Source: Sphingomonadales bacterium
Lineage (GTDB): Bacteria; Pseudomonadota; Alphaproteobacteria; Sphingomonadales; Sphingomonadaceae
Direction: 5' to 3'
DNA length: 64,000 bases
Assembly (NCBI GenBank): GCA_031400695.1
Contig: JANNQI010000013.1
Span: 188 to 64,187, forward strand
In this document: positions 1 through 64,000 of the stretch, one piece after another
Layout of the letters: every line of letters begins with the position of its first letter
How positions within the stretch are numbered: position 1 is the stretch's first letter
Position numbers and translations under genes: made by a program
The notes under the pieces: generated by a model
The model's database searches: none
What the model saw: the letters and a program-made list of their open reading frames with translations, nothing else
What the model was told of the DNA's origin: nothing

Positions 1-693
<693 letters not shown>

Positions 694-702
694 ACGCGCG
701 CC

Positions 703-730
703 GTCACGGCAATTTTCCTTTTGCCGTGAC
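703..730 (+). terminator. Hairpin downstream of thiC (possible intrinsic terminator)
   Basis: Perfect 10-bp inverted repeat gtcacggcaa(703-712)/ttgccgtgac(721-730) with an 8-nt T-rich loop. The downstream tract is AT-rich but has no clean U-run. Confidence 0.45.
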
Positions 731-884
731 ATATTGTTGCAAATGTTTACGCTAAAGCCACTGCTGACCTCCGACTCGCTTAGTTTTTTGGGCAGAACGC
801 GACAGGGCTGAGTGTTCCCGACTGGTTGTTTGCACTGGCGTTAGGCCGTGCGCCCCGAATCTCGGCCTGCAACAGGAGAGAGAC

Positions 885-1343
885 ATGAACAAGTTAATCA
901 AGATTTGTATCTTTGCGTCTGCGGTCGCGAGCGCAAATGTCGCGCACGCACGAAGCTATGTGTTTCAAACGGTCGAAAAAACCAACGAGGCTGTTAGCGG
1001 TGCACGGCCCGATGGCACTGTGTTTGCTGGGCAAATGACGACTGGAACCATCGAAAGCACGTGGCAGGACGGCAAGAAAACGACCGGTACGTACAAATGC
1101 ATGGGTGTCAGCATGCCGCCAAATGACTCGACCTACAGCTTCCGCATTGTTTGCGAAAGCACGGGCGCAGAAGGCAGTAGCTCGACGATTTGGGGATGCA
1201 CCAACCCGGGCAAGGATACCGGAACAGTCCTGTGCACAGGCTGGGCATTTGGCAAGACCGGCATTTATGCGGGCAAACGCGGCACGATGACCTTTGCCGG
1301 TGCTGGCGGAAAAGGCAGCGGAACCGGTAACTGGGATATGTAG
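885..1343 (+). CDS. Secreted hypothetical protein (cassette 1)
   Basis: ATG preceded by aggagaga. N-terminal signal peptide MNKLIKICIFASAVASANVAHA. Mature part is Gly/Thr-rich with several Cys. No family recognised. Confidence 0.7.
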   Translation: MNKLIKICIFASAVASANVAHARSYVFQTVEKTNEAVSGARPDGTVFAGQMTTGTIESTWQDGKKTTGTYKCMGVSMPPNDSTYSFRIVCESTGAEGSSSTIWGCTNPGKDTGTVLCTGWAFGKTGIYAGKRGTMTFAGAGGKGSGTGNWDM

Positions 1344-1376
1344 CCGCAATCAGCGATAGTCAGGGATGAAGCGAAA

Positions 1377-1412
1377 GGGCGCCGCGTCGGTAATATCGCG
1401 GCGTCCTTTTTT
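1377..1412 (+). terminator. Rho-independent terminator after cassette-1 gene
   Basis: 10-bp stem gggcgccgcg/cgcggcgtcc (one G-U pair), a 10-nt loop, then TTTTTT at 1407-1412. Confidence 0.75.
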
Positions 1413-1485
1413 AATTGGAAACCGAGGGTTTTATTGCGACATGGGAGGCGGCCTGTCCGCTATAGCTTTAGCGAAGGCGGAAAGA

Positions 1486-1557
1486 GGCATGGCGGAGATG
1501 AGCAAGGTCTCGGCCGCGAGCGATATATGGGCGCTGGTGATCGGGAGCATGATTGAG
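1486..1557 (+). repeat. thiC 3'-end repeat, copy B (displaced, non-functional)
   Basis: ggcatggcggagatgagcaaggtct..gcgagcgatatatgggcgctggtgatcgggagcatgattgag aligns to 610-693 with an internal deletion. It lies inside the remnant ORF 1366-1569. Confidence 0.8.
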
Positions 1558-1584
1558 CGGCCGAGTTGAATTGGACCGGATCGA

Positions 1585-2082
1585 ATGACCGCTTATGATT
1601 ACGAGCTCATGTTCAACCTCTCTTTGGTGATTGGCCATGCTGACCATCGAACGGAGACTAGTGGCTTTCCTGACAGTGGTAAAACCTCGACTGTCTTGAG
1701 GGCGGCATTTGTCACATGGTTGGTCGCATGTGAGGAAGCTCGCGCGCAAATTCGAACCAACGATCCAAAGGCTAGCTTTGTAAGACATGTAATTGAATTT
1801 TTGCCTGACGATGACGATCCAGCTTGGGAGCAAACAAACTCGGTGGGGTTTCATGCTTCACTGAAAAATAGAATGCGGGCTCTCTGGGGTATACGGATTG
1901 CCTTTACGCATTCAGATGGCGATATTTTAAAGATTGGAAGTTCTAATAACAGAGAATGGGCGGGATTTGCGCATTTATATGTCAAAGGTGTTACGATGAA
2001 CGAAGACATAATTGACATGTCGCAAGCTGACTTGCACTATATTCATCGGAGCTTTGCTCAACTTCAGACGGTTCTGGTTTAG
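1585..2082 (+). CDS. Hypothetical cytoplasmic protein (cassette 2, AT-rich)
   Basis: 165-aa ORF. Composition is visibly AT-richer than the flanks. No recognisable motifs. Confidence 0.55.
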   Translation: MTAYDYELMFNLSLVIGHADHRTETSGFPDSGKTSTVLRAAFVTWLVACEEARAQIRTNDPKASFVRHVIEFLPDDDDPAWEQTNSVGFHASLKNRMRALWGIRIAFTHSDGDILKIGSSNNREWAGFAHLYVKGVTMNEDIIDMSQADLHYIHRSFAQLQTVLV

Positions 2083-2126
2083 TTTTTAAGTCAACGATAC
2101 CATCGACGTGGTTTTAGCAAGAGGAT

Positions 2127-2204
2127 ATGTCAAAGTTGAGCAAGGTCTATGACACGACCGGGCGTGAGCGATTTTTTGGCGCTGGTGATCGGATCATGAT
2201 TGCG
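2127..2204 (+). repeat. thiC 3'-end repeat, copy C (displaced, decayed)
   Basis: atgtcaaagttgagcaaggtctatgacacgaccgggcgtgagcg...ggcgctggtgatcggatcatgattgcg aligns to copies A and B. It shares the ggcgctggtgatcgg variant with copy B. Confidence 0.8.
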
Positions 2205-2229
2205 GTGGATCACATGCAAAGGGGGCAAC

Positions 2230-2733
2230 ATGAAGGATATTAACGCAATTGAAGCTCAACTCGTGAGAACATTGAGCTTTTTTCCTCGTGTCGATACAAA
2301 AGTATCAGGTCTTTTCACGGTAAACTCTGCCATCTTGACCATCAGTGCGCTCAATGTTGAGGCTGGCGACTTGCGCCACTGGTATGTTGCAATTCCGGGA
2401 ATTTTATTGGTTATCGGGCTGATCGCATCATACATATTTCTTTATCGATGCAATTTTCCAGAATTGGAAGGCGGGCAGGGTAGCCTGATCTACTTCGCAG
2501 AGGTACAAAAACGAACAGAGCCTAGCTACGTTTCTGATTATGAAGCGGCAAGTGAAAGCAGTTACCGCGCCGACTTGCTTGGTCAAATCTGGCGTAACTC
2601 GCAAATACTCTGTATGAAATATGAGGCAATTGCTATGGCGATCCGGACTACCTTAGCAACGCTCGTTCCATTTGCGGCCTTTCTTATTATGACAGCGATC
2701 GAACACACCCGCCTGCCAGTTTTGAATAGCTAA
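2230..2733 (+). CDS. Three-TM membrane protein, candidate Pycsar-type effector (PycTM-like)
   Basis: ATG at 2230 follows aaaggggg. Predicted TM segments are VSGLFTVNSAILTISALNV, WYVAIPGILLVIGLIASYIFLY and AIRTTLATLVPFAAFLIMTAI. A soluble linker carries LLGQIWRNSQILCMKYEAI. The stop lies 4 nt before the cyclase ATG. Confidence 0.7.
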   Translation: MKDINAIEAQLVRTLSFFPRVDTKVSGLFTVNSAILTISALNVEAGDLRHWYVAIPGILLVIGLIASYIFLYRCNFPELEGGQGSLIYFAEVQKRTEPSYVSDYEAASESSYRADLLGQIWRNSQILCMKYEAIAMAIRTTLATLVPFAAFLIMTAIEHTRLPVLNS

Positions 2734-2736
2734 ACA

Positions 2737-3444
2737 ATGGCACTAAAGGACGATCTAACCAACTCGGTCAAAGGCATTTTGGGCAAAACCTTCAAAGAGC
2801 GGGATGGGCAGAAAATCCCGACCTCTGAAGATATCTCGCTTACCGATGGAGCGGTTAAGCTTGATGCTGCATTTCTTTACGCAGACCTTGCTGGCTCTGG
2901 CATGATTGCAAAGCAATGCCCTTGGGATACCACAGCCAAAATTATACGTGCCTATTTGGACTGTGCCACGCGCATTATACGCGCGCACGGAGGAGAAATT
3001 CGCAGCTTTGACGGTGACAGGGTGATGGGTGTGTTCATTGGAGAGGCAAAAAGGACCAATGCTGTAAAATCGGCAATGAAAATACAGTGGGCAACCGAGC
3101 ACATAATTGAACCAGAAGCTAAATCGAGATTTAACTCGGTAAAGAACAATGATGTCAAAATAAAGCAGGCCTGCGGTGTCGATGTTGGTATAAGCAGAGC
3201 CGTCCGCGCTGGTATCCGAAATAACAATGACATTATTTGGATTGGCCGCCCACCAAGCTTTGCAGCCAAACTCTCGGATAATCGTGAATACCCTTATTGT
3301 ACTTTTATTTCCGAGGCCGTTTATAAGAACATGGCAGACGAAACTAAATTTGCGAACGGCAACAGCATGTGGGAAAGCCGCGCAACAAATTTCGCTGGCG
3401 TCAATGAAACCTGTTACCGCTCCAATTATTGGTGGAAACCATGA
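2737..3444 (+). CDS. Stand-alone class III nucleotidyl cyclase (PycC-like; product nucleotide unknown)
   Basis: Cyclase catalytic-core motifs are present: AFLYADLAGSG and HGGEIRSFDGDRVMGVF (the two metal-binding Asp), then GVDVGISRAVRAGI...IWIGRPPSFAAKLS. There is no sensor or regulatory domain. 235 aa. Confidence 0.8.
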   Translation: MALKDDLTNSVKGILGKTFKERDGQKIPTSEDISLTDGAVKLDAAFLYADLAGSGMIAKQCPWDTTAKIIRAYLDCATRIIRAHGGEIRSFDGDRVMGVFIGEAKRTNAVKSAMKIQWATEHIIEPEAKSRFNSVKNNDVKIKQACGVDVGISRAVRAGIRNNNDIIWIGRPPSFAAKLSDNREYPYCTFISEAVYKNMADETKFANGNSMWESRATNFAGVNETCYRSNYWWKP

Positions 3445-3474
3445 GGCATTCAAAGGTTGCCGTGGCAGTTCACT

Positions 3475-3595
3475 AATTCTCCGGCACCAACATCTCCACC
3501 AGCCGCCGCAGTTCTCCCGCTGTCGTTGCCCCACGACTACCTCATGACAGCCGATACCCGCCCCCGCGCAGCGTGGGCCTTTCACCGCGTCCCTT
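3475..3595 (-). repeat. DUF2726 3'-end-derived repeat R1 (decayed, frameshifted)
   Basis: Minus-strand reading gives RDAVKGPRCAGAGIGCHEVVVG, then in another frame ATTAGELRRLVEMLVPEN*. Compare the intact gene tail at 4162-4290. Confidence 0.75.
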
Positions 3596-3626
3596 AAATT
3601 CCGGGGACAGTAGGTTACTCAGACGC

Positions 3627-4136
3627 TCACCCCAACCGCGCCAACGCTTCATCCAGCGCCTGCAAAAACCGTGACCGGTCGGCTTTGGCAAAGGGTGCGG
3701 GGCCTCCGGTGATGCCGTCCATTCCGGCGCGCAGGTCGGCCATGATCGCGCGCGTGGCGACGGCGCCGCCGATGGAGGCGCTGGTGAACAGCTTGCCGTT
3801 GTTGCCGATCACCACCGCGCCAGCCTTCAGGCACCGGTCCGCCAGCAATATGTCCGCGGTGATCACCACGCTGCGCTTGTCCGCTTGCTCCGCGATCCAG
3901 TCATCGGCGGCGTCGAATCTGTCCGACACGACGACCCGCGTGATCAATGGATGGTCGGGCATACGAAAGCGCGCATTGCTGACCAGCACCACGGGCACAT
4001 TGCGGCGCCAGGCGACCTTGTAAATCTCCTCCTTCACCGGACACGCATCGGCATCGACCAATATGCGGGGCGACGGGGTGCGCAGCGAGAGGGGAGGCGA
4101 TTTATGAGGCAGGGGATCGGGGCTGTCGGAAGTCAT
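3627..4136 (-). CDS. YaiI/YqxD family protein (DUF188, PIN-like fold)
   Basis: ILVDADACPVKEEIY...VVLVSN...DAADDWI...VITADILLADRC...GAVVIGNNGKLF is the typical UPF0178 pattern. Confidence 0.8.
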   Translation of the reverse strand: MTSDSPDPLPHKSPPLSLRTPSPRILVDADACPVKEEIYKVAWRRNVPVVLVSNARFRMPDHPLITRVVVSDRFDAADDWIAEQADKRSVVITADILLADRCLKAGAVVIGNNGKLFTSASIGGAVATRAIMADLRAGMDGITGGPAPFAKADRSRFLQALDEALARLG

Positions 4137-4161
4137 ATTCAGTTCGGGGCTTTATACCGAT

Positions 4162-4800
4162 TTAGCCCCCCGGCACCAACTTCTCCACCAGCCGCTTCAA
4201 CTCGCTCGGCGTCGTGTGCCCTGCCACTACCTCATGATAACCAATGCCCGCCGTGCGCAGCGCTTCCTTCTTCACTGCGTCCCTTGCCGCCGCCGTGCCT
4301 TGATGGTGGCCGCTGCCCTGATATTCGATTGCGTGGACCACGCGCGCGTCGGGGTCCATTAGCGCAAAGTCGACGCGCTTTGAATTGATGCATCCAAAAG
4401 CGGCCGTGTCGCGGCTTGTCAGAAACTCGCCCAATGACACCTGCGCCATCACCTGCCAGCCGGGGTTACGCGCGATGACGGCGGCGTCGAGCGCCTTGAA
4501 AAGATTGACCTCGCGCCGGTTGAGCAGGGCGCGCGCGCTGAAATCGGCGGCCATCACGCAGGCGAGCTGATCGGTCGCGCTGCCATTGGCCTTCGCCGCC
4601 TCGGCCAGCCCGTCTTTCTTTAGCGGAACAAATTTGCCGCCTTTCTTGCCTGAATTACGCCCCTGCCAATAGGCTCTGCGCTCGGCCCGCTTCTGCCCCT
4701 CGACCAGCCGCTCCACAGTAATGCCCAAAACCGCACCCACCGCCAACACTGCGATGAGCACCAAAGGCCTGTCAATCAGCGCAAGAAGTTCGGGCGGCAT
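4162..4800 (-). CDS. Membrane-anchored DUF2726 (endonuclease-like fold) protein, the only intact copy
   Basis: N-terminal TM LVLIAVLAVGAVLGITV. C-terminal domain ...RVDFALMDPDARVVHAIEYQGSGHHQGTAAARDAVKKEALRTAGIGYHEVVAG... Confidence 0.75.
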   Translation of the reverse strand: MPPELLALIDRPLVLIAVLAVGAVLGITVERLVEGQKRAERRAYWQGRNSGKKGGKFVPLKKDGLAEAAKANGSATDQLACVMAADFSARALLNRREVNLFKALDAAVIARNPGWQVMAQVSLGEFLTSRDTAAFGCINSKRVDFALMDPDARVVHAIEYQGSGHHQGTAAARDAVKKEALRTAGIGYHEVVAGHTTPSELKRLVEKLVPGG

Positions 4801-4834
4801 AATGCCGATATGCTATGGGATGCTCAACAAATCG

Positions 4835-4960
4835 TCAACGCCGCCCCGCGACCACCTGATGACAGCCGATGCCCGCACGCAGCGCTTCCTTCTTCACCGC
4901 GTCCCGCGCCGCCGCTGTGCCTTGATGGTGGCCGTTGCCCTGATATTCGATTGCGTGCAT
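4835..4960 (-). repeat. DUF2726 3'-end-derived repeat R3 (5'-truncated copy, 41-codon remnant ORF)
   Basis: Minus strand reads MHAIEYQGNGHHQGTAAARDAVKKEALRAGIGCHQVVAGRR*. It begins 4 nt after the stop of the upstream gene 4965-5537. Confidence 0.8.
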
Positions 4961-4964
4961 TCTA

Positions 4965-5537
4965 TCACCCGCCAAGCGGCATTGTCAGAGTGAGCGCGGC
5001 GCTCAACACCAGCGCCAGTGGCACCAGCACGGCGTGGACTCGCCGCGATGGCACCATGGCCAGCACGCCCGCTACGACGAGGCCAAGCCAGAAGTCGCGC
5101 ATCGAAACGATCACCGGCCAGCTTATCCCGGGCTTTATCACGCCCGCTGCGATCAGGAGCGCATAGAGCGCCACAAAGCTGGTCCAGATGTACCGCTTGC
5201 GCGCTTCGTAATGCGCCGCGAGATCAACATTCTTGCGCGCCGCAGGTTCGGGCAATACTGCGCGCGCGGTCAGGTATAAAGCGACCAGTTGCGCGAGGAT
5301 CAGCACGAACTGCCAAAGCTGCACGTCGGGGCCGGTCGAGCGCAGCGTGCGCCACGACGTCCACCATCCGGCAACGATGTTGAGCGTCACGAATGCCGCG
5401 ACCGACAGCAACAGCCAGTCCCAGCGCACCTGTCGGCGCGCCACGATCAAATGGTGCAGGTTGGATATCAGCGTCGAGATCGCCAAGCCGGAAATGATCG
5501 CCAGCAGGCCGAGAACATATCCGCCTTGGTCCGTCAT
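4965..5537 (-). CDS. Polytopic membrane protein, unknown function
   Basis: 190-aa ORF with about 5-6 hydrophobic helices (LGLLAIISGLAISTLI, LLLSVAAFVTLNIVAGWW, FVLILAQLVALYL ...). Confidence 0.65.
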   Translation of the reverse strand: MTDQGGYVLGLLAIISGLAISTLISNLHHLIVARRQVRWDWLLLSVAAFVTLNIVAGWWTSWRTLRSTGPDVQLWQFVLILAQLVALYLTARAVLPEPAARKNVDLAAHYEARKRYIWTSFVALYALLIAAGVIKPGISWPVIVSMRDFWLGLVVAGVLAMVPSRRVHAVLVPLALVLSAALTLTMPLGG

Positions 5538-5625
5538 TTTCCCCCCATTCAGCTATGACCGATGCCACCGATATTCAGGTTATCACGGGAATCCCAGGGG
5601 TGCTATATAGATTACTCACTCACCC

Positions 5626-5800
5626 TCAGGCACCAACTTCTCTCGTCTCCGCCGCAGCTCTCCCGCTGTTATGTGCCCCGCGCTGCATGATAGCCGATGC
5701 CCGCCTTGCGCAGTGCTTCCTTCTTCACCGCGTCGCGCGCGGCGGCGGCGGCGGGACTCGCTGCCCTTGCCTTACCTGCCCATATCGTTACCGTGATTTC
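5626..5800 (-). repeat. DUF2726 3'-end-derived repeat R4 (decayed, frameshifted)
   Basis: Minus strand reads ...AAAAARDAVKKEALRKAGIGYH, then after a shifted frame ITAGELRRRREKLVPEGE*. Confidence 0.75.
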
Positions 5801-5879
5801 CTGGTCGTCGATGCCGCGTTCATATTTGCTGCGCAGGCGGTGGGGCGGACATCGATGCTGGCATAGGGGAGGCACCGAA

Positions 5880-6428
5880 ATGACACTCGAACAGCTCAGC
5901 CTGATCGCTCAAATCCTCAGCGTGCTGCTGATCCCGGCTTCGCTGATCTTTGTCGGCATGCAGATGCGCCAGACCCATGCAATCGAGCGGGCCAACGCGC
6001 AGCGGCACGTGCTTTCGCAATGGCAGGATTGGATGAACTCGCTGGCGCAAAATGCCGAAGCCTTCGCCGACGTGCGGGATTGCCTGCATGACTATGCCGG
6101 GCAAAAAGAATTCAAGCGGCATCGGTTTTTTGCCTGGGCCTTTGAAAGCCTGTGGATCGCCGAGCAGACTCTTTATCAATGGAACGAAGGGCTGATCAAC
6201 GAGAAGCCGTTCCTCGGTTCGATCAATGCTGTTATGGCGATCATCGTGACGCCCGGCGGGCAGCAATGGTGGGTCGATGCCCAAAAGCTGGTCGGCGGTG
6301 ACATCCGGGATTACCTCGCCGAGCGGCTGGCCGGGAACGCTATCGACTTACCGCAGCAATGGCAGGACCTGGCAACGCATTTCCGGCTGCCTGAGACCGA
6401 TGGAGCAACACCGCCGCCGATGCCATAA
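5880..6428 (+). CDS. Hypothetical protein with N-terminal TM anchor
   Basis: ATG at 5880 follows aggggagg. N-terminus MTLEQLSLIAQILSVLLIPASLIFVGM. The upstream part of the 243-aa track ORF lies in repeat R4 and is not considered coding. Confidence 0.6.
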   Translation: MTLEQLSLIAQILSVLLIPASLIFVGMQMRQTHAIERANAQRHVLSQWQDWMNSLAQNAEAFADVRDCLHDYAGQKEFKRHRFFAWAFESLWIAEQTLYQWNEGLINEKPFLGSINAVMAIIVTPGGQQWWVDAQKLVGGDIRDYLAERLAGNAIDLPQQWQDLATHFRLPETDGATPPPMP

Positions 6429-6467
6429 TGTGGTGAGATAACCGTCATAGTGCGCTCATTGGCCGCC

Positions 6468-6600
6468 CCTTCAGGCACCAACTGCTCCACCAGCCGCCGC
6501 AACTCTCCCGCTGTTATCTGCCCCGCGACCACCTCATGAGTGCCGATGCCCGCCCCCACGCAGCGCTTCCGTCTTCACCGCGTGACGCGCGGCGGCGGCG
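6468..6600 (-). repeat. DUF2726 3'-end-derived repeat R5 (decayed)
   Basis: Minus strand reads AAARHAVKTEALRGGG / GIGTHEVVAGQITAGELRRLVEQLVPEG, with a frameshift between the two parts. Confidence 0.75.
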
Positions 6601-7387
6601 CTGCCGCAGAGGGTGTGGCCGCCGCGCCAACCGCGCGGCGATGCAAATGCCAGGTTGCATGGCCCAGTACCGGCAACACAACAAACAATCCGGCGAACAG
6701 CGGGAGCATGGCGAGGATCAAAGTAACCGCGATCAGCACCGCCCAGGCGATCATGATCGGTTTGTTGGCGCCGAACACGCTCAGGCTAATGATGATCGCG
6801 GTGATGAAATCCACGTCGCGGTCGACCAGCACCGGCAGGCTGACCACCGTGATCGCAAACAGCGCCAGCGCGAACAGCCCGCCGACCACACCGCCAACGC
6901 CCAGCATTAGCAATGCATCAGCCGAAAGCAGCAAAGCCCCGGATTCCGAACCGATCCCGCTGTCCCCCAGAAAGATCGCGAAAATGCCGTGGGCCAGGAT
7001 CATCCAGAAACTGAAGGCCACAAAGATGATGCCGCCCATCATCAACAATTGCTCGTCGCCCCGGCCCTTGAGCGCGCCGAGCACCGCGCCCCATCGCATC
7101 GGTTCGCCTGCTTCGCGCCGCCGGCTGACTTCAAACAGCCCGACGGCGGAAAAGGGCGCCAACAGGGGAAATCCCGCCATCAGCGGGATCAGCCACCAGC
7201 CCTGGCCGACGCGCGACAGGCCGTAAAGAAGGGTCAGGCCTCCGGCGACATAAAAGGCGGCAAAGAACAGGCCGAACAACGGGTAAGCGGCAAAGTCCCG
7301 CCATCCGGCGGCAACAGCGGAACTCAGGTCCCGCAGGGTCAAATCCCGTGCGAGACTGACCTGTGCCAAGGGCGAAGAAACGCTCAC
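6575..7387 (-). CDS. DUF2189-like integral membrane protein (start uncertain: GTG 7387 or ATG 7459)
   Basis: LRDLSSAVAAGWRDFAAYPLFGLFFAAFYVAGG..., multiple TM helices, and a C-terminal GHATWHLHRR. The first 24 codons of the 294-aa ORF lie in repeat R6. The last roughly 10 codons run into R5. Confidence 0.7.
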   Translation of the reverse strand: MSVSSPLAQVSLARDLTLRDLSSAVAAGWRDFAAYPLFGLFFAAFYVAGGLTLLYGLSRVGQGWWLIPLMAGFPLLAPFSAVGLFEVSRRREAGEPMRWGAVLGALKGRGDEQLLMMGGIIFVAFSFWMILAHGIFAIFLGDSGIGSESGALLLSADALLMLGVGGVVGGLFALALFAITVVSLPVLVDRDVDFITAIIISLSVFGANKPIMIAWAVLIAVTLILAMLPLFAGLFVVLPVLGHATWHLHRRAVGAAATPSAAAPPPRVTR

Positions 7388-7411
7388 GATGTGAAGTCTG
7401 CCGCAAAGCGG

Positions 7412-7475
7412 CGACCGATGCAACCGCGCCCAATCGCCACGCTGCGATTCCTTCTTCACCGCCGCCTCAACGACA
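7412..7475 (-). repeat. DUF2726 3'-end-derived repeat R6 (short, decayed)
   Basis: gcggtgaagaaggaatcgcagcgtggcgattgggcgcggttgcatcggtcgcc aligns with the AVKKEALR..GIGYH coding segment of 4162-4800. Confidence 0.55.
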
Positions 7476-7591
7476 TAATGACGTTAGGAAATGCGACGTT
7501 AGCGTGCTACACTCGCATCGGGTCGCGGAGGTGTCGTGTGTCAGTGCTTGTGCAAACAAGCGGCAGGCGGCACGCATTGGAGAGGACCTAT

Positions 7592-7963
7592 ATGAAAAAA
7601 CTGCTCTTGATCGCGGCCTTGCTGCTGCCCGGCCCCGCTATGGCCAACACGCTCGACGTTATTACCTCGAAACTGAAGGACGGTTGCACGTTCGGAACCT
7701 ATCTCGGCATCACCCGGGAGTTCAACGAAAGTTGGGGCAAGGCCAATGGGTATAATGCCCAACTGATGCTGCCCGTCCATAGCTCCGATTCGAGAATGGT
7801 TGTCTGGGTCGGTAACACGGCTTCGGCACAAGCGTTCGGCAAGGCGTGGGACGTGTGGCGCAATGCGATGGCCAATCCCAATTCGGTCGAGGCAAAATTG
7901 CAGGCGCGTTTCGATGCCTGCAGCACGCAAATCTCGCGGGCGAGTTACGACACCTATCAATAA
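7592..7963 (+). CDS. Small secreted hypothetical protein
   Basis: ATG at 7592 follows ggagagga. Signal peptide MKKLLLIAALLLPGPAMA. Only the last 123 codons of the 324-aa track ORF are considered real. Confidence 0.65.
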   Translation: MKKLLLIAALLLPGPAMANTLDVITSKLKDGCTFGTYLGITREFNESWGKANGYNAQLMLPVHSSDSRMVVWVGNTASAQAFGKAWDVWRNAMANPNSVEAKLQARFDACSTQISRASYDTYQ

Positions 7964-8039
7964 TCCGGCGAACGACGGCGGGGCCAGCCTTCGCCGTCTC
8001 GTCTACATGCGCCGAATACCGGGGAGCGGTTCGAAAAAT

Positions 8040-8417
8040 TTAACCCGCTTTCCCCATCCGCCGCCAGCCCCACAGGCTGAGCGCCAGCATCGCTGCATTC
8101 GCACCGAAATCCAGCGCCATCCAGCGATTGAGTATCGGCACTTCGTAGACGAACCAGTAATTGAACCAGAAAAAGGGCAGCAGCGCGATTGCGTAGACAA
8201 GGAAGGTCTTGGCGGTCCACTGGCTGAACCAGATGAACAGCCCGCCCAGCACCGCCTGCGCGCCGAAACAGCCGATCATCAGCGCACTCGTCGCGCTCAG
8301 ATGCTGATAGGCGGGGGTGAACATCAGCCGCTCGACCATGTGCGGTGCGATCAGGCACCAACCGCCGAGGACCAGATAGGGGAGCGCGATAAGGCGTTGC
8401 AGGAGCAGAGGCGTCAT
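8040..8417 (-). CDS. Small polytopic membrane protein (start ATG 8417 or TTG 8435)
   Basis: Four hydrophobic segments (LIALPYLVLGGWCLIAP, ALMIGCFGAQAVLGGLFIWF, FLVYAIALLPFFWFNYWF, AAMLALSLWGW). Confidence 0.6.
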   Translation of the reverse strand: MTPLLLQRLIALPYLVLGGWCLIAPHMVERLMFTPAYQHLSATSALMIGCFGAQAVLGGLFIWFSQWTAKTFLVYAIALLPFFWFNYWFVYEVPILNRWMALDFGANAAMLALSLWGWRRMGKAG

Positions 8418-8473
8418 GGCGCTAACATAACGCAAGCCGGCAGGACCCGCAGTATGCGGCGGCAGTGGACCAT

Positions 8474-8543
8474 TTCCCCGGCATCAACTTTTCCAAGCCG
8501 CCGCAGCAGCCCTCCCGCTGTTCTGTGCACCGCTACCACCAAC
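8474..8543 (-). repeat. DUF2726 3'-end-derived repeat R7 (last ~25 codons only)
   Basis: Minus strand reads VVAVHRTAGGLLRRLGKVDAG, compared with VVAGQxTAGELRRLVExLVPG in other copies. It starts directly after the stop of 8545-8916. Confidence 0.65.
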
Positions 8544-8544
8544 C

Positions 8545-8916
8545 CTAGCGCGCGCGCCCGAATCTCTCGGCCACAACCGCCAGCGCCAGCGACACCGCGA
8601 TTACCGTCACCCCAAGCGGGACCGACGCCGATTTGCTATAGGCCAAGACCCATCCCCAGTTGATGATCGACGCCACAGCGCAGGTCCACAATACCGGCCG
8701 CGCCCAGCCTTTCAGCAGCGCGAGACCGATGCTGCCGATTACGCCCGAAAATACCGCGATGGCAAACGCTGCGGTCACCCAGGACGGCATGATCTCGCTG
8801 CCCTCCGGCACCGCTTCTGCGCCCAGAACGCCGACATGCGCCAGATAGGCCTGCACGCCGACCAGATTGAACAATGCCCCGACCGCGCCGATGGCCCTCA
8901 CCAATTTACTGTTCAT
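8545..8916 (-). CDS. Small polytopic membrane protein
   Basis: ATG at 8916 follows gggaggg. N-terminus MNSKLVRAIGAVGALFNLVGVQAYL..., with four hydrophobic helices. Confidence 0.6.
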   Translation of the reverse strand: MNSKLVRAIGAVGALFNLVGVQAYLAHVGVLGAEAVPEGSEIMPSWVTAAFAIAVFSGVIGSIGLALLKGWARPVLWTCAVASIINWGWVLAYSKSASVPLGVTVIAVSLALAVVAERFGRAR

Positions 8917-9165
8917 TGTCTCACCCTCCCATGGTTCGAGCCGACAATATATCATCGTTTTGCGCCATCGTGAACAAAAGCCTTTCCTACAATGTTCTGT
9001 AGATGCCTGGGTGGCGGAATGACACATGACCCGCCAAGCTCCCTCGATTCCGCCTTGCGCGACGAACGCGTCCCGCGCGTTTTGACTTAAAGCGACAAAG
9101 GATACAGTTTTGGTACCTGCGGCGGTATCGTTTGAATCTTTAAGCCGTGTTTGGAAGCGAAATAT

Positions 9166-9507
9166 ATGAACGAACAGATCTTCAAAGCCACCATCATCGC
9201 CGCCGCAGCGGTATTCACCGCATTGTTCGCCTACTGGTGCATACCGCCCTTAATCGCCAATCCCGACATCATCGGGGCGCTCGCCGCCGGGTTCGTCAAT
9301 CCTTATTCCAGCGGCTATTCCGCCGATGTTCTGGCGTGCTGGGTCATATTGTCGGCGTGGATTGTCTATGAGCGCCGCACGCTTGGTGTCCGGCATGGGC
9401 TTTGGTGCATCGCGCTCGGTGCCATTCCCGGCGTTGCTGTGGGCTTTGCCGCTTATCTGTTGCTACGCGGTCGGCAGTTGCGCATTAAGAAGGAAATTGT
9501 AGTGTAA
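9166..9507 (+). CDS. Small membrane protein (DUF2834-like)
   Basis: MNEQIFKATIIAAAAVFTALFAYWCIPPLI... with 4 TM helices. The family assignment is from memory only. Confidence 0.55.
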   Translation: MNEQIFKATIIAAAAVFTALFAYWCIPPLIANPDIIGALAAGFVNPYSSGYSADVLACWVILSAWIVYERRTLGVRHGLWCIALGAIPGVAVGFAAYLLLRGRQLRIKKEIVV

Positions 9508-9541
9508 CTTGGTCCGCACGCGGAAATAGGGGTGAATTTTC

Positions 9542-11044
9542 ATGCAACGACTGACCAAGGCGTTCGTGCTCGCCGCCATCGCATTCGCGACCACTGCCGT
9601 GCATGCGCAAGACGCGCCGCAGCCCGATGTCGCCACCGCCGAAGCCGTCCGCCTGATTGATGCCTGGGCCGATGCAGCGCAGGCTTATGGCCGCTGGCCT
9701 GCGCTTTCCATCGCCATCGGGGTCGGTGACAGGCAAGTCTGGTCGAGCGGCTACGGCTATCTCGACGCCGCGCGCAAAATTCCCGCCGATGGCAAGACGA
9801 TTTATTCGATCTGCTCCATCTCCAAGTTGTTCACATCGGTCGCGGTGATGCAGCAATGGGAGGCGGGCAAGTTGCGCCTCGACGAGCCCATCACCACCTA
9901 TTTGCCGTGGGCGAAGCTCCAGCCCGACGGCCGCGATTCGGTTCCGGTCACCTTGCGCGCCTTGCTCAGCCATTCCGCAGGCGTGCCGCGTGATGGGCGC
10001 ACCGGATACTGGACTGGACCCGATTTTCCGTTCCCGGGCCAAGACGAACTCAAGGCCGATTATGCCAGCGCCAACCCGCTCTATCCGGTCGGCCGCGTCT
10101 ACCAATATAGCAATATCGGCCTGACACTTGCGGGGAATGCGGCGGTCGCGGTTTCGGGGCAGAAGTTCGAAACGCTGGTGCAAGAGAACGTGCTCACTCC
10201 GCTTGGCTTGAGCGATACGCGCCCCACTTTCCCGATCGACCAGCTCGGCAAACGGCTTGCGGTCGGCTGGGGTCCGCTCGACCGCGACGGGCAGCGCAAG
10301 CAGCTGAAACCGTTCGATACCAAGGCCATCGTGCCTGCCGCCGGTTTTTCCAGCACTGCAGAGGATCTGGTGAAGTTCGGACTATGGCAGGTCAACCTGT
10401 TGAAACAAGAAACCGTGCCGGTGACCCCCGGCGTCCTGCGCCCGAGCACCTTACGCGAAATGCAGCGGGTTCAGTTCAGCGACGACGTGCGCAAGGGCAG
10501 TTTCGGGCTCGGCTTCGTGGTCGAGAAGGAAGGCGGCAAGACCTATGTCGGGCATGATGGCAGTTGCCCGGGATATAAAAGCGTTCTGCTCGTACGGTCC
10601 GACAGCGAAACCGTGGTCTCGGCATTGACTACAGACAGCGACTCGATCTGGAACGCGGGCGTACAGATCCACAAATTGCTCGACGCGCGCCGTGGCCATG
10701 CGTTCATGGGCACGCCGCCAGCAATCATTCCGCTCGAGGATTATTCCGGGCGTTATCTCGACAATGTCTGGACCAACGAGACGGTGATTTTGCCTTGGAA
10801 CGGCGGCCTCGTGATGCTCGATTTGCCGACCAGCCGTCCGTCCGATAATCTCAGTTTCCTCAAACCGTTCGCTCCTGACCGTTTCCGCGCGATCGCCGAC
10901 GATGGCAGCGAAATGCACGAAGTGACCTTCCGGCGCGATGCTACAGGCAAAGTGCTTTCTTATGAATATCACCACAACCGCACCGACCGCGTAAGCGGAC
11001 CCGCCGCCGAAGACCGCCGCAAGGCAGGCGCAAAAATAAGATGA
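9542..11044 (+). CDS. Beta-lactamase-related serine hydrolase (secreted)
   Basis: Signal peptide, then the S-x-x-K motif in YSICSISKLFTSVAVM. 500 aa. Confidence 0.8.
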   Translation: MQRLTKAFVLAAIAFATTAVHAQDAPQPDVATAEAVRLIDAWADAAQAYGRWPALSIAIGVGDRQVWSSGYGYLDAARKIPADGKTIYSICSISKLFTSVAVMQQWEAGKLRLDEPITTYLPWAKLQPDGRDSVPVTLRALLSHSAGVPRDGRTGYWTGPDFPFPGQDELKADYASANPLYPVGRVYQYSNIGLTLAGNAAVAVSGQKFETLVQENVLTPLGLSDTRPTFPIDQLGKRLAVGWGPLDRDGQRKQLKPFDTKAIVPAAGFSSTAEDLVKFGLWQVNLLKQETVPVTPGVLRPSTLREMQRVQFSDDVRKGSFGLGFVVEKEGGKTYVGHDGSCPGYKSVLLVRSDSETVVSALTTDSDSIWNAGVQIHKLLDARRGHAFMGTPPAIIPLEDYSGRYLDNVWTNETVILPWNGGLVMLDLPTSRPSDNLSFLKPFAPDRFRAIADDGSEMHEVTFRRDATGKVLSYEYHHNRTDRVSGPAAEDRRKAGAKIR

Positions 11045-11084
11045 TTGCGCCTGAACCCAACATCCCTATGAATGGTCCACTGAT

Positions 11085-11378
11085 ATGACCATAAAAACAA
11101 AAAGCCCGAACTGGTTCGGCATCGGTATGGACGCATGGGCGCTTGCCGCTGAATCGAACATGGTAATCGCGCAGCGCATGGCTGCACTGACTTTCGGCGG
11201 ACCTGCTGCCTTGAAAGAGGCGGAACGGATGGTGTCGGAAAAGGTCGCGGCGAACGTGACGCTTGGTTTCGACCTGATGACCGGCAAGCTTGGCGCCAGC
11301 CCCGAAGCAATCGCCAGTAACAGCATCGCGCATTATTCCCGCCGCGTCCGTGCCAACGGACGGCGATTGGCGAAGTGA
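11085..11378 (+). CDS. Conserved hypothetical helical protein
   Basis: 97-aa ORF. Its stop overlaps the next start (GTGA). Confidence 0.5.
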   Translation: MTIKTKSPNWFGIGMDAWALAAESNMVIAQRMAALTFGGPAALKEAERMVSEKVAANVTLGFDLMTGKLGASPEAIASNSIAHYSRRVRANGRRLAK

Positions 11379-11566
11379 CCCGGCTGGCGCTGACCCAGAT
11401 GGTCTATGCGTCAAAGCCCTTCGGGTTCAACGCCGCTGCGCTCGATGACATATTGACCGTCTCGCGTTTCAACAATACGCGCGATGGCATAACCGGCGCG
11501 ATCACTTCCGCAACGCCTGCACAGAAATTGGCGATGTTCGAGCTATTGGCGGCAGAAGCCGTTTAA
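11375..11566 (+). CDS. BLUF-domain N-terminal fragment (probably truncated or pseudogenised)
   Basis: LTQMVYASKPFGFNAAALDDILTVSRFNNTRDGITGA resembles the first half of a BLUF photoreceptor domain. The ORF ends after 63 aa. Confidence 0.4.
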   Translation: MTRLALTQMVYASKPFGFNAAALDDILTVSRFNNTRDGITGAITSATPAQKLAMFELLAAEAV

Positions 11567-11882
11567 TAGTTGCCATTTCCGGCATCACGCTGCCGCGCTT
11601 TGCTCCGCTTTTTCGATAACAGGACGCCGCCGAAAATGACGAGCGCCGCCATCACGGCAATAAGCGAATAGGCGATGATCAATCTTGTTTCCACGTTGCG
11701 GCTCCGGTTGCGGCTTACCCAATACTGGCTCGGTGCGCGTGCCGCCCATACACGCATTGGCGCAGGCAGTTGCATTCATAATGGCCGGTCCGGTGGATTT
11801 GTTCCCCAACCACCCATTTGGGCGATAGACGGGAGCGAGGCGAAGCGCATATCATGTGCTTCAGATTGATAGGAGTAGCGAT

Positions 11883-12260
11883 ATGGCAAATGTTATTGGC
11901 CTCGGTGGCCTGTTTTTCAAATCAGCGGATCCGGCAGCGACCAATGAATGGTATGGCCGAGTGTTGGGCATCGCTGTCGAGCCGTGGGGTATCGTATTCA
12001 CCCCCGAAGCCGCCGCCGCACATCCCGGGGCGGCGACGGTATTTTCGGCTTTTAAAGCCGATACCGACTATTTTGCGCCTTCAGACAAGGAATTCATGTT
12101 TAACCTGATGGTCGATGATCTGGATGGCATCCTCGCCCGCTGCGCCGAACATGGCGTAGAGCCGGTGAGGACCTTCCCCGATGAAGCCAATGGCCGCTTT
12201 GCCCATATCATCGACCCCGAAGGCCGCAAAATTGAGCTTTGGGAGCCGAAGCCCATGTAA
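11883..12260 (+). CDS. VOC/glyoxalase-family protein
   Basis: MANVIGLGGLFFKSADPAATNEWYGRVLG ... RFAHIIDPEGRKIELWEP. Confidence 0.75.
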   Translation: MANVIGLGGLFFKSADPAATNEWYGRVLGIAVEPWGIVFTPEAAAAHPGAATVFSAFKADTDYFAPSDKEFMFNLMVDDLDGILARCAEHGVEPVRTFPDEANGRFAHIIDPEGRKIELWEPKPM

Positions 12261-12331
12261 AGCGGGCCGATGGAGCGAGGGAACACAGAACGCCGATGGG
12301 TGTTAATTCGGACATATCACCGGAGACCCCA

Positions 12332-12808
12332 ATGACTGATATTTTTTCGATCCTGAAATCGGACCATGACTTGCACCGCAAGATGCTAACGAAAATCGCC
12401 GAAACCAAGGGCGATACGCCCGAACGCCGTGAGCATTTTGAAGCTTTCCGTGTCGAGGTGACGGCGCATGCGGCCGCCGAGGAGCAATCGCTCTACGCCA
12501 CGATGTTGGCCGATCCCGCATTGCAGGAAGACGGCCGCCATTCGGTCGCCGAGCATAAGGAAATCGATGACATGCTGGGCGAGTTGCAGGAAACCGATAT
12601 GGCATCGGGCGCATGGCTCAACAAGTTCAAGGAAATGCGTCACCGTTACGAACATCATATCGAGGAGGAGGAAGAAGAAATGTTCCCGGCCGCGCAAGAG
12701 GAGTTCAGCAAGGCGCTTGCCAACGAACTGGGCTCTAAATTCGACCGCCGCAAGCCAGCCGAACTCGAAGTCGCAGAAGCCAGCGATAACGGCGGTGATA
12801 AGGAATAA
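12332..12808 (+). CDS. Hemerythrin-domain protein
   Basis: His/Glu-rich helical repeats (DHDLHRKML, HAAAEEQ, EHKEID, YEHHIEEEE). ATG at 12332. Confidence 0.7.
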   Translation: MTDIFSILKSDHDLHRKMLTKIAETKGDTPERREHFEAFRVEVTAHAAAEEQSLYATMLADPALQEDGRHSVAEHKEIDDMLGELQETDMASGAWLNKFKEMRHRYEHHIEEEEEEMFPAAQEEFSKALANELGSKFDRRKPAELEVAEASDNGGDKE

Positions 12809-13004
12809 CGCACGGGATACGCCTTCCGGTTTGCTAAAGCTGTGGAAAAGGCGTAAGAGGACGAATGCACTCGTCGACCGCGACGGAATTTGAAGGCGCG
12901 TTTCGGACGAAAAGACGGGGCGCGCAAACTTTTCCTACCACGACTTGGCTACCCGCATGGCGCTGTTGCCGTGCGGCAACCTGTTTCGTGAAAGGAACAT
13001 CATT

Positions 13005-13214
13005 ATGCCAGTAGGCACCGTAAAATTCTTCAATGCCGACAAAGGCTATGGCTTTATTGCACCCGATGGCGGCGGCGATGACAGCTTCGTCCACATCTCG
13101 GCGGTCCAGGCCGCAGGCATGCACTCGCTCGATAAAGAGCAGCGCGTGAACTATGAAGTCGAAATCGGCCGTAACGGCAAGGCTTCGGCAATCAACCTGT
13201 CATCGGCAGATTGA
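13005..13214 (+). CDS. Cold-shock protein (CspA family)
   Basis: GTVKFFNADKGYGFI (RNP1) and SFVHISAV (RNP2). Confidence 0.9.
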   Translation: MPVGTVKFFNADKGYGFIAPDGGGDDSFVHISAVQAAGMHSLDKEQRVNYEVEIGRNGKASAINLSSAD

Positions 13215-13226
13215 GCTAAAAGATTT

Positions 13227-13258
13227 GGGGGCCGCAGCGATGTGGCCCCTTACTCATT
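13227..13258 (+). terminator. Hairpin after csp gene
   Basis: ggggcc(13228-13233)/ggcccc(13244-13249), 10-nt loop, followed by ttactcatt. Confidence 0.45.
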
Positions 13259-13479
13259 AAGTACTTCGGCGCTCGTGCAAACGGCGATCACCTTTGCGGC
13301 GCTCTGGCCCACTATAACCGGGTTCGGTTGCCCCGCGGCGATCAGTATCTCGCCGGTCGCCTTCGTTGCCTCTTTTATCCTGCTCGTCAGGCATAAGTTA
13401 CCCCATAGTTAAAGTCATGTTACCTTAAGTGACAAGGATTAATATATCCTAAGGCATAGGAAATCGAGCGTGACCGCCG

Positions 13480-13977
13480 TCACGCCATTTTTTCCGCCAA
13501 TATCCAGGCCCAGACCGCGATCGTGGCAATGCCACCAGCGAATGTTGCAATGACCGATTGGCGAAGCAGGCGGCTCTGGGCATCGATCGACGCTATGAAT
13601 GCGGCGAACAGCCGCTGGCGCAAGCCTTTGTCATCACCGTCGAGCCCTTCGCTGTCAAATTCCTCACCGAGCAGCAGCGCCCGCAGGCATAAGGCGCTCG
13701 AAACGATGAGCGGCATGATGCCGATTAAACTGGCGATGGTCAGAATAGGCTGCGTCGCTGCATCGAGACTGAGCGGAGCGCCCGGGCTTGCGGATATAGG
13801 ATGCGTCCCGATCGTCACCATCAAAGCGTTAAATGCCAGCATCCCGCCGATCCGCACCGACAGATCAAGGTCGCGATTCTCCAGAAATTCGAGATCTGCG
13901 ATAAATCCCGCATCGGGCGGTGAATCTCGCATTACCTGAAAAGCGCGCAGCCGTGCGCGGAACGATCGCTTGGTCAT
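13480..13977 (-). CDS. Membrane protein, unknown function
   Basis: 165-aa ORF starting at MTKRSF. It has three hydrophobic helices. Confidence 0.6.
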   Translation of the reverse strand: MTKRSFRARLRAFQVMRDSPPDAGFIADLEFLENRDLDLSVRIGGMLAFNALMVTIGTHPISASPGAPLSLDAATQPILTIASLIGIMPLIVSSALCLRALLLGEEFDSEGLDGDDKGLRQRLFAAFIASIDAQSRLLRQSVIATFAGGIATIAVWAWILAEKMA

Positions 13978-14019
13978 GTGGCAAGCGATAACCCCGCCAG
14001 TGCTGGGTGGCAATCGGCG

Positions 14020-14316
14020 CTAGTCGAACAATTCTTCGAGAAACGATTTCTTGCGCTTCTTGTAAGGATTCCCGTGGGCATATCCCTCGGGATGACGGCT
14101 GAAATCGGGCGGTACATATTGTGGCTGAGCCGGAGATGCAGCGCGCGTTTGAGGTGCGGTTTCAGACGCACTGCGCTCAAGTATCTTGTCCAGTTCGCCC
14201 CGGTCGAGCCATACGCCGCGGCATTGCGGGCAATAATCGATTTCGACACCTTGGCGGTCACTCATAACCAATGCAACCTTGCACACGGGGCAGGGCATTC
14301 CAACAGCAGTATTCAT
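14020..14316 (-). CDS. TFIIB-type zinc-ribbon protein
   Basis: CPVCK...CPQCRGVWLDRGELDKI, with a basic C-terminal tail. Confidence 0.75.
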   Translation of the reverse strand: MNTAVGMPCPVCKVALVMSDRQGVEIDYCPQCRGVWLDRGELDKILERSASETAPQTRAASPAQPQYVPPDFSRHPEGYAHGNPYKKRKKSFLEELFD

Positions 14317-14456
14317 CTCGGTCGCTCCTTCAAAACATTGAATGAACGGTCCGACATCGCCATTGTTTCAGCAATAAAAGCTGTTGCAACAACCAGAGGG
14401 GCCCGGCCCGTTTGATTGAATTGGGAAACCGGGACCTGATTTTCAAGCCTTGCAGC

Positions 14457-14609
14457 TTAGTTACGGATTGCCGGTATTATCCATGCCAGCGAGAGGACAG
14501 CTATCGCAAGGAATAGCGATATTCCCAAAACATAGCGAACGCCCTGATTTTTGACGCCCGCGCTTGCTTCTTCTTCGGTTACGTCGATGTGGTCGCCGTG
14601 TTTTTCCAT
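14457..14609 (-). CDS. Possible 50-aa single-TM protein (below the ORF-track cutoff)
   Basis: Read by eye from the minus strand: ggag, then an 8-nt spacer, then ATG. MEKHGDHIDVTEEEASAGVKNQGVRYVLGISLFLAIAVLSLAWIIPAIRN*. Confidence 0.35.
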   Translation of the reverse strand: MEKHGDHIDVTEEEASAGVKNQGVRYVLGISLFLAIAVLSLAWIIPAIRN

Positions 14610-14665
14610 CGTTTAAACTCCTCAAAACCGAATAACCGGCATCATGCGCCATCGTTCCTGCGATG

Positions 14666-15058
14666 TTAAGTGCTTTTGCGAAAAGGCCAGTTGGTAACGT
14701 TGCCGACCCACAACGCCATCCAGATTAGCACGGGCTGGAATACAAGGCGCGGGCCATGATACCACCATCCCAAGTCGCGTCCGCCGATTGCGATATCTCC
14801 CAGCGCATGATTGAAATTGGCCGGCCATACGCACAACGCGTACAGCGCCAGACCAATTCCCGCCGCGCGCCTGACTTGGGGGATAAACAGACCGATTGCG
14901 CCTGCAATTTCGGCAATACCGGTGAAGGCAACTACCTCCGGCGCGAAGGGCACCCAGGCCGGTGTAATTTGGAGGAAACCCTCTGGCGACTTCAGATGCA
15001 AGACACCCGCACCGAAATAGAAAATCGCCAATATTATCCGCAGGATTTTTTTGACCAT
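14666..15058 (-). CDS. DoxX-like membrane protein
   Basis: MVKKILRIILAIFYFGAGVLHL...FTGIAEIAGAIGLF... Only the last 130 codons of the 261-aa track ORF are considered real. Confidence 0.7.
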   Translation of the reverse strand: MVKKILRIILAIFYFGAGVLHLKSPEGFLQITPAWVPFAPEVVAFTGIAEIAGAIGLFIPQVRRAAGIGLALYALCVWPANFNHALGDIAIGGRDLGWWYHGPRLVFQPVLIWMALWVGNVTNWPFRKST

Positions 15059-15136
15059 ATCGCAGTTGTCGCGCAACAGGTTGCAATTTGCAACCATGTC
15101 AGTAAGCTTTTTGACCATAAGAGCGGAGAGACGAAT

Positions 15137-16654
15137 ATGGTGCAGGCGGAAACAACCGTTGATGTTTTGATCGTGGGTGCGGGTTTGTCCGGAATTGGAG
15201 CCGCCGCGCATCTGACGATGCAGTGCCCCGATAAAAGCTATGCGATTTTGGAGCAGCGTGCCGATATCGGCGGGACATGGGATTTGTACCGCTATCCGGG
15301 GATTCGCTTTGATACCGATGTGTATACAATGGGTTATCGATTCAAGCCTTGGCGCAACAAGAAAAATCTCGCCGAAGGGGCCGATGTCCGCGCCTATATC
15401 TGCGAAACCGCCGATGAATATGGTATCGCCGCAAAAATTCGTTTCGGACACCGCGTAATTTCAGCCGACTGGTCGAGTGCTGACGGCTGTTGGACCGTCA
15501 TGGTTAAATGCGATTCAGATGACGACACCGTTACGTTCAAGGCCAACTTCCTATATTTGGCAGCGGGCTATTATGATTATGACGCGGGCTATCGCCCCGA
15601 ATTTCCCGGCGAGAAGGATTTCGCCGGACAGATTGTCCATCCGCAGCATTGGCCAGAAGGTCTTGACTATTCAGGCAAGACGGTGGTGGTCATTGGCTCG
15701 GGCGCGACCGCAATTACCCTGGTTCCAGCGATGGCCGAGACCGCCAAAAAAGTCGTGATGCTGCAGCGCACACCGACCTATTTATATCCGGTCCCGCAAA
15801 CCAGCCCGCTGGACACGTGGCTGCGAAAGTTCATGCCGGCGAGTGCAGCCCATGCAATAACCCGTCACTGGAACATCCGAGTGCAGCGCTTCGCATTCAG
15901 GATGTCGCGTCGAAATCCGGACCGAATGAAGCAGCGATTGCTAAAATGGACGCGCGAAAGGCTGCCCGCCGACTACCCGACATTTGAAAAGGATTTCGTT
16001 CCGCCATACAATCCTTGGGAACAAAGGGCGTGCGCGGTACCGGAGGATGATATTTACAAAGCTATAGCAAGCGGGAAAGCCGAAATTGCGACCGACTATA
16101 TCGATCACCTTACGCCAAAGGGGATAATGCTGAAATCAGGGCGCGAGCTTGAAGCCGATATCATCGTCACAGCGACCGGGTTTAAGCTTGTGACGTTGGG
16201 CAAGATGGCGATGCGCGTTGACGGCGAACCGACACGGATGTCTGAACATTATTACTACAAAGGGGCAATGTTCAGCGACATTCCGAATATGGTCAGCATA
16301 TTCGGCTACGTAAATGCCAGCTGGACGCTGAAATCGGATATTGTCGCCGACTATGTCTGCCGCTTGCTGAAGGTGATGGACGCAAAGGGCGCAAAGATCG
16401 CCAACCCGAAACTTGGCAAGACGGATATGCCGCGGATGCCCTTTGTAGGGGAGTTCTCATCGGGTTATCTCGCGCGCGCCGCCGATAATCTTCCGGTGAA
16501 TGGCGACCGCCACCCCTGGCGCGTTCTGCAGCATTACGCAGCCGAGAAAAAGATACTGACAAAGGACCCGGTCGACGATGGCGTGATGGTGTTTTCGGGA
16601 CCGACGGCGGTAGCGAAAGCCGAGCCCGTTGAAACGCTGATAGCGGCGGAGTAG
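15137..16654 (+). CDS. Flavin-containing (Baeyer-Villiger-type) monooxygenase
   Basis: FAD motif VGAGLSGIGAA, BVMO fingerprint FAGQIVHPQHWP, and NADPH motif VIGSGATAI. Confidence 0.85.
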   Translation: MVQAETTVDVLIVGAGLSGIGAAAHLTMQCPDKSYAILEQRADIGGTWDLYRYPGIRFDTDVYTMGYRFKPWRNKKNLAEGADVRAYICETADEYGIAAKIRFGHRVISADWSSADGCWTVMVKCDSDDDTVTFKANFLYLAAGYYDYDAGYRPEFPGEKDFAGQIVHPQHWPEGLDYSGKTVVVIGSGATAITLVPAMAETAKKVVMLQRTPTYLYPVPQTSPLDTWLRKFMPASAAHAITRHWNIRVQRFAFRMSRRNPDRMKQRLLKWTRERLPADYPTFEKDFVPPYNPWEQRACAVPEDDIYKAIASGKAEIATDYIDHLTPKGIMLKSGRELEADIIVTATGFKLVTLGKMAMRVDGEPTRMSEHYYYKGAMFSDIPNMVSIFGYVNASWTLKSDIVADYVCRLLKVMDAKGAKIANPKLGKTDMPRMPFVGEFSSGYLARAADNLPVNGDRHPWRVLQHYAAEKKILTKDPVDDGVMVFSGPTAVAKAEPVETLIAAE

Positions 16655-17269
16655 CTAGATATCGGTATCCCGAACCGTCGCGGCTACACGCCGTGTTTCG
16701 AAAACAGGATCGGGCGCAATGATGTGCGTGCGGCGTTTTACGACCCATATTAACAGTGCGAGGCCGAGCAGCGCCATGACCGCCATGCCGCCCATGAACC
16801 AGCCGGTAAACATCCGCATCTGCGCAGCGTGGGCCAGCAATTCCGGCGGCTTGTCGGCGGCATTCACGTCCCAATATTCAATCTCGAACTTGCCATTTTC
16901 GGGCCGGTACATGCGGATTTCGGAGCTTATCCATTGCTTGCCGTCCTTTGTTGCAAAAGTCAGGTTGACCTCGTTCTCGTTCGGGCCGAGCAACTCGGCC
17001 TTGGGCTGGTAAATCGCGGGCACCAGCGGCGGTGATTTTTTAAGCAGCGCCGACATTTCGGTAAACTGGATGCGGCTATCGTCGACAAAGGTTTCCGACA
17101 TGAATTTCTCGGCCGCAGCCTGATCGCCACGCTTCACCGCTGCCAAAAACGGCGTCGTCACGGATGCAACATCCTCGGGCAACGGCACCTCGTTCACTGG
17201 CGCACGGTTGCAGGCGGAAAGGCCGAAGACCGACAGCGCCACGGCCAGAACAAGAAAAATACGTGGCAT
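16655..17269 (-). CDS. Lipoprotein with C-terminal TM helix
   Basis: MPRIFLVLAVALSVFGLSAC lipobox. C-terminal WFMGGMAVMALLGLALLIWVV. The rest of the 688-aa track ORF is antisense to the peptidase gene. Confidence 0.7.
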   Translation of the reverse strand: MPRIFLVLAVALSVFGLSACNRAPVNEVPLPEDVASVTTPFLAAVKRGDQAAAEKFMSETFVDDSRIQFTEMSALLKKSPPLVPAIYQPKAELLGPNENEVNLTFATKDGKQWISSEIRMYRPENGKFEIEYWDVNAADKPPELLAHAAQMRMFTGWFMGGMAVMALLGLALLIWVVKRRTHIIAPDPVFETRRVAATVRDTDI

Positions 17270-17317
17270 TTCTGAAATATCTCCCGTTTCGGCCCGATTG
17301 CCGCTATCGCAGCCTTC

Positions 17318-18706
17318 ATGCGTTATGACGATTTGATCCAGCCTGACAACGGCCAACCTGCAACCCCCATCCACATAATCGACAAGGACGGTTTTGAAGC
17401 GTGGCTTGCCACGCAGCCCGACACCGTCCGCACCGCCGTAAAAGCGCAGAAATTCGAAGGCGGGGCTAATGATATAGCCATCCTGCCCGGCGACAAACCC
17501 GGGGAATGGGCTGTAGTTGCAGGCGTTGCGGATGCGACTACGTTGGGAGTGTGGAACTTCGCTAAGGCGTCGGATAGCTTGCCAGAGGGTACTTACCGAT
17601 TGCCTGATGCCGATGCAGGCGACGCAATGCTGGGCTGGATGCTCGGGCAATATCGCTATCACGAATATCTTAGCGAGCCGAAGGTTTCCGGCGCGCGGGT
17701 TCTGCTTGTCAAGGAACCAGGTCGCATTCGCAACGCCGCGCATCAGGCTGCTGCCACCTCGCTCGTCCGCGATTTGGTCAACCGGCCTGCTGGCGATTGC
17801 GGGCCGAATGCGCTGGAGGCCGAGGCGAAGCGTATTGCCAAAGCCCATAAGGCGGAAGTTACCATCGCCAGCGGCGAGGCGCTGGAGACCGGTTATCCGC
17901 TGATACATGCTGTCGGCAAGGCGGCGATGCGCGAACATGCGCCGCGCCTGATCGAACTCGAATGGGGTGACCCACGGCATCCACGCGTCGCAATAGTGGG
18001 TAAGGGGATTACCTTTGACAGCGGCGGGCTCGATATCAAACCTGCCAGCGGCATGCGGATTATGAAGAAGGATATGGGCGGTGCGGCGCACGCGCTGGCG
18101 CTTGCCGAGCTTATCATGGCCGCGCATTTGCCGGTGCGGCTGCATATGCTTGTCGCGGCGGCGGAGAACAGCATCGCGGGCAACGCGTTCCGGCCGGGCG
18201 ATATCTTGAAGAGCCGCAAAGGGATTACCGTCGAGATCGACAATACCGATGCCGAAGGACGGCTGGTATTGGCCGACGCGCTGACGAAGGCGATTGAGAA
18301 CAAGCCAGTTTTGATCGTCGATTTTGCCACGCTGACTGGTGCGGCGCGGGTAGCTTTGGGTCCTGATTTGCCTGCAATGTTCAGCAATAATGACGAGTTC
18401 GCTGACGCGTTGCTTGGTGCAGCGAAAACTGCCACCGACCCGTTGTGGCGGATGCCGCTTTGGGCGCCTTATGCTGACATGCTCGACAGCGACATTGCCG
18501 ACACCGCAAACAGCGGTGGCGCATTCGCGGGCGCAGTCACCGCAGCGCTCTTCTTGCAGAAATTTGTGCCCGACGATGTGCCTTGGGTGCATCTCGACAC
18601 CTATGCGTGGCGGCCGACGAGCAAGCCCGGACGGCCCAAGGGAGGCGAGGCGCTTGGATTGCGCGCGGTATTTCGGTATTTGACGGAAACTTATCCGGCG
18701 CGCTAA
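17318..18706 (+). CDS. M17 leucyl aminopeptidase family protein
   Basis: VGKGITFDSGGLDIKP and NTDAEGRLVLADAL motifs. Confidence 0.9.
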   Translation: MRYDDLIQPDNGQPATPIHIIDKDGFEAWLATQPDTVRTAVKAQKFEGGANDIAILPGDKPGEWAVVAGVADATTLGVWNFAKASDSLPEGTYRLPDADAGDAMLGWMLGQYRYHEYLSEPKVSGARVLLVKEPGRIRNAAHQAAATSLVRDLVNRPAGDCGPNALEAEAKRIAKAHKAEVTIASGEALETGYPLIHAVGKAAMREHAPRLIELEWGDPRHPRVAIVGKGITFDSGGLDIKPASGMRIMKKDMGGAAHALALAELIMAAHLPVRLHMLVAAAENSIAGNAFRPGDILKSRKGITVEIDNTDAEGRLVLADALTKAIENKPVLIVDFATLTGAARVALGPDLPAMFSNNDEFADALLGAAKTATDPLWRMPLWAPYADMLDSDIADTANSGGAFAGAVTAALFLQKFVPDDVPWVHLDTYAWRPTSKPGRPKGGEALGLRAVFRYLTETYPAR

Positions 18707-18733
18707 GGGAATCTTGTGCATTTATTTATATTT

Positions 18734-18823
18734 GTCACCCTCGCGAATGCGGGGGTCCATGGTCTGACATGGCCATTTAAACCGATGGCTTAGGCCATGG
18801 ATTCCCGCCTTCGCGGGAATGAC
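18734..18823. repeat. REP/MITE-like composite palindrome
   Basis: gtcaccctcgcgaatgcgggggtccatgg (18734-18762) is an imperfect inverted copy of ccatggattcccgccttcgcgggaatgac (18795-18823). The right arm is itself a hairpin (attcccgc/gcgggaat). Confidence 0.7.
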
Positions 18824-18848
18824 AATATGTGGGGTAGGGGTGAAGTAA

Positions 18849-19751
18849 TTGGCCAACAGCCAAATCAAATCGGGCGAGCGGCCTACCTACAAGCTGACGG
18901 GGCACAGCCTTGTTGGTGACAAGCGGACGACGCCGATCCGCGGCGACCTTGCCGACATCAGCCTCGCGGGCAAATTGTTCGCGCCGCATTACGCGGTTCC
19001 GATGCTGCGCACAGGGATAGCGCCAGTCACCGAAATCCACGCCGAAGCGCACGCCACCTCAATGCCGGTCAGCGCGTTGATGCATGGTGAGGAATTTGCG
19101 GTGCTCGATGTGGCGGGCGAATGGGCGTGGGGCTATTGCCTGCACGACAATTATCTCGGCTATCTACGCTTTGCCGAGCTAGGCGAAGATTTCGACGCGA
19201 CGCATATCGTCAGCGCAGCGGCGACGTTGCTGCTCGCTGCACCGACGACCAAGGCGCCGGTGCTGGCGCGCTATCCGATGGGCGCGCAACTGCTCTGCGG
19301 TGAGGCAAGTGAATGCGGCAAATATCTCGCGTGTGAAAACGGGTTCATTCCGCTGGTGCATTTGTCGGAAGTCGGGGCGGTCGAAGCTTCCCCCGCCGAC
19401 CTGGCTGAGCAACTGATTGGCACGCCCTATAGCTGGGGCGGGCGCAGCGGCGATGCGATTGACTGTTCGGGACTGGTGCAGCTGGTGTTTGGGCTAAAGG
19501 GCGTGCTTGCGCCGCGCGATGCCGATATGCAGCAGGCGGAATTTGGCGAGGATTTACCCGAAGGCGAAGCGTTGCAACGCGGTGACCTGGTGTTCGTCCC
19601 CGGCCATGTCGGTATCATGGCCGAGGCGGAAAACATCATCCACGCCAACGGCACCGCGATGGCAGTGAGCGTCGAGCCGCTGGCCGATGCGGCGGCAAGG
19701 TTTGCTGAGCATGACGAGGCGATTGTAGCACGCAAGCGGGTGGCAATTTGA
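18849..19751 (+). CDS. NlpC/P60 (C40) peptidase with N-terminal SH3-like region
   Basis: GTPYSWGGRSGDAIDCSGLVQLVF ... GDLVFVPGHVGIM. The TTG start is uncertain. Confidence 0.8.
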   Translation: MANSQIKSGERPTYKLTGHSLVGDKRTTPIRGDLADISLAGKLFAPHYAVPMLRTGIAPVTEIHAEAHATSMPVSALMHGEEFAVLDVAGEWAWGYCLHDNYLGYLRFAELGEDFDATHIVSAAATLLLAAPTTKAPVLARYPMGAQLLCGEASECGKYLACENGFIPLVHLSEVGAVEASPADLAEQLIGTPYSWGGRSGDAIDCSGLVQLVFGLKGVLAPRDADMQQAEFGEDLPEGEALQRGDLVFVPGHVGIMAEAENIIHANGTAMAVSVEPLADAAARFAEHDEAIVARKRVAI

Positions 19752-20686
19752 CCAAATCCATCTTCATCGACGGCGCAGCCGGCACCACCGGCCTCGAAAT
19801 CGCGGAACGACTCGCAGGCCGCGCTGAATTCACGCTCATCACCTTGGACGACGACAAACGCAAAGACCCCGCCGCTAAGCGTGAAGCCTTGAACGATGCC
19901 GATTTCGTCATCCTCTGCCTGCCCGACGATGCCGCGAAGGAAGCGGTGGCGATGACCACGTCGAAACACACGCGCATCATCGACGCATCAACCGCGCACC
20001 GGGTTGACCCGCATTGGGCCTATGGCTTTCCCGAATATCGTAAGGGCCAGCATGACCGCATTGCGGCCGCGCGGCTGGTCAGCAACCCCGGTTGCTACCC
20101 AACCGGTTTTCTGGGGCTGGTCGCGCCATTGGTCGCCGCCGGCCTGATCCCCGAGGACTGGCCCTATACCGTCAACGCGGTGTCGGGCTATTCGGGCGGC
20201 GGAAAGGCGCTGATCGAACGGTTCGAGAGCGATGCGGGCAGCGATATTGGTTTCCGCACCTACGACCTCGATTTGCAGCACAAGCATGTGCCCGAAATGC
20301 AGACGCATGCAGGTCTCGGCCTTGCGCCGATCTTCTCCCCCGCCGTGGTCCGCGCCTTTCGCGGCATGATGGTCGAGGTGCCGCTGCCGATTTCGGTCAT
20401 GCCGGGCAGCGACAGTCCTGAGGAAATGCGGAACGCGCTCGCCGCGCATTATGCGGGTTCGCCGGTGGTGCATGTCCATGAAGAACTCGCGCCGTCAGAG
20501 CTGCTGATCCTCAACACGCAGGAGCCGTCCGACCGGCTCGACCTTTATGTGCTGGGTTCGCCCGACAATACGCAGGTGCGGTTGCTGGCGATGCTCGATA
20601 ATCTCGGCAAAGGCGCAAGCGGCGCGGCGGTGCAGAATTTGAACATCATGGCCGGTTTGGACGAGACGAGCGGGTTGCGGTTGTGA
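19748..20686 (+). CDS. argC: N-acetyl-gamma-glutamyl-phosphate reductase (short type)
   Basis: FIDGAAGTTGLEI and catalytic SNPGCYPTG. The TTG start overlaps the previous stop. Confidence 0.9.
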   Translation: MTKSIFIDGAAGTTGLEIAERLAGRAEFTLITLDDDKRKDPAAKREALNDADFVILCLPDDAAKEAVAMTTSKHTRIIDASTAHRVDPHWAYGFPEYRKGQHDRIAAARLVSNPGCYPTGFLGLVAPLVAAGLIPEDWPYTVNAVSGYSGGGKALIERFESDAGSDIGFRTYDLDLQHKHVPEMQTHAGLGLAPIFSPAVVRAFRGMMVEVPLPISVMPGSDSPEEMRNALAAHYAGSPVVHVHEELAPSELLILNTQEPSDRLDLYVLGSPDNTQVRLLAMLDNLGKGASGAAVQNLNIMAGLDETSGLRL

Positions 20687-21369
20687 CCGAGTTTCAAATC
20701 CGTCTCAGGCGACGAAATATTCCGCCGACCGATTTGATTGAAGACATACAAAAGGTAGCTCGAGAGTTGGGAACCGACGCTCTGACTGCACGCCAATACG
20801 ATGAGCGCGGCTTGTTTGGCGTTAGAACAATTCTTCGGAAGTTTGGAACTTGGAATGATGCTTTGATAGAAGCGCAACTGACCGTTTCAAACAGGCTAGA
20901 TATTCCAAATGACGAACTATTTGAAAACCTTGCGGCCGTCTGGACCAAATTAGGCAGGCAGCCGTTCGGACGAGAAATGTCCGATAAAGACCTCGGCTCG
21001 GTCATTTCACGTGGCACTTACGAAAAACGGTTCGGTTCTTGGAATAATGCGCTCTTAGCCTTCGCGGAATACATCAATTCAGGCAGAGACAGCTTTGACG
21101 CTGACATATCTCAAGAGACTAATACGACGAAGTCGTTTGCAACGGTTCGACGAACCCCACGCGATATCAACTGGCGGCTAAGGGCAAAAATTTTGATCAG
21201 GGATTCGTGTATCTGCAAAATGTGCGGAAACAGCCCTGCGAAAGACCCTGACGTGGTCATGCACGTTGATCACATATTGGCGTGGGCCAACGGCGGTGAG
21301 ACTGTCGAAGAAAACCTTCAAACGTTGTGCGCCAAATGCAACATCGGGAAGTCCGACGTGATTTTTTGA
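20683..21369 (+). CDS. HNH endonuclease with two homing-endonuclease-associated repeats
   Basis: RKFGTWNDAL and KRFGSWNNAL repeats. C-terminal HNH motif HVDHILAWANGGETVEENLQTLCAKCNIGKSD. AT-richer than its neighbours. The GTG start overlaps the argC stop. Confidence 0.8.
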   Translation: MTEFQIRLRRRNIPPTDLIEDIQKVARELGTDALTARQYDERGLFGVRTILRKFGTWNDALIEAQLTVSNRLDIPNDELFENLAAVWTKLGRQPFGREMSDKDLGSVISRGTYEKRFGSWNNALLAFAEYINSGRDSFDADISQETNTTKSFATVRRTPRDINWRLRAKILIRDSCICKMCGNSPAKDPDVVMHVDHILAWANGGETVEENLQTLCAKCNIGKSDVIF

Positions 21370-21372
21370 AAC

Positions 21373-22200
21373 TCAATAAGGCGGCTTATCAAACCCCTTC
21401 GGGCTCGCCGTAAATATCTCGCAGCCGTCTTCGGTAATGCCGATGCTATGCTCGAACTGCGCGCTCAGGCTCCGGTCGCGGGTTACTGCCGTCCAGCCGT
21501 CTTCAAGCACCTTGCCCGCGGCCTTGCCGATGTTGATCATCGGCTCGATGGTGAAGATCATGCCGGGGCGAAGCTCTGGCCCGGTCCCCGGACGTCCGGC
21601 GTGGACGATTTCGGGGGCGTCGTGGAATAATTGGCCCAGCCCATGCCCACAGAAATCGCGGACGACGCCGTAGCGGTGCTTTTCGGCGTGGGTCTGGATC
21701 GCGTGGCCGATATCGCCGACATGGTTGCCGGGCTTCGCCTGTTCAATGCCGAGCATCAGACATTCATAGGTCACATCGACGAGGCGTTTGGCCTTTACCG
21801 GCACGTCGCCGACGAGGAACATGCGGCTGGTGTCGCCGTGCCAGCCGTCCAGTTGTGGCGTCACGTCGATATTGACGATGTCGCCGTCCTTGAGCTTTTT
21901 CTCCGACGGGATGCCGTGGCAGATGACATGGTTGATCGAAATGCAGCAGCTATGCGTATAGCCGCGATAGCCCAAAGTCGCCGGAACCCCGCCGCCGCGG
22001 ATCGTCATTTCGCGCACGATATCATCGAGCTCTTCGGTGGTGACACCCGGCACGACATGCGGCACCAGCGCGTCGAGTATCTCCGCCGCCAGCCGTCCGG
22101 CCTTGCGCATGCCTTCGAAGCCCTCGGCCCCGTGCAATTTGATAACCCCGTCGCGGGTCTGTGCCGCTTCGGCGGGCGTGACGCTTACATATTGATCCAT
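21373..22200 (-). CDS. map: Type I methionine aminopeptidase
   Basis: DGDIVNIDVT, HGDTSRMF, FCGHGLG, FTIEPM and QFEHSI metal-ligand motifs. ATG at 22200. Confidence 0.92.
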   Translation of the reverse strand: MDQYVSVTPAEAAQTRDGVIKLHGAEGFEGMRKAGRLAAEILDALVPHVVPGVTTEELDDIVREMTIRGGGVPATLGYRGYTHSCCISINHVICHGIPSEKKLKDGDIVNIDVTPQLDGWHGDTSRMFLVGDVPVKAKRLVDVTYECLMLGIEQAKPGNHVGDIGHAIQTHAEKHRYGVVRDFCGHGLGQLFHDAPEIVHAGRPGTGPELRPGMIFTIEPMINIGKAAGKVLEDGWTAVTRDRSLSAQFEHSIGITEDGCEIFTASPKGFDKPPY

Positions 22201-22263
22201 GAAGGGTGATATAGAGCAATATTCCCGGCTTTGCGAGGGGGTGAAACATGCTATCGCACCTGC

Positions 22264-23022
22264 ATGACAGAATCCCGCATCTACACCGCCGCGCTTGTGA
22301 TTATCGGCGATGAAATCCTCTCCGGCCGCACGCAGGACAAGAATATCAGCCAGATTGCCTTGTGGCTGAATATTCAAGGCATTCGCCTGAAAGAGGTGCG
22401 CGTTGTGCCCGATGTCGAGGAAGCGATTATCGAGGCGGTGAATGCGCTGCGCGCGCGTAACGATTATCTCTTTACCACCGGCGGTATTGGCCCGACGCAT
22501 GACGATATTACGGTGGACGCAATCGCGGCGGCCTTGGGTGTTGAGGTCGTCATCCACCCCGAGGCAAGCGCGGTGCTGCACAAATATTACGAAACACGCG
22601 GCGGCATCAATGAAGGCCGCTTACGGATGGCGCGGGTGCCCGATGGCGCGGACCTTATCCCCAACAAGATGTCGGGCGCGCCGGGTATTCGCCACGGCGA
22701 TATCTTCATCATGGCAGGCGTGCCGCATATCACCGCTGGGATGCTCGACGCGCTGACCGGGCAATTGGAGGGCGGGGCGCCTTTGCTCTCGCACCAAATC
22801 GGTTGCTGGGTGGCGGAAAGCGAAGTCGCCAAATTGCTTGGCGATACAGAAAAACACCATGAAGGCTGCCAGATCGGCAGCTATCCCTTTTTCCGCGAGG
22901 GCAGGGTAGGCGCGAATTTCGTGGTCCGCACCACTGACGCGCACAAGCTCAACGAATGTGTCGAGGACTTGAAACTCGGCCTTCGCGGCCTGGGTTATGA
23001 AAGCGTCGATGGTGGAATTTGA
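22264..23022 (+). CDS. CinA-like molybdopterin-binding (MoCF_biosynth) domain protein
   Basis: LVIIGDEILSGRTQDKN...TTGGIGPTHDDIT. Confidence 0.8.
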   Translation: MTESRIYTAALVIIGDEILSGRTQDKNISQIALWLNIQGIRLKEVRVVPDVEEAIIEAVNALRARNDYLFTTGGIGPTHDDITVDAIAAALGVEVVIHPEASAVLHKYYETRGGINEGRLRMARVPDGADLIPNKMSGAPGIRHGDIFIMAGVPHITAGMLDALTGQLEGGAPLLSHQIGCWVAESEVAKLLGDTEKHHEGCQIGSYPFFREGRVGANFVVRTTDAHKLNECVEDLKLGLRGLGYESVDGGI

Positions 23023-23080
23023 ACGGCACTTGGTCGTTTCGTTCATCTGCGGTCAACCCGCGCCCGCAATAAGGACCGTA

Positions 23081-25927
23081 ATGCGCAAATTCTCCCATGC
23101 TTTCGCCCTTGCAGCCCTGCTGCTGACTACGTCCGCCTATGCCCAGTCTGCACCGACGGTCGCATCTGCGAGCAAGCCCATCAAGCAGCCCTGGCTATAC
23201 GAGGGCAGCGATGTGCCGGTTGACGACACATGGACATTCGGCGAACTGCCCAACGGACTTCGATATGCAGTCAAGCGCAATGATGTTCCGGCCGGGCAGG
23301 TTTCGATCCGTGTCCGCATCGACGCTGGAGCATTGCACGAGAATAACGAAGAACTCGGCTTTGCGCACTTGATAGAGCATCTGTCGTTCCGGGGATCGAC
23401 CTTTGTCCCGGACGGCGAAGCCAAGCGCATTTGGCAGCGGTTCGGTGTAACCTTTGGCAGCGATAGCAATGCGCAGACGACGCCAACGCAGACGGTCTAC
23501 AAGCTCGATTTGCCCAATGCCACGCCAGAGAAACTCGACGAGTCGGTCAAAATCATTTCCGGCATGATCCGCAACCCGCGTATCTCCGACGTCGCGCTCA
23601 ATGCCGAGCGTGCGATCGTTTTAGCCGAATTGCGCGAAAATAGTGGCGCGCAGATGGTCTATAGCGATGCGCTGCGCCAGCATGCCTTCCAAGGCCAGCG
23701 GCTCGCCAACCGCTCGACGATCGGGACGCCGGAAACATTGCAGGCCGCCGATGCAATTCGCCTGAACGCGTTTCACGACCGCTGGTACCGCCCCGAAAAT
23801 GCGGTGATCGTGATGGCTGGCGACATGGATCCGGCGCAGCTTGCCAACCTCGTCCAGAAATATTTCAACGATTGGAAAGACACTGGCGCGCGCACTCCAG
23901 AGCCGCCCTTTGGCGACCCCACACCGCAAGGCACACCGACGCGGGTGTTGGTCGAACCGACGCTGCCGACGACCGTCAGCATCGCCTATCTACGCCCCTG
24001 GCGGAAGGTCGATGATACCATCGCCTATAACGAACAACTGCTAATCGACGCGCTCGCGTTGCAGATCATCAACCGAAGGCTCGAAGTTCAGGCACGCAGC
24101 GGCGGCAATTATCTTTTTGCAGAGGTCGCGCAGGAAGATATTTCGCGTACCGCCGATGCAACATTGGTTTCGGTAACCCCGGTCGGCGACCAATGGGAGG
24201 CGGCAACGAAGGACGTTCGCGCAATAATTGCTGACGCGACCCAGACGCCGCCCTCGAAAGCCGATATAGACCGCGAGAAGGTCCTGTTCGGCAACGCGCT
24301 GCGCACCATGCTCGACAGCTATCCGTTCGAAGCCGCCGCCAAGCAGGCCGACGATATCGTGCAGGCTGTCGATATCCGCGAAACCGTAGCTGCGCCGAAA
24401 ACGGTGGTTCAGGTTTTCGACGGGATGAAGGACAAGATTACGCCGGAACGGCTGTTGGCTTCCACGCAAACGCTGTTCAAGGCAGATGCCACGCGCCTGA
24501 TGCTGTCGTCGCCAACCGCAGTCAACGACGGCGACAACCGCACACTTGCCGCGTTACAGGCGACAGTAGCCGCTAACAAGGGCGCGCGGCTGGCGGAAAA
24601 TGCGCTCGGTTTTGATGCCCTGCCAAAGCTGGGTACTCCGGGCAAGATTGTTTCGGAAACAGCAGTTTCTCGACTAGACATGAGTCGGGTCGAACTATCG
24701 AATGGTGTTCGCGCCTTACTCTATTCCAACAAGGCCGAGAGTGGGCAGATTCGCGTGTTGGTGCGCTTCGGCCGTGGTTATCAGTCGGTAACGCCTGCGC
24801 AGGGAGGGTTGCTCTGGGCCGGCGGACTGGTTTTGCCAGAGAATGGCATCGGCAAGCTGAAGCGGACGCAAATTGACCAGATGGTCAACGGCCGCCGCAT
24901 CGAGCTGAGCTTTGCCATCGACGATGATGCTTTTGAGTTCGCGGCCAATACACGTCCTGATGACCTCGCCGACCAGTTGACGTTGATCGCGACAAAGCTC
25001 GAACATCCTGGATGGGACGGAGCACCCGTCGAACGGGCCAAAGCGCTCGCGAAGTCGGGCTATGACAGTTTCGAAATGTCGGCGACTTCGGTGTTGCAGC
25101 GCGATCTTGAATATCTGCTGCGTGGTAACGATCCGCGATGGAAATCGGCGGCACCTGCCGATGTCGCAAAGATCGACGCCGCCAAATTTCAGGCTTATTG
25201 GGCGCCTTTGTTGGCGGCCGGTCCGGTCGAGGTGATGCTGTTCGGTGACTTTGATAAGGCTGCCGCGATTGCCGCGCTTGAAAAGAGCTTCGGGGCCATG
25301 AAGCCAAGGCCTGCGCCGGTTGTTGCTCCCGCAGCACAGAGCATAGTCTTCCCCGCGTCGAATACGTCGCCGGTAAGGCTGACGCACAAGGGTTCAACCG
25401 ACCAAGCGGCTGCGGTCATGGCATGGCCAACCGGCGGCGGGCTGGCGGGCGTTACGGAAAGCCGGCAGCTTGAGATATTGGCAGCGGTGTTTCGTGACCG
25501 GTTGTTCGAGAAATTCCGTGCCGAACAGGCGGCAAGCTATAGCCCCGACATGGCGGCGAACTGGCCAAAGGATTTCCCCAGCGGCGGCTATTTGATGGCT
25601 TATACGCAAGTTAAGCCCGGTGATGTCGACCGTTTCTTCGCGTTCGCCGACGAGGTTGCAACCGACCTTTCGGCCAACCCGGTCAGCGCCGATGAACTGC
25701 AGCGCGCGGTCGAGCCGATGAAGCAGAACATTGAACGCGCGGCGTCGGGGAATACGTTCTGGCTCAATCAGCTAAAGGGTGCGACCTACGAACCCGCCAA
25801 ATTTGTCGCGCTCGGCAAGCTGTATAGCGACTATAGCGGGGTGACGCCTTCGCAATTACAGTCGCTGGCCAAACGCTATTTTGTCAAGGACAAGGCGTGG
25901 AAACTGGTGGTTGAACCCGAGGGCTGA
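23081..25927 (+). CDS. Secreted M16 (pitrilysin/insulinase) family zinc protease, double-length
   Basis: Signal peptide MRKFSHAFALAALLLTTSAYA. HxxEH motif in GFAHLIEHLSFRGS. Confidence 0.85.
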   Translation: MRKFSHAFALAALLLTTSAYAQSAPTVASASKPIKQPWLYEGSDVPVDDTWTFGELPNGLRYAVKRNDVPAGQVSIRVRIDAGALHENNEELGFAHLIEHLSFRGSTFVPDGEAKRIWQRFGVTFGSDSNAQTTPTQTVYKLDLPNATPEKLDESVKIISGMIRNPRISDVALNAERAIVLAELRENSGAQMVYSDALRQHAFQGQRLANRSTIGTPETLQAADAIRLNAFHDRWYRPENAVIVMAGDMDPAQLANLVQKYFNDWKDTGARTPEPPFGDPTPQGTPTRVLVEPTLPTTVSIAYLRPWRKVDDTIAYNEQLLIDALALQIINRRLEVQARSGGNYLFAEVAQEDISRTADATLVSVTPVGDQWEAATKDVRAIIADATQTPPSKADIDREKVLFGNALRTMLDSYPFEAAAKQADDIVQAVDIRETVAAPKTVVQVFDGMKDKITPERLLASTQTLFKADATRLMLSSPTAVNDGDNRTLAALQATVAANKGARLAENALGFDALPKLGTPGKIVSETAVSRLDMSRVELSNGVRALLYSNKAESGQIRVLVRFGRGYQSVTPAQGGLLWAGGLVLPENGIGKLKRTQIDQMVNGRRIELSFAIDDDAFEFAANTRPDDLADQLTLIATKLEHPGWDGAPVERAKALAKSGYDSFEMSATSVLQRDLEYLLRGNDPRWKSAAPADVAKIDAAKFQAYWAPLLAAGPVEVMLFGDFDKAAAIAALEKSFGAMKPRPAPVVAPAAQSIVFPASNTSPVRLTHKGSTDQAAAVMAWPTGGGLAGVTESRQLEILAAVFRDRLFEKFRAEQAASYSPDMAANWPKDFPSGGYLMAYTQVKPGDVDRFFAFADEVATDLSANPVSADELQRAVEPMKQNIERAASGNTFWLNQLKGATYEPAKFVALGKLYSDYSGVTPSQLQSLAKRYFVKDKAWKLVVEPEG

Positions 25928-26329
25928 TTAGATCCCGGGCCAGCGTTCAAACTCCGGCAACGCATGTAATTCTGCCATCCAGTCAATCCGTTCGGCGGTT
26001 TGAATCTGACATTCCATCTCAATTGCATTAGGATCATCAAGCGTTGCCGTCTGGATATCGACAATGCCGGGTAAGACTTCGGTGTTCACAAAATATAGCC
26101 CGGTGCCACATTTTCCGCAAAAGCTGCGCATAGACAAGCCAGAACTGTTGAAAGTCGCGGCTTCGCCCTGGATTATACGAAACTTGTCGTCATCATAGGC
26201 AGCCCAAGACACTGCTGGTGCGCCGGCCGATTTACGGCAATCGATACAATGGCAAAGCGAAGCTCGCTGCGGTTCGCCGTCAACTTCATAGCGTACAGTA
26301 CCGCATTGACATCCACCTTGGCGTTTCAT
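25928..26329 (-). CDS. GFA-family (glutathione-dependent formaldehyde-activating-like) protein
   Basis: GGCQCG...CHCIDCRKSAGAP...CGKCGTGL Cys clusters. Confidence 0.8.
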   Translation of the reverse strand: MKRQGGCQCGTVRYEVDGEPQRASLCHCIDCRKSAGAPAVSWAAYDDDKFRIIQGEAATFNSSGLSMRSFCGKCGTGLYFVNTEVLPGIVDIQTATLDDPNAIEMECQIQTAERIDWMAELHALPEFERWPGI

Positions 26330-26374
26330 TCTAACTCTCCTTCCGCCGCAATGATATGACTGAAATGAGAACAA

Positions 26375-27676
26375 TCAAAGAACATATTTGGAAAGGTCGG
26401 TATCCTTGGCAATGCCTGAAAGCTGCTTGCTGACATATGCGGCGTCAATGACATGCGTTGTGCCTTTTTGATCCTCGGCCTCGAAGCTGATGTCCTCAAG
26501 CAGTTTCTCCATTACCGTCTGCAAACGCCGCGCGCCGATATTTTCGACGGTTGCGTTGACGTCGAAAGCGATGCGCGCAATCGCATCAATGGCGTCGTCG
26601 GTGAACTTGAGTGTGACTTCTTCGGTCGCCAATAACGCTGCATATTGCGTCGGCAAATTCGCCCGCGTTTCGGAAAGAATGCGGACGAAGTCCTTATGCT
26701 CCAACGCGCGCAATTCGACACGGATGGGCAGGCGTCCTTGCAGCTCGGGGAGCATGTCGCTCGGTTTGGATATGTGGAACGCGCCCGACGCGATGAACAA
26801 CACATGGTCGGTTTTCATCGGACCATATTTGGTCGCAACAGTAGTGCCTTCGATCAGCGGCAGCAGGTCGCGCTGTACGCCCTCACGGCTGACAGAGCCG
26901 CCGCGCACGTCTGACACCGCGATCTTGTCGATCTCGTCCAAGAAGACGATGCCATTAGCCTCGGCGTCGGCAAGTGCCGCGCGGTTCACATCGTCCTGAT
27001 CAAGGCGTTTTTCGGATTCTTCTTCGACCAGCTTTGTCCATGCATCGGGCACCTTCATTTTGCGGCGTTTGAGATTGTCTTTGCCGAACGCCTTGCCCAT
27101 CATTTCACCGAGATTGATCATCCCGACATTGCCACCCATGCCCGGAATCTCCATCGGCACGGCGGGGCTGTCGGATACTTCGATCTCGATTTCGACATCG
27201 TCCATATGACGATCGCGAATGCGCTGGCGGAACGCCTCGCGCGTGGCCTCGCTGGCGGTTTCGCCTGCAAGTGGTTTCAGGATACGCTCCATCGCAGCGG
27301 TCTCGGCGGCCTCGCGGACATGTTCGCGGCGGCGCTCTTTTTCGAGGCGCACGGCCTCTTCGGCAAGGTCTCGCGCGATCTGCTCGACGTCGCGGCCGAC
27401 ATAGCCGACCTCGGTGAATTTGGTCGCCTCAACCTTGATGAACGGCGCATCGGCGAGCTTTGCCAGACGGCGACTGATTTCGGTCTTGCCACATCCGGTG
27501 GGGCCGATCATCAGGATGTTCTTGGGCGTCACCTCGTCGCGCAGGTCGGCGCCAAGCCGCTGCCGCCGCCAGCGGTTGCGCAGGGCGACCGCGACTGCAC
27601 GTTTGGCATCGGCTTGGCCGATGATATGCTCGTCAAGAGCGGCGACTATCGATTTTGGGGTAAGGTTTTGATTCAT
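26375..27676 (-). CDS. hslU: ATP-dependent protease ATPase subunit HslU
   Basis: [18 protein letters not shown] Walker [11 protein letters not shown] Walker B, typical HslU N- and C-termini. Confidence 0.95.
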
Positions 27677-27747
27677 ATCCGCCTAAATGGTGGATGGTGC
27701 GGGCGATTCAAGTGGTTTGGCGGGATGGGCTTTGATATGCCGCCCCG

Positions 27748-27957
27748 ATGCCGCTGCCGTCGCTCCTCATTATCGACGATTTTCTGACCGACCCGCGCGT
27801 CGCGCGCGCCAGCGCTTTGGCGCTCGATTATGACCCGACTTTTAAGGCCGGGAATTATCCGGGCGTGCTTTCGACAGAGCCTTTGTCGATAGCGGGTCTG
27901 GACGAGGCAGTTTCGCGCACAATAGGTGCCATGGTAATGGCAGGTTGGTGCACCTGA
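27748..27957 (+). pseudogene. Possible gene remnant in the hslV-hslU spacer (DUF6445-like N-terminus, from memory)
   Basis: 69-aa ORF MPLPSLLIIDDFLTDPRVARASALALDYDPTFKAGNYPGVLS..., on the strand opposite to hslVU. Confidence 0.25.
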
Positions 27958-27973
27958 TGTTTTTCGCTGCCGC

Positions 27974-28540
27974 TTAAGCGGCGCTGTCGAGGCTTTCGAC
28001 GGTAAGCTGGTCGTTGGTGTAGACGCAAATCTCGGCGGCGATCTTCATCGCATGGCGCGCCATCTTATCGGCATCGCTTTCATAATCCTGTAATGCCCGT
28101 GCTGCGGAAAGCGCGTAGTTCCCGCCAGAACCAATCGCTGCGATGCCATCGAGCGGTTCAAGCACATCGCCATTGCCGGTGAGGATCAAGGTCACATCCT
28201 TGTCCGCCACAATCATCATAGCCTCTAAATTGCGGAGATATTTGTCGGTCCGCCAGTCCTTGGCGAGTTCGACAGCTGCACGCATCAATTGACCGCGGTG
28301 CTGCTCGAGCTTTTTTTCCAGCCGTTCGAAAAGGGTAAAAGCATCTGCGGTCGCACCAGCGAAACCTCCGATGACGTTACCGTCATGCAACCGGCGGACC
28401 TTTTTGGCGTTGGGTTTCATGACCGTCTGGCCCATCGAGACTTGGCCGTCGCCGGCGATGACGACTTTGCCGTTCTTGCGAACCGAGAGGATCGTGGTGC
28501 CGTACCAAGTGGTGGCGCTGTTATGTGCTTGATTGTCCAT
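27974..28540 (-). CDS. hslV: ATP-dependent protease subunit HslV
   Basis: [24 protein letters not shown] with the catalytic N-terminal Thr region. Confidence 0.93.
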
Positions 28541-28581
28541 GCGGCGGATATGGTGGGCGTGGCGCAAAAGCGCAAGTGTGG

Positions 28582-29586
28582 CTAACCCGCTTGGCGCTCA
28601 CCTAGTTGCCGTTCCCATGCCAGCGCATGTTTGACGATTGTATCAAGGTCATCATATTTCGGCTGCCAGCCAAAGCGGTCGATAATCGCGCGGTTGTCGG
28701 CGATGAGTGCGTCGGGATCGCCAGCGCGGCGTCCTTCCATGTTACGGACCAGTTTGTTGTTGGTCACGCGATCGACAGCATCAAGCACCTGCATCACCGA
28801 ATAGCCATGCCCGTAACCGCAGTTAAGCGTGTGGCTGGTGGCAGGGTCGACAAACAGCGCCTCCAGTGCGCTGACGTGCGCAGCCGCAAGATCAGACACA
28901 TGAATATAGTCGCGCACCCCGGTGCCGTCTTCGGTTGCGTAGTCGGTTCCAAAAACGCTAACCGACCCGCGCTTGCCCAAGACAGCCTCTACAGCAATTT
29001 TGATCAGATGCGTCGCGCCAACGGTAGATTGCCCACTTCGCCCTTGCGGGTCAGCGCCTGCCACATTGAAATAGCGTAGCGCGCAATAATTGAAATCATG
29101 CGCCGCTGCGACATCGCGCAGCATCAACTCTGTCATTAGTTTCGACGTGCCGTAAGGATTTATTGGTAGCGTAGGCATGTCCTCACGCACAGGAGTCGAC
29201 TCCGGTATGCCATAGGTTGCTGCCGTCGATGAAAAGATCATGTGCCGTACTTTGTTCACGATCAGGCTCTCGATCAGCGAGCGCGAATTGGCAGTATTGT
29301 TATGGTAATATTTCAGCGGATTATCGACGGATTCAGGGACCACAACCGATCCGGCAAAATGCATGACGGCATCGACGCGTTCATCTTGGATGATTCGCGA
29401 CATCAATTGCGAGTCGGCGATGTTCCCATCGTAAAACTCAACTCCGTCAGGCACGGCCCAGCGAAATCCGGTCACGAGATTGTCAATGACGATAGGCCGG
29501 TGACCTGAATCGAGCAAGGCAAGGACGGCGTGGCTGCCGATATAGCCAGCGCCACCGGTGACGAGGACGTTAAGTTTTTCGGGCAT
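28582..29586 (-). CDS. galE: UDP-glucose 4-epimerase
   Basis: [13 protein letters not shown] Rossmann motif and YGTSK catalytic motif. Confidence 0.9.
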
Positions 29587-29650
29587 ATCTTATGTTCTTA
29601 GGCTCCAGATTTCAGCAGCGCAAATGTCATCGACCGAGCGAATCAAGTTA

Positions 29651-29682
29651 AAAAAAAGGCGACCCGAAGGCCGCCTTTTTAA
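29651..29682 (-). terminator. Rho-independent terminator (flanked by A/T runs on both sides)
   Basis: aaaaaaaaggcgacc-cgaa-ggccgccttttt. The stem is ggcgacc/ggccgcc with one mismatch. Confidence 0.7.
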
Positions 29683-29701
29683 AACTTTAAACCTGCAGAA
29701 A

Positions 29702-29959
29702 TCAGGGGCTGGTTGGGCCATCATCGTCGTTGCCAGCAGCGATAACGATACCGCCAATAACAGCAACGGCAGCCAGGATAGCAACGATTACGCCGCTTCC
29801 GCCACCAATTTTGCTTTCTTCCTTGGCACCGGCGCCTACGCGCTTAACCTTGGAAGCGCCAACTGCCTTTGCAGCAGGCGAAAGAGATTCAGCCATTACT
29901 GGCGCGCTGACGAGAGCAGCGGCTGCTACAGCAGCGAGAGAGAACTTACCGAAACGCAT
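29702..29959 (-). CDS. Small secreted Ala/Gly-rich protein with C-terminal TM anchor
   Basis: MRFGKFSLAAVAAAALVSAPVMA signal peptide, and ...GSGVIVAILAAVAVIGGIVIAAG near the C-terminus. Confidence 0.6.
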   Translation of the reverse strand: MRFGKFSLAAVAAAALVSAPVMAESLSPAAKAVGASKVKRVGAGAKEESKIGGGSGVIVAILAAVAVIGGIVIAAGNDDDGPTSP

Positions 29960-30167
29960 TTTTGTGCTCCTTTTTATGAAGTGCATTGCACTCGAGTTCG
30001 CTCTTGCACAATGGAATGCGCTTTTCAAGCATTGAATCTGTGGTCACCGCAAAATTATCTCAATTTATCGAAGTGTTGCATATTTCATACAATCGCTGAA
30101 ACAGTATTGCAAAGGCAGGATTAACCATGATGTCATGCAGCCAACTTAACTCGACAAGGCAAATCCT

Positions 30168-30995
30168 ATGCAAATAGCGGTCCATCAGATGTGCAGCGGT
30201 ATCGACCCTGGCCAAAATGTTGAAACGATGGTCGCTGCGATTCACCAAAGTTCGAAAGGCGGGGCGGCAATGTATTTTGCACCCGAAATGTCGATATTGC
30301 TCGATCGTAACCGTGACCGGGCGCGCCGACATATTGTTTCCGAATCGGATTCTCCCGAACTCGAAAAATTGTCGACAGCTGCCAGTGAGGCGGGCCTTTG
30401 GGTGCATATCGGCTCTTTACCTGTTGTCTGCGAAAAGGGCAGTCGGTTCGCCAACCGCACAATCGTTTTTGGGCCGGACGGTCAGATACGTGCGCGCTAT
30501 GACAAGATGCACCTGTTCGATGTCGATCTTGCGTCCGGCGAAAGCTGGCGCGAGTCGACGGCCTATATCGGGGGAGATGGGCCAGTTGCGGTGAAGACAC
30601 CACTGGGTTTTGTGGGGCTAACAATTTGTTATGACATACGATTCCCTTCGCTTTATTCAGAACTTATCGCGGCAAATGTTGATGTCATGACGGTCCCTGC
30701 TGCCTTCACCGTGCCGACCGGCGAGGCACATTGGCACACGTTACTGAGGGCGCGGGCCATTGAGGCCGAAGCGTTCGTCATTGCGGCGGCGCAATCGGGA
30801 TTGCACGAAGATGGACGGCAAACTTACGGCCATTCGCTTGTTGTCGATCCATGGGGCGAAGTATTGTTAGACATGGGACAGGTTGAGGGGCTGGCGTTGG
30901 TGGAACTGGATTTAAACCGGCTGGCAGAGGTCAGGGCGCAAATCCCCGTCCATAAAAACCGTCGCAAAATCGATATGCCGATCAGGCTCTATTGA
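30168..30995 (+). CDS. Carbon-nitrogen hydrolase (nitrilase superfamily)
   Basis: FAPEMS (Glu), YDKMHLF (Lys) and LTICYDIRFP (Cys) catalytic triad context. Confidence 0.85.
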   Translation: MQIAVHQMCSGIDPGQNVETMVAAIHQSSKGGAAMYFAPEMSILLDRNRDRARRHIVSESDSPELEKLSTAASEAGLWVHIGSLPVVCEKGSRFANRTIVFGPDGQIRARYDKMHLFDVDLASGESWRESTAYIGGDGPVAVKTPLGFVGLTICYDIRFPSLYSELIAANVDVMTVPAAFTVPTGEAHWHTLLRARAIEAEAFVIAAAQSGLHEDGRQTYGHSLVVDPWGEVLLDMGQVEGLALVELDLNRLAEVRAQIPVHKNRRKIDMPIRLY

Positions 30996-31911
30996 GTGAT
31001 TGCCGGCCCGACCGATGCTCGCGCCAGATGATGATTAGCCCCGCAGTGATTATTACCAATGCACCGACCCAAGTTGTTGGACCAGGTAGCGTGTCGAAGA
31101 TCAAATATCCAAACAGCACGGACCAGATCAGACCACTGTAATCCATAGTTGCGACCGTTGCGACCGAGGCATGGCGCATCGCCGATGTTAGCAGCAATTG
31201 TCCGATAGCACCGCTTACTGCCATTCCGGCAATAATCGCCCAACTCACCGGATCATGCGGTTTGCCGACAAATACCATGCCAATCCCCAGCGGAATAAGC
31301 GTCGAGAGGCTGAACCAGAATACAATCGCACCCGCGCTTTCATGACGGCTCATCCTTCGGAGTTGGATGAGCACGGTTGCGGTCAGCAAAGCGCCGGTGA
31401 GCGCAACCCACGGTCCGATGCCGTGCGACGCCTGTGCCGGACGCATCGCCAGCATGACGCCAACAAATCCAAGCAACACTGCGCCCCAACGATATTTGCC
31501 GGTCGGCTCGGAAAGCAGCAGAGCGGCCAGCATAGTCGCGAAAATCGGGGACGCGAAACTGATCGTCGTCGCTTCTGCCATGGGCAGCATCGTCATTGCG
31601 GCAAAATTCAGGGTCATCGCGCTAAGCCCCAGGACACTGCGCAATCCGTGCGCGTATGGGTTTTCGCTGCGAACTTCGTGCAGCTTGTTAATGGACCAAA
31701 GCCAGAGGATAACCGCTGGCAAGCCGGCAAGTTGCCGCCAAAATAGGCTCTCGACCAGATGGACGCCACGCCCTGCAGCCAGTTTCACTAAAGCAAACAT
31801 CACGCCTAGAGCGGCCATCGCAGCCAATCGAAGCATGATACCGAGTAACGGGCGGGCTTCGCCATGATTGCTGTTCAACTCGGTGAGGGGCGGTGCGGCG
31901 ACATCGGACAT
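30982..31911 (-). CDS. DMT (EamA) family transporter
   Basis: About 10 TM helices in a two-EamA-repeat pattern. Confidence 0.8.
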   Translation of the reverse strand: MSDVAAPPLTELNSNHGEARPLLGIMLRLAAMAALGVMFALVKLAAGRGVHLVESLFWRQLAGLPAVILWLWSINKLHEVRSENPYAHGLRSVLGLSAMTLNFAAMTMLPMAEATTISFASPIFATMLAALLLSEPTGKYRWGAVLLGFVGVMLAMRPAQASHGIGPWVALTGALLTATVLIQLRRMSRHESAGAIVFWFSLSTLIPLGIGMVFVGKPHDPVSWAIIAGMAVSGAIGQLLLTSAMRHASVATVATMDYSGLIWSVLFGYLIFDTLPGPTTWVGALVIITAGLIIIWREHRSGRQSLNRA

Positions 31912-31965
31912 TTCCTCGCACTAGGCGAGCGAAGTCAGCTTGACCATTGCCTTGTCGCACACCAC

Positions 31966-32190
31966 ATGCGCGGAATGACTGGCTATGACCCGCTCTTTTT
32001 TAGCAACCATTTCTGGACCATGATGTCGGTTCTGTCCGGCATTGTGGTTATCGTCAGCAGCCTGGCCGATCGCCGTCGTAACCGCCGACATAATATCGAG
32101 AATGTCGGATTCATGCCATGGACGGCAATCACCGTCATGTCGGTGTTGGCAACGGTGGTTACAGCCGCTTTGGCAATCAAAGGCGTTTAG
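31966..32190 (+). CDS. Small two-TM membrane protein
   Basis: FWTMMSVLSGIVVIVSSL and WTAITVMSVLATVVTAALAI. Start at ATG 31966 or 31975. Confidence 0.45.
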   Translation: MRGMTGYDPLFFSNHFWTMMSVLSGIVVIVSSLADRRRNRRHNIENVGFMPWTAITVMSVLATVVTAALAIKGV

Positions 32191-33743
32191 CCCAGACAAG
32201 CCTCGAGGAAAGGCTGATCGAAACCGAACTGCCGGGCCTTTTCAAGCGTGTACGGTCGAACCCCACCCGCGACCCATTCGCCGTTAATTTTTCCGTCGGC
32301 GTCTTCGTCGCGATATTCGAACTTGAACAGATCTTGCGTGACGATCACGTCGCCTTCCATACCGATGACTTCGGTAATCTGTGTCGTTCGACGCGAACCG
32401 TCGCGCAGACGTTTGACCTGGACAATCATGTCTACTGACTCCGCGATCTGGCGCGAAATCGCTTCCTTGGGGATTTTGACGTCGCCCATCAGGATCATGT
32501 TTTCCATACGACCAAGGCATTCGCGCGGATTATTGGCGTGTAGCGTGCACATCGAACCATCGTGGCCGGTATTCATCGCGGCAAGAAGGTCGAAACATTC
32601 CGCGCCACGAATTTCGCCGAGGATGATTCGATCGGGACGCATACGCAGCGCGTTCTTCACGAGGTCACCAATGGTAATCGCGCCATCGCCTTCAAGGTTT
32701 GGCGGGCGGGTTTCGAGCGGCAACCAGTGCGGTTGCTGCAGGCGAAGTTCGGCGGCGTCTTCAATAGTCAGCACGCGTTCGCCCGGATCGATCATTTTCG
32801 ACAATGCATTGAGCATCGTCGTCTTACCCGAACCTGTACCGCCCGAGATAACAATGTTCATCCGGCAGGCACCGGCAATTTTGAGCGCGGTCGCCATCGG
32901 CTCGGACATCGAACCGAAGCCCTTGAGCATGTCGATTGTGATCGGCTTTTCAGAGAATTTACGAATCGAAATAGCGGTACCGCGCAATGACAGCGGGGGC
33001 ACGATGACGTTGACGCGTGATCCATCCTTCAAACGGGCGTCGGCCAGTGGCGTGGTCTGGTCGACGCGGCGGCCGACCTGGTTAACGATGCGCTGCGCAA
33101 TCTGAAACAGATGCTCTTCGTCGCGGAACTGGATTGGCGCGATCTGCAGCTTGCCCCTTTTTTCGATATAGGTCTGGTTGGGTCCATTGACCATGATATC
33201 GGAGATTTCGGGATCGCCGAGCAGTTCCTCCAGCGGACCAAAGCCCAGCAGTTCGTCGACCAGCACCTTTTCCAGCGCAAACTGCTCGCGACGGTTGAGG
33301 GTCAGTTTCAGTTCGGCCAACACCTCAAGGATGATCGGACGAAATTCTTCCGTCAGCTCTTCCTTGTTGAGCGACGCGGCGGCTTCCGGATCGACTCTTT
33401 CAAGCAAGCGCGGAAGCACCTGTTCCTTGATCTTGTGGACCGATGCCTCAAAGCCTTGCGGGCCGTCTTCGACCGGTGCGGCGTTGTTGGCGCGGTCGGA
33501 CAGGCGCGACATAGCGTCCTGCATTTTTTCCGAAGAACTGGGCGCAGCCGCAACGGCACCCGGAAGGTCGATCGAATTGATGGGCGGAAATTGTTCGCCG
33601 CCTTCGGGTTGCGGGAACTCTGGTTGGACGGGGGCCATCGGCGCACTGCTAGCGGGGGCACCGCCGCCACCGGTCATGGGGCGGGCGACGCCGAAAGAGG
33701 GGCGTCCGGGGGTTAAGCCTGGTTTCTTGCCGAATGCGCTCAC
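32187..33743 (-). CDS. cpaF: CpaF/TadA-family type IV pilus (Tad) secretion ATPase
   Basis: Walker A VISGGTGSGKTTMLNAL, ...RIILGEIRG..., and a low-complexity Pro/Ala-rich N-terminus. Confidence 0.88.
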   Translation of the reverse strand: MSAFGKKPGLTPGRPSFGVARPMTGGGGAPASSAPMAPVQPEFPQPEGGEQFPPINSIDLPGAVAAAPSSSEKMQDAMSRLSDRANNAAPVEDGPQGFEASVHKIKEQVLPRLLERVDPEAAASLNKEELTEEFRPIILEVLAELKLTLNRREQFALEKVLVDELLGFGPLEELLGDPEISDIMVNGPNQTYIEKRGKLQIAPIQFRDEEHLFQIAQRIVNQVGRRVDQTTPLADARLKDGSRVNVIVPPLSLRGTAISIRKFSEKPITIDMLKGFGSMSEPMATALKIAGACRMNIVISGGTGSGKTTMLNALSKMIDPGERVLTIEDAAELRLQQPHWLPLETRPPNLEGDGAITIGDLVKNALRMRPDRIILGEIRGAECFDLLAAMNTGHDGSMCTLHANNPRECLGRMENMILMGDVKIPKEAISRQIAESVDMIVQVKRLRDGSRRTTQITEVIGMEGDVIVTQDLFKFEYRDEDADGKINGEWVAGGVRPYTLEKARQFGFDQPFLEACLG

Positions 33744-33909
33744 AGCTTTTCCGCTCCAAATCGATGTAATTACAACAAGCGTTCGTGCTAACTTGAAATG
33801 GTGAATAAATCGGTAATGCTATGGTGAACGATGCCATAACTACCGATGGGGAATGACGCTTTCCACTCTATCAACGCGCCGCTAAGGCAGGTCGATCAAG
33901 GGGATTTCG

Positions 33910-34791
33910 GTGCTTTCATCTTCGGCCCGCTCAGGGCTTTTATTCGCATTGTGCGGCTTTGCCTTATTGTCCTGTGGCGACGCAGTTATCAAATCCATCG
34001 CGGGTGCGTGGCCGGGGCCGGCAGTGGCTGCCTTGCGTTACATCATTGGGGCCACGGGTCTTGGAATCTTGCTGCTCGTCAAGGAAGGCAAAAGCGGCTT
34101 TGCCCTGCCACGACCGAAAATACAGCTTATGCGCGGTGCCGCGGTCGCCGCCGCGACGATCTTGTTTTTCTCATCAATTTTCCTGATGCCATTGGCCGAG
34201 GCGACGGCGATTGGCTTTACTACGCCGATGATAACGGCATTGCTGAGTGCGATTTTCCTGAAAGAACGGACGCGCGCAACAACATGGATTGCTTCGTTTG
34301 TGGCTTTCGGGGGCGTCATCATCATATTGCGGCCAAATATTTCGGAACTCGGCTGGGTCGCCTTGATGCCCGTCGGTGCGGCAACATGTATGGCCTTGAT
34401 GATGATGGGCAACCGCGCGGTGTCAACCTGGGGTTCGCCATTGCTGATGCAGTTTCTCGTCGCATCAATTGCCGTTCCGTTTGTCATTACAGCTGCATTA
34501 GCGGGGCATTTTTCGGGCGTGGACGCGCTGCAGATCGACGTGCCGGACTGGACGATTGTCGCCCGCTGCGCAATTGTTGCGGTGACCGCGAGTTTTGCGC
34601 ATTGTCTGATTTTCATGGGTACTACGCGCGCCTCGGCTGCGGAAATTGCACCTATGACCTATGTGCAACTGCTGATTGCGATGGCGCTCGGCATCGCGGT
34701 CTTCGGCGACTGGCCCGACCTGACTTCGCTCGTCGGTTCGGCAATCATCATTGGCGCAGGGCTATTTCTGTGGCATCAAAAGCCCGCCTGA
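33910..34791 (+). CDS. DMT (EamA) family transporter
   Basis: 10-TM pattern. GTG start at 33910. Confidence 0.78.
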   Translation: MLSSSARSGLLFALCGFALLSCGDAVIKSIAGAWPGPAVAALRYIIGATGLGILLLVKEGKSGFALPRPKIQLMRGAAVAAATILFFSSIFLMPLAEATAIGFTTPMITALLSAIFLKERTRATTWIASFVAFGGVIIILRPNISELGWVALMPVGAATCMALMMMGNRAVSTWGSPLLMQFLVASIAVPFVITAALAGHFSGVDALQIDVPDWTIVARCAIVAVTASFAHCLIFMGTTRASAAEIAPMTYVQLLIAMALGIAVFGDWPDLTSLVGSAIIIGAGLFLWHQKPA

Positions 34792-34806
34792 CGGAGGGAC
34801 AAGGCG

Positions 34807-35271
34807 ATGCGATATCCTGCAAGACTGGCCGCAATTTTTCTGGCGCTGACGCCATTACCCGCGCTGTCATGCGATGAAGGCGCGGAATTTCCTGACTGGA
34901 TGACCGGTGCATGGGCACGCAGCGATGGGACAAGCTGGGCCGACGAATATTGGACTCCGCCGCGCGCCGGGATCATGATCGGCGCGAGCAGGTCGGGCAA
35001 GGGCGAAAAATTGCAGTTCTGGGAGCATATGCGGATTGTGCGTGAGGCCGATGGCAAATTGGCTTTCTGGGCAATTGCGGGGGACCAGAAACCCGTGCGC
35101 TTTGTGGCCACGCAGAAGACGGCGGAAGAAATTGTCTTTGAAAATGCGGACCATGATTATCCGCAGCGCATTCATTACTGGCGCGAGGGCAAGGAACTGA
35201 AAGCGCAGATTTCGTTGATCGATGGCAGCAAGCCGAGTGAGTTCAGCTTCAGGTTGATGGGCGGCCCCTAA
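34807..35271 (+). CDS. Secreted DUF6265-like protein
   Basis: Signal peptide. WMTGAWAR ... FENADHDYPQRIHYWREG pattern (family name from memory). Confidence 0.6.
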   Translation: MRYPARLAAIFLALTPLPALSCDEGAEFPDWMTGAWARSDGTSWADEYWTPPRAGIMIGASRSGKGEKLQFWEHMRIVREADGKLAFWAIAGDQKPVRFVATQKTAEEIVFENADHDYPQRIHYWREGKELKAQISLIDGSKPSEFSFRLMGGP

Positions 35272-35699
35272 GCCATTGCAACCCAAAGATATGTGGCAAT
35301 GGCCAGCCCCGACAATATGGTTCGAACGCTGTGCAGCCGGTTCCAGCGCGCCAGCATTTCGCGTGACACCGGCCCCGCATCATCCGGCGCAATGGCGTTC
35401 AACTGGTGATTGAGCGGCAGGATGCAGAATATGGTATAAGGCCAATTTGCAATCATCAGCGCCGCGCCGATTGTCCAGCACCAGTTTCCGCCAAGCCAAG
35501 CCGACGCAACTCCCGCGATCCCGCTCAATACCGCCAGCCCGCCTTGCAAATTGAAAGCCCGCGCATAGCTCGGCGACCATTGCGCCAGCGCGTTTTTGTC
35601 GTCGAGCAACATCCTTGCGGGGTGTTCTGCAACATTGATGTAGAGAGCCGCGCCAAAGAACGCGGCAGCAAGCGTGAGTGCGATTAAGCCGATAAGCAT
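35268..35699 (-). CDS. DUF1772 (anthrone-oxygenase-like) membrane protein
   Basis: ATG at 35699 follows gggaga. FFGAALYINVAEHPAR... Confidence 0.7.
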   Translation of the reverse strand: MLIGLIALTLAAAFFGAALYINVAEHPARMLLDDKNALAQWSPSYARAFNLQGGLAVLSGIAGVASAWLGGNWCWTIGAALMIANWPYTIFCILPLNHQLNAIAPDDAGPVSREMLARWNRLHSVRTILSGLAIATYLWVAMA

Positions 35700-35838
35700 G
35701 GAAGTTCTCCCATGCCCAATCTGGCAGAAATTCAAACTGTAAGCAAAGTATGTTGCCTAAACGGCCTCAATTACCCGTTCGGCCAAAACCGTAAGGCCCT
35801 TTTCGTTCGGCTTGACAACAAACCTGTTCCATATCCAA

Positions 35839-36408
35839 TCAAGTGAGCAGGGGAAACGCCACTGCGCCTGCAGGCGTGGCCCAGTTCTTGACCAGTTCGG
35901 CAACCATCGCGTTGGTGCTGGTCAGATAGACCCCGGCATTTTCCATGCGCCGCCATGACATCTCTTCGGCAATCGCATTGCCTGAACCGCAAGCATCGCA
36001 AACTACTTTCACGTTAAAGCCTTCCAATACCGCGCTAATCGCAGGGCCAACCATGCAAACGTCGGTCGTGACTCCCGCCATTACAAGGTTGCGCTTGCCA
36101 GTGGCACGGCAGGCTTCCGCAAAGGCGGGATCGTCCCACGCGTTCACCACGCCCTGCCGCTGAATGCGGGACGCAAAAGCTTCACGAGCGATCTCCTGCA
36201 ATTCCGGCATCAGCGGGCCTTGGACGTTGATATTGGTTTCCTGGCTGGAGGTGAGCACCAGCGGGATGCCAGTACCGACCGCAAATTTCGCAAGAATGAT
36301 GACGTTCCGCTGCAACAGTTCGAGCGGCGTCGTCGCAGCCCAAGTGTTTGTGCCAACCTGATGGTCGATCAACACCATCGCGCAATCGTCGAGTTTGAAA
36401 TCCTGCAT
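35839..36408 (-). CDS. Isochorismatase-family cysteine hydrolase
   Basis: MVLIDHQ... and GVTTDVCMV catalytic Cys. ATG follows gggagg. Confidence 0.85.
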   Translation of the reverse strand: MQDFKLDDCAMVLIDHQVGTNTWAATTPLELLQRNVIILAKFAVGTGIPLVLTSSQETNINVQGPLMPELQEIAREAFASRIQRQGVVNAWDDPAFAEACRATGKRNLVMAGVTTDVCMVGPAISAVLEGFNVKVVCDACGSGNAIAEEMSWRRMENAGVYLTSTNAMVAELVKNWATPAGAVAFPLLT

Positions 36409-36486
36409 ATCGAGCCTCCCATGATTCAAATAGTTGCCGATTCGATCCTACTCAGCTAATAGACAGTATCTAACCATTATGACAAT

Positions 36487-36978
36487 ATGTTGTCAAATAG
36501 GATTTGCGACTTGGTTTACACCGGACACAGCAGCAAAGGCGCGGCGCTGACGAAGCTTATACTCGCGAGTTTTCCCTTTCACGGCGCGTTGATGGCGGCT
36601 GGTGAGCGGCTCACCGCTCTGTCAGGCCTGACCTCGGCGCGCTGGCAGGTGCTTAGTGTCATCGCGCGCGCCGAACGGCCTGAGACAGTGGCAAATATCG
36701 CGCGGAATATGGGCTTAACCCGGCAAGCGGTGCAGCGCGTGGCGAACGATCTGGCGGCAACAGGGCTGGTCGCGTTTGCGCCCAATCCGCATCACAAACG
36801 GGCGGTGCTTGTCATGCTGACGGCAACAGGCCAAGCCCGCTTTCAGGAAATGAGCGAGCGTCAGGTGCCCTGGGCCAACGCGCTCGCCGACCATTTGAAC
36901 AAAACTCATGTGGATGCTGCTGCTTGCGTGCTAGGCGAGCTTGCCAAACTGTTCGAGCATCGCGTGGGTGAACCCTAG
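36487..36978 (+). CDS. MarR-family transcriptional regulator
   Basis: ARWQVLSVI...[26 protein letters not shown] winged-helix region. Confidence 0.8.
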
Positions 36979-37241
36979 ACCGCTTCAACCACCCGTTCGG
37001 CCAGCACCGTAAGGCCCTTTTCATTGACCTCGGCAAAACCGCCCGCGATGGACAGCTTTTCGGGCACCGCGCCTTGCGTGGCGTAGATGTCGAGCGTTGC
37101 ATCGCTGCGCAGCGTGCTCATCATCGGACTGTGGCCCTCAAGCACGCCGAAGTCGCCCTCGGTGCCCGGGACGACGACCATATAGACGTCGTCCGAGCGG
37201 TAGAGCTTTTCCGGGGTTACGAGTTCGAAGTGCAATGCCAT
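36975..37241 (-). CDS. atpC: F0F1 ATP synthase subunit epsilon (short form)
   Basis: [13 protein letters not shown]...[20 protein letters not shown]. Confidence 0.9.
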
Positions 37242-37247
37242 GATGGC

Positions 37248-38875
<1,628 letters not shown>

Positions 38876-39754
38876 TTAGAGCGCTTCTGCGCCCGCGATG
38901 ATTTCAATGAGTTCAGTCGTAATCGCCGCCTGACGCGTGCGGTTATACTGGATGGTCAGTCTGTTGATCATGTCGCCCGCGTTGCGCGTTGCGTTGTCCA
39001 TCGCGGTCATTTTCGAGCCCTGCTCCGACGCCGCATTTTCGCGGTTCGCGCGCAGCAACTGCACCGAGACGTTGCGCGGCAACAGGTCGGCGAGGATTTC
39101 TTCCTCGTCGGGTTCATATTCGACCGAAGCCGAAACCGCGACAGCCGCGCCGTCGCCTGAAACCGCGACCGGCATCAACTGGATTGCGGTGGGCTCCTGC
39201 GTCAGCACGGTAACAAATTTCGAGAACAGCAGATGTGCGACATCGAATTCGCCTGCCTCGAACCGCGCGGTCAGGTCTTCGCCCCAACCTTGCACATCGG
39301 TAAAGCTCAATTTGCCCAGATCGCCCGGCTCGATGCTGTGGATGATGTCGTTACGGAAGGTGCGGGCAAGCTGATCCTTGCCCTTCTTGCCGATGGTGTA
39401 GAATTTGACGGTCTTGCCCGCGGCGCGAAGCTCTTCGGCCTTTTTGCGCGCGAGACGAACGATGTTGGTGTTGAATGCACCAGCAAGACCCTTGTCCGAG
39501 GTTGCGACCACGAGCAAATGTACGTTGTCCTTGCCGGTGCCAGCGAGAAGTTTCGGCGATTGCGGGCCGACGGTGACCTTTGAGGCAATGCTCGACACCA
39601 CGGCTTCGAGGCGTTCGGCGTAGGGGCGCGCCGCCTGAGCCGCTTCGGTCGCCCGGCGCAGCTTTGCAGCGGCGACCATCTTCATCGCCTTGGTGATCTT
39701 CTGGGTCGATTTGACCGAGTTGATCCGCATTTTGAGGGCCTTAAGGCTCGCCAT
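38876..39754 (-). CDS. atpG: F0F1 ATP synthase subunit gamma
   Basis: MASLKALKMRINSVKSTQKITKAMKMVAAAKLRRA ... ITTELIEIIAGAEAL. Confidence 0.95.
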   Translation of the reverse strand: MASLKALKMRINSVKSTQKITKAMKMVAAAKLRRATEAAQAARPYAERLEAVVSSIASKVTVGPQSPKLLAGTGKDNVHLLVVATSDKGLAGAFNTNIVRLARKKAEELRAAGKTVKFYTIGKKGKDQLARTFRNDIIHSIEPGDLGKLSFTDVQGWGEDLTARFEAGEFDVAHLLFSKFVTVLTQEPTAIQLMPVAVSGDGAAVAVSASVEYEPDEEEILADLLPRNVSVQLLRANRENAASEQGSKMTAMDNATRNAGDMINRLTIQYNRTRQAAITTELIEIIAGAEAL

Positions 39755-39766
39755 TATGGTTTCCGT

Positions 39767-41865
<2,099 letters not shown>

Positions 41866-42065
41866 GCGTGAGTGTCCTCGAATGTGAGACTGAAAAATTT
41901 GCTGACCGGGCCGAAAGGTTGCCCTTTGTCCGCCGTCGCCGCGCGCCTAGCAGGGCTTTTGCTGCGATGCAAGATGGGATTGGACGACTTGTCCAATACA
42001 GTCATGTGAATGCAACATTCAACTGATTAAGCGACTTTACAAATACTATAGGGGCGTATTCTCAC

Positions 42066-43781
42066 ATGTTAAAAACAAAAAAGCGACGGTTACTGAGCCG
42101 ACGGTTTAGCCGGTCCGCCAACATGCTGCTGCTATCTATCATCGGCACATTATGTTGCGCGGTGGGGATTGTCGTTGCCGCCCATCTTTCTGTACGCGAA
42201 TTGGTTGAACAGCAAATCAAGCCAACCGAAATAGTGCACCGGATTACCGCGAACTACAACACAACCATTACGATATTGGTCAAATATGATGACGGTGTGA
42301 TGGATGCCAGCAGCGCGACAAGCGCACTGGATTCATTGATTGAGGCCGACAAGATGGCTTGGACATCGCTCGACCGCTATGTTGGCAGCAACCCCTCGCA
42401 AAAGTGGGTTGGGTTTATCGAGGCCCGGGCACCTGCCGATGCCGTCCGGCAAGAAATGAAGAAGCTGCTGGTCTCGCCTGATCGCGAATGGATTGCACCG
42501 TTCCGCACACGCGATTTGCAGTATCGAATTGCCGACATCGACAGCCAAGGGACGCAACTGCTGACCTATCTCGGTGAACGGGCGAGCCGTTTGCTGACGA
42601 TCATGCAGATCGTCTTTGCCCTGGCTTATGTGCTTGCCCTAGGCACCGCCTGTTGGGCTTTGTTGCTCGCCGGACGATTTAGACAATTGGTCAGGCAAGA
42701 TTTTTCCGAGCCAATGAACCGTATGATGGGTCTCGCGGCTCAGCGCAACGACGGCGAACTTGCGCCTTACTGGACCGATCTTTGGCGCCGCGATGAAATC
42801 GGGTCGATTGGCCGCGCAATTGCCAAAGGCCATCGGGAATCGCGCCGCGCCGCTATCGATCAGGAAGCGCGTCGGCAGAGCGAACTGGCCTTGCTCGAAC
42901 AACAATCGCAATTCGAGATGCAGCGGGTAAACCGTGCGCGGCTTGTCACCCAAAAAATCGAATCGCAGGAATTCGATCTCGGCCAACTGTCGTCCAGCCT
43001 GACCGCGGCGGCGCGCAGCATGCGCACTGCATCGTCCGAAATCCATGAGGAGGCACAGAGCACTCGCCAAAACATGACTGCGTCCGCCGCCTACGTCGAA
43101 CAGATATCGGTAACGATGGATGCCATCGCGAGCCGGGGGCAAGCACTGGTCGAATCGTTCAACGCGATCGAGGAGCTGGCGCAACGTGCAGAGGCAAGCG
43201 TGTCGACGCTTGCCCAATCGGGCGAAAAGGGCAGAAAAGTGTCGGCGACTCTGGTTAGCGAAAGTGCACAAACGGCGGCCATGGTATCGGCAATTACCGA
43301 ATTGGCGCGGCGAACCAATAGCCTTGCGATCAACGCGTCGATTGAGGCAGCGCGGCTTGATGATGGCGACGGCGGCTTTGCCGTGATTGCGCGCGAGGTC
43401 CGTATGCTCGCCAGCCAAAGTCAGGACGTGGCGCGTACCGCGAGCGAGAAACTGACCCAGATTGCCAGAAGTGCGGGCGAAACGGGTAGCTACATCAATG
43501 CCGTCGATGGTCAACTTTCGGACTTCATGGTCCAAAGCCGCGAAATCGCTGCTATTGTCGATCTGCAGGCGCAGTCTAACCGCGAGGTCATGGAGCAACT
43601 TGCCGAAATCCGTCTGGGTTATGACCGGCTTTGTGATACGATCACCAATATGTTTCAGTCGGCATCTGAAGCTGAAATCCGCGCAACCGAATTACTTGCA
43701 ATTTCAACCGATGTCATGGACCAGTCCGAGCAGGTCGGGCAGACGATAGATGCGCTGAAGAGCATTACCCATATTGCCTGA
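42066..43781 (+). CDS. Methyl-accepting chemotaxis protein
   Basis: Two N-terminal TM helices. Signalling hairpin TNSLAINASIEAARLDDGDGGFAVIAREVRMLA. Confidence 0.88.
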   Translation: MLKTKKRRLLSRRFSRSANMLLLSIIGTLCCAVGIVVAAHLSVRELVEQQIKPTEIVHRITANYNTTITILVKYDDGVMDASSATSALDSLIEADKMAWTSLDRYVGSNPSQKWVGFIEARAPADAVRQEMKKLLVSPDREWIAPFRTRDLQYRIADIDSQGTQLLTYLGERASRLLTIMQIVFALAYVLALGTACWALLLAGRFRQLVRQDFSEPMNRMMGLAAQRNDGELAPYWTDLWRRDEIGSIGRAIAKGHRESRRAAIDQEARRQSELALLEQQSQFEMQRVNRARLVTQKIESQEFDLGQLSSSLTAAARSMRTASSEIHEEAQSTRQNMTASAAYVEQISVTMDAIASRGQALVESFNAIEELAQRAEASVSTLAQSGEKGRKVSATLVSESAQTAAMVSAITELARRTNSLAINASIEAARLDDGDGGFAVIAREVRMLASQSQDVARTASEKLTQIARSAGETGSYINAVDGQLSDFMVQSREIAAIVDLQAQSNREVMEQLAEIRLGYDRLCDTITNMFQSASEAEIRATELLAISTDVMDQSEQVGQTIDALKSITHIA

Positions 43782-43802
43782 CCCGAACTGAGGAGTGGCG
43801 AT

Positions 43803-44483
43803 ATGCATGGGCAGATGACGAAAATGAAAATGGCCGACGGCGCGGAAATTGCCGTCTATCATGTCGAACCCGAGGGCGAGCGTCGGGGGGGTCTCGTTCT
43901 CATCCAGGAAATCTTCGGCGTAACCGACCATATTCGCGAGCTGTGCGACGAATATGCGGCGGACGGATTTGAAGTGCTGTCGCCGTCGATATTCGACCGC
44001 GAACATCCCGGTTTTGAGGCAGACTATACCGGTCCCGATTACAACCGCGCCGTCGAACTGGCGCGCGAACTGCATCCTTTTGTCGATTCATTGAAGGACG
44101 CGCAAACCTGCATCGATGCGCTCAAATCCAAAGGTCCGGTATTCATTACCGGCTATTGTTATGGCGGCTCGGTCGCATGGGCGATGGCGGGGGTCAGCGA
44201 CGATTTGGCAGCAGCATCCTGCTATTACGGTAGCTTGATCCCCACCATCTACGCCGACAAGCCGCCCAAATGCGCGACCATCGCTCATTTCGGCCGGTAT
44301 GACCAAGGCATCCCGATGGAAGGCGTCGAAGCGCTGATCGCGAAGAACCATCCGACCGCGCAGATATTCGTTTACGATGCAAACCACGGCTTTAATTCCG
44401 ACAGACGAAAGGATTATCACGAGCCAAGCGCGGAGCTGGCGCGCGATCGCACGATCGCGTTGTTCAAAGCATGTGCGGGATAA
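43803..44483 (+). CDS. Dienelactone hydrolase family protein
   Basis: LVLIQEIFGV and nucleophile motif GYCYGGS. Confidence 0.85.
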   Translation: MHGQMTKMKMADGAEIAVYHVEPEGERRGGLVLIQEIFGVTDHIRELCDEYAADGFEVLSPSIFDREHPGFEADYTGPDYNRAVELARELHPFVDSLKDAQTCIDALKSKGPVFITGYCYGGSVAWAMAGVSDDLAAASCYYGSLIPTIYADKPPKCATIAHFGRYDQGIPMEGVEALIAKNHPTAQIFVYDANHGFNSDRRKDYHEPSAELARDRTIALFKACAG

Positions 44484-45380
44484 CTACTCGTTTACCGCTT
44501 CGATCTCGTGGATACGGTGATAGTTCACAACGGTCACGTCTTCGTCACTGGTATCGATGATATCGCAATAACGGTGGTTCCAGACAATATCGTCATAGGA
44601 ATAGATCCGGCGCGACCGCACAGTCTGTGCGGCGTTCTCGTCATAACCACTGATTGACAGGACAATTCCTGCCTTGGCTTCGCGCAGATCGGCTTCGGAT
44701 AGGCCGAACATCGGGCTATCGACATCGATGATGTGGAAAATACCCCAGCTCAGCACGAACATGGGGTTTTCGCGGCGGAGGAGGTCCATTTCGTAAAACC
44801 GGCGCAACGTGGCACCTTCCGCGGTTCGTATGTTACGCATAAACCATAGGGTGGCCGACGCATCGCATATCATGTTGGTGCGTTCATTGGCGACGCGCAG
44901 CATCAGCGCGGGGGCACCATCGTGGTTAGATATTACGAGAAGGTCGGCAAAAAGGATCCGGGCGCGGGGCTGTGAAAAGCGGGCGAAAATCAAACCGGTC
45001 AGGAGGGCGACGCTGAACAGCCCGACAAAGGTTTCGGCGCTCGCAATAAAATGGCCGTATGGCGTTTGCGGGTGCATATCGCCGTAACCGACGCTCGCCA
45101 TCGTTTCGATGCTGAAAAAGAAATAGTTTATCCAGCCGTGCGGACGCGTGTTCGAAATGCTATCGGGGCTAAGCGAATAGAGGATGCCGAATGCTAGATT
45201 GAGCGCGACGAACGCCGCCGCTGTCAATCCGATGAATTTGGGCCAGGAAACGGTCAGGCTGGCATGGTAGATATCCTGCGACAAACCGCCGCGCAAACCG
45301 CGCGCAACGATTTCGCGTCCGCCGAGTGTGATGCGGCGTTGTTTCACGTCGTCGGAGGCGGCTGATTTGGCGTTTGACAT
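44484..45380 (-). CDS. Inward-rectifier-type potassium channel (KirBac-like)
   Basis: Selectivity filter TMASVGYGD, two TM helices, and a C-terminal Ig-like cytoplasmic domain. ATG follows ggggagaaag. Confidence 0.85.
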   Translation of the reverse strand: MSNAKSAASDDVKQRRITLGGREIVARGLRGGLSQDIYHASLTVSWPKFIGLTAAAFVALNLAFGILYSLSPDSISNTRPHGWINYFFFSIETMASVGYGDMHPQTPYGHFIASAETFVGLFSVALLTGLIFARFSQPRARILFADLLVISNHDGAPALMLRVANERTNMICDASATLWFMRNIRTAEGATLRRFYEMDLLRRENPMFVLSWGIFHIIDVDSPMFGLSEADLREAKAGIVLSISGYDENAAQTVRSRRIYSYDDIVWNHRYCDIIDTSDEDVTVVNYHRIHEIEAVNE

Positions 45381-45686
45381 CTTTCTCCCCTGCAACACGG
45401 GTTAGCGCGCCATCGCCAGTATTTCAAACCGCTTTGCTGCAAGTGTCGATAAACTTGGCCCTACACCCTCCTTAATTGCATATTGGTCGAATGTCCGTTG
45501 CCAGCGCCTCTCGCCCTGCATCGGTATTCGCCGCCGCGATGCAATTGCCGCCGTCGGTAAGGCTGTTCGGGGTGCGACGTGGTCTCAACTTTGCAAAGCC
45601 GGCCGACAGTCTTTGAAAGCAAGTTTCGGGACGCGGGCGATTCGCCTCGGCGCTATTCAGGTATCCGTTCAACAAGGAGCCGGAAT

Positions 45687-46154
45687 ATGAGCTATCGAAT
45701 TACTGGATTGGACCGCGAACTATTTGCCGGATTATTCGACATGGATGATGCCGCGTTAGCCGAAAAGGGCGCGATACGCGTGACCGCCGGTGCCGACAAG
45801 GGCTGGCCATGCCGGATCAGTCTAGAGGATGCCAAGGCCGGCGAGGAGTTGATCCTGCTCAACCATGTCAGCCATGATGTGGAGACACCCTATCGTTCAG
45901 CCTATGCTATATATCTGCGGCGAAGTGCTAGCGATACGGCGAAATATGTCGATGAAACTCCGCCAGTCTTCGAAGGTAGGCCGATGGCGTTTCGCGCCTT
46001 CGACTGCGAAGGCATGCTCCGCATCGCTGCTTTGGCTTTGCCGGGGCAGGCCGACGCGAAAATTCGTGAACTGTTCGCAAGCGACGAAATCGCCTATATC
46101 CATGCCCACAATGCCGCACATGGCTGCTTTTCGGCCAAGGTGGAGCGCGCGTAA
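45687..46154 (+). CDS. DUF1203 protein
   Basis: MSYRITGLDRELFAGLF...GWPCRISLEDAKAGEELILLNH (family name from memory). Confidence 0.65.
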   Translation: MSYRITGLDRELFAGLFDMDDAALAEKGAIRVTAGADKGWPCRISLEDAKAGEELILLNHVSHDVETPYRSAYAIYLRRSASDTAKYVDETPPVFEGRPMAFRAFDCEGMLRIAALALPGQADAKIRELFASDEIAYIHAHNAAHGCFSAKVERA

Positions 46155-47203
46155 TGCTGGAGATGAACGTGGACCGACAAAGCGCCGTCGATGCTGACTG
46201 GGCTTTCGATGCCTTCGACCGGCGCGACCGGTCGCTTGACGGGCAATTTGTCGGGGCGGTCAAAACTACCGGGATTTACTGCAAGCCGAGTTGCCCGGCG
46301 CGGCGGCCGTTGCGGCAGAATGTGGAATTCTTTTGGACAGCGTCCGAAGCAATCGCGGCTGGCTATAGGTCGTGTATGCGTTGCAAGCCGGATGAGGTCG
46401 GGCGTGACCGTGAGGCAGTTGCTGCAGCACTCAAACTGATTGAAGGGGCGGAGGATGCGCTGTCGTTAGAAGAACTGGCGGACGCGGTGGGCTATGCACC
46501 GCATCATTTTCACCGCCTGTTCAAACGCGATACGGGAGTGACGCCTGCGACCTATGCACGTTCACTTCGGGCGCGACGCGCAGCGGTAGCTCTTCACGGC
46601 AAAGGCAATGTCACCGACGCGATTTACGAAGCAGGCTATTCGGGACCAAGCCGCTTTTACGCAAACACGAAGGGACATTTGGGTATGACACCGTCGGCGT
46701 GGAAAAATGGCGGGACGGGGGTGACTATCCGCTGGGCGGTTGTCGATACCGTCCTCGGCAAGATGTTACTCGCCGCGACCGATAAAGGCATTTGCCGCCT
46801 GTCGTTCGATGAAGACGAGAGCGCACTGGCGCAGCGTTTTCCCAAGGCGGATATTGTTGCGGGCGGCGCGGCGTTGGAAGAACTGGTCACAGGCGCGATT
46901 GCAGCAATCGAGCATCCGGCGCAGATGCCTGACCTGCCGCTGGATGTGGCAGGCACGGCATTCCAGCAGGCGATCTGGAACGAACTTCGACGGATTCCTG
47001 CAGGCGAAACGCGGACTTATGCCGATATCGCGGCCGCCGTTGGCAAACCCAAAGCGGTGCGCGCCGCAGGTTCGGCGAACGGCGCGAACAACGTCGCCGT
47101 CCTCATCCCCTGCCACCGTGTCATCCGAACCGATGGGACCCTGGGCGGCTATGCCTACGGCCTCCATCGCAAAGAAAAACTGCTTAACGCCGAAAGAACT
47201 TAG
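46154..47203 (+). CDS. ada: Bifunctional Ada: AraC-type activator / O6-methylguanine-DNA methyltransferase
   Basis: N-terminal Zn-Cys region (CKPSCPARRP...CMRCKP), AraC HTH (HHFHRLFKRDTGVTP), and C-terminal IPCHRVI active site. Confidence 0.9.
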   Translation: MLEMNVDRQSAVDADWAFDAFDRRDRSLDGQFVGAVKTTGIYCKPSCPARRPLRQNVEFFWTASEAIAAGYRSCMRCKPDEVGRDREAVAAALKLIEGAEDALSLEELADAVGYAPHHFHRLFKRDTGVTPATYARSLRARRAAVALHGKGNVTDAIYEAGYSGPSRFYANTKGHLGMTPSAWKNGGTGVTIRWAVVDTVLGKMLLAATDKGICRLSFDEDESALAQRFPKADIVAGGAALEELVTGAIAAIEHPAQMPDLPLDVAGTAFQQAIWNELRRIPAGETRTYADIAAAVGKPKAVRAAGSANGANNVAVLIPCHRVIRTDGTLGGYAYGLHRKEKLLNAERT

Positions 47204-47402
47204 CCTTCGATAATTTGTGCCTAAACAAACAGTTGGCAATTTGTCCCAAAACTGGACCGACCTGATTTGGCGACGAAATATTGGTTAATCCTAACGGACT
47301 GTTCACCCTTTTTCGCCATAACAAAGTCCAATCTGCGACAGTTTCCGGCGCGCCAATGGGGGCGGGGCCGTTTGATTCGTCGCAGTCAAAGAGGACTGGG
47401 CG

Positions 47403-48047
47403 ATGAAGAACGCGTTGAAAATCAAGTTGATGCTTGCACTTGGTTCGAGTGCAGCGGCCTTGACCGGATGCGGATCCATTGCGGGCGGTCCCGAACTGCC
47501 ACAAGCACCGACCGTATCGGTCCGCGAAGGCCCCGGCGAAGACTACATGATCGGCCCGCTCGACCAACTGACCATCTTTGTGTGGCGTAATCCCGAGCTT
47601 GGCGCAAAAGTGCAGGTGCGTCCTGATGGCCGCATCACCACGCCGCTGATTACGGATATGCCCGCGGTCGGCAAAACGCCGACAATGCTGGCGCAGGATA
47701 TCAAGCTGCAGTTGTCGCAATATATCAATGATCCGATCGTGTCGGTCATCGTCAACGAATTTGCAGGCACCACTTCGCAGCAGGTACGCATCGTCGGTGC
47801 TACCGAGAAGCCAGCGTCTATTCCGTACCGCGCCAACATGACCGTACTAGACGCGATGATCGCGGTCGGCGGACTATCGGAATATGCCGCAGGCAACAAG
47901 GCGCGGCTCATCCGTTCCAACAAAGGCACCGGCGCGCAGAAGGAATATTCGCTTCGCCTCGGCGACCTGCTGAAGCGCGGCGACAGCAAGGCGAATGTCC
48001 TGCTCCAGCCCGGCGATGTCATCATCATTCCGGAAAGCATGTTCTAG
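47403..48047 (+). CDS. Polysaccharide export lipoprotein (Wza-like; PEP-CTERM locus type)
   Basis: Lipobox LTGC. Poly_export motif PLDQLTIFVWRNPEL...VRPDGRITTPLI. Confidence 0.85.
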   Translation: MKNALKIKLMLALGSSAAALTGCGSIAGGPELPQAPTVSVREGPGEDYMIGPLDQLTIFVWRNPELGAKVQVRPDGRITTPLITDMPAVGKTPTMLAQDIKLQLSQYINDPIVSVIVNEFAGTTSQQVRIVGATEKPASIPYRANMTVLDAMIAVGGLSEYAAGNKARLIRSNKGTGAQKEYSLRLGDLLKRGDSKANVLLQPGDVIIIPESMF

Positions 48048-48050
48048 AAG

Positions 48051-49553
48051 ATGACTTCGCTTTATGACGAGTTCCGGATTGCCGTCCACAGCGTGTGGAA
48101 CCGTCGCTGGCTGGCGCTCGCGGTGGCTTGGGGCGTGTGCCTGCTGGGCTGGCTGGTTGTCTCTTTGATCCCCAACAAATATGAATCGAAGGCACAGATT
48201 CAGGTGCGCACCCAGTCGATGCTATCTGATCAGGTCGGTATCAATTCGCAAGACCAGCGCCGTAACATCCAGCAACTCGCACAGACGCTTACCTCGTCGG
48301 CAAATCTCGCCAAAGTCGTGCGTGGCACGGACTTGGGCGCTAGCGTCGCGACCGATGCCGAACTTGCCGGAAAAATAGAGGGCCTTCGCGCGAATATCGA
48401 AGTCAAAGCAGAGCAAGATGACTTCTTTGCAATCAGCGCCAAGCTGCCAAGCGGCAAGCTGGCGCGCGATGTCGTGCAGAAACTGATCGATGTTGCCGAG
48501 GAAGACAGTATTGCGGGCGACCGCAAGGAAACCAGCCAGACGCTTCGTTTCCTCGATGCCCAGATCGAAAGTCGTCAGAAAGAATTGTCGGAGGCTGAAG
48601 CCAAGCGCGTCGCGTACGAAACGCAAAATCTTGGCTTGCTGCCTGGCGTTGGTTCTGTGTCGCAGCGGATAGAAGCCTCGCGAGCTGAACTGAGCCAGAT
48701 CGATTCGCAACTCATCCAGGCGCGGAGCGCGCTTGCCGCGCTGAATGGCCAGCTTGCCGGAACCCCGGCCTCTTTGAACAGCACGTCGATGGGTGGTGGT
48801 GCGCCGAGTGCATTGGGTCAGGCGCAGGGCGAGCTCGCTTCAATGCGTGCGCGCGGCTTTACCGATAGCCATCCCGATGTCGTCGCGATCAAGAACCAGA
48901 TTGCCAATTTGCGCTCCGCAGGTGGCGAATCGTCGGGCGGTGGCGGTTACCGCACGCCGAACCCTGCGTATAGCTCGCTCCAGTCGATGCGCGCCGAGCG
49001 CGAGGCGGCCGTTACGGCGCTCAATGCGCGCAAGAATGCGCTCCAATCGGATATGGCGGCACTTGCGGCAAAGCAGACCGCCGAACCGGGCGTTGCTGCC
49101 GAGTATCAACGCATTAACCGCGACTATGAAGTGCTGAAAACGCAATATGACAAGCTGGTCACTGAGCGCGACCAGATCCGTTTGCGCGGCCAAGTTGAAA
49201 CCCAGACCGACGCCATTCAGTTCCGCGTGGTCAAGGAACCTTCGCTGTCGAACGTACCCGCCGTGCCAAATCGGCCGTTGCTGCTCGCCGCCGTCCTGAT
49301 TGCAGGCATCGGTGCAGGAATTGGTTCCGCGTTTGCCTTGGGACATTTGTGGACCAGCTTCCCGACGGCGGCAAAGTTGGAACGTGCCAGTGGCCTGCCC
49401 GTGATCGGATCGATTTCACAGATGCTGACCGGCGAACAGCGGGTGCAGCGCAAACAGAAGATGAAGCTGTTCTATGGCGCGTCAGCCGGGCTGGTCGCAG
49501 TGTGCGCAGTGCTGCTGGTCGCCGAATTTGTCCAGCGCGGACTGACGGCTTGA
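48051..49553 (+). CDS. Polysaccharide chain-length determinant (Wzz-like; PEP-CTERM locus type)
   Basis: N- and C-terminal TM helices flank a long coiled-coil. Position between the export and kinase genes. Confidence 0.8.
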   Translation: MTSLYDEFRIAVHSVWNRRWLALAVAWGVCLLGWLVVSLIPNKYESKAQIQVRTQSMLSDQVGINSQDQRRNIQQLAQTLTSSANLAKVVRGTDLGASVATDAELAGKIEGLRANIEVKAEQDDFFAISAKLPSGKLARDVVQKLIDVAEEDSIAGDRKETSQTLRFLDAQIESRQKELSEAEAKRVAYETQNLGLLPGVGSVSQRIEASRAELSQIDSQLIQARSALAALNGQLAGTPASLNSTSMGGGAPSALGQAQGELASMRARGFTDSHPDVVAIKNQIANLRSAGGESSGGGGYRTPNPAYSSLQSMRAEREAAVTALNARKNALQSDMAALAAKQTAEPGVAAEYQRINRDYEVLKTQYDKLVTERDQIRLRGQVETQTDAIQFRVVKEPSLSNVPAVPNRPLLLAAVLIAGIGAGIGSAFALGHLWTSFPTAAKLERASGLPVIGSISQMLTGEQRVQRKQKMKLFYGASAGLVAVCAVLLVAEFVQRGLTA

Positions 49554-49566
49554 AGGGGCAAATTAA

Positions 49567-50502
49567 ATGAACAAGCATAGCTCCATCAAATCCTCCGGCT
49601 CGCTCGTCGAGCGCGCAGCCGAACTGTACGATTTCGGTGCTGCGCTTCGCGGTAATAATGCTCCGGTCATTCCGGCAGAGCAGCCGGTCGCTGCCGTTCC
49701 GGTTGCGCCCGCGACTACGGCCTATGCCCCTTCGATGCAACCGCGCGCGCATCATTCGGCGTCGACACGCGTAGCAGAAATCAATCGCGAACGACTGGCG
49801 GCACACAATTTCATCGTGCCCGATGGCGCGGTCACCGGACTTTCGGAGGAATTCCGCATTGTCAAAAGACAGCTTTTGCTCGCGGCGCGCGGCGGCAAGG
49901 GCGTAGACGCTGTTCCCCATGGCGAACGTATATTGGTCTGTTCCGCAAACCCCGATGAAGGCAAGACTTATTGCGCGATCAATTTGGCGCTGTCGATGGC
50001 GAGCGAGAAAGACAATCGTGTCCTACTGGTCGATGCGGATTTTGCGAAGCCCAGCGTGCTGTCAACGCTCGGCATAGAAAGCAGCCCCGGTTTCATGGAC
50101 GCGCTCGCGGACGATAAAGTCGAGGCGGAAAGTTTCATCATCGAAACCGATATCGAGGGGCTATCAATCCTTCCTGCCGGAACACGGACGAACCAGGATA
50201 CTGAATATCTGGCAGCAGCGCGCACCGCGCAGATTATCGACGACCTGACCCGGAACGACCCATCACGGATCATTATTTTTGATTCGCCGCCCGCGCTTGC
50301 AGCATCGCCAGCTTCGGTGTTGGCGCTGCATGTCGGGCAGGTGCTGATGATAGTCCACGCTGACGAAACCACGGATAGTGCGCTGCATGATGCACTGGGT
50401 CTTTTAAGCGGCTGCGAGCATGTGCAGCTTCTCCTTAATCGCGCGAAATTCTCCCCAACTGGACGCAAGTTCGGAAATTACTACGGATATGGAGCATCAT
50501 GA
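49567..50502 (+). CDS. Tyrosine-autokinase-like P-loop ATPase (PEP-CTERM locus type)
   Basis: ILVCSANPDEGKTYCAINLALSMA P-loop and LLVDADFAKPS. Confidence 0.8.
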   Translation: MNKHSSIKSSGSLVERAAELYDFGAALRGNNAPVIPAEQPVAAVPVAPATTAYAPSMQPRAHHSASTRVAEINRERLAAHNFIVPDGAVTGLSEEFRIVKRQLLLAARGGKGVDAVPHGERILVCSANPDEGKTYCAINLALSMASEKDNRVLLVDADFAKPSVLSTLGIESSPGFMDALADDKVEAESFIIETDIEGLSILPAGTRTNQDTEYLAAARTAQIIDDLTRNDPSRIIIFDSPPALAASPASVLALHVGQVLMIVHADETTDSALHDALGLLSGCEHVQLLLNRAKFSPTGRKFGNYYGYGAS

Positions 50503-52217
50503 TGCCCACAACGGTTCTCAAATTCATTCTGCTGGCGGGCGTGGCCTTTGCGCCGCTGCCAGCGAGCGCCCAGCAGATTGCTTCCGATTGGTCGCCGATG
50601 GATGACGCCTATGGCAGTTCCGAAGATACGGCCCCGCTGGAGGCAGCCCCGGCCCAGAAACGTAGTCGCGGTGGCGACAAGCGGGAAGGTCCACGGGTTG
50701 AAGTCACGCCGTATATTGAAGCGACGCAGGTTATATTTGCCAATCTCAAAAATGGTGGCGATGTACTTACCTACTCGACAGTAGCCGCTGGCGTCGATGC
50801 TTCCATCGCAACGCGCCGTGCCGAAGCTCAGGTTAGCCTGCGTTATGAGCGGTTGATTGGATATGATAACGACGTTGAAGATCAGGATATCGTCACTGGC
50901 CTCGCCCGCGGGTCGGTCGCGCTTACCCGTAATTTCAGCTTGGAGGCGGGCGGCGTTGCGTCTCGCGCAAGCGTTGACGGGCGTGGGGCAGGGACTCTCA
51001 ATTCACTTGGCAACGCCGACAATGTGACTCAGGTCTATTCGGTCTATGGCGGTCCGACGTTCACGACGCAGGCGGGCGACCTGAGTGTCAATGCCGCCTA
51101 TCGCGCTGGCTACACAAAGGTCGAAAGCAAGGACAATGTGGTTTTGCCTGCCGGCCAGCAGCGTTTCGATCAGTTTGACGACAGCGTCAGCCAGCTTGCG
51201 ACCGCATCGGTCGGTATGCAGCCCGGAACATTGCCCTTTGGCTGGGCCGTGAGTGGCAGTTGGGAACGCGAAGATGCGGGCCAGTTGGACACGCGCTTCG
51301 ACGGTAAATATGCGCGCGCCGATGCGACGGTTCCGGTGACCCCAACATTCGCACTGGTTGGCGGTGTTGGCTATGAAGATATCGAAATTTCGGAACGCGA
51401 TGCGCTTCGCGATGCAGGCGGAGTTCCAATAGTTGGTAGCAACGGACGTCTGGTTACGGATCCGGCGTCGCCTCGACTTGTCGCATATCAGGAAGACGGC
51501 CTGATCTGGGATGCGGGCGTGCTCTGGCGGCCAAGCCCGCGCACATCGGTGGAGGCACGTTATGGTCGCCGTTATGGCACTGATACTTATATTGGAAGTC
51601 TGAGCTACCAGCCAGGGCGCGACTGGGCGATCAACGTCTCGGTCTATGATCAGGTCACTGGCTTCGGCGGTTTTGTCAATGACAGCCTCGCCGCTTTGCC
51701 AACCCAGTTTCGTAGTTCGCGCAATCCGCTTTCGGGCGATATCGGTGGTTGTGCATTTGGCCAGTCCGGGGGCTTCTGTCTAAATGACGCTTTGCAGAAC
51801 GCACCGTCTACTGCATTCCGGCAGCGCGGCGTAACGGCTTCGTTCAGTGGCACCAACGGCGGCTGGGACAGCGGCTTTGCAGTCGGCTACAACCAACGCA
51901 AATTTATCGCTTCGCAGCTTGGCGCCCAAGCACAGGTCGATGGCGTGAAAGACGAAAATTATTTCGCAGTTGCTTCTCTGGGTACCGATATCGACCGGCG
52001 TATGCGATTTGAATCGAACGTCTATATGAACTATTTCGATCCGGGTTTCTTGAGTGCCGGCGATGTGTTGCAAACCGGCGCGAACGCCGCGCTCTATCGC
52101 CAGATCATTCGAGGGCTTTCGGCGTCCGCTGCAGTCGGGCTCGACAGCTACAAGCAGGAAGATTTCGACGGCGAGCTAACCGCTTCGGCGCTGCTCGGCC
52201 TGCGGTATAGTTTCTAG
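50499..52217 (+). CDS. Outer-membrane beta-barrel protein of PEP-CTERM loci
   Basis: Signal peptide, alternating beta-strand pattern, and a C-terminal ...LGLRYSF. Confidence 0.7.
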   Translation: MMPTTVLKFILLAGVAFAPLPASAQQIASDWSPMDDAYGSSEDTAPLEAAPAQKRSRGGDKREGPRVEVTPYIEATQVIFANLKNGGDVLTYSTVAAGVDASIATRRAEAQVSLRYERLIGYDNDVEDQDIVTGLARGSVALTRNFSLEAGGVASRASVDGRGAGTLNSLGNADNVTQVYSVYGGPTFTTQAGDLSVNAAYRAGYTKVESKDNVVLPAGQQRFDQFDDSVSQLATASVGMQPGTLPFGWAVSGSWEREDAGQLDTRFDGKYARADATVPVTPTFALVGGVGYEDIEISERDALRDAGGVPIVGSNGRLVTDPASPRLVAYQEDGLIWDAGVLWRPSPRTSVEARYGRRYGTDTYIGSLSYQPGRDWAINVSVYDQVTGFGGFVNDSLAALPTQFRSSRNPLSGDIGGCAFGQSGGFCLNDALQNAPSTAFRQRGVTASFSGTNGGWDSGFAVGYNQRKFIASQLGAQAQVDGVKDENYFAVASLGTDIDRRMRFESNVYMNYFDPGFLSAGDVLQTGANAALYRQIIRGLSASAAVGLDSYKQEDFDGELTASALLGLRYSF

Positions 52218-52227
52218 GGGGCAATTT

Positions 52228-53430
52228 ATGTACGACAAATTTTATGGCCTGACCGGAAGACCATTCCAGCTTACGCCCGATCCGCAATATTATTTCGAGA
52301 GCACGACGCACCGCAAGGCACTGTCGTATCTTGGATACGGATTGGCACAGGGCGAGGGCTTTATCGTCATCACAGGCGAAGTGGGCGCGGGCAAGTCTAC
52401 ATTGGTTAGCCATTTGATGCAAAGCGTCGACAAGGCGCGGCTGACGGCGGCGACTATTGTTACCAGTCAGCTCGACGGCCTGGACATGGTCCACATGGCG
52501 GCGGAATCCTTTGGCATCGATACGCGGGGACTAGACAAGGCCTCGACCTTGAAGAGTATCGAGAATTTCCTTCATGCCGAAGCGCGCACCGGTCGTCGTT
52601 GCTTGTTAGTGGTGGACGAGGCCCAGAATCTTTCGATTGATGCTCTCGAAGAATTGCGAATGTTGTCGAACTTCCAGCTCGGTTCTTCGGCACTGTTGCA
52701 GATATTTCTGCTCGGCCAGCCGGAATTTCGCGATCTGGTGCGTGATGCGCCAGAACTGGAGCAACTGCGCCAGCGCGTGATTGCCACGCATCATCTCGAA
52801 CCCATGGATGCAAACGAGGTGGAGCCTTATATCGCCCACCGCCTCAGCCGTGCCGGTTGGAACGGCCGTCCGCAGGTGACCGCCGATGCCTATACCGCGC
52901 TTTACGCCGAAACCGGCGGTGTGCCGCGCAAGCTCAACACGCTGATGAACCGTGTCATGCTCATGGGCGCTGTCGAGCGGGTCGACTTGCTCGATGGCGC
53001 ACTTGTCGAGGCAGTGATCGCCGACATGGCGGGCAAACCGTTCGAATATGATGCGGCGATGTCGGCGCGGGCACCGCTGATGGCGGCGCAGTCCGTCGTC
53101 AAAGTCGTTTCTGTCGTCGAAAACGATGCGGTTGCCGAAGCGATCGAAGAACCAGAAGTCGCTCAAGCCGAAATCGAACCCAAGGGAATCCCGGTGGTAG
53201 ATGTTGCAATATCTTTTGTGGCTGCGGCAGAGCCAAAGTTCGTTGCCACCGCACCGGTAGCCTCAACAAATGCGGATATGGACGCGCTCGCGGTTCGCAT
53301 CACGGCATTGGAACAGCGCGTGTCCGAGCAGGATGCAGCGTTGCGCCGTGTGCTTGCCATGATGATCGATTGGATGGACAAGGAAGCCCATATTGAAGCG
53401 CGCTTCGTCCAAAATAGCCGCGCTGCCTGA
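52228..53430 (+). CDS. XrtA/PEP-CTERM system-associated AAA ATPase (ExeA-like)
   Basis: Walker A ITGEVGAGKSTLV and Walker B LLVVDEAQNLS. Confidence 0.85.
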   Translation: MYDKFYGLTGRPFQLTPDPQYYFESTTHRKALSYLGYGLAQGEGFIVITGEVGAGKSTLVSHLMQSVDKARLTAATIVTSQLDGLDMVHMAAESFGIDTRGLDKASTLKSIENFLHAEARTGRRCLLVVDEAQNLSIDALEELRMLSNFQLGSSALLQIFLLGQPEFRDLVRDAPELEQLRQRVIATHHLEPMDANEVEPYIAHRLSRAGWNGRPQVTADAYTALYAETGGVPRKLNTLMNRVMLMGAVERVDLLDGALVEAVIADMAGKPFEYDAAMSARAPLMAAQSVVKVVSVVENDAVAEAIEEPEVAQAEIEPKGIPVVDVAISFVAAAEPKFVATAPVASTNADMDALAVRITALEQRVSEQDAALRRVLAMMIDWMDKEAHIEARFVQNSRAA

Positions 53431-53472
53431 ATTGAACCCGGCCATGCCGGCCCCTAAAGGAACTGAAACACA

Positions 53473-54318
53473 GTGCAAAACGGGCTATCTGTCGATGTTG
53501 AAGACTGGTTTCAGGTCGGCGCGTTCGAGAGTGTAATCGACCGCAAAGACTGGGACGCGCTCGAATGCCGGGTGGAGCGTAACACCGATGCGGTCATGGC
53601 GCTTTTTGACGAGGCTGGAATTAAAGCAACCTTCTTTACATTGGGCTGGGTCGCCGAACGATATCCGGCACTGATCCGCCGGATTGTCGATGCAGGTCAT
53701 GAAATTGCCAGTCACGGCTATGGGCATGACCGCGTTTTTACGCTTACGCCTGAGCAGTTTGCCGCCGATATTGTACGGACTCGTAAGCTGCTCGAAGACG
53801 CTTCGGGGCAAAAGGTGACTGGCTACCGCGCACCGAGTTTTTCCATAGACCAGCGTACGCCTTGGGCGCACGAGATTTTGGCGGAGCAAGGTTACATCTA
53901 TTCGTCCAGCGTCGCGCCGGTAAAGCATGACCATTATGGCTGGTCCGAAGCGCCGCGCTTTGCCTTCCGTCCGGTGGCGGGTAGCGATTTTCTGGAAATA
54001 CCTGTCACAACGGCACAATTGGGGCCGAAGCGAGTTGCAGCAGGCGGTGGCGGGTTTTTCCGGCTTTTGCCTTACGCCTTCTCGCGCTGGGCGATCCGGC
54101 AAGTGAACGTAGATGAGCAGCGTCCAGCGGTCATTTATTTCCACCCTTGGGAAATCGACCCCGACCAGCCGCGCGTCGCCAATGCGTCAATAAAATCGAA
54201 GTTGCGGCATTACACCAAACTCGATGTTATGGCCGGCAAACTGCGGCGTTTGCCAAGGGATTTCCATTGGGAACGGCTCGACAGCATTGTTGAGCGCGAG
54301 AAGGCGCGGCTGGCATGA
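53473..54318 (+). CDS. Polysaccharide deacetylase (PEP-CTERM locus subfamily)
   Basis: LSVDVEDWFQV and SHGYGHD motifs. Confidence 0.85.
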   Translation: MQNGLSVDVEDWFQVGAFESVIDRKDWDALECRVERNTDAVMALFDEAGIKATFFTLGWVAERYPALIRRIVDAGHEIASHGYGHDRVFTLTPEQFAADIVRTRKLLEDASGQKVTGYRAPSFSIDQRTPWAHEILAEQGYIYSSSVAPVKHDHYGWSEAPRFAFRPVAGSDFLEIPVTTAQLGPKRVAAGGGGFFRLLPYAFSRWAIRQVNVDEQRPAVIYFHPWEIDPDQPRVANASIKSKLRHYTKLDVMAGKLRRLPRDFHWERLDSIVEREKARLA

Positions 54319-55385
54319 ACGCGCCGATACTCAGGCCGAAAATTGGTTTTTGCCACGCAGACTTGGCCGATATGAATGAAGTCGCACGGCTGGATGCGTG
54401 GGTTATGGCACATGAATATGGCCTACCTTTCCACCGTCCGAAATGGTTGAAAGCTGTTGAGACAGGTACAGGGCAAGCAGCGCATTGCCTGATTGCGGAA
54501 AACGGGGGCGAGATTGCCGCCATCCTACCGTTCCACCTAGTTCATTCGCCGCTGTTCGGGCGGGCATTGGTATCGTCAGGTTTTGCAGTGGGCGGGGGGA
54601 TATTGTCTGATAGCCCGACCGCCACGCTAAGACTTGCAGCAGCGATTTGCGATCTGGCCGAGCAATGGAGTTGCCCGACCGTAGAACTGCGTGGAGGTTC
54701 ATTGCCGGGCGGTAACTGGATCGAAAAGCGCGACGCGCATGCAAATTTCCTGAAGCCGTTGCAAGTCGATGACGAGGCCGAATTGCTTGCTATCCCTCGC
54801 AAACAGCGCGCTGAAGTACGCAAAGGACTGGAAAACTGCCTGACAGTCGAAACCGGACGCGGGCAGCGTGATCTGGATTGGCATTATGCGATTTACGCCG
54901 AAAGCGTTCGGAACCTCGGCACTCCAGTATTCCCGAAATCGCTCATGGTATCGGTAATGGAGGCCTTTGGCGAAGCGGCCGACATCCTTACGGTGCTGCG
55001 CGAAGGGCGTCCCGTCGCCAGCGTGCTGAGCCTTTATCACAATGGAATCGTCATGCCCTATTGGGGCGGTGGTGTCTGGGATGCAAGGCAGCTTCGCGCC
55101 AACGATGTCATGTATTATGCGCTGATGAACCATGCGCGGCGGCGCGGCTGCACGCATTTTGATTTTGGCCGTTCAAAAGTCGATTCCGGCGCGTATTCTT
55201 TCAAGAAGAACTGGGGTTTCGAGCCTGAACCAATGGCATATGCTGTCCGCACCTCAGACGGGCAAGAACCGCGCGACGTCAATCCGAACAGTCCGAAATA
55301 TAGGGCACAGATTGCGGTCTGGCAGAAACTGCCATTGCCCATCGCCAACCGGTTAGGGCCGTGGATCGCCAAAGGTCTGGGCTGA
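54315..55385 (+). CDS. FemAB-family protein (PEP-CTERM locus associated)
   Basis: Size, the YYALMNHARRRGCTHFDFGRS segment, and locus context. Confidence 0.7.
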   Translation: MNAPILRPKIGFCHADLADMNEVARLDAWVMAHEYGLPFHRPKWLKAVETGTGQAAHCLIAENGGEIAAILPFHLVHSPLFGRALVSSGFAVGGGILSDSPTATLRLAAAICDLAEQWSCPTVELRGGSLPGGNWIEKRDAHANFLKPLQVDDEAELLAIPRKQRAEVRKGLENCLTVETGRGQRDLDWHYAIYAESVRNLGTPVFPKSLMVSVMEAFGEAADILTVLREGRPVASVLSLYHNGIVMPYWGGGVWDARQLRANDVMYYALMNHARRRGCTHFDFGRSKVDSGAYSFKKNWGFEPEPMAYAVRTSDGQEPRDVNPNSPKYRAQIAVWQKLPLPIANRLGPWIAKGLG

Positions 55386-56602
55386 TGCGCGAGATATTAT
55401 TCCTAGCGCACCGCATCCCATGGCCCGCCGACCGGGGCGACAAAATCAGGTCGCATCATATCTTGAAACGCCTGTGCGAGATGGCACCGGTGCATGTCGG
55501 AACGTTTGCCGACAACGAACGTGATATGAATTTTGTCGGCGAAATGGATGAAATTCTCGCCTCAAGTCATGTCGAGTTGCGGAGCAAACCGCAATGGCGG
55601 GCCGGGGTCGAGGCGCTGTTGACCGGACAGCCGGTGTCGGTTTGCAGCTTTGGTAGCGGGCCGATGCAGGACTGGGTGGATCAGTTGCTTACATCTGGTC
55701 GCATCAGCCATATCGTCTGCTTTTCCGGCCAGATGGCGCAATATGTGCCGAAGAGCTTTGATGGCCGGTTCATCATGGATTTTGTCGATGTCGATAGCGC
55801 CAAGTTCGAAAGCTATGCCGGTGATGGCAATCCATTTATGCGCTGGATCAATGCGCGCGAAGGACGCTTGCTGGACGCATTTGAGCGGGACGTGGCAGTA
55901 CACGCTGATGCCAGTCTGCTCGTCAGCGAGGCCGAAGCCGATCTGTTCAGGATGCGCACCGGTGCCAGCAATATCATGGCGTTGGGCAATGGCATCGATA
56001 CGCAATATTATGATCCGGCAGCCAAATTCAAAAAGCTGCATCCGGCATTTCCCGATCCGCTGATCGTTTTCACCGGCCAGATGGACTATCGGCCCAACAT
56101 CGAAGCGGTGACGGAATTTGCCACGCACGCGATGCCCATCATCCGTGCCCGGCATCCTGAAGCAAGTTTCGCCATTGTCGGGCGCAATCCAACGCACGGC
56201 GTGTCGGACTTGTCTATGCTACCCGGCGTTCAAGTGACGGGCGCGGTTGACGATGTGCGGACTTGGTTGGCAGCAGCGGACGTTGTCGTCGCGCCGTTGC
56301 GGATTGCGCGCGGTATTCAGAACAAGGTGCTCGAAGCAATGGCAATGGCGCGGCCGGTGGTTGTGTCGCCTGCCGCAGCCGAAGGAATTGACGCCGAAAA
56401 TGGCGCTCATTTTTACATTGGGTCGACCGTGGTGGCCGAGGCGGAGCGGGTTTGTGCTTTGCTGGACGAGCCGCAGGACGCGCTGAAAACGGGCGCTGCG
56501 GCGCGGGCGCATGTCATGCGGCATTATGGCTGGGAAAGCCAGCTAGCACCGCTGGATGATTTGATGGGATATCAACCTGCGCGTGCCGAGGCGGCCGAAT
56601 AA
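55385..56602 (+). CDS. GT4 glycosyltransferase (PEP-CTERM/exosortase-associated)
   Basis: ILFLAHRIPWPADRGDKIRSHHIL and IQNKVLEAMAMARPVVVS. The ATG overlaps the previous stop by 1 nt. Confidence 0.8.
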   Translation: MREILFLAHRIPWPADRGDKIRSHHILKRLCEMAPVHVGTFADNERDMNFVGEMDEILASSHVELRSKPQWRAGVEALLTGQPVSVCSFGSGPMQDWVDQLLTSGRISHIVCFSGQMAQYVPKSFDGRFIMDFVDVDSAKFESYAGDGNPFMRWINAREGRLLDAFERDVAVHADASLLVSEAEADLFRMRTGASNIMALGNGIDTQYYDPAAKFKKLHPAFPDPLIVFTGQMDYRPNIEAVTEFATHAMPIIRARHPEASFAIVGRNPTHGVSDLSMLPGVQVTGAVDDVRTWLAAADVVVAPLRIARGIQNKVLEAMAMARPVVVSPAAAEGIDAENGAHFYIGSTVVAEAERVCALLDEPQDALKTGAAARAHVMRHYGWESQLAPLDDLMGYQPARAEAAE

Positions 56603-58131
56603 TGGCGACGGCGCTGGCTACCAGCGAACGGGCGGGGCGACAACCCGCGACCGCGTGGCAACGATCATTGCAATATCTCGGCGCAGCTTGGGCTGGGTTG
56701 TTCTTGCTGTTCTGGCGGGATGCGACGGCTATGGCGGCAATCTGGTGGAACAGTTCGACCTTTAACCATTGCCTGTTGATATTGCCGATTCTCGTCTGGC
56801 TGGCGGTGCAACGCAAAGAGTTGCTGGCCGAATTGATACCGCAACCTTGGATCCCGGCAGTACTCTACGGCGCTGTCGGTGCAGGCGGTTGGCTACTTGG
56901 CGACGCGGCTGGGCTGGCGGTAGCACGGCAATTGGGGCTTGTTATGATGCTGCAAGGGTCGGTTGCGGCCATATTCGGGCCGAATGTCACACGCGGGTTG
57001 CTTTTCCCGTTATTCTATATGTTCTTCCTTGTGCCGATTGGCGAAGAAGCAGTACCGGCGCTGCAAACGCTGACCGCGAAAATGTGCATGGTCATGCTTG
57101 GCTGGACCGGCATTCCGGCGCATATCGATGGCATCTTTATCACCACCCCAGCCGGGCTTTTCCGCGTTGCCGAGGCCTGCTCGGGCGTTAAGTTCCTGAT
57201 TGCGATGGTGGCATATGGTGCGCTTGTGGCGAACCTGTGCTTCAAGAGCTGGCCGCGCCGTATTGCATTCCTTGCAGTCTGCGTGGTGGTGCCGATCCTC
57301 GCGAACGGTCTGCGCGCGTTTGGTACTATCTACATCGCACATCATCAAGGCATCGAGTTTGCCGCCAGCTTTGACCATGTGTTTTACGGCTGGATTTTCT
57401 TCGGGCTTGTTATCACTTTGGTGATGGGCATCGGCTGGCGGTTCTTTGATAAGCGCGCCGATGAGCCTGCATTTAATCCAGCCAGCCTGCAATCTCCGGT
57501 GTCACTGACAACGACGACATTGCGTGCGGTTGCTGCCATTTTTCTGGTTGCGGCGGTGCCGTTCGGCTGGTCGACCTACGTATCCGCCAAATCCTCGCCG
57601 GTCCCGTCGCGCATCATGCTTCCAGTGGTGAAAGGCTGGCAAGTGGTGCCCTATGCCCCGACGGTACAATGGACCCCGCGTTTCGACGGAGCGAGCCATT
57701 ATCTGTCGGGCCGCTATCGCAATGTGGCAGGGCAGGAAGCAGATCTGTTTGTGGTCGTCTACGACCGGCAGGACGAAGGCCGTGAACTGGTCGGGTACGG
57801 TCAGGGTTCCATAGATCCACAAGGATATTGGTCGTGGACAGCTAACACACCTGCTCCCGCCAACGGCCGCGCGGAGCGCATCAAAACCAAAGGTGCAGCC
57901 CGCGAGGTTGTCAGCTTCTACCGCGTCAATGGCATCACGAGTGGTTCGGCAGCGCGCATCAAGCTTGCGACGCTTCAGGCTCGTCTGACGGGCGGTAACC
58001 AGCAGGCGGTGGCCATCCTCGTCTCCGCTGAGCAGGTCGGCAACGCTTCCCCCCGAGCTCCCATCGATGCATTTGTCAAATCCTTGGGCGATATCGACAA
58101 AGTGGCTGACCGCTTCGCCGGATTGCGATAG
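56602..58131 (+). CDS. xrtA: Exosortase A fused to a C-terminal EpsI-like domain
   Basis: Polytopic N-terminal region with FRVAEACSGVKFLI (catalytic Cys) and ANGLRAFGTIYIAHH. A roughly 200-aa soluble C-terminal extension. Confidence 0.85.
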   Translation: MATALATSERAGRQPATAWQRSLQYLGAAWAGLFLLFWRDATAMAAIWWNSSTFNHCLLILPILVWLAVQRKELLAELIPQPWIPAVLYGAVGAGGWLLGDAAGLAVARQLGLVMMLQGSVAAIFGPNVTRGLLFPLFYMFFLVPIGEEAVPALQTLTAKMCMVMLGWTGIPAHIDGIFITTPAGLFRVAEACSGVKFLIAMVAYGALVANLCFKSWPRRIAFLAVCVVVPILANGLRAFGTIYIAHHQGIEFAASFDHVFYGWIFFGLVITLVMGIGWRFFDKRADEPAFNPASLQSPVSLTTTTLRAVAAIFLVAAVPFGWSTYVSAKSSPVPSRIMLPVVKGWQVVPYAPTVQWTPRFDGASHYLSGRYRNVAGQEADLFVVVYDRQDEGRELVGYGQGSIDPQGYWSWTANTPAPANGRAERIKTKGAAREVVSFYRVNGITSGSAARIKLATLQARLTGGNQQAVAILVSAEQVGNASPRAPIDAFVKSLGDIDKVADRFAGLR

Positions 58132-58142
58132 GGGCCAGCCTC

Positions 58143-60035
58143 ATGTGTGGCATCGCGGGCATTTTTCACTTGGAGACGGCCAAGCCGGTTGATCCTGACC
58201 GTGTGAAGCGGATGACCGATGCTATCGCGCATCGCGGGCCGGACGGGTCGGGTGTATGGACCGCGCCGGGGGTGGGGCTTGGTCACCGGCGACTGTCGAT
58301 CATTGACCTTGAAGGCGGCGCGCAGCCAATGCATTCGAGTGACGAGATGTTGACGCTGACTTTCAACGGCGAAATCTACAATTTTATAGAATTGCGGAAA
58401 GAGCTGGAAGAGGCTGGTTACGCCTTCCAGACGCATAGCGACAGCGAAGTCATCCTGCAGGGGTGGAGGCATTGGGGCGCGAATTGCGTTTCGCATTTCC
58501 ACGGCATGTTCGCTTTTGCGATCCATGATGCGCGAACGAAGCAGCTATTTCTTGCCCGCGACCGGCTTGGGGTTAAGCCGCTTTTCTACGCGCCGCTTGC
58601 CGATGGCAGCATCATTTTCGGTTCGGAGTTGAAGGCGCTTACAGCGCATCCGGCGTTGCGGCGCGAAGTCGATCTGGCGGCGGTCGATGACTATATGGCC
58701 TTTGGCTATGTCCCCGATCATGCCTGCATCATTCGCGGAGTAAAGAAGCTTCCCGCAGGGCATTTTTTGCTACTCCAGCAAGGCCGCGCGTTGCCGCAAC
58801 CCGGCGAATATTGGGATATAGATTTTTCGAAGCGGACCAAGGGCAGCCAAGCCGAACTCTCGGAGGAACTGCTCCGCCTTATGCGACAGGGAGTCGTGTC
58901 GCGGATGGTCGCAGACGTGCCGTTGGGCGCTTTCCTGTCTGGCGGGGTGGACAGCAGCAGCGTGGTCGCGCTGATGGCCGAACATTCGCGTCAGCCCGTA
59001 AAGACATGTTCCATCGGCTTCGATGTCGGCGCGCTTGATGAAAGTGAATATGCTGAACTGATCGCCCGCCGCTTCGCCACCGACCATCGCAGCCGCAAGG
59101 TTGCCGCCGATGACTTCAGTTTAATGGACAAGCTGTCTTATCATTTCGACGAGCCCTTCGCTGATGCGTCTGCATTGCCTACCTTTCGGGTCTGCGAGTT
59201 GGCGCGCGAGCAGGTGACGGTGGCGCTTTCGGGTGACGGTGCGGATGAGGCGCTGGCCGGATATCGGCGGCATGTGTTCCACCGCAAGGAAGAGCAGTTG
59301 CGCGGGTTGCTGCCGCAAAGTATACGCGGGCCGTTGTTCGGGGGTTTGGGCAATCTCTATCCGAAGGCGGACTGGGCACCGCGCCCCTTCCGGGCCAAAA
59401 CGACCTTGCTATCACTCGCGCGTACTGGGCCACAGGGCTATACCAATGCGGTCAGCCTTACTAATCCAGTGCAGCGCCATGCGCTCTATTCGTTACGGAT
59501 GCGCGGGCAGATCGGCGGCCATCTAGCCGAGGACGCGATGGAGCGGCTAATGACCAATGCGCCTGCGCAAAGCGGTCTCGACCAGGCGCAATATGCCGAC
59601 ATGAAGATGTGGTTGCCGGGCGATATACTGACCAAGGTTGATCGCACGAGCATGGCAGTCGGGCTCGAGGCGCGCGAGCCATTGCTTGACCACCGTTTGC
59701 TCGAATTTGCGGCCAGCCTGCCCGAGAACATGCGGATTAGGGGCGGGCAGGGCAAATGGCTGATGAAGAAGACGATGGAAACCTATTTACCCAAGAACAT
59801 TCTTTATCGTCCAAAAATGGGCTTTGTCACGCCTATCGACCTATGGTTTCGCGGACCGCTTGCAGCCGAAGCACGCGCGCTTTCAACCAGTCTGACCTTT
59901 TCACAAATGGACCTGTTCGACAGCAAGGCAATCGCCAAAGCAGCAGAGGATCATATCGCTGGGCGCGTCAATAACGGGCGGCTGTTGTGGCAGTTGTTAA
60001 TGCTGGAAAAATCGCTGAGCAAGCTGTTCGCTTAG
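58143..60035 (+). CDS. Asparagine synthase-type amidotransferase (XrtA locus associated)
   Basis: N-terminal MCGIAGIF nucleophile and PP-loop FLSGGVDSS. Confidence 0.9.
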
Positions 60036-60772
60036 GGGTAAAGCGCCCGCGCGAAATATAACCCCTCGGGCGGCGCGTTTTCGGCAAGCGCGGCGCGGTC
60101 TTTTGCATTAAGCGCAGCTTGCAAATCGGTCGCTGTCCAGCGGCCCAGTCCGACAGCAGCGAGGCAGCCGACCATCGAGCGCACCTGATGGTGCAGGAAC
60201 GACAAAGCCGCTGCCTCGATAATCACTTGCTGCCCTTCGCGCCGGACGTCGAGCTGGTCGAGTGTCTTGACCGGGCTGGCCGACTGGCAGGCGGTCGAGC
60301 GGAAGGTGGTGAAATCGTGCAGGCCGACGAGCAACTGCGCTGCATCGTGCATGGCGCCTGCATCAAGTTCCGGTCCGATGCGCCATACGCGGCCCCGATC
60401 CAATGTCAGCGAGGCGCGCCGGTTGAGGATTCGGTATTCGTAAGCCCGCCCGATACACGAATAGCGAGCGTGCCAATCGTCAGACACTTCTTCGCAGGCC
60501 AAAATGGCGATGGGATGCGGTCGCAATTGCGCGTTGATTGCCTCCATGATGCGAAATGCGGTGAGTGGCTTTTCGATGTCAACATGCGCGCGCATACCGA
60601 GGGCGTGCACACCTGCATCGGTCCGGCCTGCGCCATAGACGGCAGTTTTTTCGCCAGTAGTCTTGAAGATTGCTTCTTCGATTGCACCCTGCACTGAGGG
60701 GCCATGGTCCTGCCATTGCCAGCCCATATACGGCCCGCCGTCGAACTCGATGGTTAGAGCGAAGCGGGTCAT
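60032..60772 (-). CDS. truA: tRNA pseudouridine(38-40) synthase
   Basis: [11 protein letters not shown] catalytic Asp motif. Confidence 0.92.
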
Positions 60773-61674
60773 TTCAAGATTGTGCCGGGCGGGATGGGGT
60801 TGCCGCGCAGCAGGTCGGCGGTCCGCATCGCGGGTTTACCGGCGCGTTGAATGAGGGTTGGGCGAATAGCGTTGGTGCCGCATGCGATGGTGAGTTCGTG
60901 GTCTAGTACGGTTCCGGCAGCCCCATTTTTAACGAATAGTTCGGCGGCTAGTACGCGGTATCTCTCGCTTTCAAATTCAAACCACGCTCCCGGTGCGGGA
61001 TTGAACGCGCGGACCTGCCGTTCGACCTGATCTGCCGATGCTGAAAAGTCGATGCGCGTTTCGAATTTTTCGATCTTGGCGGCATAAGTTACTCCTTCCT
61101 CCGGCTGGGGCACTACAGGATGCGCCGAGATGTCATCCAGCACCACGACCATCAATTCAGCGCCAAGTTCAGCCAGTTCAGAGGTCAACTCGCCAGTAGT
61201 TTTTTGTCCAATTTCAATCTCGGTGGTCGCACGTACGGGGCCAGTGTCGAGTCCGGCCTCCATTTGCATAACCATTACGCCAGTTGTCAGGTCCCCCGCC
61301 AATATTGCCCGCTGAACCGGTGCGGCTCCACGCCAACGGGGGAGGAGCGAGCCGTGGACGTTGAGGCAGCCGTGCTTCGGCGCTTCCAATATGGCTTGCG
61401 GCAAAATCAATCCATAAGCCGCGACGACCGCGACGTCGAGGTCGAGCGCGGCAAATTCCGCCTGCGCTTCTGCGTTACGCAGCGAAACCGGCGTCCGTAC
61501 CGGCAACCCCAGTTCTTCAGCGCGCGCCTGCACCGCTGACGGTGTCAGCTTCTTGCCGCGATTGGCCGGACGGGGCGGCTGCGTGTAGACGGCCACCACC
61601 TCATGACCCGCTGCGACAAGCGCATCGAGCGTCGGCACCGCAAATTCCGGCGTTCCCATGAAGGCAAGGCGCAT
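60769..61674 (-). CDS. fmt: Methionyl-tRNA formyltransferase
   Basis: [16 protein letters not shown] and [18 protein letters not shown]. The 44 codons upstream in the track ORF are not considered coding. Confidence 0.92.
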
Positions 61675-61716
61675 CGTGACTTTTCCTTTGTTTGAAAGCC
61701 CCCTAAGACCGCTGAC

Positions 61717-62313
61717 ATGGCATCGCAAGAAATAGACGCACTGGCGCAGGCATTGTCGAAATTGCCGGGTCTTGGCCCCCGCTCCGCGCGGCGGGTCGTT
61801 CTGCACCTGATGAAGAAACGCGAGACGGTTTTACAGCCCCTTTTGCGCGCGCTTGAGCGTGTCGAACAAAGGCTGGTGGTGTGCGAGACTTGCGGCAATA
61901 TCGACACCGGCAATCCTTGCGGCATCTGTGTCGATCCGCGCCGCGATATCCGTTCGATATGCGTGGTTGAGGATGTGTCCGACCTCTGGGCGCTAGATCG
62001 CTCGCGTTTGTTTCCGGGAAAATATCATGTGCTTGGTGGGCGGCTGTCGGCGCTTGATGGCGTGCGGCCAGAGGATTTGAACATTGATGGCCTGATTACG
62101 CGCGTCGCCGCTGGTGGCATCGATGAGGTCGTTCTAGCTATGAACGCAACGCTTGAGGGGCAGACCACCGCACATTATCTGGCGGAGCGGCTTGAAAACT
62201 ACCCCATTCGCTTGACTCAGTTGGCGCATGGCGTGCCAGTTGGCGGCGAACTCGATTATCTCGACGACGGCACGCTTGCGCAGGCTTTGCGTGGCCGCCG
62301 TCCTGTCGGTTGA
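61717..62313 (+). CDS. recR: Recombination protein RecR
   Basis: [11 protein letters not shown] HhH motif and the [16 protein letters not shown] zinc finger. Confidence 0.93.
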
Positions 62314-62344
62314 TTTCTGCGCTCGCTATCCCTATCTGCCCGAA

Positions 62345-62899
62345 ATGGCTTTGTTACCAATTCTTGAAGTGCCCGATCCGCGGCTGAAAACTATTTCGAC
62401 GCCGGTCGAGGCGTTTGACGATGATTTGAAAAAGCTCGTCGATGATATGTTCGAGACGATGTATGCGGCCCCCGGCATCGGTCTTGCCGCAATCCAGGTT
62501 GGCGTGCCGAAGCGGTTGCTCGTAATTGACCTCCAAAATGAAGGGCCGGATGGAGAGGCTGTGCGGAATCCACGCATATTTGTGAACCCTGAAATCATCG
62601 ATCCATCGGAAGACCATTCAGTTTACAATGAAGGCTGCCTTTCGGTGCCGGACCAATATGCCGAAGTCGAACGTCCCGCGACCATCCTTGCGCGCTGGCA
62701 GGATCTTGACGGTAAAGTGCACGAGGAGGCGATGGAAGGCATGATGGCGACTTGCCTCCAACACGAGATGGACCATCTCGAGGGCATATTATTCATCGAC
62801 CATCTATCGAGGCTGAAACGCCAAATGGTGCTCAAGAAGATCGAAAAGGCACGCAAATTGGGCGGCGGGCATGTGCATGGAGAGCATTGCAACCATTGA
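62345..62899 (+). CDS. def: Peptide deformylase
   Basis: [17 protein letters not shown] and QHEMDHLEG motifs. ATG at 62345. Confidence 0.93.
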
Positions 62900-62909
62900 T
62901 CGCGAATCG

Positions 62910-63338
62910 TCAGTCGATATGTAAGGCTGCGATCGCACGGTTCATCAATCCGATGCCCATCCGGTAGATATCTTCGAAAAATGCGACTGACTGCTCATCG
63001 GTCATTCCGACGGGTTCGATACTTCCCGACCAAGTAAAAACGCAACTGTCATCGGTTAGCGGCGCGACTGACATAGTGGCGCGGTATGACTGCACTGGTA
63101 GCGGCGAGGTGACGATCGAGTAGCTGTAAAAATACTCGCCATGTGCTTCGAGGCGGTCAACTATGACGCGGCCATCGGTAAGCGTCAGGGTGCGAATTGC
63201 GCCGATCCCGCTCCCTTCCTGAACACATGCTTCAGGCGGTCGGCCTGACCATTTGCCGGTATTGCCAAAATCGCCAATCATTTCCCATAAGCTGTTAGCC
63301 GCGATAGCAAAGACATGCGTGACGGTGGCTACGCTCAT
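62910..63338 (-). CDS. SRPBCC-fold (polyketide cyclase/dehydrase-like) protein
   Basis: 142-aa ORF. The LWEMIGDFGNTGKW... pattern is typical of this fold family. Confidence 0.65.
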   Translation of the reverse strand: MSVATVTHVFAIAANSLWEMIGDFGNTGKWSGRPPEACVQEGSGIGAIRTLTLTDGRVIVDRLEAHGEYFYSYSIVTSPLPVQSYRATMSVAPLTDDSCVFTWSGSIEPVGMTDEQSVAFFEDIYRMGIGLMNRAIAALHID

Positions 63339-64000
63339 TTCCCAAACGAAGCTGGCGCGGCGTCAATCGTTACAAACTTCCCCGCTTGGATTTCCTGAAC
63401 TTCAAGCATCCGTTCGGTCAGCCCATTGGCCATGAACCGGAACGCGCCATCGACGCCGATAAAACCCTGCGGGTCGGTGAGCTGTGATGTCGGGAACGCG
63501 GTGCCAGGTCGCCAGCCTCCGCGCGCAATGCGGGCAACGAGCAGGATCGAATCATAGCCAAGGCTCGACAGCCGAAGTGGCGACTTGCCAAAACGCGCGC
63601 GGTATTTTCCGGCATACTGGTTGTAAAGATTGTCCGAAACGCTCGAAAACCACGAGCGGTACATCATGCTGTTGCTCGCTAGCGATCCGTCGATATTCCA
63701 CAAATCGGTGCCCAAAATCCTGGCGTTGCGCAGACCATTGCGGCGGAGCGACGGGATCGCGAGCATGGCAGCGCGCCCGCTGTCTGCGATCAGCACTGCG
63801 TCGATCTGCCCCATCTGCGCCAGCCGGCGTGACGCAGCATCGGCAGACGCAACCGAGCCGTCAGATTCCTGAACACCGACCAGAATACCGCCAGCGCTGC
63901 GCACCGCGCTCGTCAGGCTCGATTGCGCACGCTGTCCATAGACATTGCTTGAGACCACCGCGCCAAAGCGGTTGAGCCCTTGCGCCCGGGCGTGACGGAC
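63335..64000 (-). CDS. Periplasmic-binding-protein-fold protein (penicillin-binding protein activator LpoA-like), N-terminus outside the window
   Basis: The frame is open to the window edge. ...IDAVLIADSGR...ILGTDLW...YDSILLV... type-I PBP pattern. Confidence 0.55.
   Translation of the reverse strand, partial: VRHARAQGLNRFGAVVSSNVYGQRAQSSLTSAVRSAGGILVGVQESDGSVASADAASRRLAQMGQIDAVLIADSGRAAMLAIPSLRRNGLRNARILGTDLWNIDGSLASNSMMYRSWFSSVSDNLYNQYAGKYRARFGKSPLRLSSLGYDSILLVARIARGGWRPGTAFPTSQLTDPQGFIGVDGAFRFMANGLTERMLEVQEIQAGKFVTIDAAPASFGK

Follow-up and report, generated by a model that had tools for sequence, protein, structure and literature searches.

A predicted cUMP-type Pycsar gene pair in a thiC–yaiI defence hotspot of a sphingomonad

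Two adjacent genes in a 64,000-nucleotide stretch of sphingomonad DNA (the window) very probably form a complete two-gene Pycsar anti-phage system, in which a stand-alone cyclase is paired with a PycTM effector and the predicted signal is cUMP. Pycsar systems, as Tal and colleagues reportedly described them in 2021, consist of a stand-alone small cyclase (PycC) beside a PycTM or PycTIR effector; phage infection is said to lead to synthesis of cCMP or cUMP, upon which the effector kills the cell (abortive infection). The Pycsar call, first made in a sequence-only reading, is upheld by full-length matches of both proteins to PADLOC models, by the Pfam PycTM family and by the solved structure 7R65. 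The pair is already recognizable and is not new, as PADLOC models and NCBI naming capture its subfamily; as one more case of Pycsar, it contributes little beyond what standard defence annotation tools cover. A PADLOC scan of the 43 window ORFs with 200 aa or more revealed no second complete system and returned single weak REase_II and DolB matches.

Table 1 Features of the Pycsar pair and its surroundings (window coordinates)
Feature	Position	Strand	Basis or remark
Variable region of the thiC–yaiI hotspot	691–3480	.	Homology breakpoints; G+C 49% versus 63–65% in the flanks
ORF165, orphan low-GC gene (165 aa), neighbouring segment	1585–2082	+	No Pycsar component
Displaced thiC 3′-end fragment (copy 3), left boundary of the Pycsar segment	2108–2204	+	G+C 49.5%
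Shine–Dalgarno-like AAGGGGG	2219–2225	+	Read from the sequence, 4 nt 5′ of the effector ATG
PycTM effector gene, 167 aa	2230–2733	+	PADLOC and Pfam PycTM matches
3-nt spacer ACA, effector stop to cyclase ATG	2734–2736	+	Sequence
PycC cyclase gene, 235 aa, stand-alone class III-type nucleotidyl cyclase	2737–3444	+	PADLOC, 7R65, AF2 model
Decayed DUF2726 3′-end fragment, resident right hotspot boundary	3477–3595 (homologous to relatives from 3481)	−	Comparison with related loci L006 and L008

The effector–cyclase gene pair

Both reading frames lie where the sequence-only reading had placed them (Table 1). The product of the upstream gene, read from the ATG at 2230, matched the PADLOC Effector/2TM model PDLC00692 (8.9e-81) and the PADLOC PycTM model PDLC02363 (2.1e-41). 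Because the alignment to PDLC00692 covers 1–166/167, this ATG was favoured over a TTG at 2200 as the start codon, and AAGGGGG is the putative ribosome-binding site. Pfam PF18967 (PycTM, formerly DUF5706) was matched at 49.4 bits against a gathering cut-off of 27.2. The same family was present in 75/75 effector relatives, for which the NCBI name is ‘Pycsar system effector family protein’. PycTM membership, previously left as an open question, is settled by these Pfam and PADLOC matches. On the Kyte–Doolittle scale, the effector has strong hydrophobic segments at residues ~51–72 and ~134–156 and a weaker one at ~25–43, with a soluble region at ~73–133; the earlier description of three hydrophobic helices and a soluble linker thus stands for two strong segments, the third being weak. 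The effector family is labelled ‘2TM’ in PADLOC and 3TM in recent literature. A sequence search of solved structures, with a PDB set older than the EcPucTM structure, returned no relative of the effector.

The cyclase matched two PADLOC models over their full length, PycC PDLC00766 (1.5e-93, 1–231/232) and PDLC02367 (6e-89). Its best match among solved structures was BcPycC (PDB 7R65; E 1.7e-38, residues 2–231), to which it is 37.8% identical. Searched with Foldseek, the AF2 model (pLDDT 82) again returned 7R65 as top match (E 2e-20, TM 0.86/0.88), followed by 8JSZ, both of them uridylate cyclases. The N-terminal α-helix that is a hallmark of PycC cyclases (PMC11224242) is predicted in the AF2 model at residues 2–15, and the sequence alignment to 7R65 begins at residue 2. 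End-to-end alignment with the 229-aa BcPycC leaves no room for an extra domain, in line with the earlier description of a class III catalytic core devoid of other domains, and the motifs FLYADLAGSG, FDGDRVMGVF, VGISRAVRAGI and IWIGRPPSFAAKLS cited in that description are all found in the sequence. The cyclase is accordingly classified as PycC-type from its sequence and modelled fold.

Generic models were far less informative. The Pfam family Guanylate_cyc (PF00211), proposed as a check on the cyclase, gave no match even at E ≤ 1. This failure is harmless: precomputed Pfam annotations of the ~235-aa cyclase relatives consulted likewise lack PF00211, and the larger neighbouring cyclases show a faint match only. 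Similarity to photoactivated and CyaC-type cyclases was weak both in sequence (E 4e-5 to 1e-3) and in fold (TM 0.6–0.67). An NCBIfam scan of the effector, the cyclase, ORF165 and ORF152 returned no matches; in a PHROGs scan the sole match, a weak one, linked the cyclase to a family whose function is unknown.

The effector ends with TAA at 2731–2733 and the cyclase begins with ATG at 2737, 4 nt past the stop as first described, with a 3-nt spacer in between. In relatives the genes are 5–15 nt apart or overlap by 4 nt. The two genes are likely to be translationally coupled and are probably co-transcribed. Neither a sigma-70-like promoter upstream of 2230 nor an intrinsic terminator after 3444 was found, in scans that are weak for alphaproteobacteria. 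The effector-first order had been considered unusual, but it is the majority arrangement in this cyclase subfamily: among 84 non-redundant loci, PycTM lies immediately upstream of the cyclase on the same strand in 41 and downstream in 7. Genomes of Sphingopyxis, Gluconobacter and Bradyrhizobium share this order, as does a conjugative plasmid of Sphingobium baderi whose effector is annotated as a Pycsar effector.

Catalytic residues and the predicted signal

The metal-binding aspartates of the cyclase, D50 and D94, correspond to D52 and D96 of BcPycC and are conserved in 117 and 118 of 118 homologs. The residues of the UTP-selectivity triad, Y48/D92/R95 (Y50/D94/R97 in BcPycC), are conserved in 117–118 of the 118. 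BcPycC is a cUMP synthase by experiment (PMC9117128; PMC11224242), and the Y/D/R triad forms a restrictive pyrimidine pocket that sterically disfavours guanine (Pucsar preprint, bioRxiv 10.64898/2026.08.12.744502). As both metal-binding aspartates and all three selectivity residues are conserved, the signal is therefore predicted to be cUMP; the sequence-only reading had left the nucleotide product open, and the conserved triad now makes it predictable. One catalytic position departs from this pattern. N172 of BcPycC, the canonical class III transition-state asparagine in the G-x-x-x-N-x-A-A-K motif, is replaced by serine in the cyclase and in 116/118 members of its subfamily, so that kinetics or even chemistry could differ. 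The change, present throughout the subfamily, offers a simple target for studies of PycC catalysis.

The same architecture could in principle serve a purine signal, the pair then being a Pucsar-type (cGMP) or cAMP-producing relative instead of a cUMP Pycsar. Stand-alone Pycsar-like cyclases of a sister subclade, which have the same 3TM or TIR effectors, make cGMP (bioRxiv 10.64898/2026.08.12.744502), the window cyclase shares just 38% identity with BcPycC, and the asparagine-to-serine change falls in a catalytic motif across the subfamily. We nevertheless regard a purine product as very unlikely, given the near-invariant guanine-disfavouring triad, the two uridylate cyclases as best structural matches and the full-length fit to the PADLOC PycC model.

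By homology with characterized systems, a cUMP Pycsar would keep PycC as a head-to-tail homodimer that is inactive before phage infection. On infection, the enzyme would cyclize UTP to 3′,5′-cUMP with two metal ions held on D50 and D94, the tight base pocket formed by Y48/D92/R95 letting a pyrimidine in and keeping a purine out. cUMP would bind to the soluble part of PycTM, after which this effector may oligomerize or open in the inner membrane, with loss of membrane integrity. Killing or arrest of the cell ahead of phage progeny maturation would amount to abortive infection, and the pair would be expected to confer a phage-resistance phenotype dependent on that trigger, an expectation supported here by its genomic setting in a defence hotspot.

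The thiC–yaiI defence hotspot

The pair differs sharply from its surroundings in composition, with 46.3% G+C (GC3 47%) against 63–65% in the flanks and a GC3 of 76–81% in the flanking core genes thiC, yaiI and DUF2726. Hand counts made in the sequence-only reading were accurate (39.3% G+C at 2230–2290; 65.0% at 1–60). Horizontal transfer from a lower-GC donor brought the pair to its present place, the intergenic space that separates the convergent core genes thiC and yaiI. The low-GC island begins near 1560 and also contains ORF165, which the earlier reading did not mention.

Homology to eight relatives breaks off sharply at the thiC stop (690–694) and returns as sharply at 3481, 3596 or 3626. 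The region in between is built of three accreted segments: 691–1421, with an ORF at 885–1343; 1422–2107, with a second copy of the thiC end (1422–1557) and ORF165; and 2108–3480, with a third copy and the Pycsar genes. Among 80 related sphingomonad yaiI loci, thiC was linked to yaiI in 29, across gaps of 154 bp to 6.5 kb. The pair was present in none of the 80, which bears out its variable presence at the thiC 3′ locus; the gaps of the closest relatives hold other defence cargo, namely AbiU, a dCTP deaminase, PDC-S45, Drt8 or SoFic. The thiC–yaiI gap is therefore a defence hotspot in Sphingorhabdus-like sphingomonads, in which systems replace one another. Its cargo is not always functional, as AbiU in locus L006 and Drt8 in locus L014 are split and probably decaying. 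Further, unassigned cargo includes a 592-aa protein in locus L012 and proteins of 341 and 193 aa in locus L013. Beyond documenting the hotspot, the survey thus offers ORF165 and the L012 and L013 cargo as cheap candidates for new defence genes.

Such decay raises the question of whether the window pair itself has gone silent or inactive since its acquisition, a relic that is neither expressed nor triggered any more and is heading for decay. The split AbiU and Drt8 genes, the many gene-end fragments in the region and the lack of a promoter-like site upstream of the pair in a scan that is weak for alphaproteobacteria would fit such a fate. Against it, both ORFs are full length relative to their HMMs (1–166/167 and 1–231/232), all catalytic and selectivity residues are intact, the Shine–Dalgarno-like site and the 3-nt coupling are kept, and an identical copy of the pair occurs in an independent assembly. 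A relic is accordingly given little credence.

Displaced gene-end fragments mark repeated insertions at the site. The sequence-only reading had the pair bounded by a displaced thiC-end repeat and a decayed DUF2726-end repeat; both are real, but the DUF2726 end did not arrive with the pair and is resident. Over 66 nt, the third thiC-end copy matches the genuine thiC end at 76% identity. It has derived bases in common with the second copy that are missing from the resident end, and was probably carried in from the donor. The DUF2726-end fragment, in turn, is contiguous with yaiI, frameshifted relative to the intact gene and, from 3481, homologous to the related loci L006 (89%) and L008 (85%). 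Its assignment to the Pycsar cassette was rejected, as it is resident and common to both of these loci. Four more DUF2726-end copies lie at 4842–8534. The duplicated thiC pieces vary in length, from ~85 nt in the window to 680 nt or more in locus L184, which makes a fixed att site at the end of thiC unlikely. Gene-end fragments of this kind illustrate the way in which small cassettes lacking an integrase accumulate between conserved genes.

ORF165 belongs to a neighbouring segment, and a three-gene system with ORF165 as sensor or second effector was considered. ORF165 lies on the same strand as the pair, has the same low G+C, is contiguous with the pair in the second assembly as well, and its family carries an invariant Rx4H motif. 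Yet no ORF165 relative was found in ~100 cyclase loci; relatives instead follow thiC (in L184, 28 bp past a full-length thiC) or lie beside CcdAB, in either case with Pycsar genes absent, and the displaced thiC-end fragment between ORF165 and the pair marks a separate insertion. ORF165 was consequently rejected as a Pycsar component, and a three-gene system appears extremely improbable.

The identity of ORF165 as a HEPN RNase was not established, even though its Rx4H motif is invariant and its helical model confident. Foldseek searches of the model against PDB and BFVD gave only matches with E > 1, led by HEPN AbiV and the 7BXO toxin. In Pfam searches of 22 ORF165 family members no family occurred in more than one member, the sole match being a weak Phage_int_M (0.0015), and a PDB profile search of ORF165 gave no match.

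The genomic context also bears on whether the pair might serve housekeeping cyclic-nucleotide signalling, a small cyclase with a membrane protein unrelated to phages. Class III cyclases are common alphaproteobacterial regulators, and several databases call the relatives merely ‘adenylate/guanylate cyclase’. Here, however, the matches come from defence-specific HMMs, with none from Pfam's generic cyclase model; the pair is foreign in composition and sits in a hotspot where defence systems are swapped. The subfamily, moreover, is patchily distributed over four orders (Sphingomonadales, Rhodobacterales, Acetobacterales and Hyphomicrobiales), plasmids and viral contigs, including 12 IMG/VR contigs with cyclase relatives. 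In other genomes the pair adjoins AbiE, prophage genes or another Pycsar-like system, whose TIR effector binds cNMP. A housekeeping role is thus scarcely credible, and an anti-phage Pycsar remains by far the preferred reading.

Two further readings, taken jointly, are unlikely. The first holds that the serine-bearing PycC subfamily is functionally unlike BcPycC, such that its product (for example, a nucleotide other than cUMP), kinetics or mode of activation could differ. According to the second, the thiC and DUF2726 3′ ends are more than passive anchors for homology and form a dedicated landing pad, at which a recombination mechanism would stack small integrase-less defence cassettes; if so, ORF165 and the L012 and L013 cargo would be among new defence genes.

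Comparison with known systems

The closest characterized relative of the pair is the Burkholderia cepacia LK29 Pycsar, with a clade B PycC (PMC11224242; PMC9117128). Like BcPycC, the window cyclase is a stand-alone enzyme of ~230 aa; an N-terminal helix, the metal-binding aspartate pair and the Y/D/R triad are common to the two, and both systems pair the cyclase with a small membrane effector of the PycTM family. The differences lie in the modest sequence identity noted above, in the serine at the position of N172 and in the host, here a sphingomonad.

Much closer relatives exist within the subfamily. The best cyclase relatives (metagenomic, Tsuneonella and Sphingopyxis) are 82–84% identical and the best effector relatives 77%. 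The pair on the conjugative plasmid of Sphingobium baderi SC-1 (NZ_CP128177.1; WP_092959823.1 and WP_092959869.1) is effector-first and tightly spaced like the window pair, although the two are only 69% identical in nucleotide sequence; NCBI already annotates its effector as a Pycsar effector. Protein sizes of 167 and 235 aa are common to the window pair and its relatives from the S. baderi plasmid, Sphingopyxis, Tsuneonella, Acetobacter and Gluconobacter. The sites differ: relatives lie on a plasmid beside AbiE, or beside a second system, of Pycsar-like-4 type, with a cNMP-binding TIR effector.

Pucsar (PucC with PucTM or PucTIR) is the cGMP-producing sister branch (bioRxiv 10.64898/2026.08.12.744502). 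It resembles the window pair in combining a stand-alone dimeric cyclase with a 3TM effector of the pJV1-spdB3 family, and the hexameric EcPucTM channel offers the best structural view so far of the possible mode of action of such effectors. Unlike the window enzyme, which keeps the pyrimidine triad, Pucsar cyclases have a permissive, guanine-compatible pocket (Glu118 and Lys195 in PfPucC). The restrictive triad argues against Pucsar membership, in a comparison made with Pucsar (PDB 37UE) by preprint description only.

The thiC–yaiI gap resembles the core defence hotspots of Pseudomonas aeruginosa (PMC10250203) and the defence islands of E. coli (PMC10121019) in being a fixed intergenic site with varying defence cargo, foreign-composition DNA and no resident integrase. 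It differs from them in its position between the thiC 3′ end and yaiI, in its lineage, the Sphingorhabdus-like Sphingomonadales, and in the displaced 3′-end fragments of flanking genes that are stacked between its cargo segments.

Identity and predicted product of the effector–cyclase pair

The pair is a tight operon of foreign composition. Both plus-strand ORFs and every motif cited in the sequence-only reading, which had proposed a mobile, Pycsar-like anti-phage module, were recovered, and its hand-counted G+C was correct (39.3% in 2230–2290, 65.0% in 1–60). A 3-nt spacer separates the effector TAA, ending at 2733, from the cyclase ATG at 2737; a Shine–Dalgarno-like AAGGGGG ends 4 nt 5′ of the effector ATG. 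The pair has 46.3% G+C and a GC3 of 47%, compared to a GC3 of 76–81% in thiC, yaiI and the DUF2726 gene. The low-GC island starts near 1560 and takes in, besides the pair, a third gene absent from the sequence-only reading, ORF165.

The proposed Pycsar identity was borne out by profile and structure searches. The cyclase matched the PADLOC PycC model PDLC00766 (1.5e-93, positions 1–231 of 232), and its top match among solved structures was 7R65 (E = 1.7e-38, residues 2–231), BcPycC from Burkholderia cepacia LK29. BcPycC is a clade B uridylate cyclase (PMC11224242) that serves for enzymatic production of cUMP (PMC9117128). The AlphaFold2 model of the cyclase (pLDDT 82, pTM 0.78) superposed best on 7R65 in Foldseek (E = 2e-20, TM 0.86/0.88), followed by the Anabaena uridylate cyclase 8JSZ, while ordinary adenylate/guanylate cyclases reached a TM of just 0.6–0.67. 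Pfam Guanylate_cyc (PF00211), suggested as a check, did not match the cyclase, nor was it present in the precomputed annotation of the ~235-aa cyclases among the relatives looked up; the larger neighboring cyclases of relatives matched it only faintly.

The effector was assigned to the PycTM family, a point the earlier reading had left open, by Pfam PF18967 (formerly DUF5706; 49.4 bits, cut-off 27.2), PADLOC PycTM PDLC02363 (2.1e-41) and the PADLOC 2TM effector model PDLC00692 (8.9e-81, residues 1–166 of 167). All 75 effector relatives found carry PF18967, and those held by NCBI are named ‘Pycsar system effector family protein’. Three hydrophobic helices had been proposed; three segments were indeed present, two strong (~51–72 and ~134–156) and one weaker by hydropathy (~25–43); ~60 soluble residues separate the two strong segments. 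Such a profile agrees with an account of the family as 3TM proteins of the pJV1-spdB3 type (preprint 10.64898/2026.08.12.744502).

In BcPycC, Y50, D94 and R97 shape a restrictive pocket that accepts uracil and sterically disfavors guanine (PMC11224242; preprint 10.64898/2026.08.12.744502). When 118 homologs were aligned to BcPycC, the three positions were taken by Y48, D92 and R95 of the window cyclase, conserved in 117, 118 and 117 homologs, respectively, and the metal ligands D50 and D94 (BcPycC D52 and D96) are kept in 117 and 118. The catalytic and selectivity residues are intact. Because of the conserved pocket and 38% identity to BcPycC, the signal of the pair is predicted to be 3′,5′-cUMP; a purine product, as in Pucsar, the cGMP-producing sister branch of Pycsar, is disfavored by conservation of the triad. 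That the pair is a silent relic is likewise disfavored, since the ORFs are full length and these residues intact. By homology with characterized Pycsar systems and, for the effector structure, with the Pucsar preprint, a PycC homodimer would convert UTP to cUMP after infection is detected, and cUMP would activate PycTM; the active effector would then compromise the inner membrane and abort infection.

Gene order in related loci

Gene order was surveyed in 102 cyclase-relative loci from genomes, metagenomes and viral contigs, of which 84 remained once redundancy was removed. Among these, 41 have a PycTM homolog directly upstream on the same strand, seven directly downstream and ten elsewhere within the locus. 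A further 17 showed no PycTM homolog, and several of them carry cNMP-binding or TIR effectors in its place; nine contigs were too short for its position to be judged. The effector-first order, initially considered unusual, is therefore the norm of the subfamily. Pairs in this order are seen in Sphingopyxis and Gluconobacter, in Bradyrhizobium with a 4-nt overlap of the two genes, and beside AbiEi/AbiEii on a conjugative plasmid of Sphingobium baderi.

In Sphingopyxis, Gluconobacter and Tsuneonella (L002–L004 1772–6711, L088 1–4708 and L001 1894–6711; L-numbers denote fetched loci of relatives), the PycTM–PycC pair adjoins a second, larger cyclase of the ‘Pycsar-like-4’ type, accompanied by a cNMP-binding TIR effector and by E2-like (or E1/JAB) genes. 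PycTM has been displaced to the far side of the Pycsar-like-4 system in Tsuneonella. These arrangements suggest that the two cyclic-nucleotide systems shuffle modularly.

The thiC–yaiI gap and its cargo

The yaiI product is 86–91% identical to Sphingorhabdus MAG counterparts, and the window therefore derives from a Sphingorhabdus-like sphingomonad. The gap between thiC and yaiI, convergent neighbors in 29 of 80 related loci retrieved, is a core-gene-flanked defense hotspot. It ranges from 154 bp (L044, practically empty) to 6.5 kb, and the Pycsar genes were found in 0 of the 80 loci. In the nearest relatives, the gap DNA has 43–53% G+C compared to 58–63% in the flanks and encodes different defense proteins. 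The low-GC cargo of L012 and L013 matched no PADLOC or Pfam family; by position, these proteins are candidate defense genes. AbiU in L006 and Drt8 in L014 are each broken into two ORFs, probably through frameshifts or pseudogene formation, a sign that the hotspot's cargo decays.

The family membership of the pair and its defense-hotspot context are demonstrated. The sequence-only interpretation is upheld, and the pair is an ordinary representative of an already catalogued Pycsar subfamily in a typical hotspot. Housekeeping signaling is disfavored, since the profiles matched are defense-specific, the distribution is patchy and mobile, and the pair lies in a hotspot.

Features of the window and of related loci (window coordinates unless a locus is named)
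Feature	Position	Strand	Remarks
thiC 3′ end, real	594–691
Variable-region segment 1	691–1421		Holds small secreted-looking ORF
ORF in segment 1	885–1343	+	152 aa, signal-peptide-like N terminus
Variable-region segment 2	1422–2107		Opens with displaced thiC 3′-end fragment
thiC 3′-end fragment, displaced	1422–1557
ORF165	1585–2082	+	Low-GC orphan gene
Variable-region segment 3	2108–3480		Opens with displaced thiC 3′-end fragment
thiC 3′-end fragment, displaced	2108–2204
Effector ORF	2230–2733	+	167 aa from ATG
Cyclase ORF	2737–3444	+	235 aa
DUF2726 3′-end fragments	3477–3595, 4842–4957, 5623–5746, 6468–6596, 8475–8534	−	Same strand as intact gene
DUF2726 gene, intact	4162–4800	−
DUF2189 membrane protein	6575–7459	−	Just past the 4842–6596 fragments
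thiC-end fragments in relatives	L184 8169–8744; L010 11177–11266; L007 13731–13823
L006 gap cargo	6078–7814		AbiU in two ORFs; PADLOC 1.7e-31, 1.2e-28
L007 gap cargo			SoFic; PADLOC 1.6e-113
L008 gap cargo			dCTP deaminase; PADLOC 3.5e-159
L009 gap cargo			PDC-S45, trypsin-like protein; PADLOC 2.1e-13
L012 gap cargo (Sphingorhabdus MAG)	10652–12430		Low GC; 592 aa
L013 gap cargo (Sphingorhabdus MAG)	11732–12757; 11181–11762		Low GC; 341 aa; 193 aa
L014 gap cargo	1818–3494		Drt8 reverse transcriptase in two ORFs; PADLOC 1.3e-89, 7.8e-34

Eight relatives share nucleotide homology with the window up to 690–694, the thiC stop codon, and then again from 3481 (L006 and L008), 3596 (L010 and L014) or 3626 (L009, L012 and L013); L007 has just a weaker match to 3480–3595, located elsewhere. 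The variable region is therefore 691–3480. The bounding thiC-end and DUF2726-end repeats are real and more numerous than first listed. The two displaced thiC fragments have derived bases in common that the resident thiC end lacks, and segments 2 and 3 are both ~46% G+C, which together suggest common or related donors. For the ORF in segment 1, neither a family match nor a relative in the fetched loci was found.

In L184, an ORF165 homolog (82% identical) begins 28 bp past full-length thiC, the same spacing as from the fragment end at 1557 to the ORF165 start at 1585; window 1475–2075 and L184 align with 82% identity along 612 nt spanning the thiC end, and 2.2 kb downstream L184 carries a second piece of the thiC C terminus, at least 226 codons long. 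Extra thiC-end fragments are also present in L007 and L010. In the window and several relatives, such pieces, ~85 nt long at the shortest and at least 680 nt at the longest, open successive cargo segments, with no integrase near them. Since the lengths vary and no integrase is nearby, the favored reading over a fixed att site is that cargo would have been added repeatedly by recombination on conserved flanks with imprecise joins.

There are six DUF2726 3′-end copies in total, the five fragments being 61–92% identical among themselves. The one at 3481–3595 is a resident relic contiguous with yaiI; its arrival with the Pycsar genes was rejected, as homology with L006 and L008 resumes at 3481. 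A second accretion zone is on the far side of yaiI and DUF2726, where the 4842–6596 fragments bracket small family-less ORFs (4965–5537, minus strand; 5697–6428, plus strand).

ORF165 and comparison with known systems

ORF165 belongs to a very small family, with eight relatives among 5.8 billion proteins; a profile search of 1.84 billion gave 31 cluster representatives. Its block W-G-I-R-I-A-F-T-H (family form WGIRIA(F/Y)TH, Rx4H) contains an invariant R104 and nearly invariant T108 and H109. The AF2 model is confident (pLDDT 91) and largely helical, and gave nothing significant against PDB and BFVD; the only matches, to the HEPN protein AbiV and to the HEPN toxin 7BXO, were sub-threshold. ORF165 itself had no match in PADLOC, NCBIfam or PHROGs, and a Pfam scan of 22 family members yielded a single weak Phage_int_M match (0.0015) in one of them. 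In L186, the homolog adjoins ccdAB. ORF165 may be a HEPN-like toxin or defense gene, a HEPN-like RNase being a reasonable guess. A three-gene system comprising ORF165 and the pair is disfavored because ORF165 is missing from ~100 cyclase loci and sits in a separate insertion.

Part of the residual value of the locus lies in a subfamily-wide substitution in the cyclase. Codon 174 (nt 3256–3258) encodes Ser at the position of BcPycC N172, the canonical class III transition-state Asn of the G-R-x-x-N-x-A-A-K motif; the window cyclase and 116 of 118 subfamily members have Ser in this column, in contrast to BcPycC. Another part lies in the family-less cargo of the thiC–yaiI hotspot, which is of the same kind as the core-gene-flanked hotspots known from Pseudomonas aeruginosa (PMC10250203) and E. 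coli (PMC10121019).

Follow-up and report, generated by a model that had tools for sequence, protein, structure and literature searches.

Scars of gene 3′ ends in the variable thiC–DUF2726 interval of a Sphingorhabdus-like genome and their probable origin by integrase-free recombination

A variable interval between two conserved genes

A pattern termed 'insertion with long target duplication' has been described previously (PMC2853133), and a cycle of circle formation has been proposed for restriction-modification units that are flanked by long direct repeats (PMC2853133). The locus analyzed here, part of a 64-kb window (the whole stretch of DNA under analysis) from a Sphingorhabdus-like organism, matches the former pattern, with the difference that it is stacked into an array, and homology-facilitated illegitimate recombination would be expected to produce such a pattern as well. 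The sequence-only reading of this DNA had stated that no described mechanism produces this layout, which given the match was too strong.

DUF2726 and thiC are convergent core-gene neighbours across Sphingomonadales, and the interval between them can be as short as 81 nt (L060) or hold over 10 kb of unrelated cargo, in which defence and toxin-antitoxin families abound (Fic, GmrSD, TIR, DarT1-associated NADAR). The first 9 kb of the window form a hypervariable recombination hotspot, bordered by the conserved genes thiC at one end and DUF2726 (together with yaiI) and DUF2834 at the opposite end. The conserved right-hand flank is the 3′ part of thiC (7–690, plus strand; tblastn synteny in 50 of 80 related loci), followed by a terminator-like hairpin at 703–730. 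Downstream of thiC we also observed two copies of its 3′ end that the sequence-only reading had missed, both on the plus strand: 1455–1557 (nhmmer E 6e-20; BLASTN 77% identity to 610–691) and 2137–2205 (nhmmer E 7e-7; BLASTN 77% identity to 613–689). The left-hand array flank is a DUF2834 gene (9151–9507, plus strand; Pfam 2.8e-16). The intact DUF2726 gene lies at 4162–4800 on the minus strand, as had been read from the sequence (212 aa; Pfam DUF2726 E 8.5e-23), and encodes a membrane-anchored protein with a PD-(D/E)XK-type domain. It is preceded by a sigma-70-like promoter (TTGACG, 17 nt, TAGCAT; 4810–4838, minus strand), the upstream edge of which is where homology to the window stops in all relatives. 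The gene yaiI (DUF188; 3627–4136, minus strand; Pfam 9e-43, NCBIfam 1e-46) varies in position, being downstream of DUF2726 in the window and upstream in other genera.

We searched the whole window with the DUF2726 gene by BLASTN and TBLASTN, and an nhmmer profile built from 80 orthologous DUF2726 3′ ends was run as a second search. All three found same-strand partial copies confined to the first 9 kb, which are copies of the last 60–190 nt of the gene. At least six such fragments had been claimed, and similarity beyond chance was borne out for five of them by BLASTN/TBLASTN, with E-values from 5e-30 to 1e-4: R1 (3474–3595; gene nt about 508–631; E 2e-18), R3 (4843–4960; an internal piece, gene nt 466–583; E 5e-30), R4 (5622–5771; E 2e-18), R5 (6465–6619; E 7e-22) and R7 (8475–8540; gene nt about 553–633; E 1e-4 with BLASTN, 6e-4 with nhmmer), all on the minus strand. 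R6, placed earlier at 7412–7475, is DUF2726-like only over 7437–7465 (minus strand; gene nt about 518–545), the left stump of a split fragment; on its own this match is marginal (E 0.04–0.3; nhmmer E 0.04), and synteny lends it support, since L089, L008 and L002 carry a full fragment in the same place beside the same neighbour gene. R8 (9029–9080, minus strand), a possible decayed left stump picked out by eye without statistical support, was missed by every search (BLASTN, TBLASTN, nhmmer); two short matching blocks and a left flank weakly resembling that of a full fragment in L007 are suggestive only of a fragment remnant.

As had been proposed, the repeats punctuate units of one or two genes. 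On the thiC side, the cargo comprises a 152-aa secreted-looking protein (885–1343, plus strand; ORF list), which has no tblastn match in the 80 loci and is unique to the window genome among those, a 165-aa ORF (1585–2082, plus strand) at the start of a low-GC (45–48%) stretch, and a Pycsar anti-phage pair (2200–3444, plus strand; PycTM 2200–2733, cyclase PycC 2737–3444) of 45–48% GC, recognized by PADLOC (2TM effector 1.1e-80, PycC 1.5e-93), in a slot bounded by the second thiC fragment and R1. R1 follows yaiI after a gap of 33 nt, and the yaiI–R1 unit is also found in L001 and L081. Beyond the DUF2726 gene, R3 starts 4 nt past the stop codon of a 190-aa membrane protein gene of a rare family (4965–5537, minus strand; 22 homologues found), and R4 sits 85 nt upstream of this gene. 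A 183-aa protein with an N-terminal hydrophobic segment is encoded in the opposite orientation (5877–6428, plus strand). The ORF of a DUF2189 membrane protein (6575–7459, minus strand; Pfam 1.8e-31; annotated start approximate) begins in R6 and ends in R5. The genes of a 123-aa secreted protein (7592–7963, plus strand), common to L002, L007, L008, L089 and L090, and of a 131-aa membrane protein (8040–8435, minus strand) form with a fragment a unit shared by the window and L007. R7 abuts or overlaps the stop codon of a 123-aa membrane protein gene (8545–8916, minus strand), and the identical gene–fragment joint is found in L004; the sequence that precedes this gene has homology to the sequence that precedes the DUF2726 promoter in L006, L008 and L009.

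Sequence and edges of the fragments

The fragments derive from coding sequence and carry frameshifts, as had been noticed before: R1, R4 and R5 are each matched in two reading frames. That fragments resemble each other more than the intact copy applies to these three (R5–R1 82%, R5–R4 80%, against 74–79% to the DUF2726 gene) but fails for R3, whose identity to the gene is 86%. Window fragments are closer to intact alleles of other lineages (0.81–0.91) than to the window's own gene (0.73–0.87). A fragment in L070 is 97–99% identical to the gene of another species (L073) and 84% to the gene beside it, and the homology between L070 and L073 ends at the stop codon. Judged from these alleles, the fragments do not appear to be target-site duplications.

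These identities also bear on local gene-family decay, in which tandem full paralogues of DUF2726 would have decayed to 3′ ends in all but one case without horizontal input. Such a history would accommodate L007, where the gene of the 123-aa secreted protein lies directly upstream of the intact gene's promoter, while elsewhere this gene is followed by a fragment; this contrast is compatible with a full copy that lost its promoter and 5′ part. In the window, L002 and L089 the promoter is also immediately preceded by fragments. However, DUF2726 is intact and single-copy in all 80 related loci compared, a second intact copy being absent from every genome, the fragments are nearer to foreign alleles than to the resident gene, and close relatives differ in unit content. 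Moreover, decay leaves unexplained the scars of thiC and atpC and the lack of 5′ pieces: at all loci only the 3′ part of the gene is repeated, with no 5′ piece surviving in the 80 loci. Hence, the suggestion of decayed local paralogues did not hold up, and we regard it as improbable.

The same kind of scar occurs at other genes. The atpC 3′ end is repeated 30 kb away (35756–35807 versus 36974–37025), yaiI scars are present in L003, L017 and L025, and in L011 3′-end scars of a 150-aa membrane protein gene flank DUF2726–yaiI itself. L008 contains head-to-head joints of thiC and DUF2726 fragments, two of them identical, which would be expected if incoming DNA had spanned a whole donor island and ended inside its far flank.

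A dedicated integron-like or integrase-driven system, in which the DUF2726 3′ repeat is the attachment site of a recombinase that is encoded elsewhere in the genome and inserts and excises the units, would account for the cassette-like layout of short, mostly co-oriented units each ending in a related repeat, and for the presence of one unit at an unrelated locus: the 190-aa gene and its upstream fragment recur in L083–L088, where neither flanking repeats nor an anchor are found. Two further features point in this direction. At least four units that have different neighbours begin at gene nt 508–518, at the foot of a 7-bp hairpin (in a tally of 5′ starts, about 5 of 21 units fall into one 10-nt bin versus about 1.5 expected); breaks or crossovers might be favoured at this mild cluster. 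Fragments of different genomes also have derived, non-functional states in common (GCGTGGGG replacing GCGCAAGG, GGCACT replacing GGCTAT) and therefore propagate as a family, which fits hitch-hiking and gene conversion but would also fit a recognised site. In addition, several cargo stop codons lie 0–5 nt from the next fragment. This spacing is tighter than random joining predicts; like the unit at the unrelated locus, the cluster of 5′ starts and the shared derived states, it counts against the explanation that we favour below.

The fragments themselves, in contrast to what such a system predicts, do not fold (z about 0, range −1.7 to +0.8, both strands) and have neither a conserved core nor a fixed crossover. 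Most share a constant 3′ edge at the stop codon, while their 5′ starts spread from profile position 18 to 140, and left joints at about nt 545 and 583, and at about nt 555 in the unconfirmed R8, indicate no fixed site. Between near-identical strains conservation is lowest in the repeats, and the unrelated 3′ ends of thiC, yaiI, atpC and the L011 gene are scarred alike. The absence of a recombinase from the array, claimed earlier, was upheld: Pfam detects no recombinase domain in any cargo protein of the window, no tyrosine or serine recombinase is found among the 25 commonest of 45 families (62 cargo ORFs, about 50 genomes), and none adjoins the array in the window or in mapped relatives. With no hairpin, no constant crossover and no recurrent recombinase, the earlier likening to a cassette array is disfavoured, and an integrase-driven system seems to us quite doubtful.

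Retention of the fragments as promoters, terminators or RNA elements of neighbouring genes would explain why they remain next to genes whose proteins have drifted apart to 58% identity (the 123-aa membrane protein unit, window versus L004) and why deletions trimmed the DNA between cargo stops and fragments while the fragments were kept. This is nevertheless hardly likely at all, as we found no promoter- or terminator-like site inside the fragments except for a single weak promoter-like match across the R3 start (4988–4959), fewer terminator-like sites in the array region than in shuffles, no secondary structure, and a variable spacing to the next start codon (25, 40 and 85 nt); the fragments also change fastest between strains and carry internal deletions.

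Joints and turnover among relatives

Related genomes differ in units at repeat boundaries, the kind of difference that the sequence-only reading had proposed to look for by comparing the locus between strains. The cargo of the strain-level relative L081 is 98–99% identical to that of the window (98.9% for the 183-aa gene), while R4 is 85.7%, R3 88.6% and R5 57% identical, the last with an internal deletion. Since the fragments diverge far more than the cargo between near-identical strains, recombination and gene conversion inside the fragments are indicated.

New modules lie inside older fragments and have one homologous and one illegitimate joint, the latter status being judged by comparison with species-level relatives. 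The DUF2189 module interrupts a fragment that L089, L008 and L002 have in one piece; the left stump of this fragment stops at gene nt about 545, and the right copy reaches further in the 5′ direction than the target fragment did. Hence, the incoming DNA carried its own fragment, and R5 came in along with the DUF2189 module. R3 is joined directly to the DUF2726 promoter at gene nt 583 with 3–5 nt of microhomology, in what appears to be an illegitimate joint. L081 lacks 4336–4844 and has one continuous, uninterrupted fragment instead. In L081, L089 and L008 a DUF2726 gene end, a displaced native one, is still attached to yaiI; L089 and L008 have the intact gene upstream of inserted cargo, in L008 with DUF2834 directly upstream of it.

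A true long target-site duplication, in which a widely staggered double-strand break in the gene 3′ end is filled in to yield identical copies that then diverge, is formally the pattern of PMC2853133, and the duplication terminates close to the stop codon, which is what selection to keep the gene intact would demand. Against it, the copies are 74–88% identical when flanking cargo is 98–99% identical between strains, a foreign allele is almost identical to the fragment in L070, so that two copies appear to have differed already at insertion, and the right copy at the DUF2189 insertion exceeds the target fragment. We thus consider this origin highly unlikely.

In a RecA-driven cycle of circular cassettes, adjacent fragments would recombine homologously to release a unit, made up of cargo and one fragment, as a circle, which any DUF2726 3′ sequence of the same or another cell could take up again through a single crossover. 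Every unit is indeed flanked by direct repeats (60–190 nt), the difference between the window and L081 is exactly the segment between two 118-nt repeats, and the head-to-head joints of L008, two of which are the same, have the topology of a closed circle. A single crossover would, however, leave the left copy complete at its 3′ end, whereas R6, R3 and R8 lack this end and are followed directly by the incoming module. In L081 the fragment resembles R3 throughout the repeat, so that the exchange point coincides with the illegitimate joint instead of falling within the homology, and repeats of only 74–88% identity are poor RecA substrates. Such a cycle is therefore unlikely.

Accretion by homology-anchored illegitimate recombination

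We favour the explanation, with a probability of roughly 0.6, that the fragments are scars of repeated insertion of foreign segments between two conserved genes, through integrase-free accretion by homology-anchored illegitimate recombination. In the pathway that we infer, DNA of a related lineage would enter and recombine homologously at one end in conserved sequence, the anchor, while the other end would reach only a little way into a conserved gene, with too little length or similarity to support another homologous crossover, and be joined illegitimately beside or within the resident copy. One event would add cargo and a 50–190-nt gene-end piece. This geometry would leave only 3′ ends, with a 3′ edge always at the stop codon and a variable 5′ edge. 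The fragments may then become anchors and targets of later events and swap sequence through gene conversion. Recombination between the gene orders DUF2726–yaiI and yaiI–DUF2726 could yield second gene copies that are later trimmed by deletion.

The order of events in the window may have been that the array grew downstream of an intact DUF2726 gene next to DUF2834, that the DUF2189 and 123-aa membrane protein modules were inserted inside older fragments, that a promoter and DUF2726 segment was re-inserted at the fragment adjacent to yaiI, and that the original left-hand DUF2726 copy was lost. The DUF2726 array is thus most likely the product of ordinary recombination and not a set of sites of a dedicated cassette machine.

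Repeated gene ends in the window

The entire 64-kb window was searched by BLASTN and TBLASTN with the intact DUF2726 gene as query and by nhmmer with a 3′-end profile of 80 DUF2726 orthologues. It contains a single intact DUF2726 gene (4162-4800, minus strand, 212 aa, Pfam E 8.5e-23), and the partial copies on the same strand are confined to the first 9 kb. These minus-strand fragments are R3 (4843-4960, gene nt 466-583, E 5e-30), R5 (6465-6619, E 7e-22), R1 (3474-3595, E 2e-18), R4 (5622-5771, E 2e-18), R7 (8475-8540, E 1e-4 and 6e-4) and R6 (7437-7465, E 0.04-0.3 alone), and a self-comparison of the 64 kb revealed no further copies of the repeat. E values of 1e-18 to 1e-30 over the whole window, together with zero copies beyond the locus, rule out a low-complexity artefact, and the copies are significantly similar, as the sequence-only reading had held. 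R6 is secured by synteny: we accept it as real because L089, L008 and L002, related loci in other genomes, hold a complete fragment at the matching point beside the matching neighbour gene, but the wider extent first assigned to it did not stand, since the DUF2726-like stretch covers 7437-7465 only. R8 (9029-9080), put forward as a weaker further copy, was undetected in every search and is suggestive at most. The described layout, with R3 starting 4 nt past a stop codon, R7 abutting a stop codon and R1 following yaiI (the DUF188 gene at 3627-4136, minus strand), was found to be correct, and so was the cassette-like arrangement of the units. The DUF2189 ORF as called (6575-7459, minus strand) has a GTG start within R6 and its stop within R5, so that its terminal codons come from fragment sequence; its true start is uncertain. 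Comparison of the DUF2726 protein with PDB sequences gave no meaningful match, exact-protein look-ups of the DUF2726 protein, the 183-aa cargo protein and AtpC returned no record, and the DUF2726 literature held nothing bearing on the gene-end repeat pattern.

The scar is not specific to DUF2726, since the 3′ ends of thiC and atpC are also repeated. The last ~100 nt of thiC (native end 598-690, plus strand) recur twice further downstream in the orientation of thiC itself, at 1455-1557 and 2137-2205, a single cargo gene separating each copy from the next; these repeats had been missed when those of DUF2726 were first described. Between the second thiC fragment and R1 the GC content is low (45-48%), and this slot carries a complete Pycsar anti-phage system (2200-3444, plus strand), in which PycTM precedes PycC (scores of 1.1e-80 for the 2TM effector and 1.5e-93 for the cyclase PycC). 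atpC is intact at 36978-37241 (minus strand), and its 3′ end (36974-37025) is repeated with 85% identity as a 52-nt copy at 35756-35807. This copy comprises the last ~17 codons and lies beyond a 1.2-kb insert with a MarR-type regulator (36487-36978, plus strand) and an isochorismatase-like gene (35839-36429, minus strand). The atpC locus thus shows the order intact gene, cargo, 3′ fragment at a place unrelated to the DUF2726 locus. A further example comes from the related locus L011, where an intact gene for a 150-aa membrane protein (5356-5808) lies upstream of DUF2726-yaiI, and 221 nt of its 3′ end recur downstream (7635-7855, 91% identical). Being flanked by a gene and its 3′ copy, the DUF2726-yaiI pair behaves like inserted cargo there. 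The original observation of repeated gene ends is therefore confirmed and extends to further genes and genomes (thiC, atpC, yaiI and the L011 gene).

The DUF2726-thiC interval in related genomes

In a scan of relatives, limited to one genome per species, the window falls into a Sphingorhabdus-like clade of the Sphingomonadales, and its DUF2726 protein is 91% identical to that of a Sphingorhabdus MAG and 54-90% identical to those across the order. Every locus compared contains exactly one intact DUF2726 copy, with thiC as its convergent neighbour throughout. The two stop codons lie from 81 nt (L060) to >10 kb apart, and the content of the interval is unrelated between genomes. L060, from Qipengyuania xiapuensis, is with its stop codons 81 nt apart effectively an empty hotspot site. 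Pfam searches of 62 interval ORFs of at least 180 aa from ~50 genomes returned Fic (3), GmrSD (2), TIR (2), DarT1-associated NADAR and RelA_SpoT, among others. yaiI lies downstream or upstream of DUF2726 depending on the genome. Constant flanking genes with unrelated content in each genome are the pattern of a minimal mobile element or hotspot, and the locus is a classical example of a hotspot lying between conserved genes.

Partial copies of DUF2726, thiC and yaiI are present in the close relatives L001-L004, L007, L008, L014, L089 and L081 and in some more distant genomes, e.g. L017, L025 and L070. Their number and position vary from genome to genome as does the interval content, in agreement with the turnover that the sequence-only reading had proposed to look for by comparing strains. 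The DUF2726 pieces are 3′ parts of the gene without exception; most reach the stop codon, a few are truncated stumps (R3, R6), and no piece of the first 450 nt was found in any locus compared. The 3′ edge is constant at the stop codon, and the 5′ edge is spread over positions 18 to 140 of the 3′-end profile. In L089 and L008 the intact DUF2726 gene stands upstream of the cargo and fragments, and in both, as in L081, a strain-level relative of the window, the last fragment keeps the native 25-nt spacer to yaiI. L008 also contains three head-to-head joints of a thiC fragment with a DUF2726 fragment, two of which share joint sequence (~78% identity by eye), which argues that such joints are inherited or copied as units. 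L004 shows the nested order gene, cargo, DUF2726 fragment, thiC fragment, cargo, thiC.

Several further features of these loci were recorded. The region 10640-20240 of L008 is a 10-kb array between DUF2726 and yaiI with defence-type cargo, including one ORF whose N-terminal sequence looks TIR-like and one that is GIY-YIG-like. Both ends (1-309 and 2274-2597) of the 2.6-kb L007 contig are copies of the gene for a 123-aa secreted protein (91% over 264 nt), reflecting either a real local duplication in the vicinity of DUF2726 or a tandem repeat at which the assembly broke off. A metagenome scan with a fragment-type 21-mer gave one true match, L099, arranged as L002; the remaining matches were dismissed as chance hits of GC-rich sequence. 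In L083-L088 (L083 ~9863-10586), the 190-aa membrane-protein gene known from the window cargo has a decayed DUF2726 fragment 77 nt upstream, and homology of this module to the window stops exactly at the stop codon. It lies between a gene for a secreted 295-aa protein and a phosphodiesterase gene, a context unrelated to thiC/DUF2726, and no flanking repeats were found around it in L083. In L009 and L006, GAAC-N7-GAAC, the alphaproteobacterial form of the LexA box, followed by TGTAGGAAAGG, stands ~100 nt upstream of the DUF2726 start, above the promoter. The window has the TGTAGGAAAGG region upstream of the 123-aa membrane-protein gene instead (~8960-8995) with no intact box, and no LexA box was found near the array.

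Foreign fragments, nested modules and their joints

The sequence-only reading had noted that the fragments encode TAGELRRLVE and the window's intact gene TPSELKRLVE, and had derived the copies from once-coding paralogues because of their synonymous codon differences. TAGELRRLVE is also encoded by the intact genes of close relatives, TPSELKRLVE recurs in the gene end attached to yaiI in L081, and each window fragment is nearer to another lineage's intact gene (0.81-0.91) than to the window's own (0.73-0.87). With fragments nearer to foreign alleles and one intact copy per locus, a local paralogue origin was not borne out. A foreign origin is clearest in L070 (Erythrobacter sp. SD-21), where a fragment with a 35-nt internal insertion (10468-10629) lies 50 nt after the intact gene. 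This fragment is 97-99% identical to the gene of L073 (Qipengyuania huizhouensis) and 84% identical to its own adjacent gene, and the near-identity of the L070 fragment to the L073 gene stops exactly at the stop codon. Since the fragments match foreign alleles better, the two copies were already different alleles when the repeats formed. A true target-site duplication, in which both copies would stem from one sequence, is rejected because of this allele distribution, the L070 case and the extension of R5 beyond its target fragment.

The latter is seen at one of three window modules that sit within older fragments. In L089, L008 and L002, one unbroken fragment stands after the gene for the 123-aa secreted protein. 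The window counterpart is cut after GCTGCGTGG, leaving R6 as a left stump reaching to gene nt ~545, followed by the DUF2189 module and then R5. R5 starts at nt ~490 and thus further 5′ than the target fragment (nt ~518), which indicates that the incoming DNA carried its own fragment. Judged from the sequence, the right side of the DUF2189 module is homologous and its left side a non-homologous joint. At the second module, R3 runs straight into the promoter of the intact gene, the two sharing 3-5 nt (GGC/GGGC) where they meet, and beyond this joint homology resumes in the gene end and yaiI. In L081, where window positions 4336-4844 are missing, a single unbroken fragment (nt 466-639) leads into yaiI; as it resembles R3 as far as nt 583 and the gene thereafter, the exchange point is the joint itself. 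R8 and R7, finally, look like the halves of the L007 fragment preceding the 131-aa gene, split by the 123-aa membrane-protein module. The left joints at nt ~545, 555 and 583 have no common position. With the parents deduced from relatives, these products have one junction in homology and another that is non-homologous with at most a few nt of microhomology, as known from homology-facilitated illegitimate recombination.

We also considered whether the fragments might act through a structure or a recognition site. Five copies (R1, R4, R5, R7 and the gene end) showed no fold signal on either strand (z -1.7 to +0.8 against dinucleotide shuffles), and a promoter and terminator scan found no terminator-like site within fragments. 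The sole promoter-like match touching a fragment is a weak one at the start of R3 (4988-4959), and the 45 nt conserved upstream of intact DUF2726 are its sigma-70-like promoter. Folding and scan hence gave no support to an attC-like element, a terminator or an RNA structure, which we reject. A MITE or REP-type repeat is rejected for the lack of structure and because within 64 kb the copies occur at this locus only. A dif/Xer-type site was discarded on reading the sequence, as the fragments are GC-rich and the AT-rich XerD arm is absent. Comparison with L081, which is a 3-kb metagenome contig, shows cargo genes and spacers to be 92-99% identical to the window, and the fragments R4 85.7%, R3 88.6% and R5 57% with a 54-nt internal deletion. 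As they diverge more than the cargo, the fragments are the least stable parts of the locus. Repeats that often recombine or undergo gene conversion with one another would be expected to show such instability, whereas a conserved recognition site would show the opposite.

No recombinase domain was detected in any protein between 885 and 9507 by Pfam, NCBIfam and PADLOC, so that the earlier statement that the array lacks a recombinase holds for all window cargo. Neither tyrosine nor serine recombinases were among the 25 commonest of the 45 Pfam families of the 62 ORFs from ~50 genomes; two IS-type rve transposases were among the interval families. Plasmid-borne cassettes were likewise rejected as a source, as distant BLASTN of 3400-9200 against PLSDB matched only chromid DUF2726 and DUF2189 orthologues.

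From these data we infer that the process is probably homology-facilitated illegitimate recombination, and the dedicated or otherwise unexplained cassette mechanism considered initially is unsupported. Incoming DNA from a related lineage would recombine homologously at one of its ends in conserved sequence, which may belong to a flank gene or to a fragment already present. At its other end it would reach only a short way into a conserved gene, with too little or too diverged sequence to allow a second crossover, and this end would be joined illegitimately nearby. The exclusive 3′ polarity would follow from the entry of incoming DNA into the gene from the island side. Such a mechanism would explain why the fragments share a fixed edge at the stop codon and extend in the 5′ direction by a variable but always small distance, why they are of foreign allele type, how truncated stumps and head-to-head joints came about, and why no machinery is present. 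That the 3′ end is merely the most conserved segment is rejected as the cause of the bias, since its mean pairwise identity (0.82-0.85) is no higher than that of nt 277-396. Where lineages differ in gene order (DUF2726-yaiI versus yaiI-DUF2726), a purely homologous exchange between them would add entire second gene copies, which deletion would trim later. The arrangement of L007, where the 123-aa secreted-protein gene directly precedes the promoter of the intact gene at a place where other genomes have a fragment, fits this route. For the window itself, the simplest history would comprise four steps in no set order: growth of an array downstream of a DUF2726 gene placed beside DUF2834, as that gene is in L008; nested insertions; re-insertion of a promoter-plus-gene segment at the yaiI-attached fragment; and loss of the original left-hand gene copy.

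Relation to known systems and meaning of the array

Insertion with long target duplication comprises inserts of <20 kb without a mobility gene between direct repeats of >30 bp, which align to a single copy in insert-free genomes and may overlap a gene 3′ end, and the cargo often consists of defence genes (Nobusato et al. 2000; Furuta, Abe and Kobayashi 2010; PMC2853133). The present locus agrees with this operational definition in insert size, repeats, a single copy in empty genomes and the lack of a mobility gene: DUF2726 and yaiI are adjacent in L005, L006, L009, L011 and L012, and L089 and L008 have the order DUF2726, cargo, fragment, yaiI; atpC supplies another case elsewhere in the window. 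The DUF2726 locus differs in that the events recur at one gene end and form an array six or seven deep, involve both of the convergent flanking genes and re-use fragments as insertion points. The copies are, moreover, strongly diverged and one is demonstrably foreign, so that a literal target duplication does not apply.

Homology-facilitated illegitimate recombination, reportedly described in 2002 by de Vries and Wackernagel and by Prudhomme et al. (both among the references of PMC2884548), has been seen in laboratory transformation of Acinetobacter, Pseudomonas stutzeri and pneumococcus. Its combination of one homologous anchor and one microhomology joint is found at R6|DUF2189...R5 and at R3|promoter...gene end-yaiI, whereas here the process is deduced from natural sequence only. 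We know of no stacked arrays of anchor remnants. In the minimal mobile elements of Neisseria and in flexible genomic islands or integration hotspots, cassettes without own machinery are swapped via flank homology, and as there, strains differ in the cassettes between the same conserved flanks. Exchange in those systems is mostly scarless replacement, whereas here it is additive, leaves partial flank copies and thereby concatenates several alternative cassettes.

ICE/IME/CIME arrays and tycheposon islands consist of integrase-borne elements stacked at gene or tRNA 3′ ends, and they resemble the array in that partial target 3′ ends separate the cargo blocks and decayed units lack a recombinase. 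However, their repeat extent is fixed by att and at least some units carry a tyrosine recombinase, neither of which is seen here; 5′ starts between profile positions 18 and 140 and left joints at nt ~545, 555 and 583 do not define a single crossover position. The array shares with integrons its single-gene, mostly co-oriented units, the related repeat after each and the many small proteins of unknown function, but has no intI, attC hairpin or core sites, and its repeat stems from coding sequence and is unstable between strains. There is no intI next to an attI at the array, which is flanked by thiC and DUF2834 as in relatives, and reading the fragment sequences revealed no GTTRRRY/RYYYAAC core-site pair. 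The array is neither an integron nor an integrase accretion array.

Some observations fit homology-facilitated illegitimate recombination poorly. Several cargo stop codons lie 0-5 nt from the next fragment, and at least four units that differ in their left neighbours have 5′ starts clustered at gene nt 508-518 (~5/21 units within a 10-nt bin in our own tally), which could be a break hotspot or chance. Fragments of different genomes share derived non-functional states, e.g. GCGTGGGG replacing GCGCAAGG, and the 190-aa-gene module with its upstream fragment also occurs at an unrelated locus without flanking repeats. The 5′ cluster lies at the foot of a 7-bp hairpin, CGCAGTG...CGCTGCG (gene nt 508-535, window ~4266-4293). 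The tight stops, 5′ clustering, shared states and unrelated-locus module leave a small probability for a preferred break or crossover site. That the DUF2726 3′ repeat is a genuine recombination site with such a position at nt ~508-518, served by an enzyme acting in trans (an unrecognised recombinase or the membrane-anchored DUF2726 nuclease itself), appears to us very improbable. To our knowledge, integrons are absent from Alphaproteobacteria; if this reading were true, Sphingorhabdus-like bacteria would own an integron-analogous cassette capture without an integrase gene.

Defence and niche genes accumulate in hotspots between conserved genes, and their machinery-free entry is usually only deduced. 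This locus keeps a readable account of it, with stacked scars, modules nested in older scars, demonstrably foreign fragments and fragments outpacing the cargo in divergence. Stacked, nested and foreign as they are, these gene-end scars document integrase-free accretion at a defence/accessory hotspot with unusual clarity. The order intact gene, cargo, diverged 3′ fragment of the same gene would provide a practical signature by which such hotspots could be recognised in genomes. If homology-facilitated illegitimate recombination is indeed the process, one-sided homologous recombination would add alternative cassettes beyond replacing them, leftover gene ends would become portable homology arms that speed later exchange, and together this would constitute a simple integrase-free route to cassette arrays.
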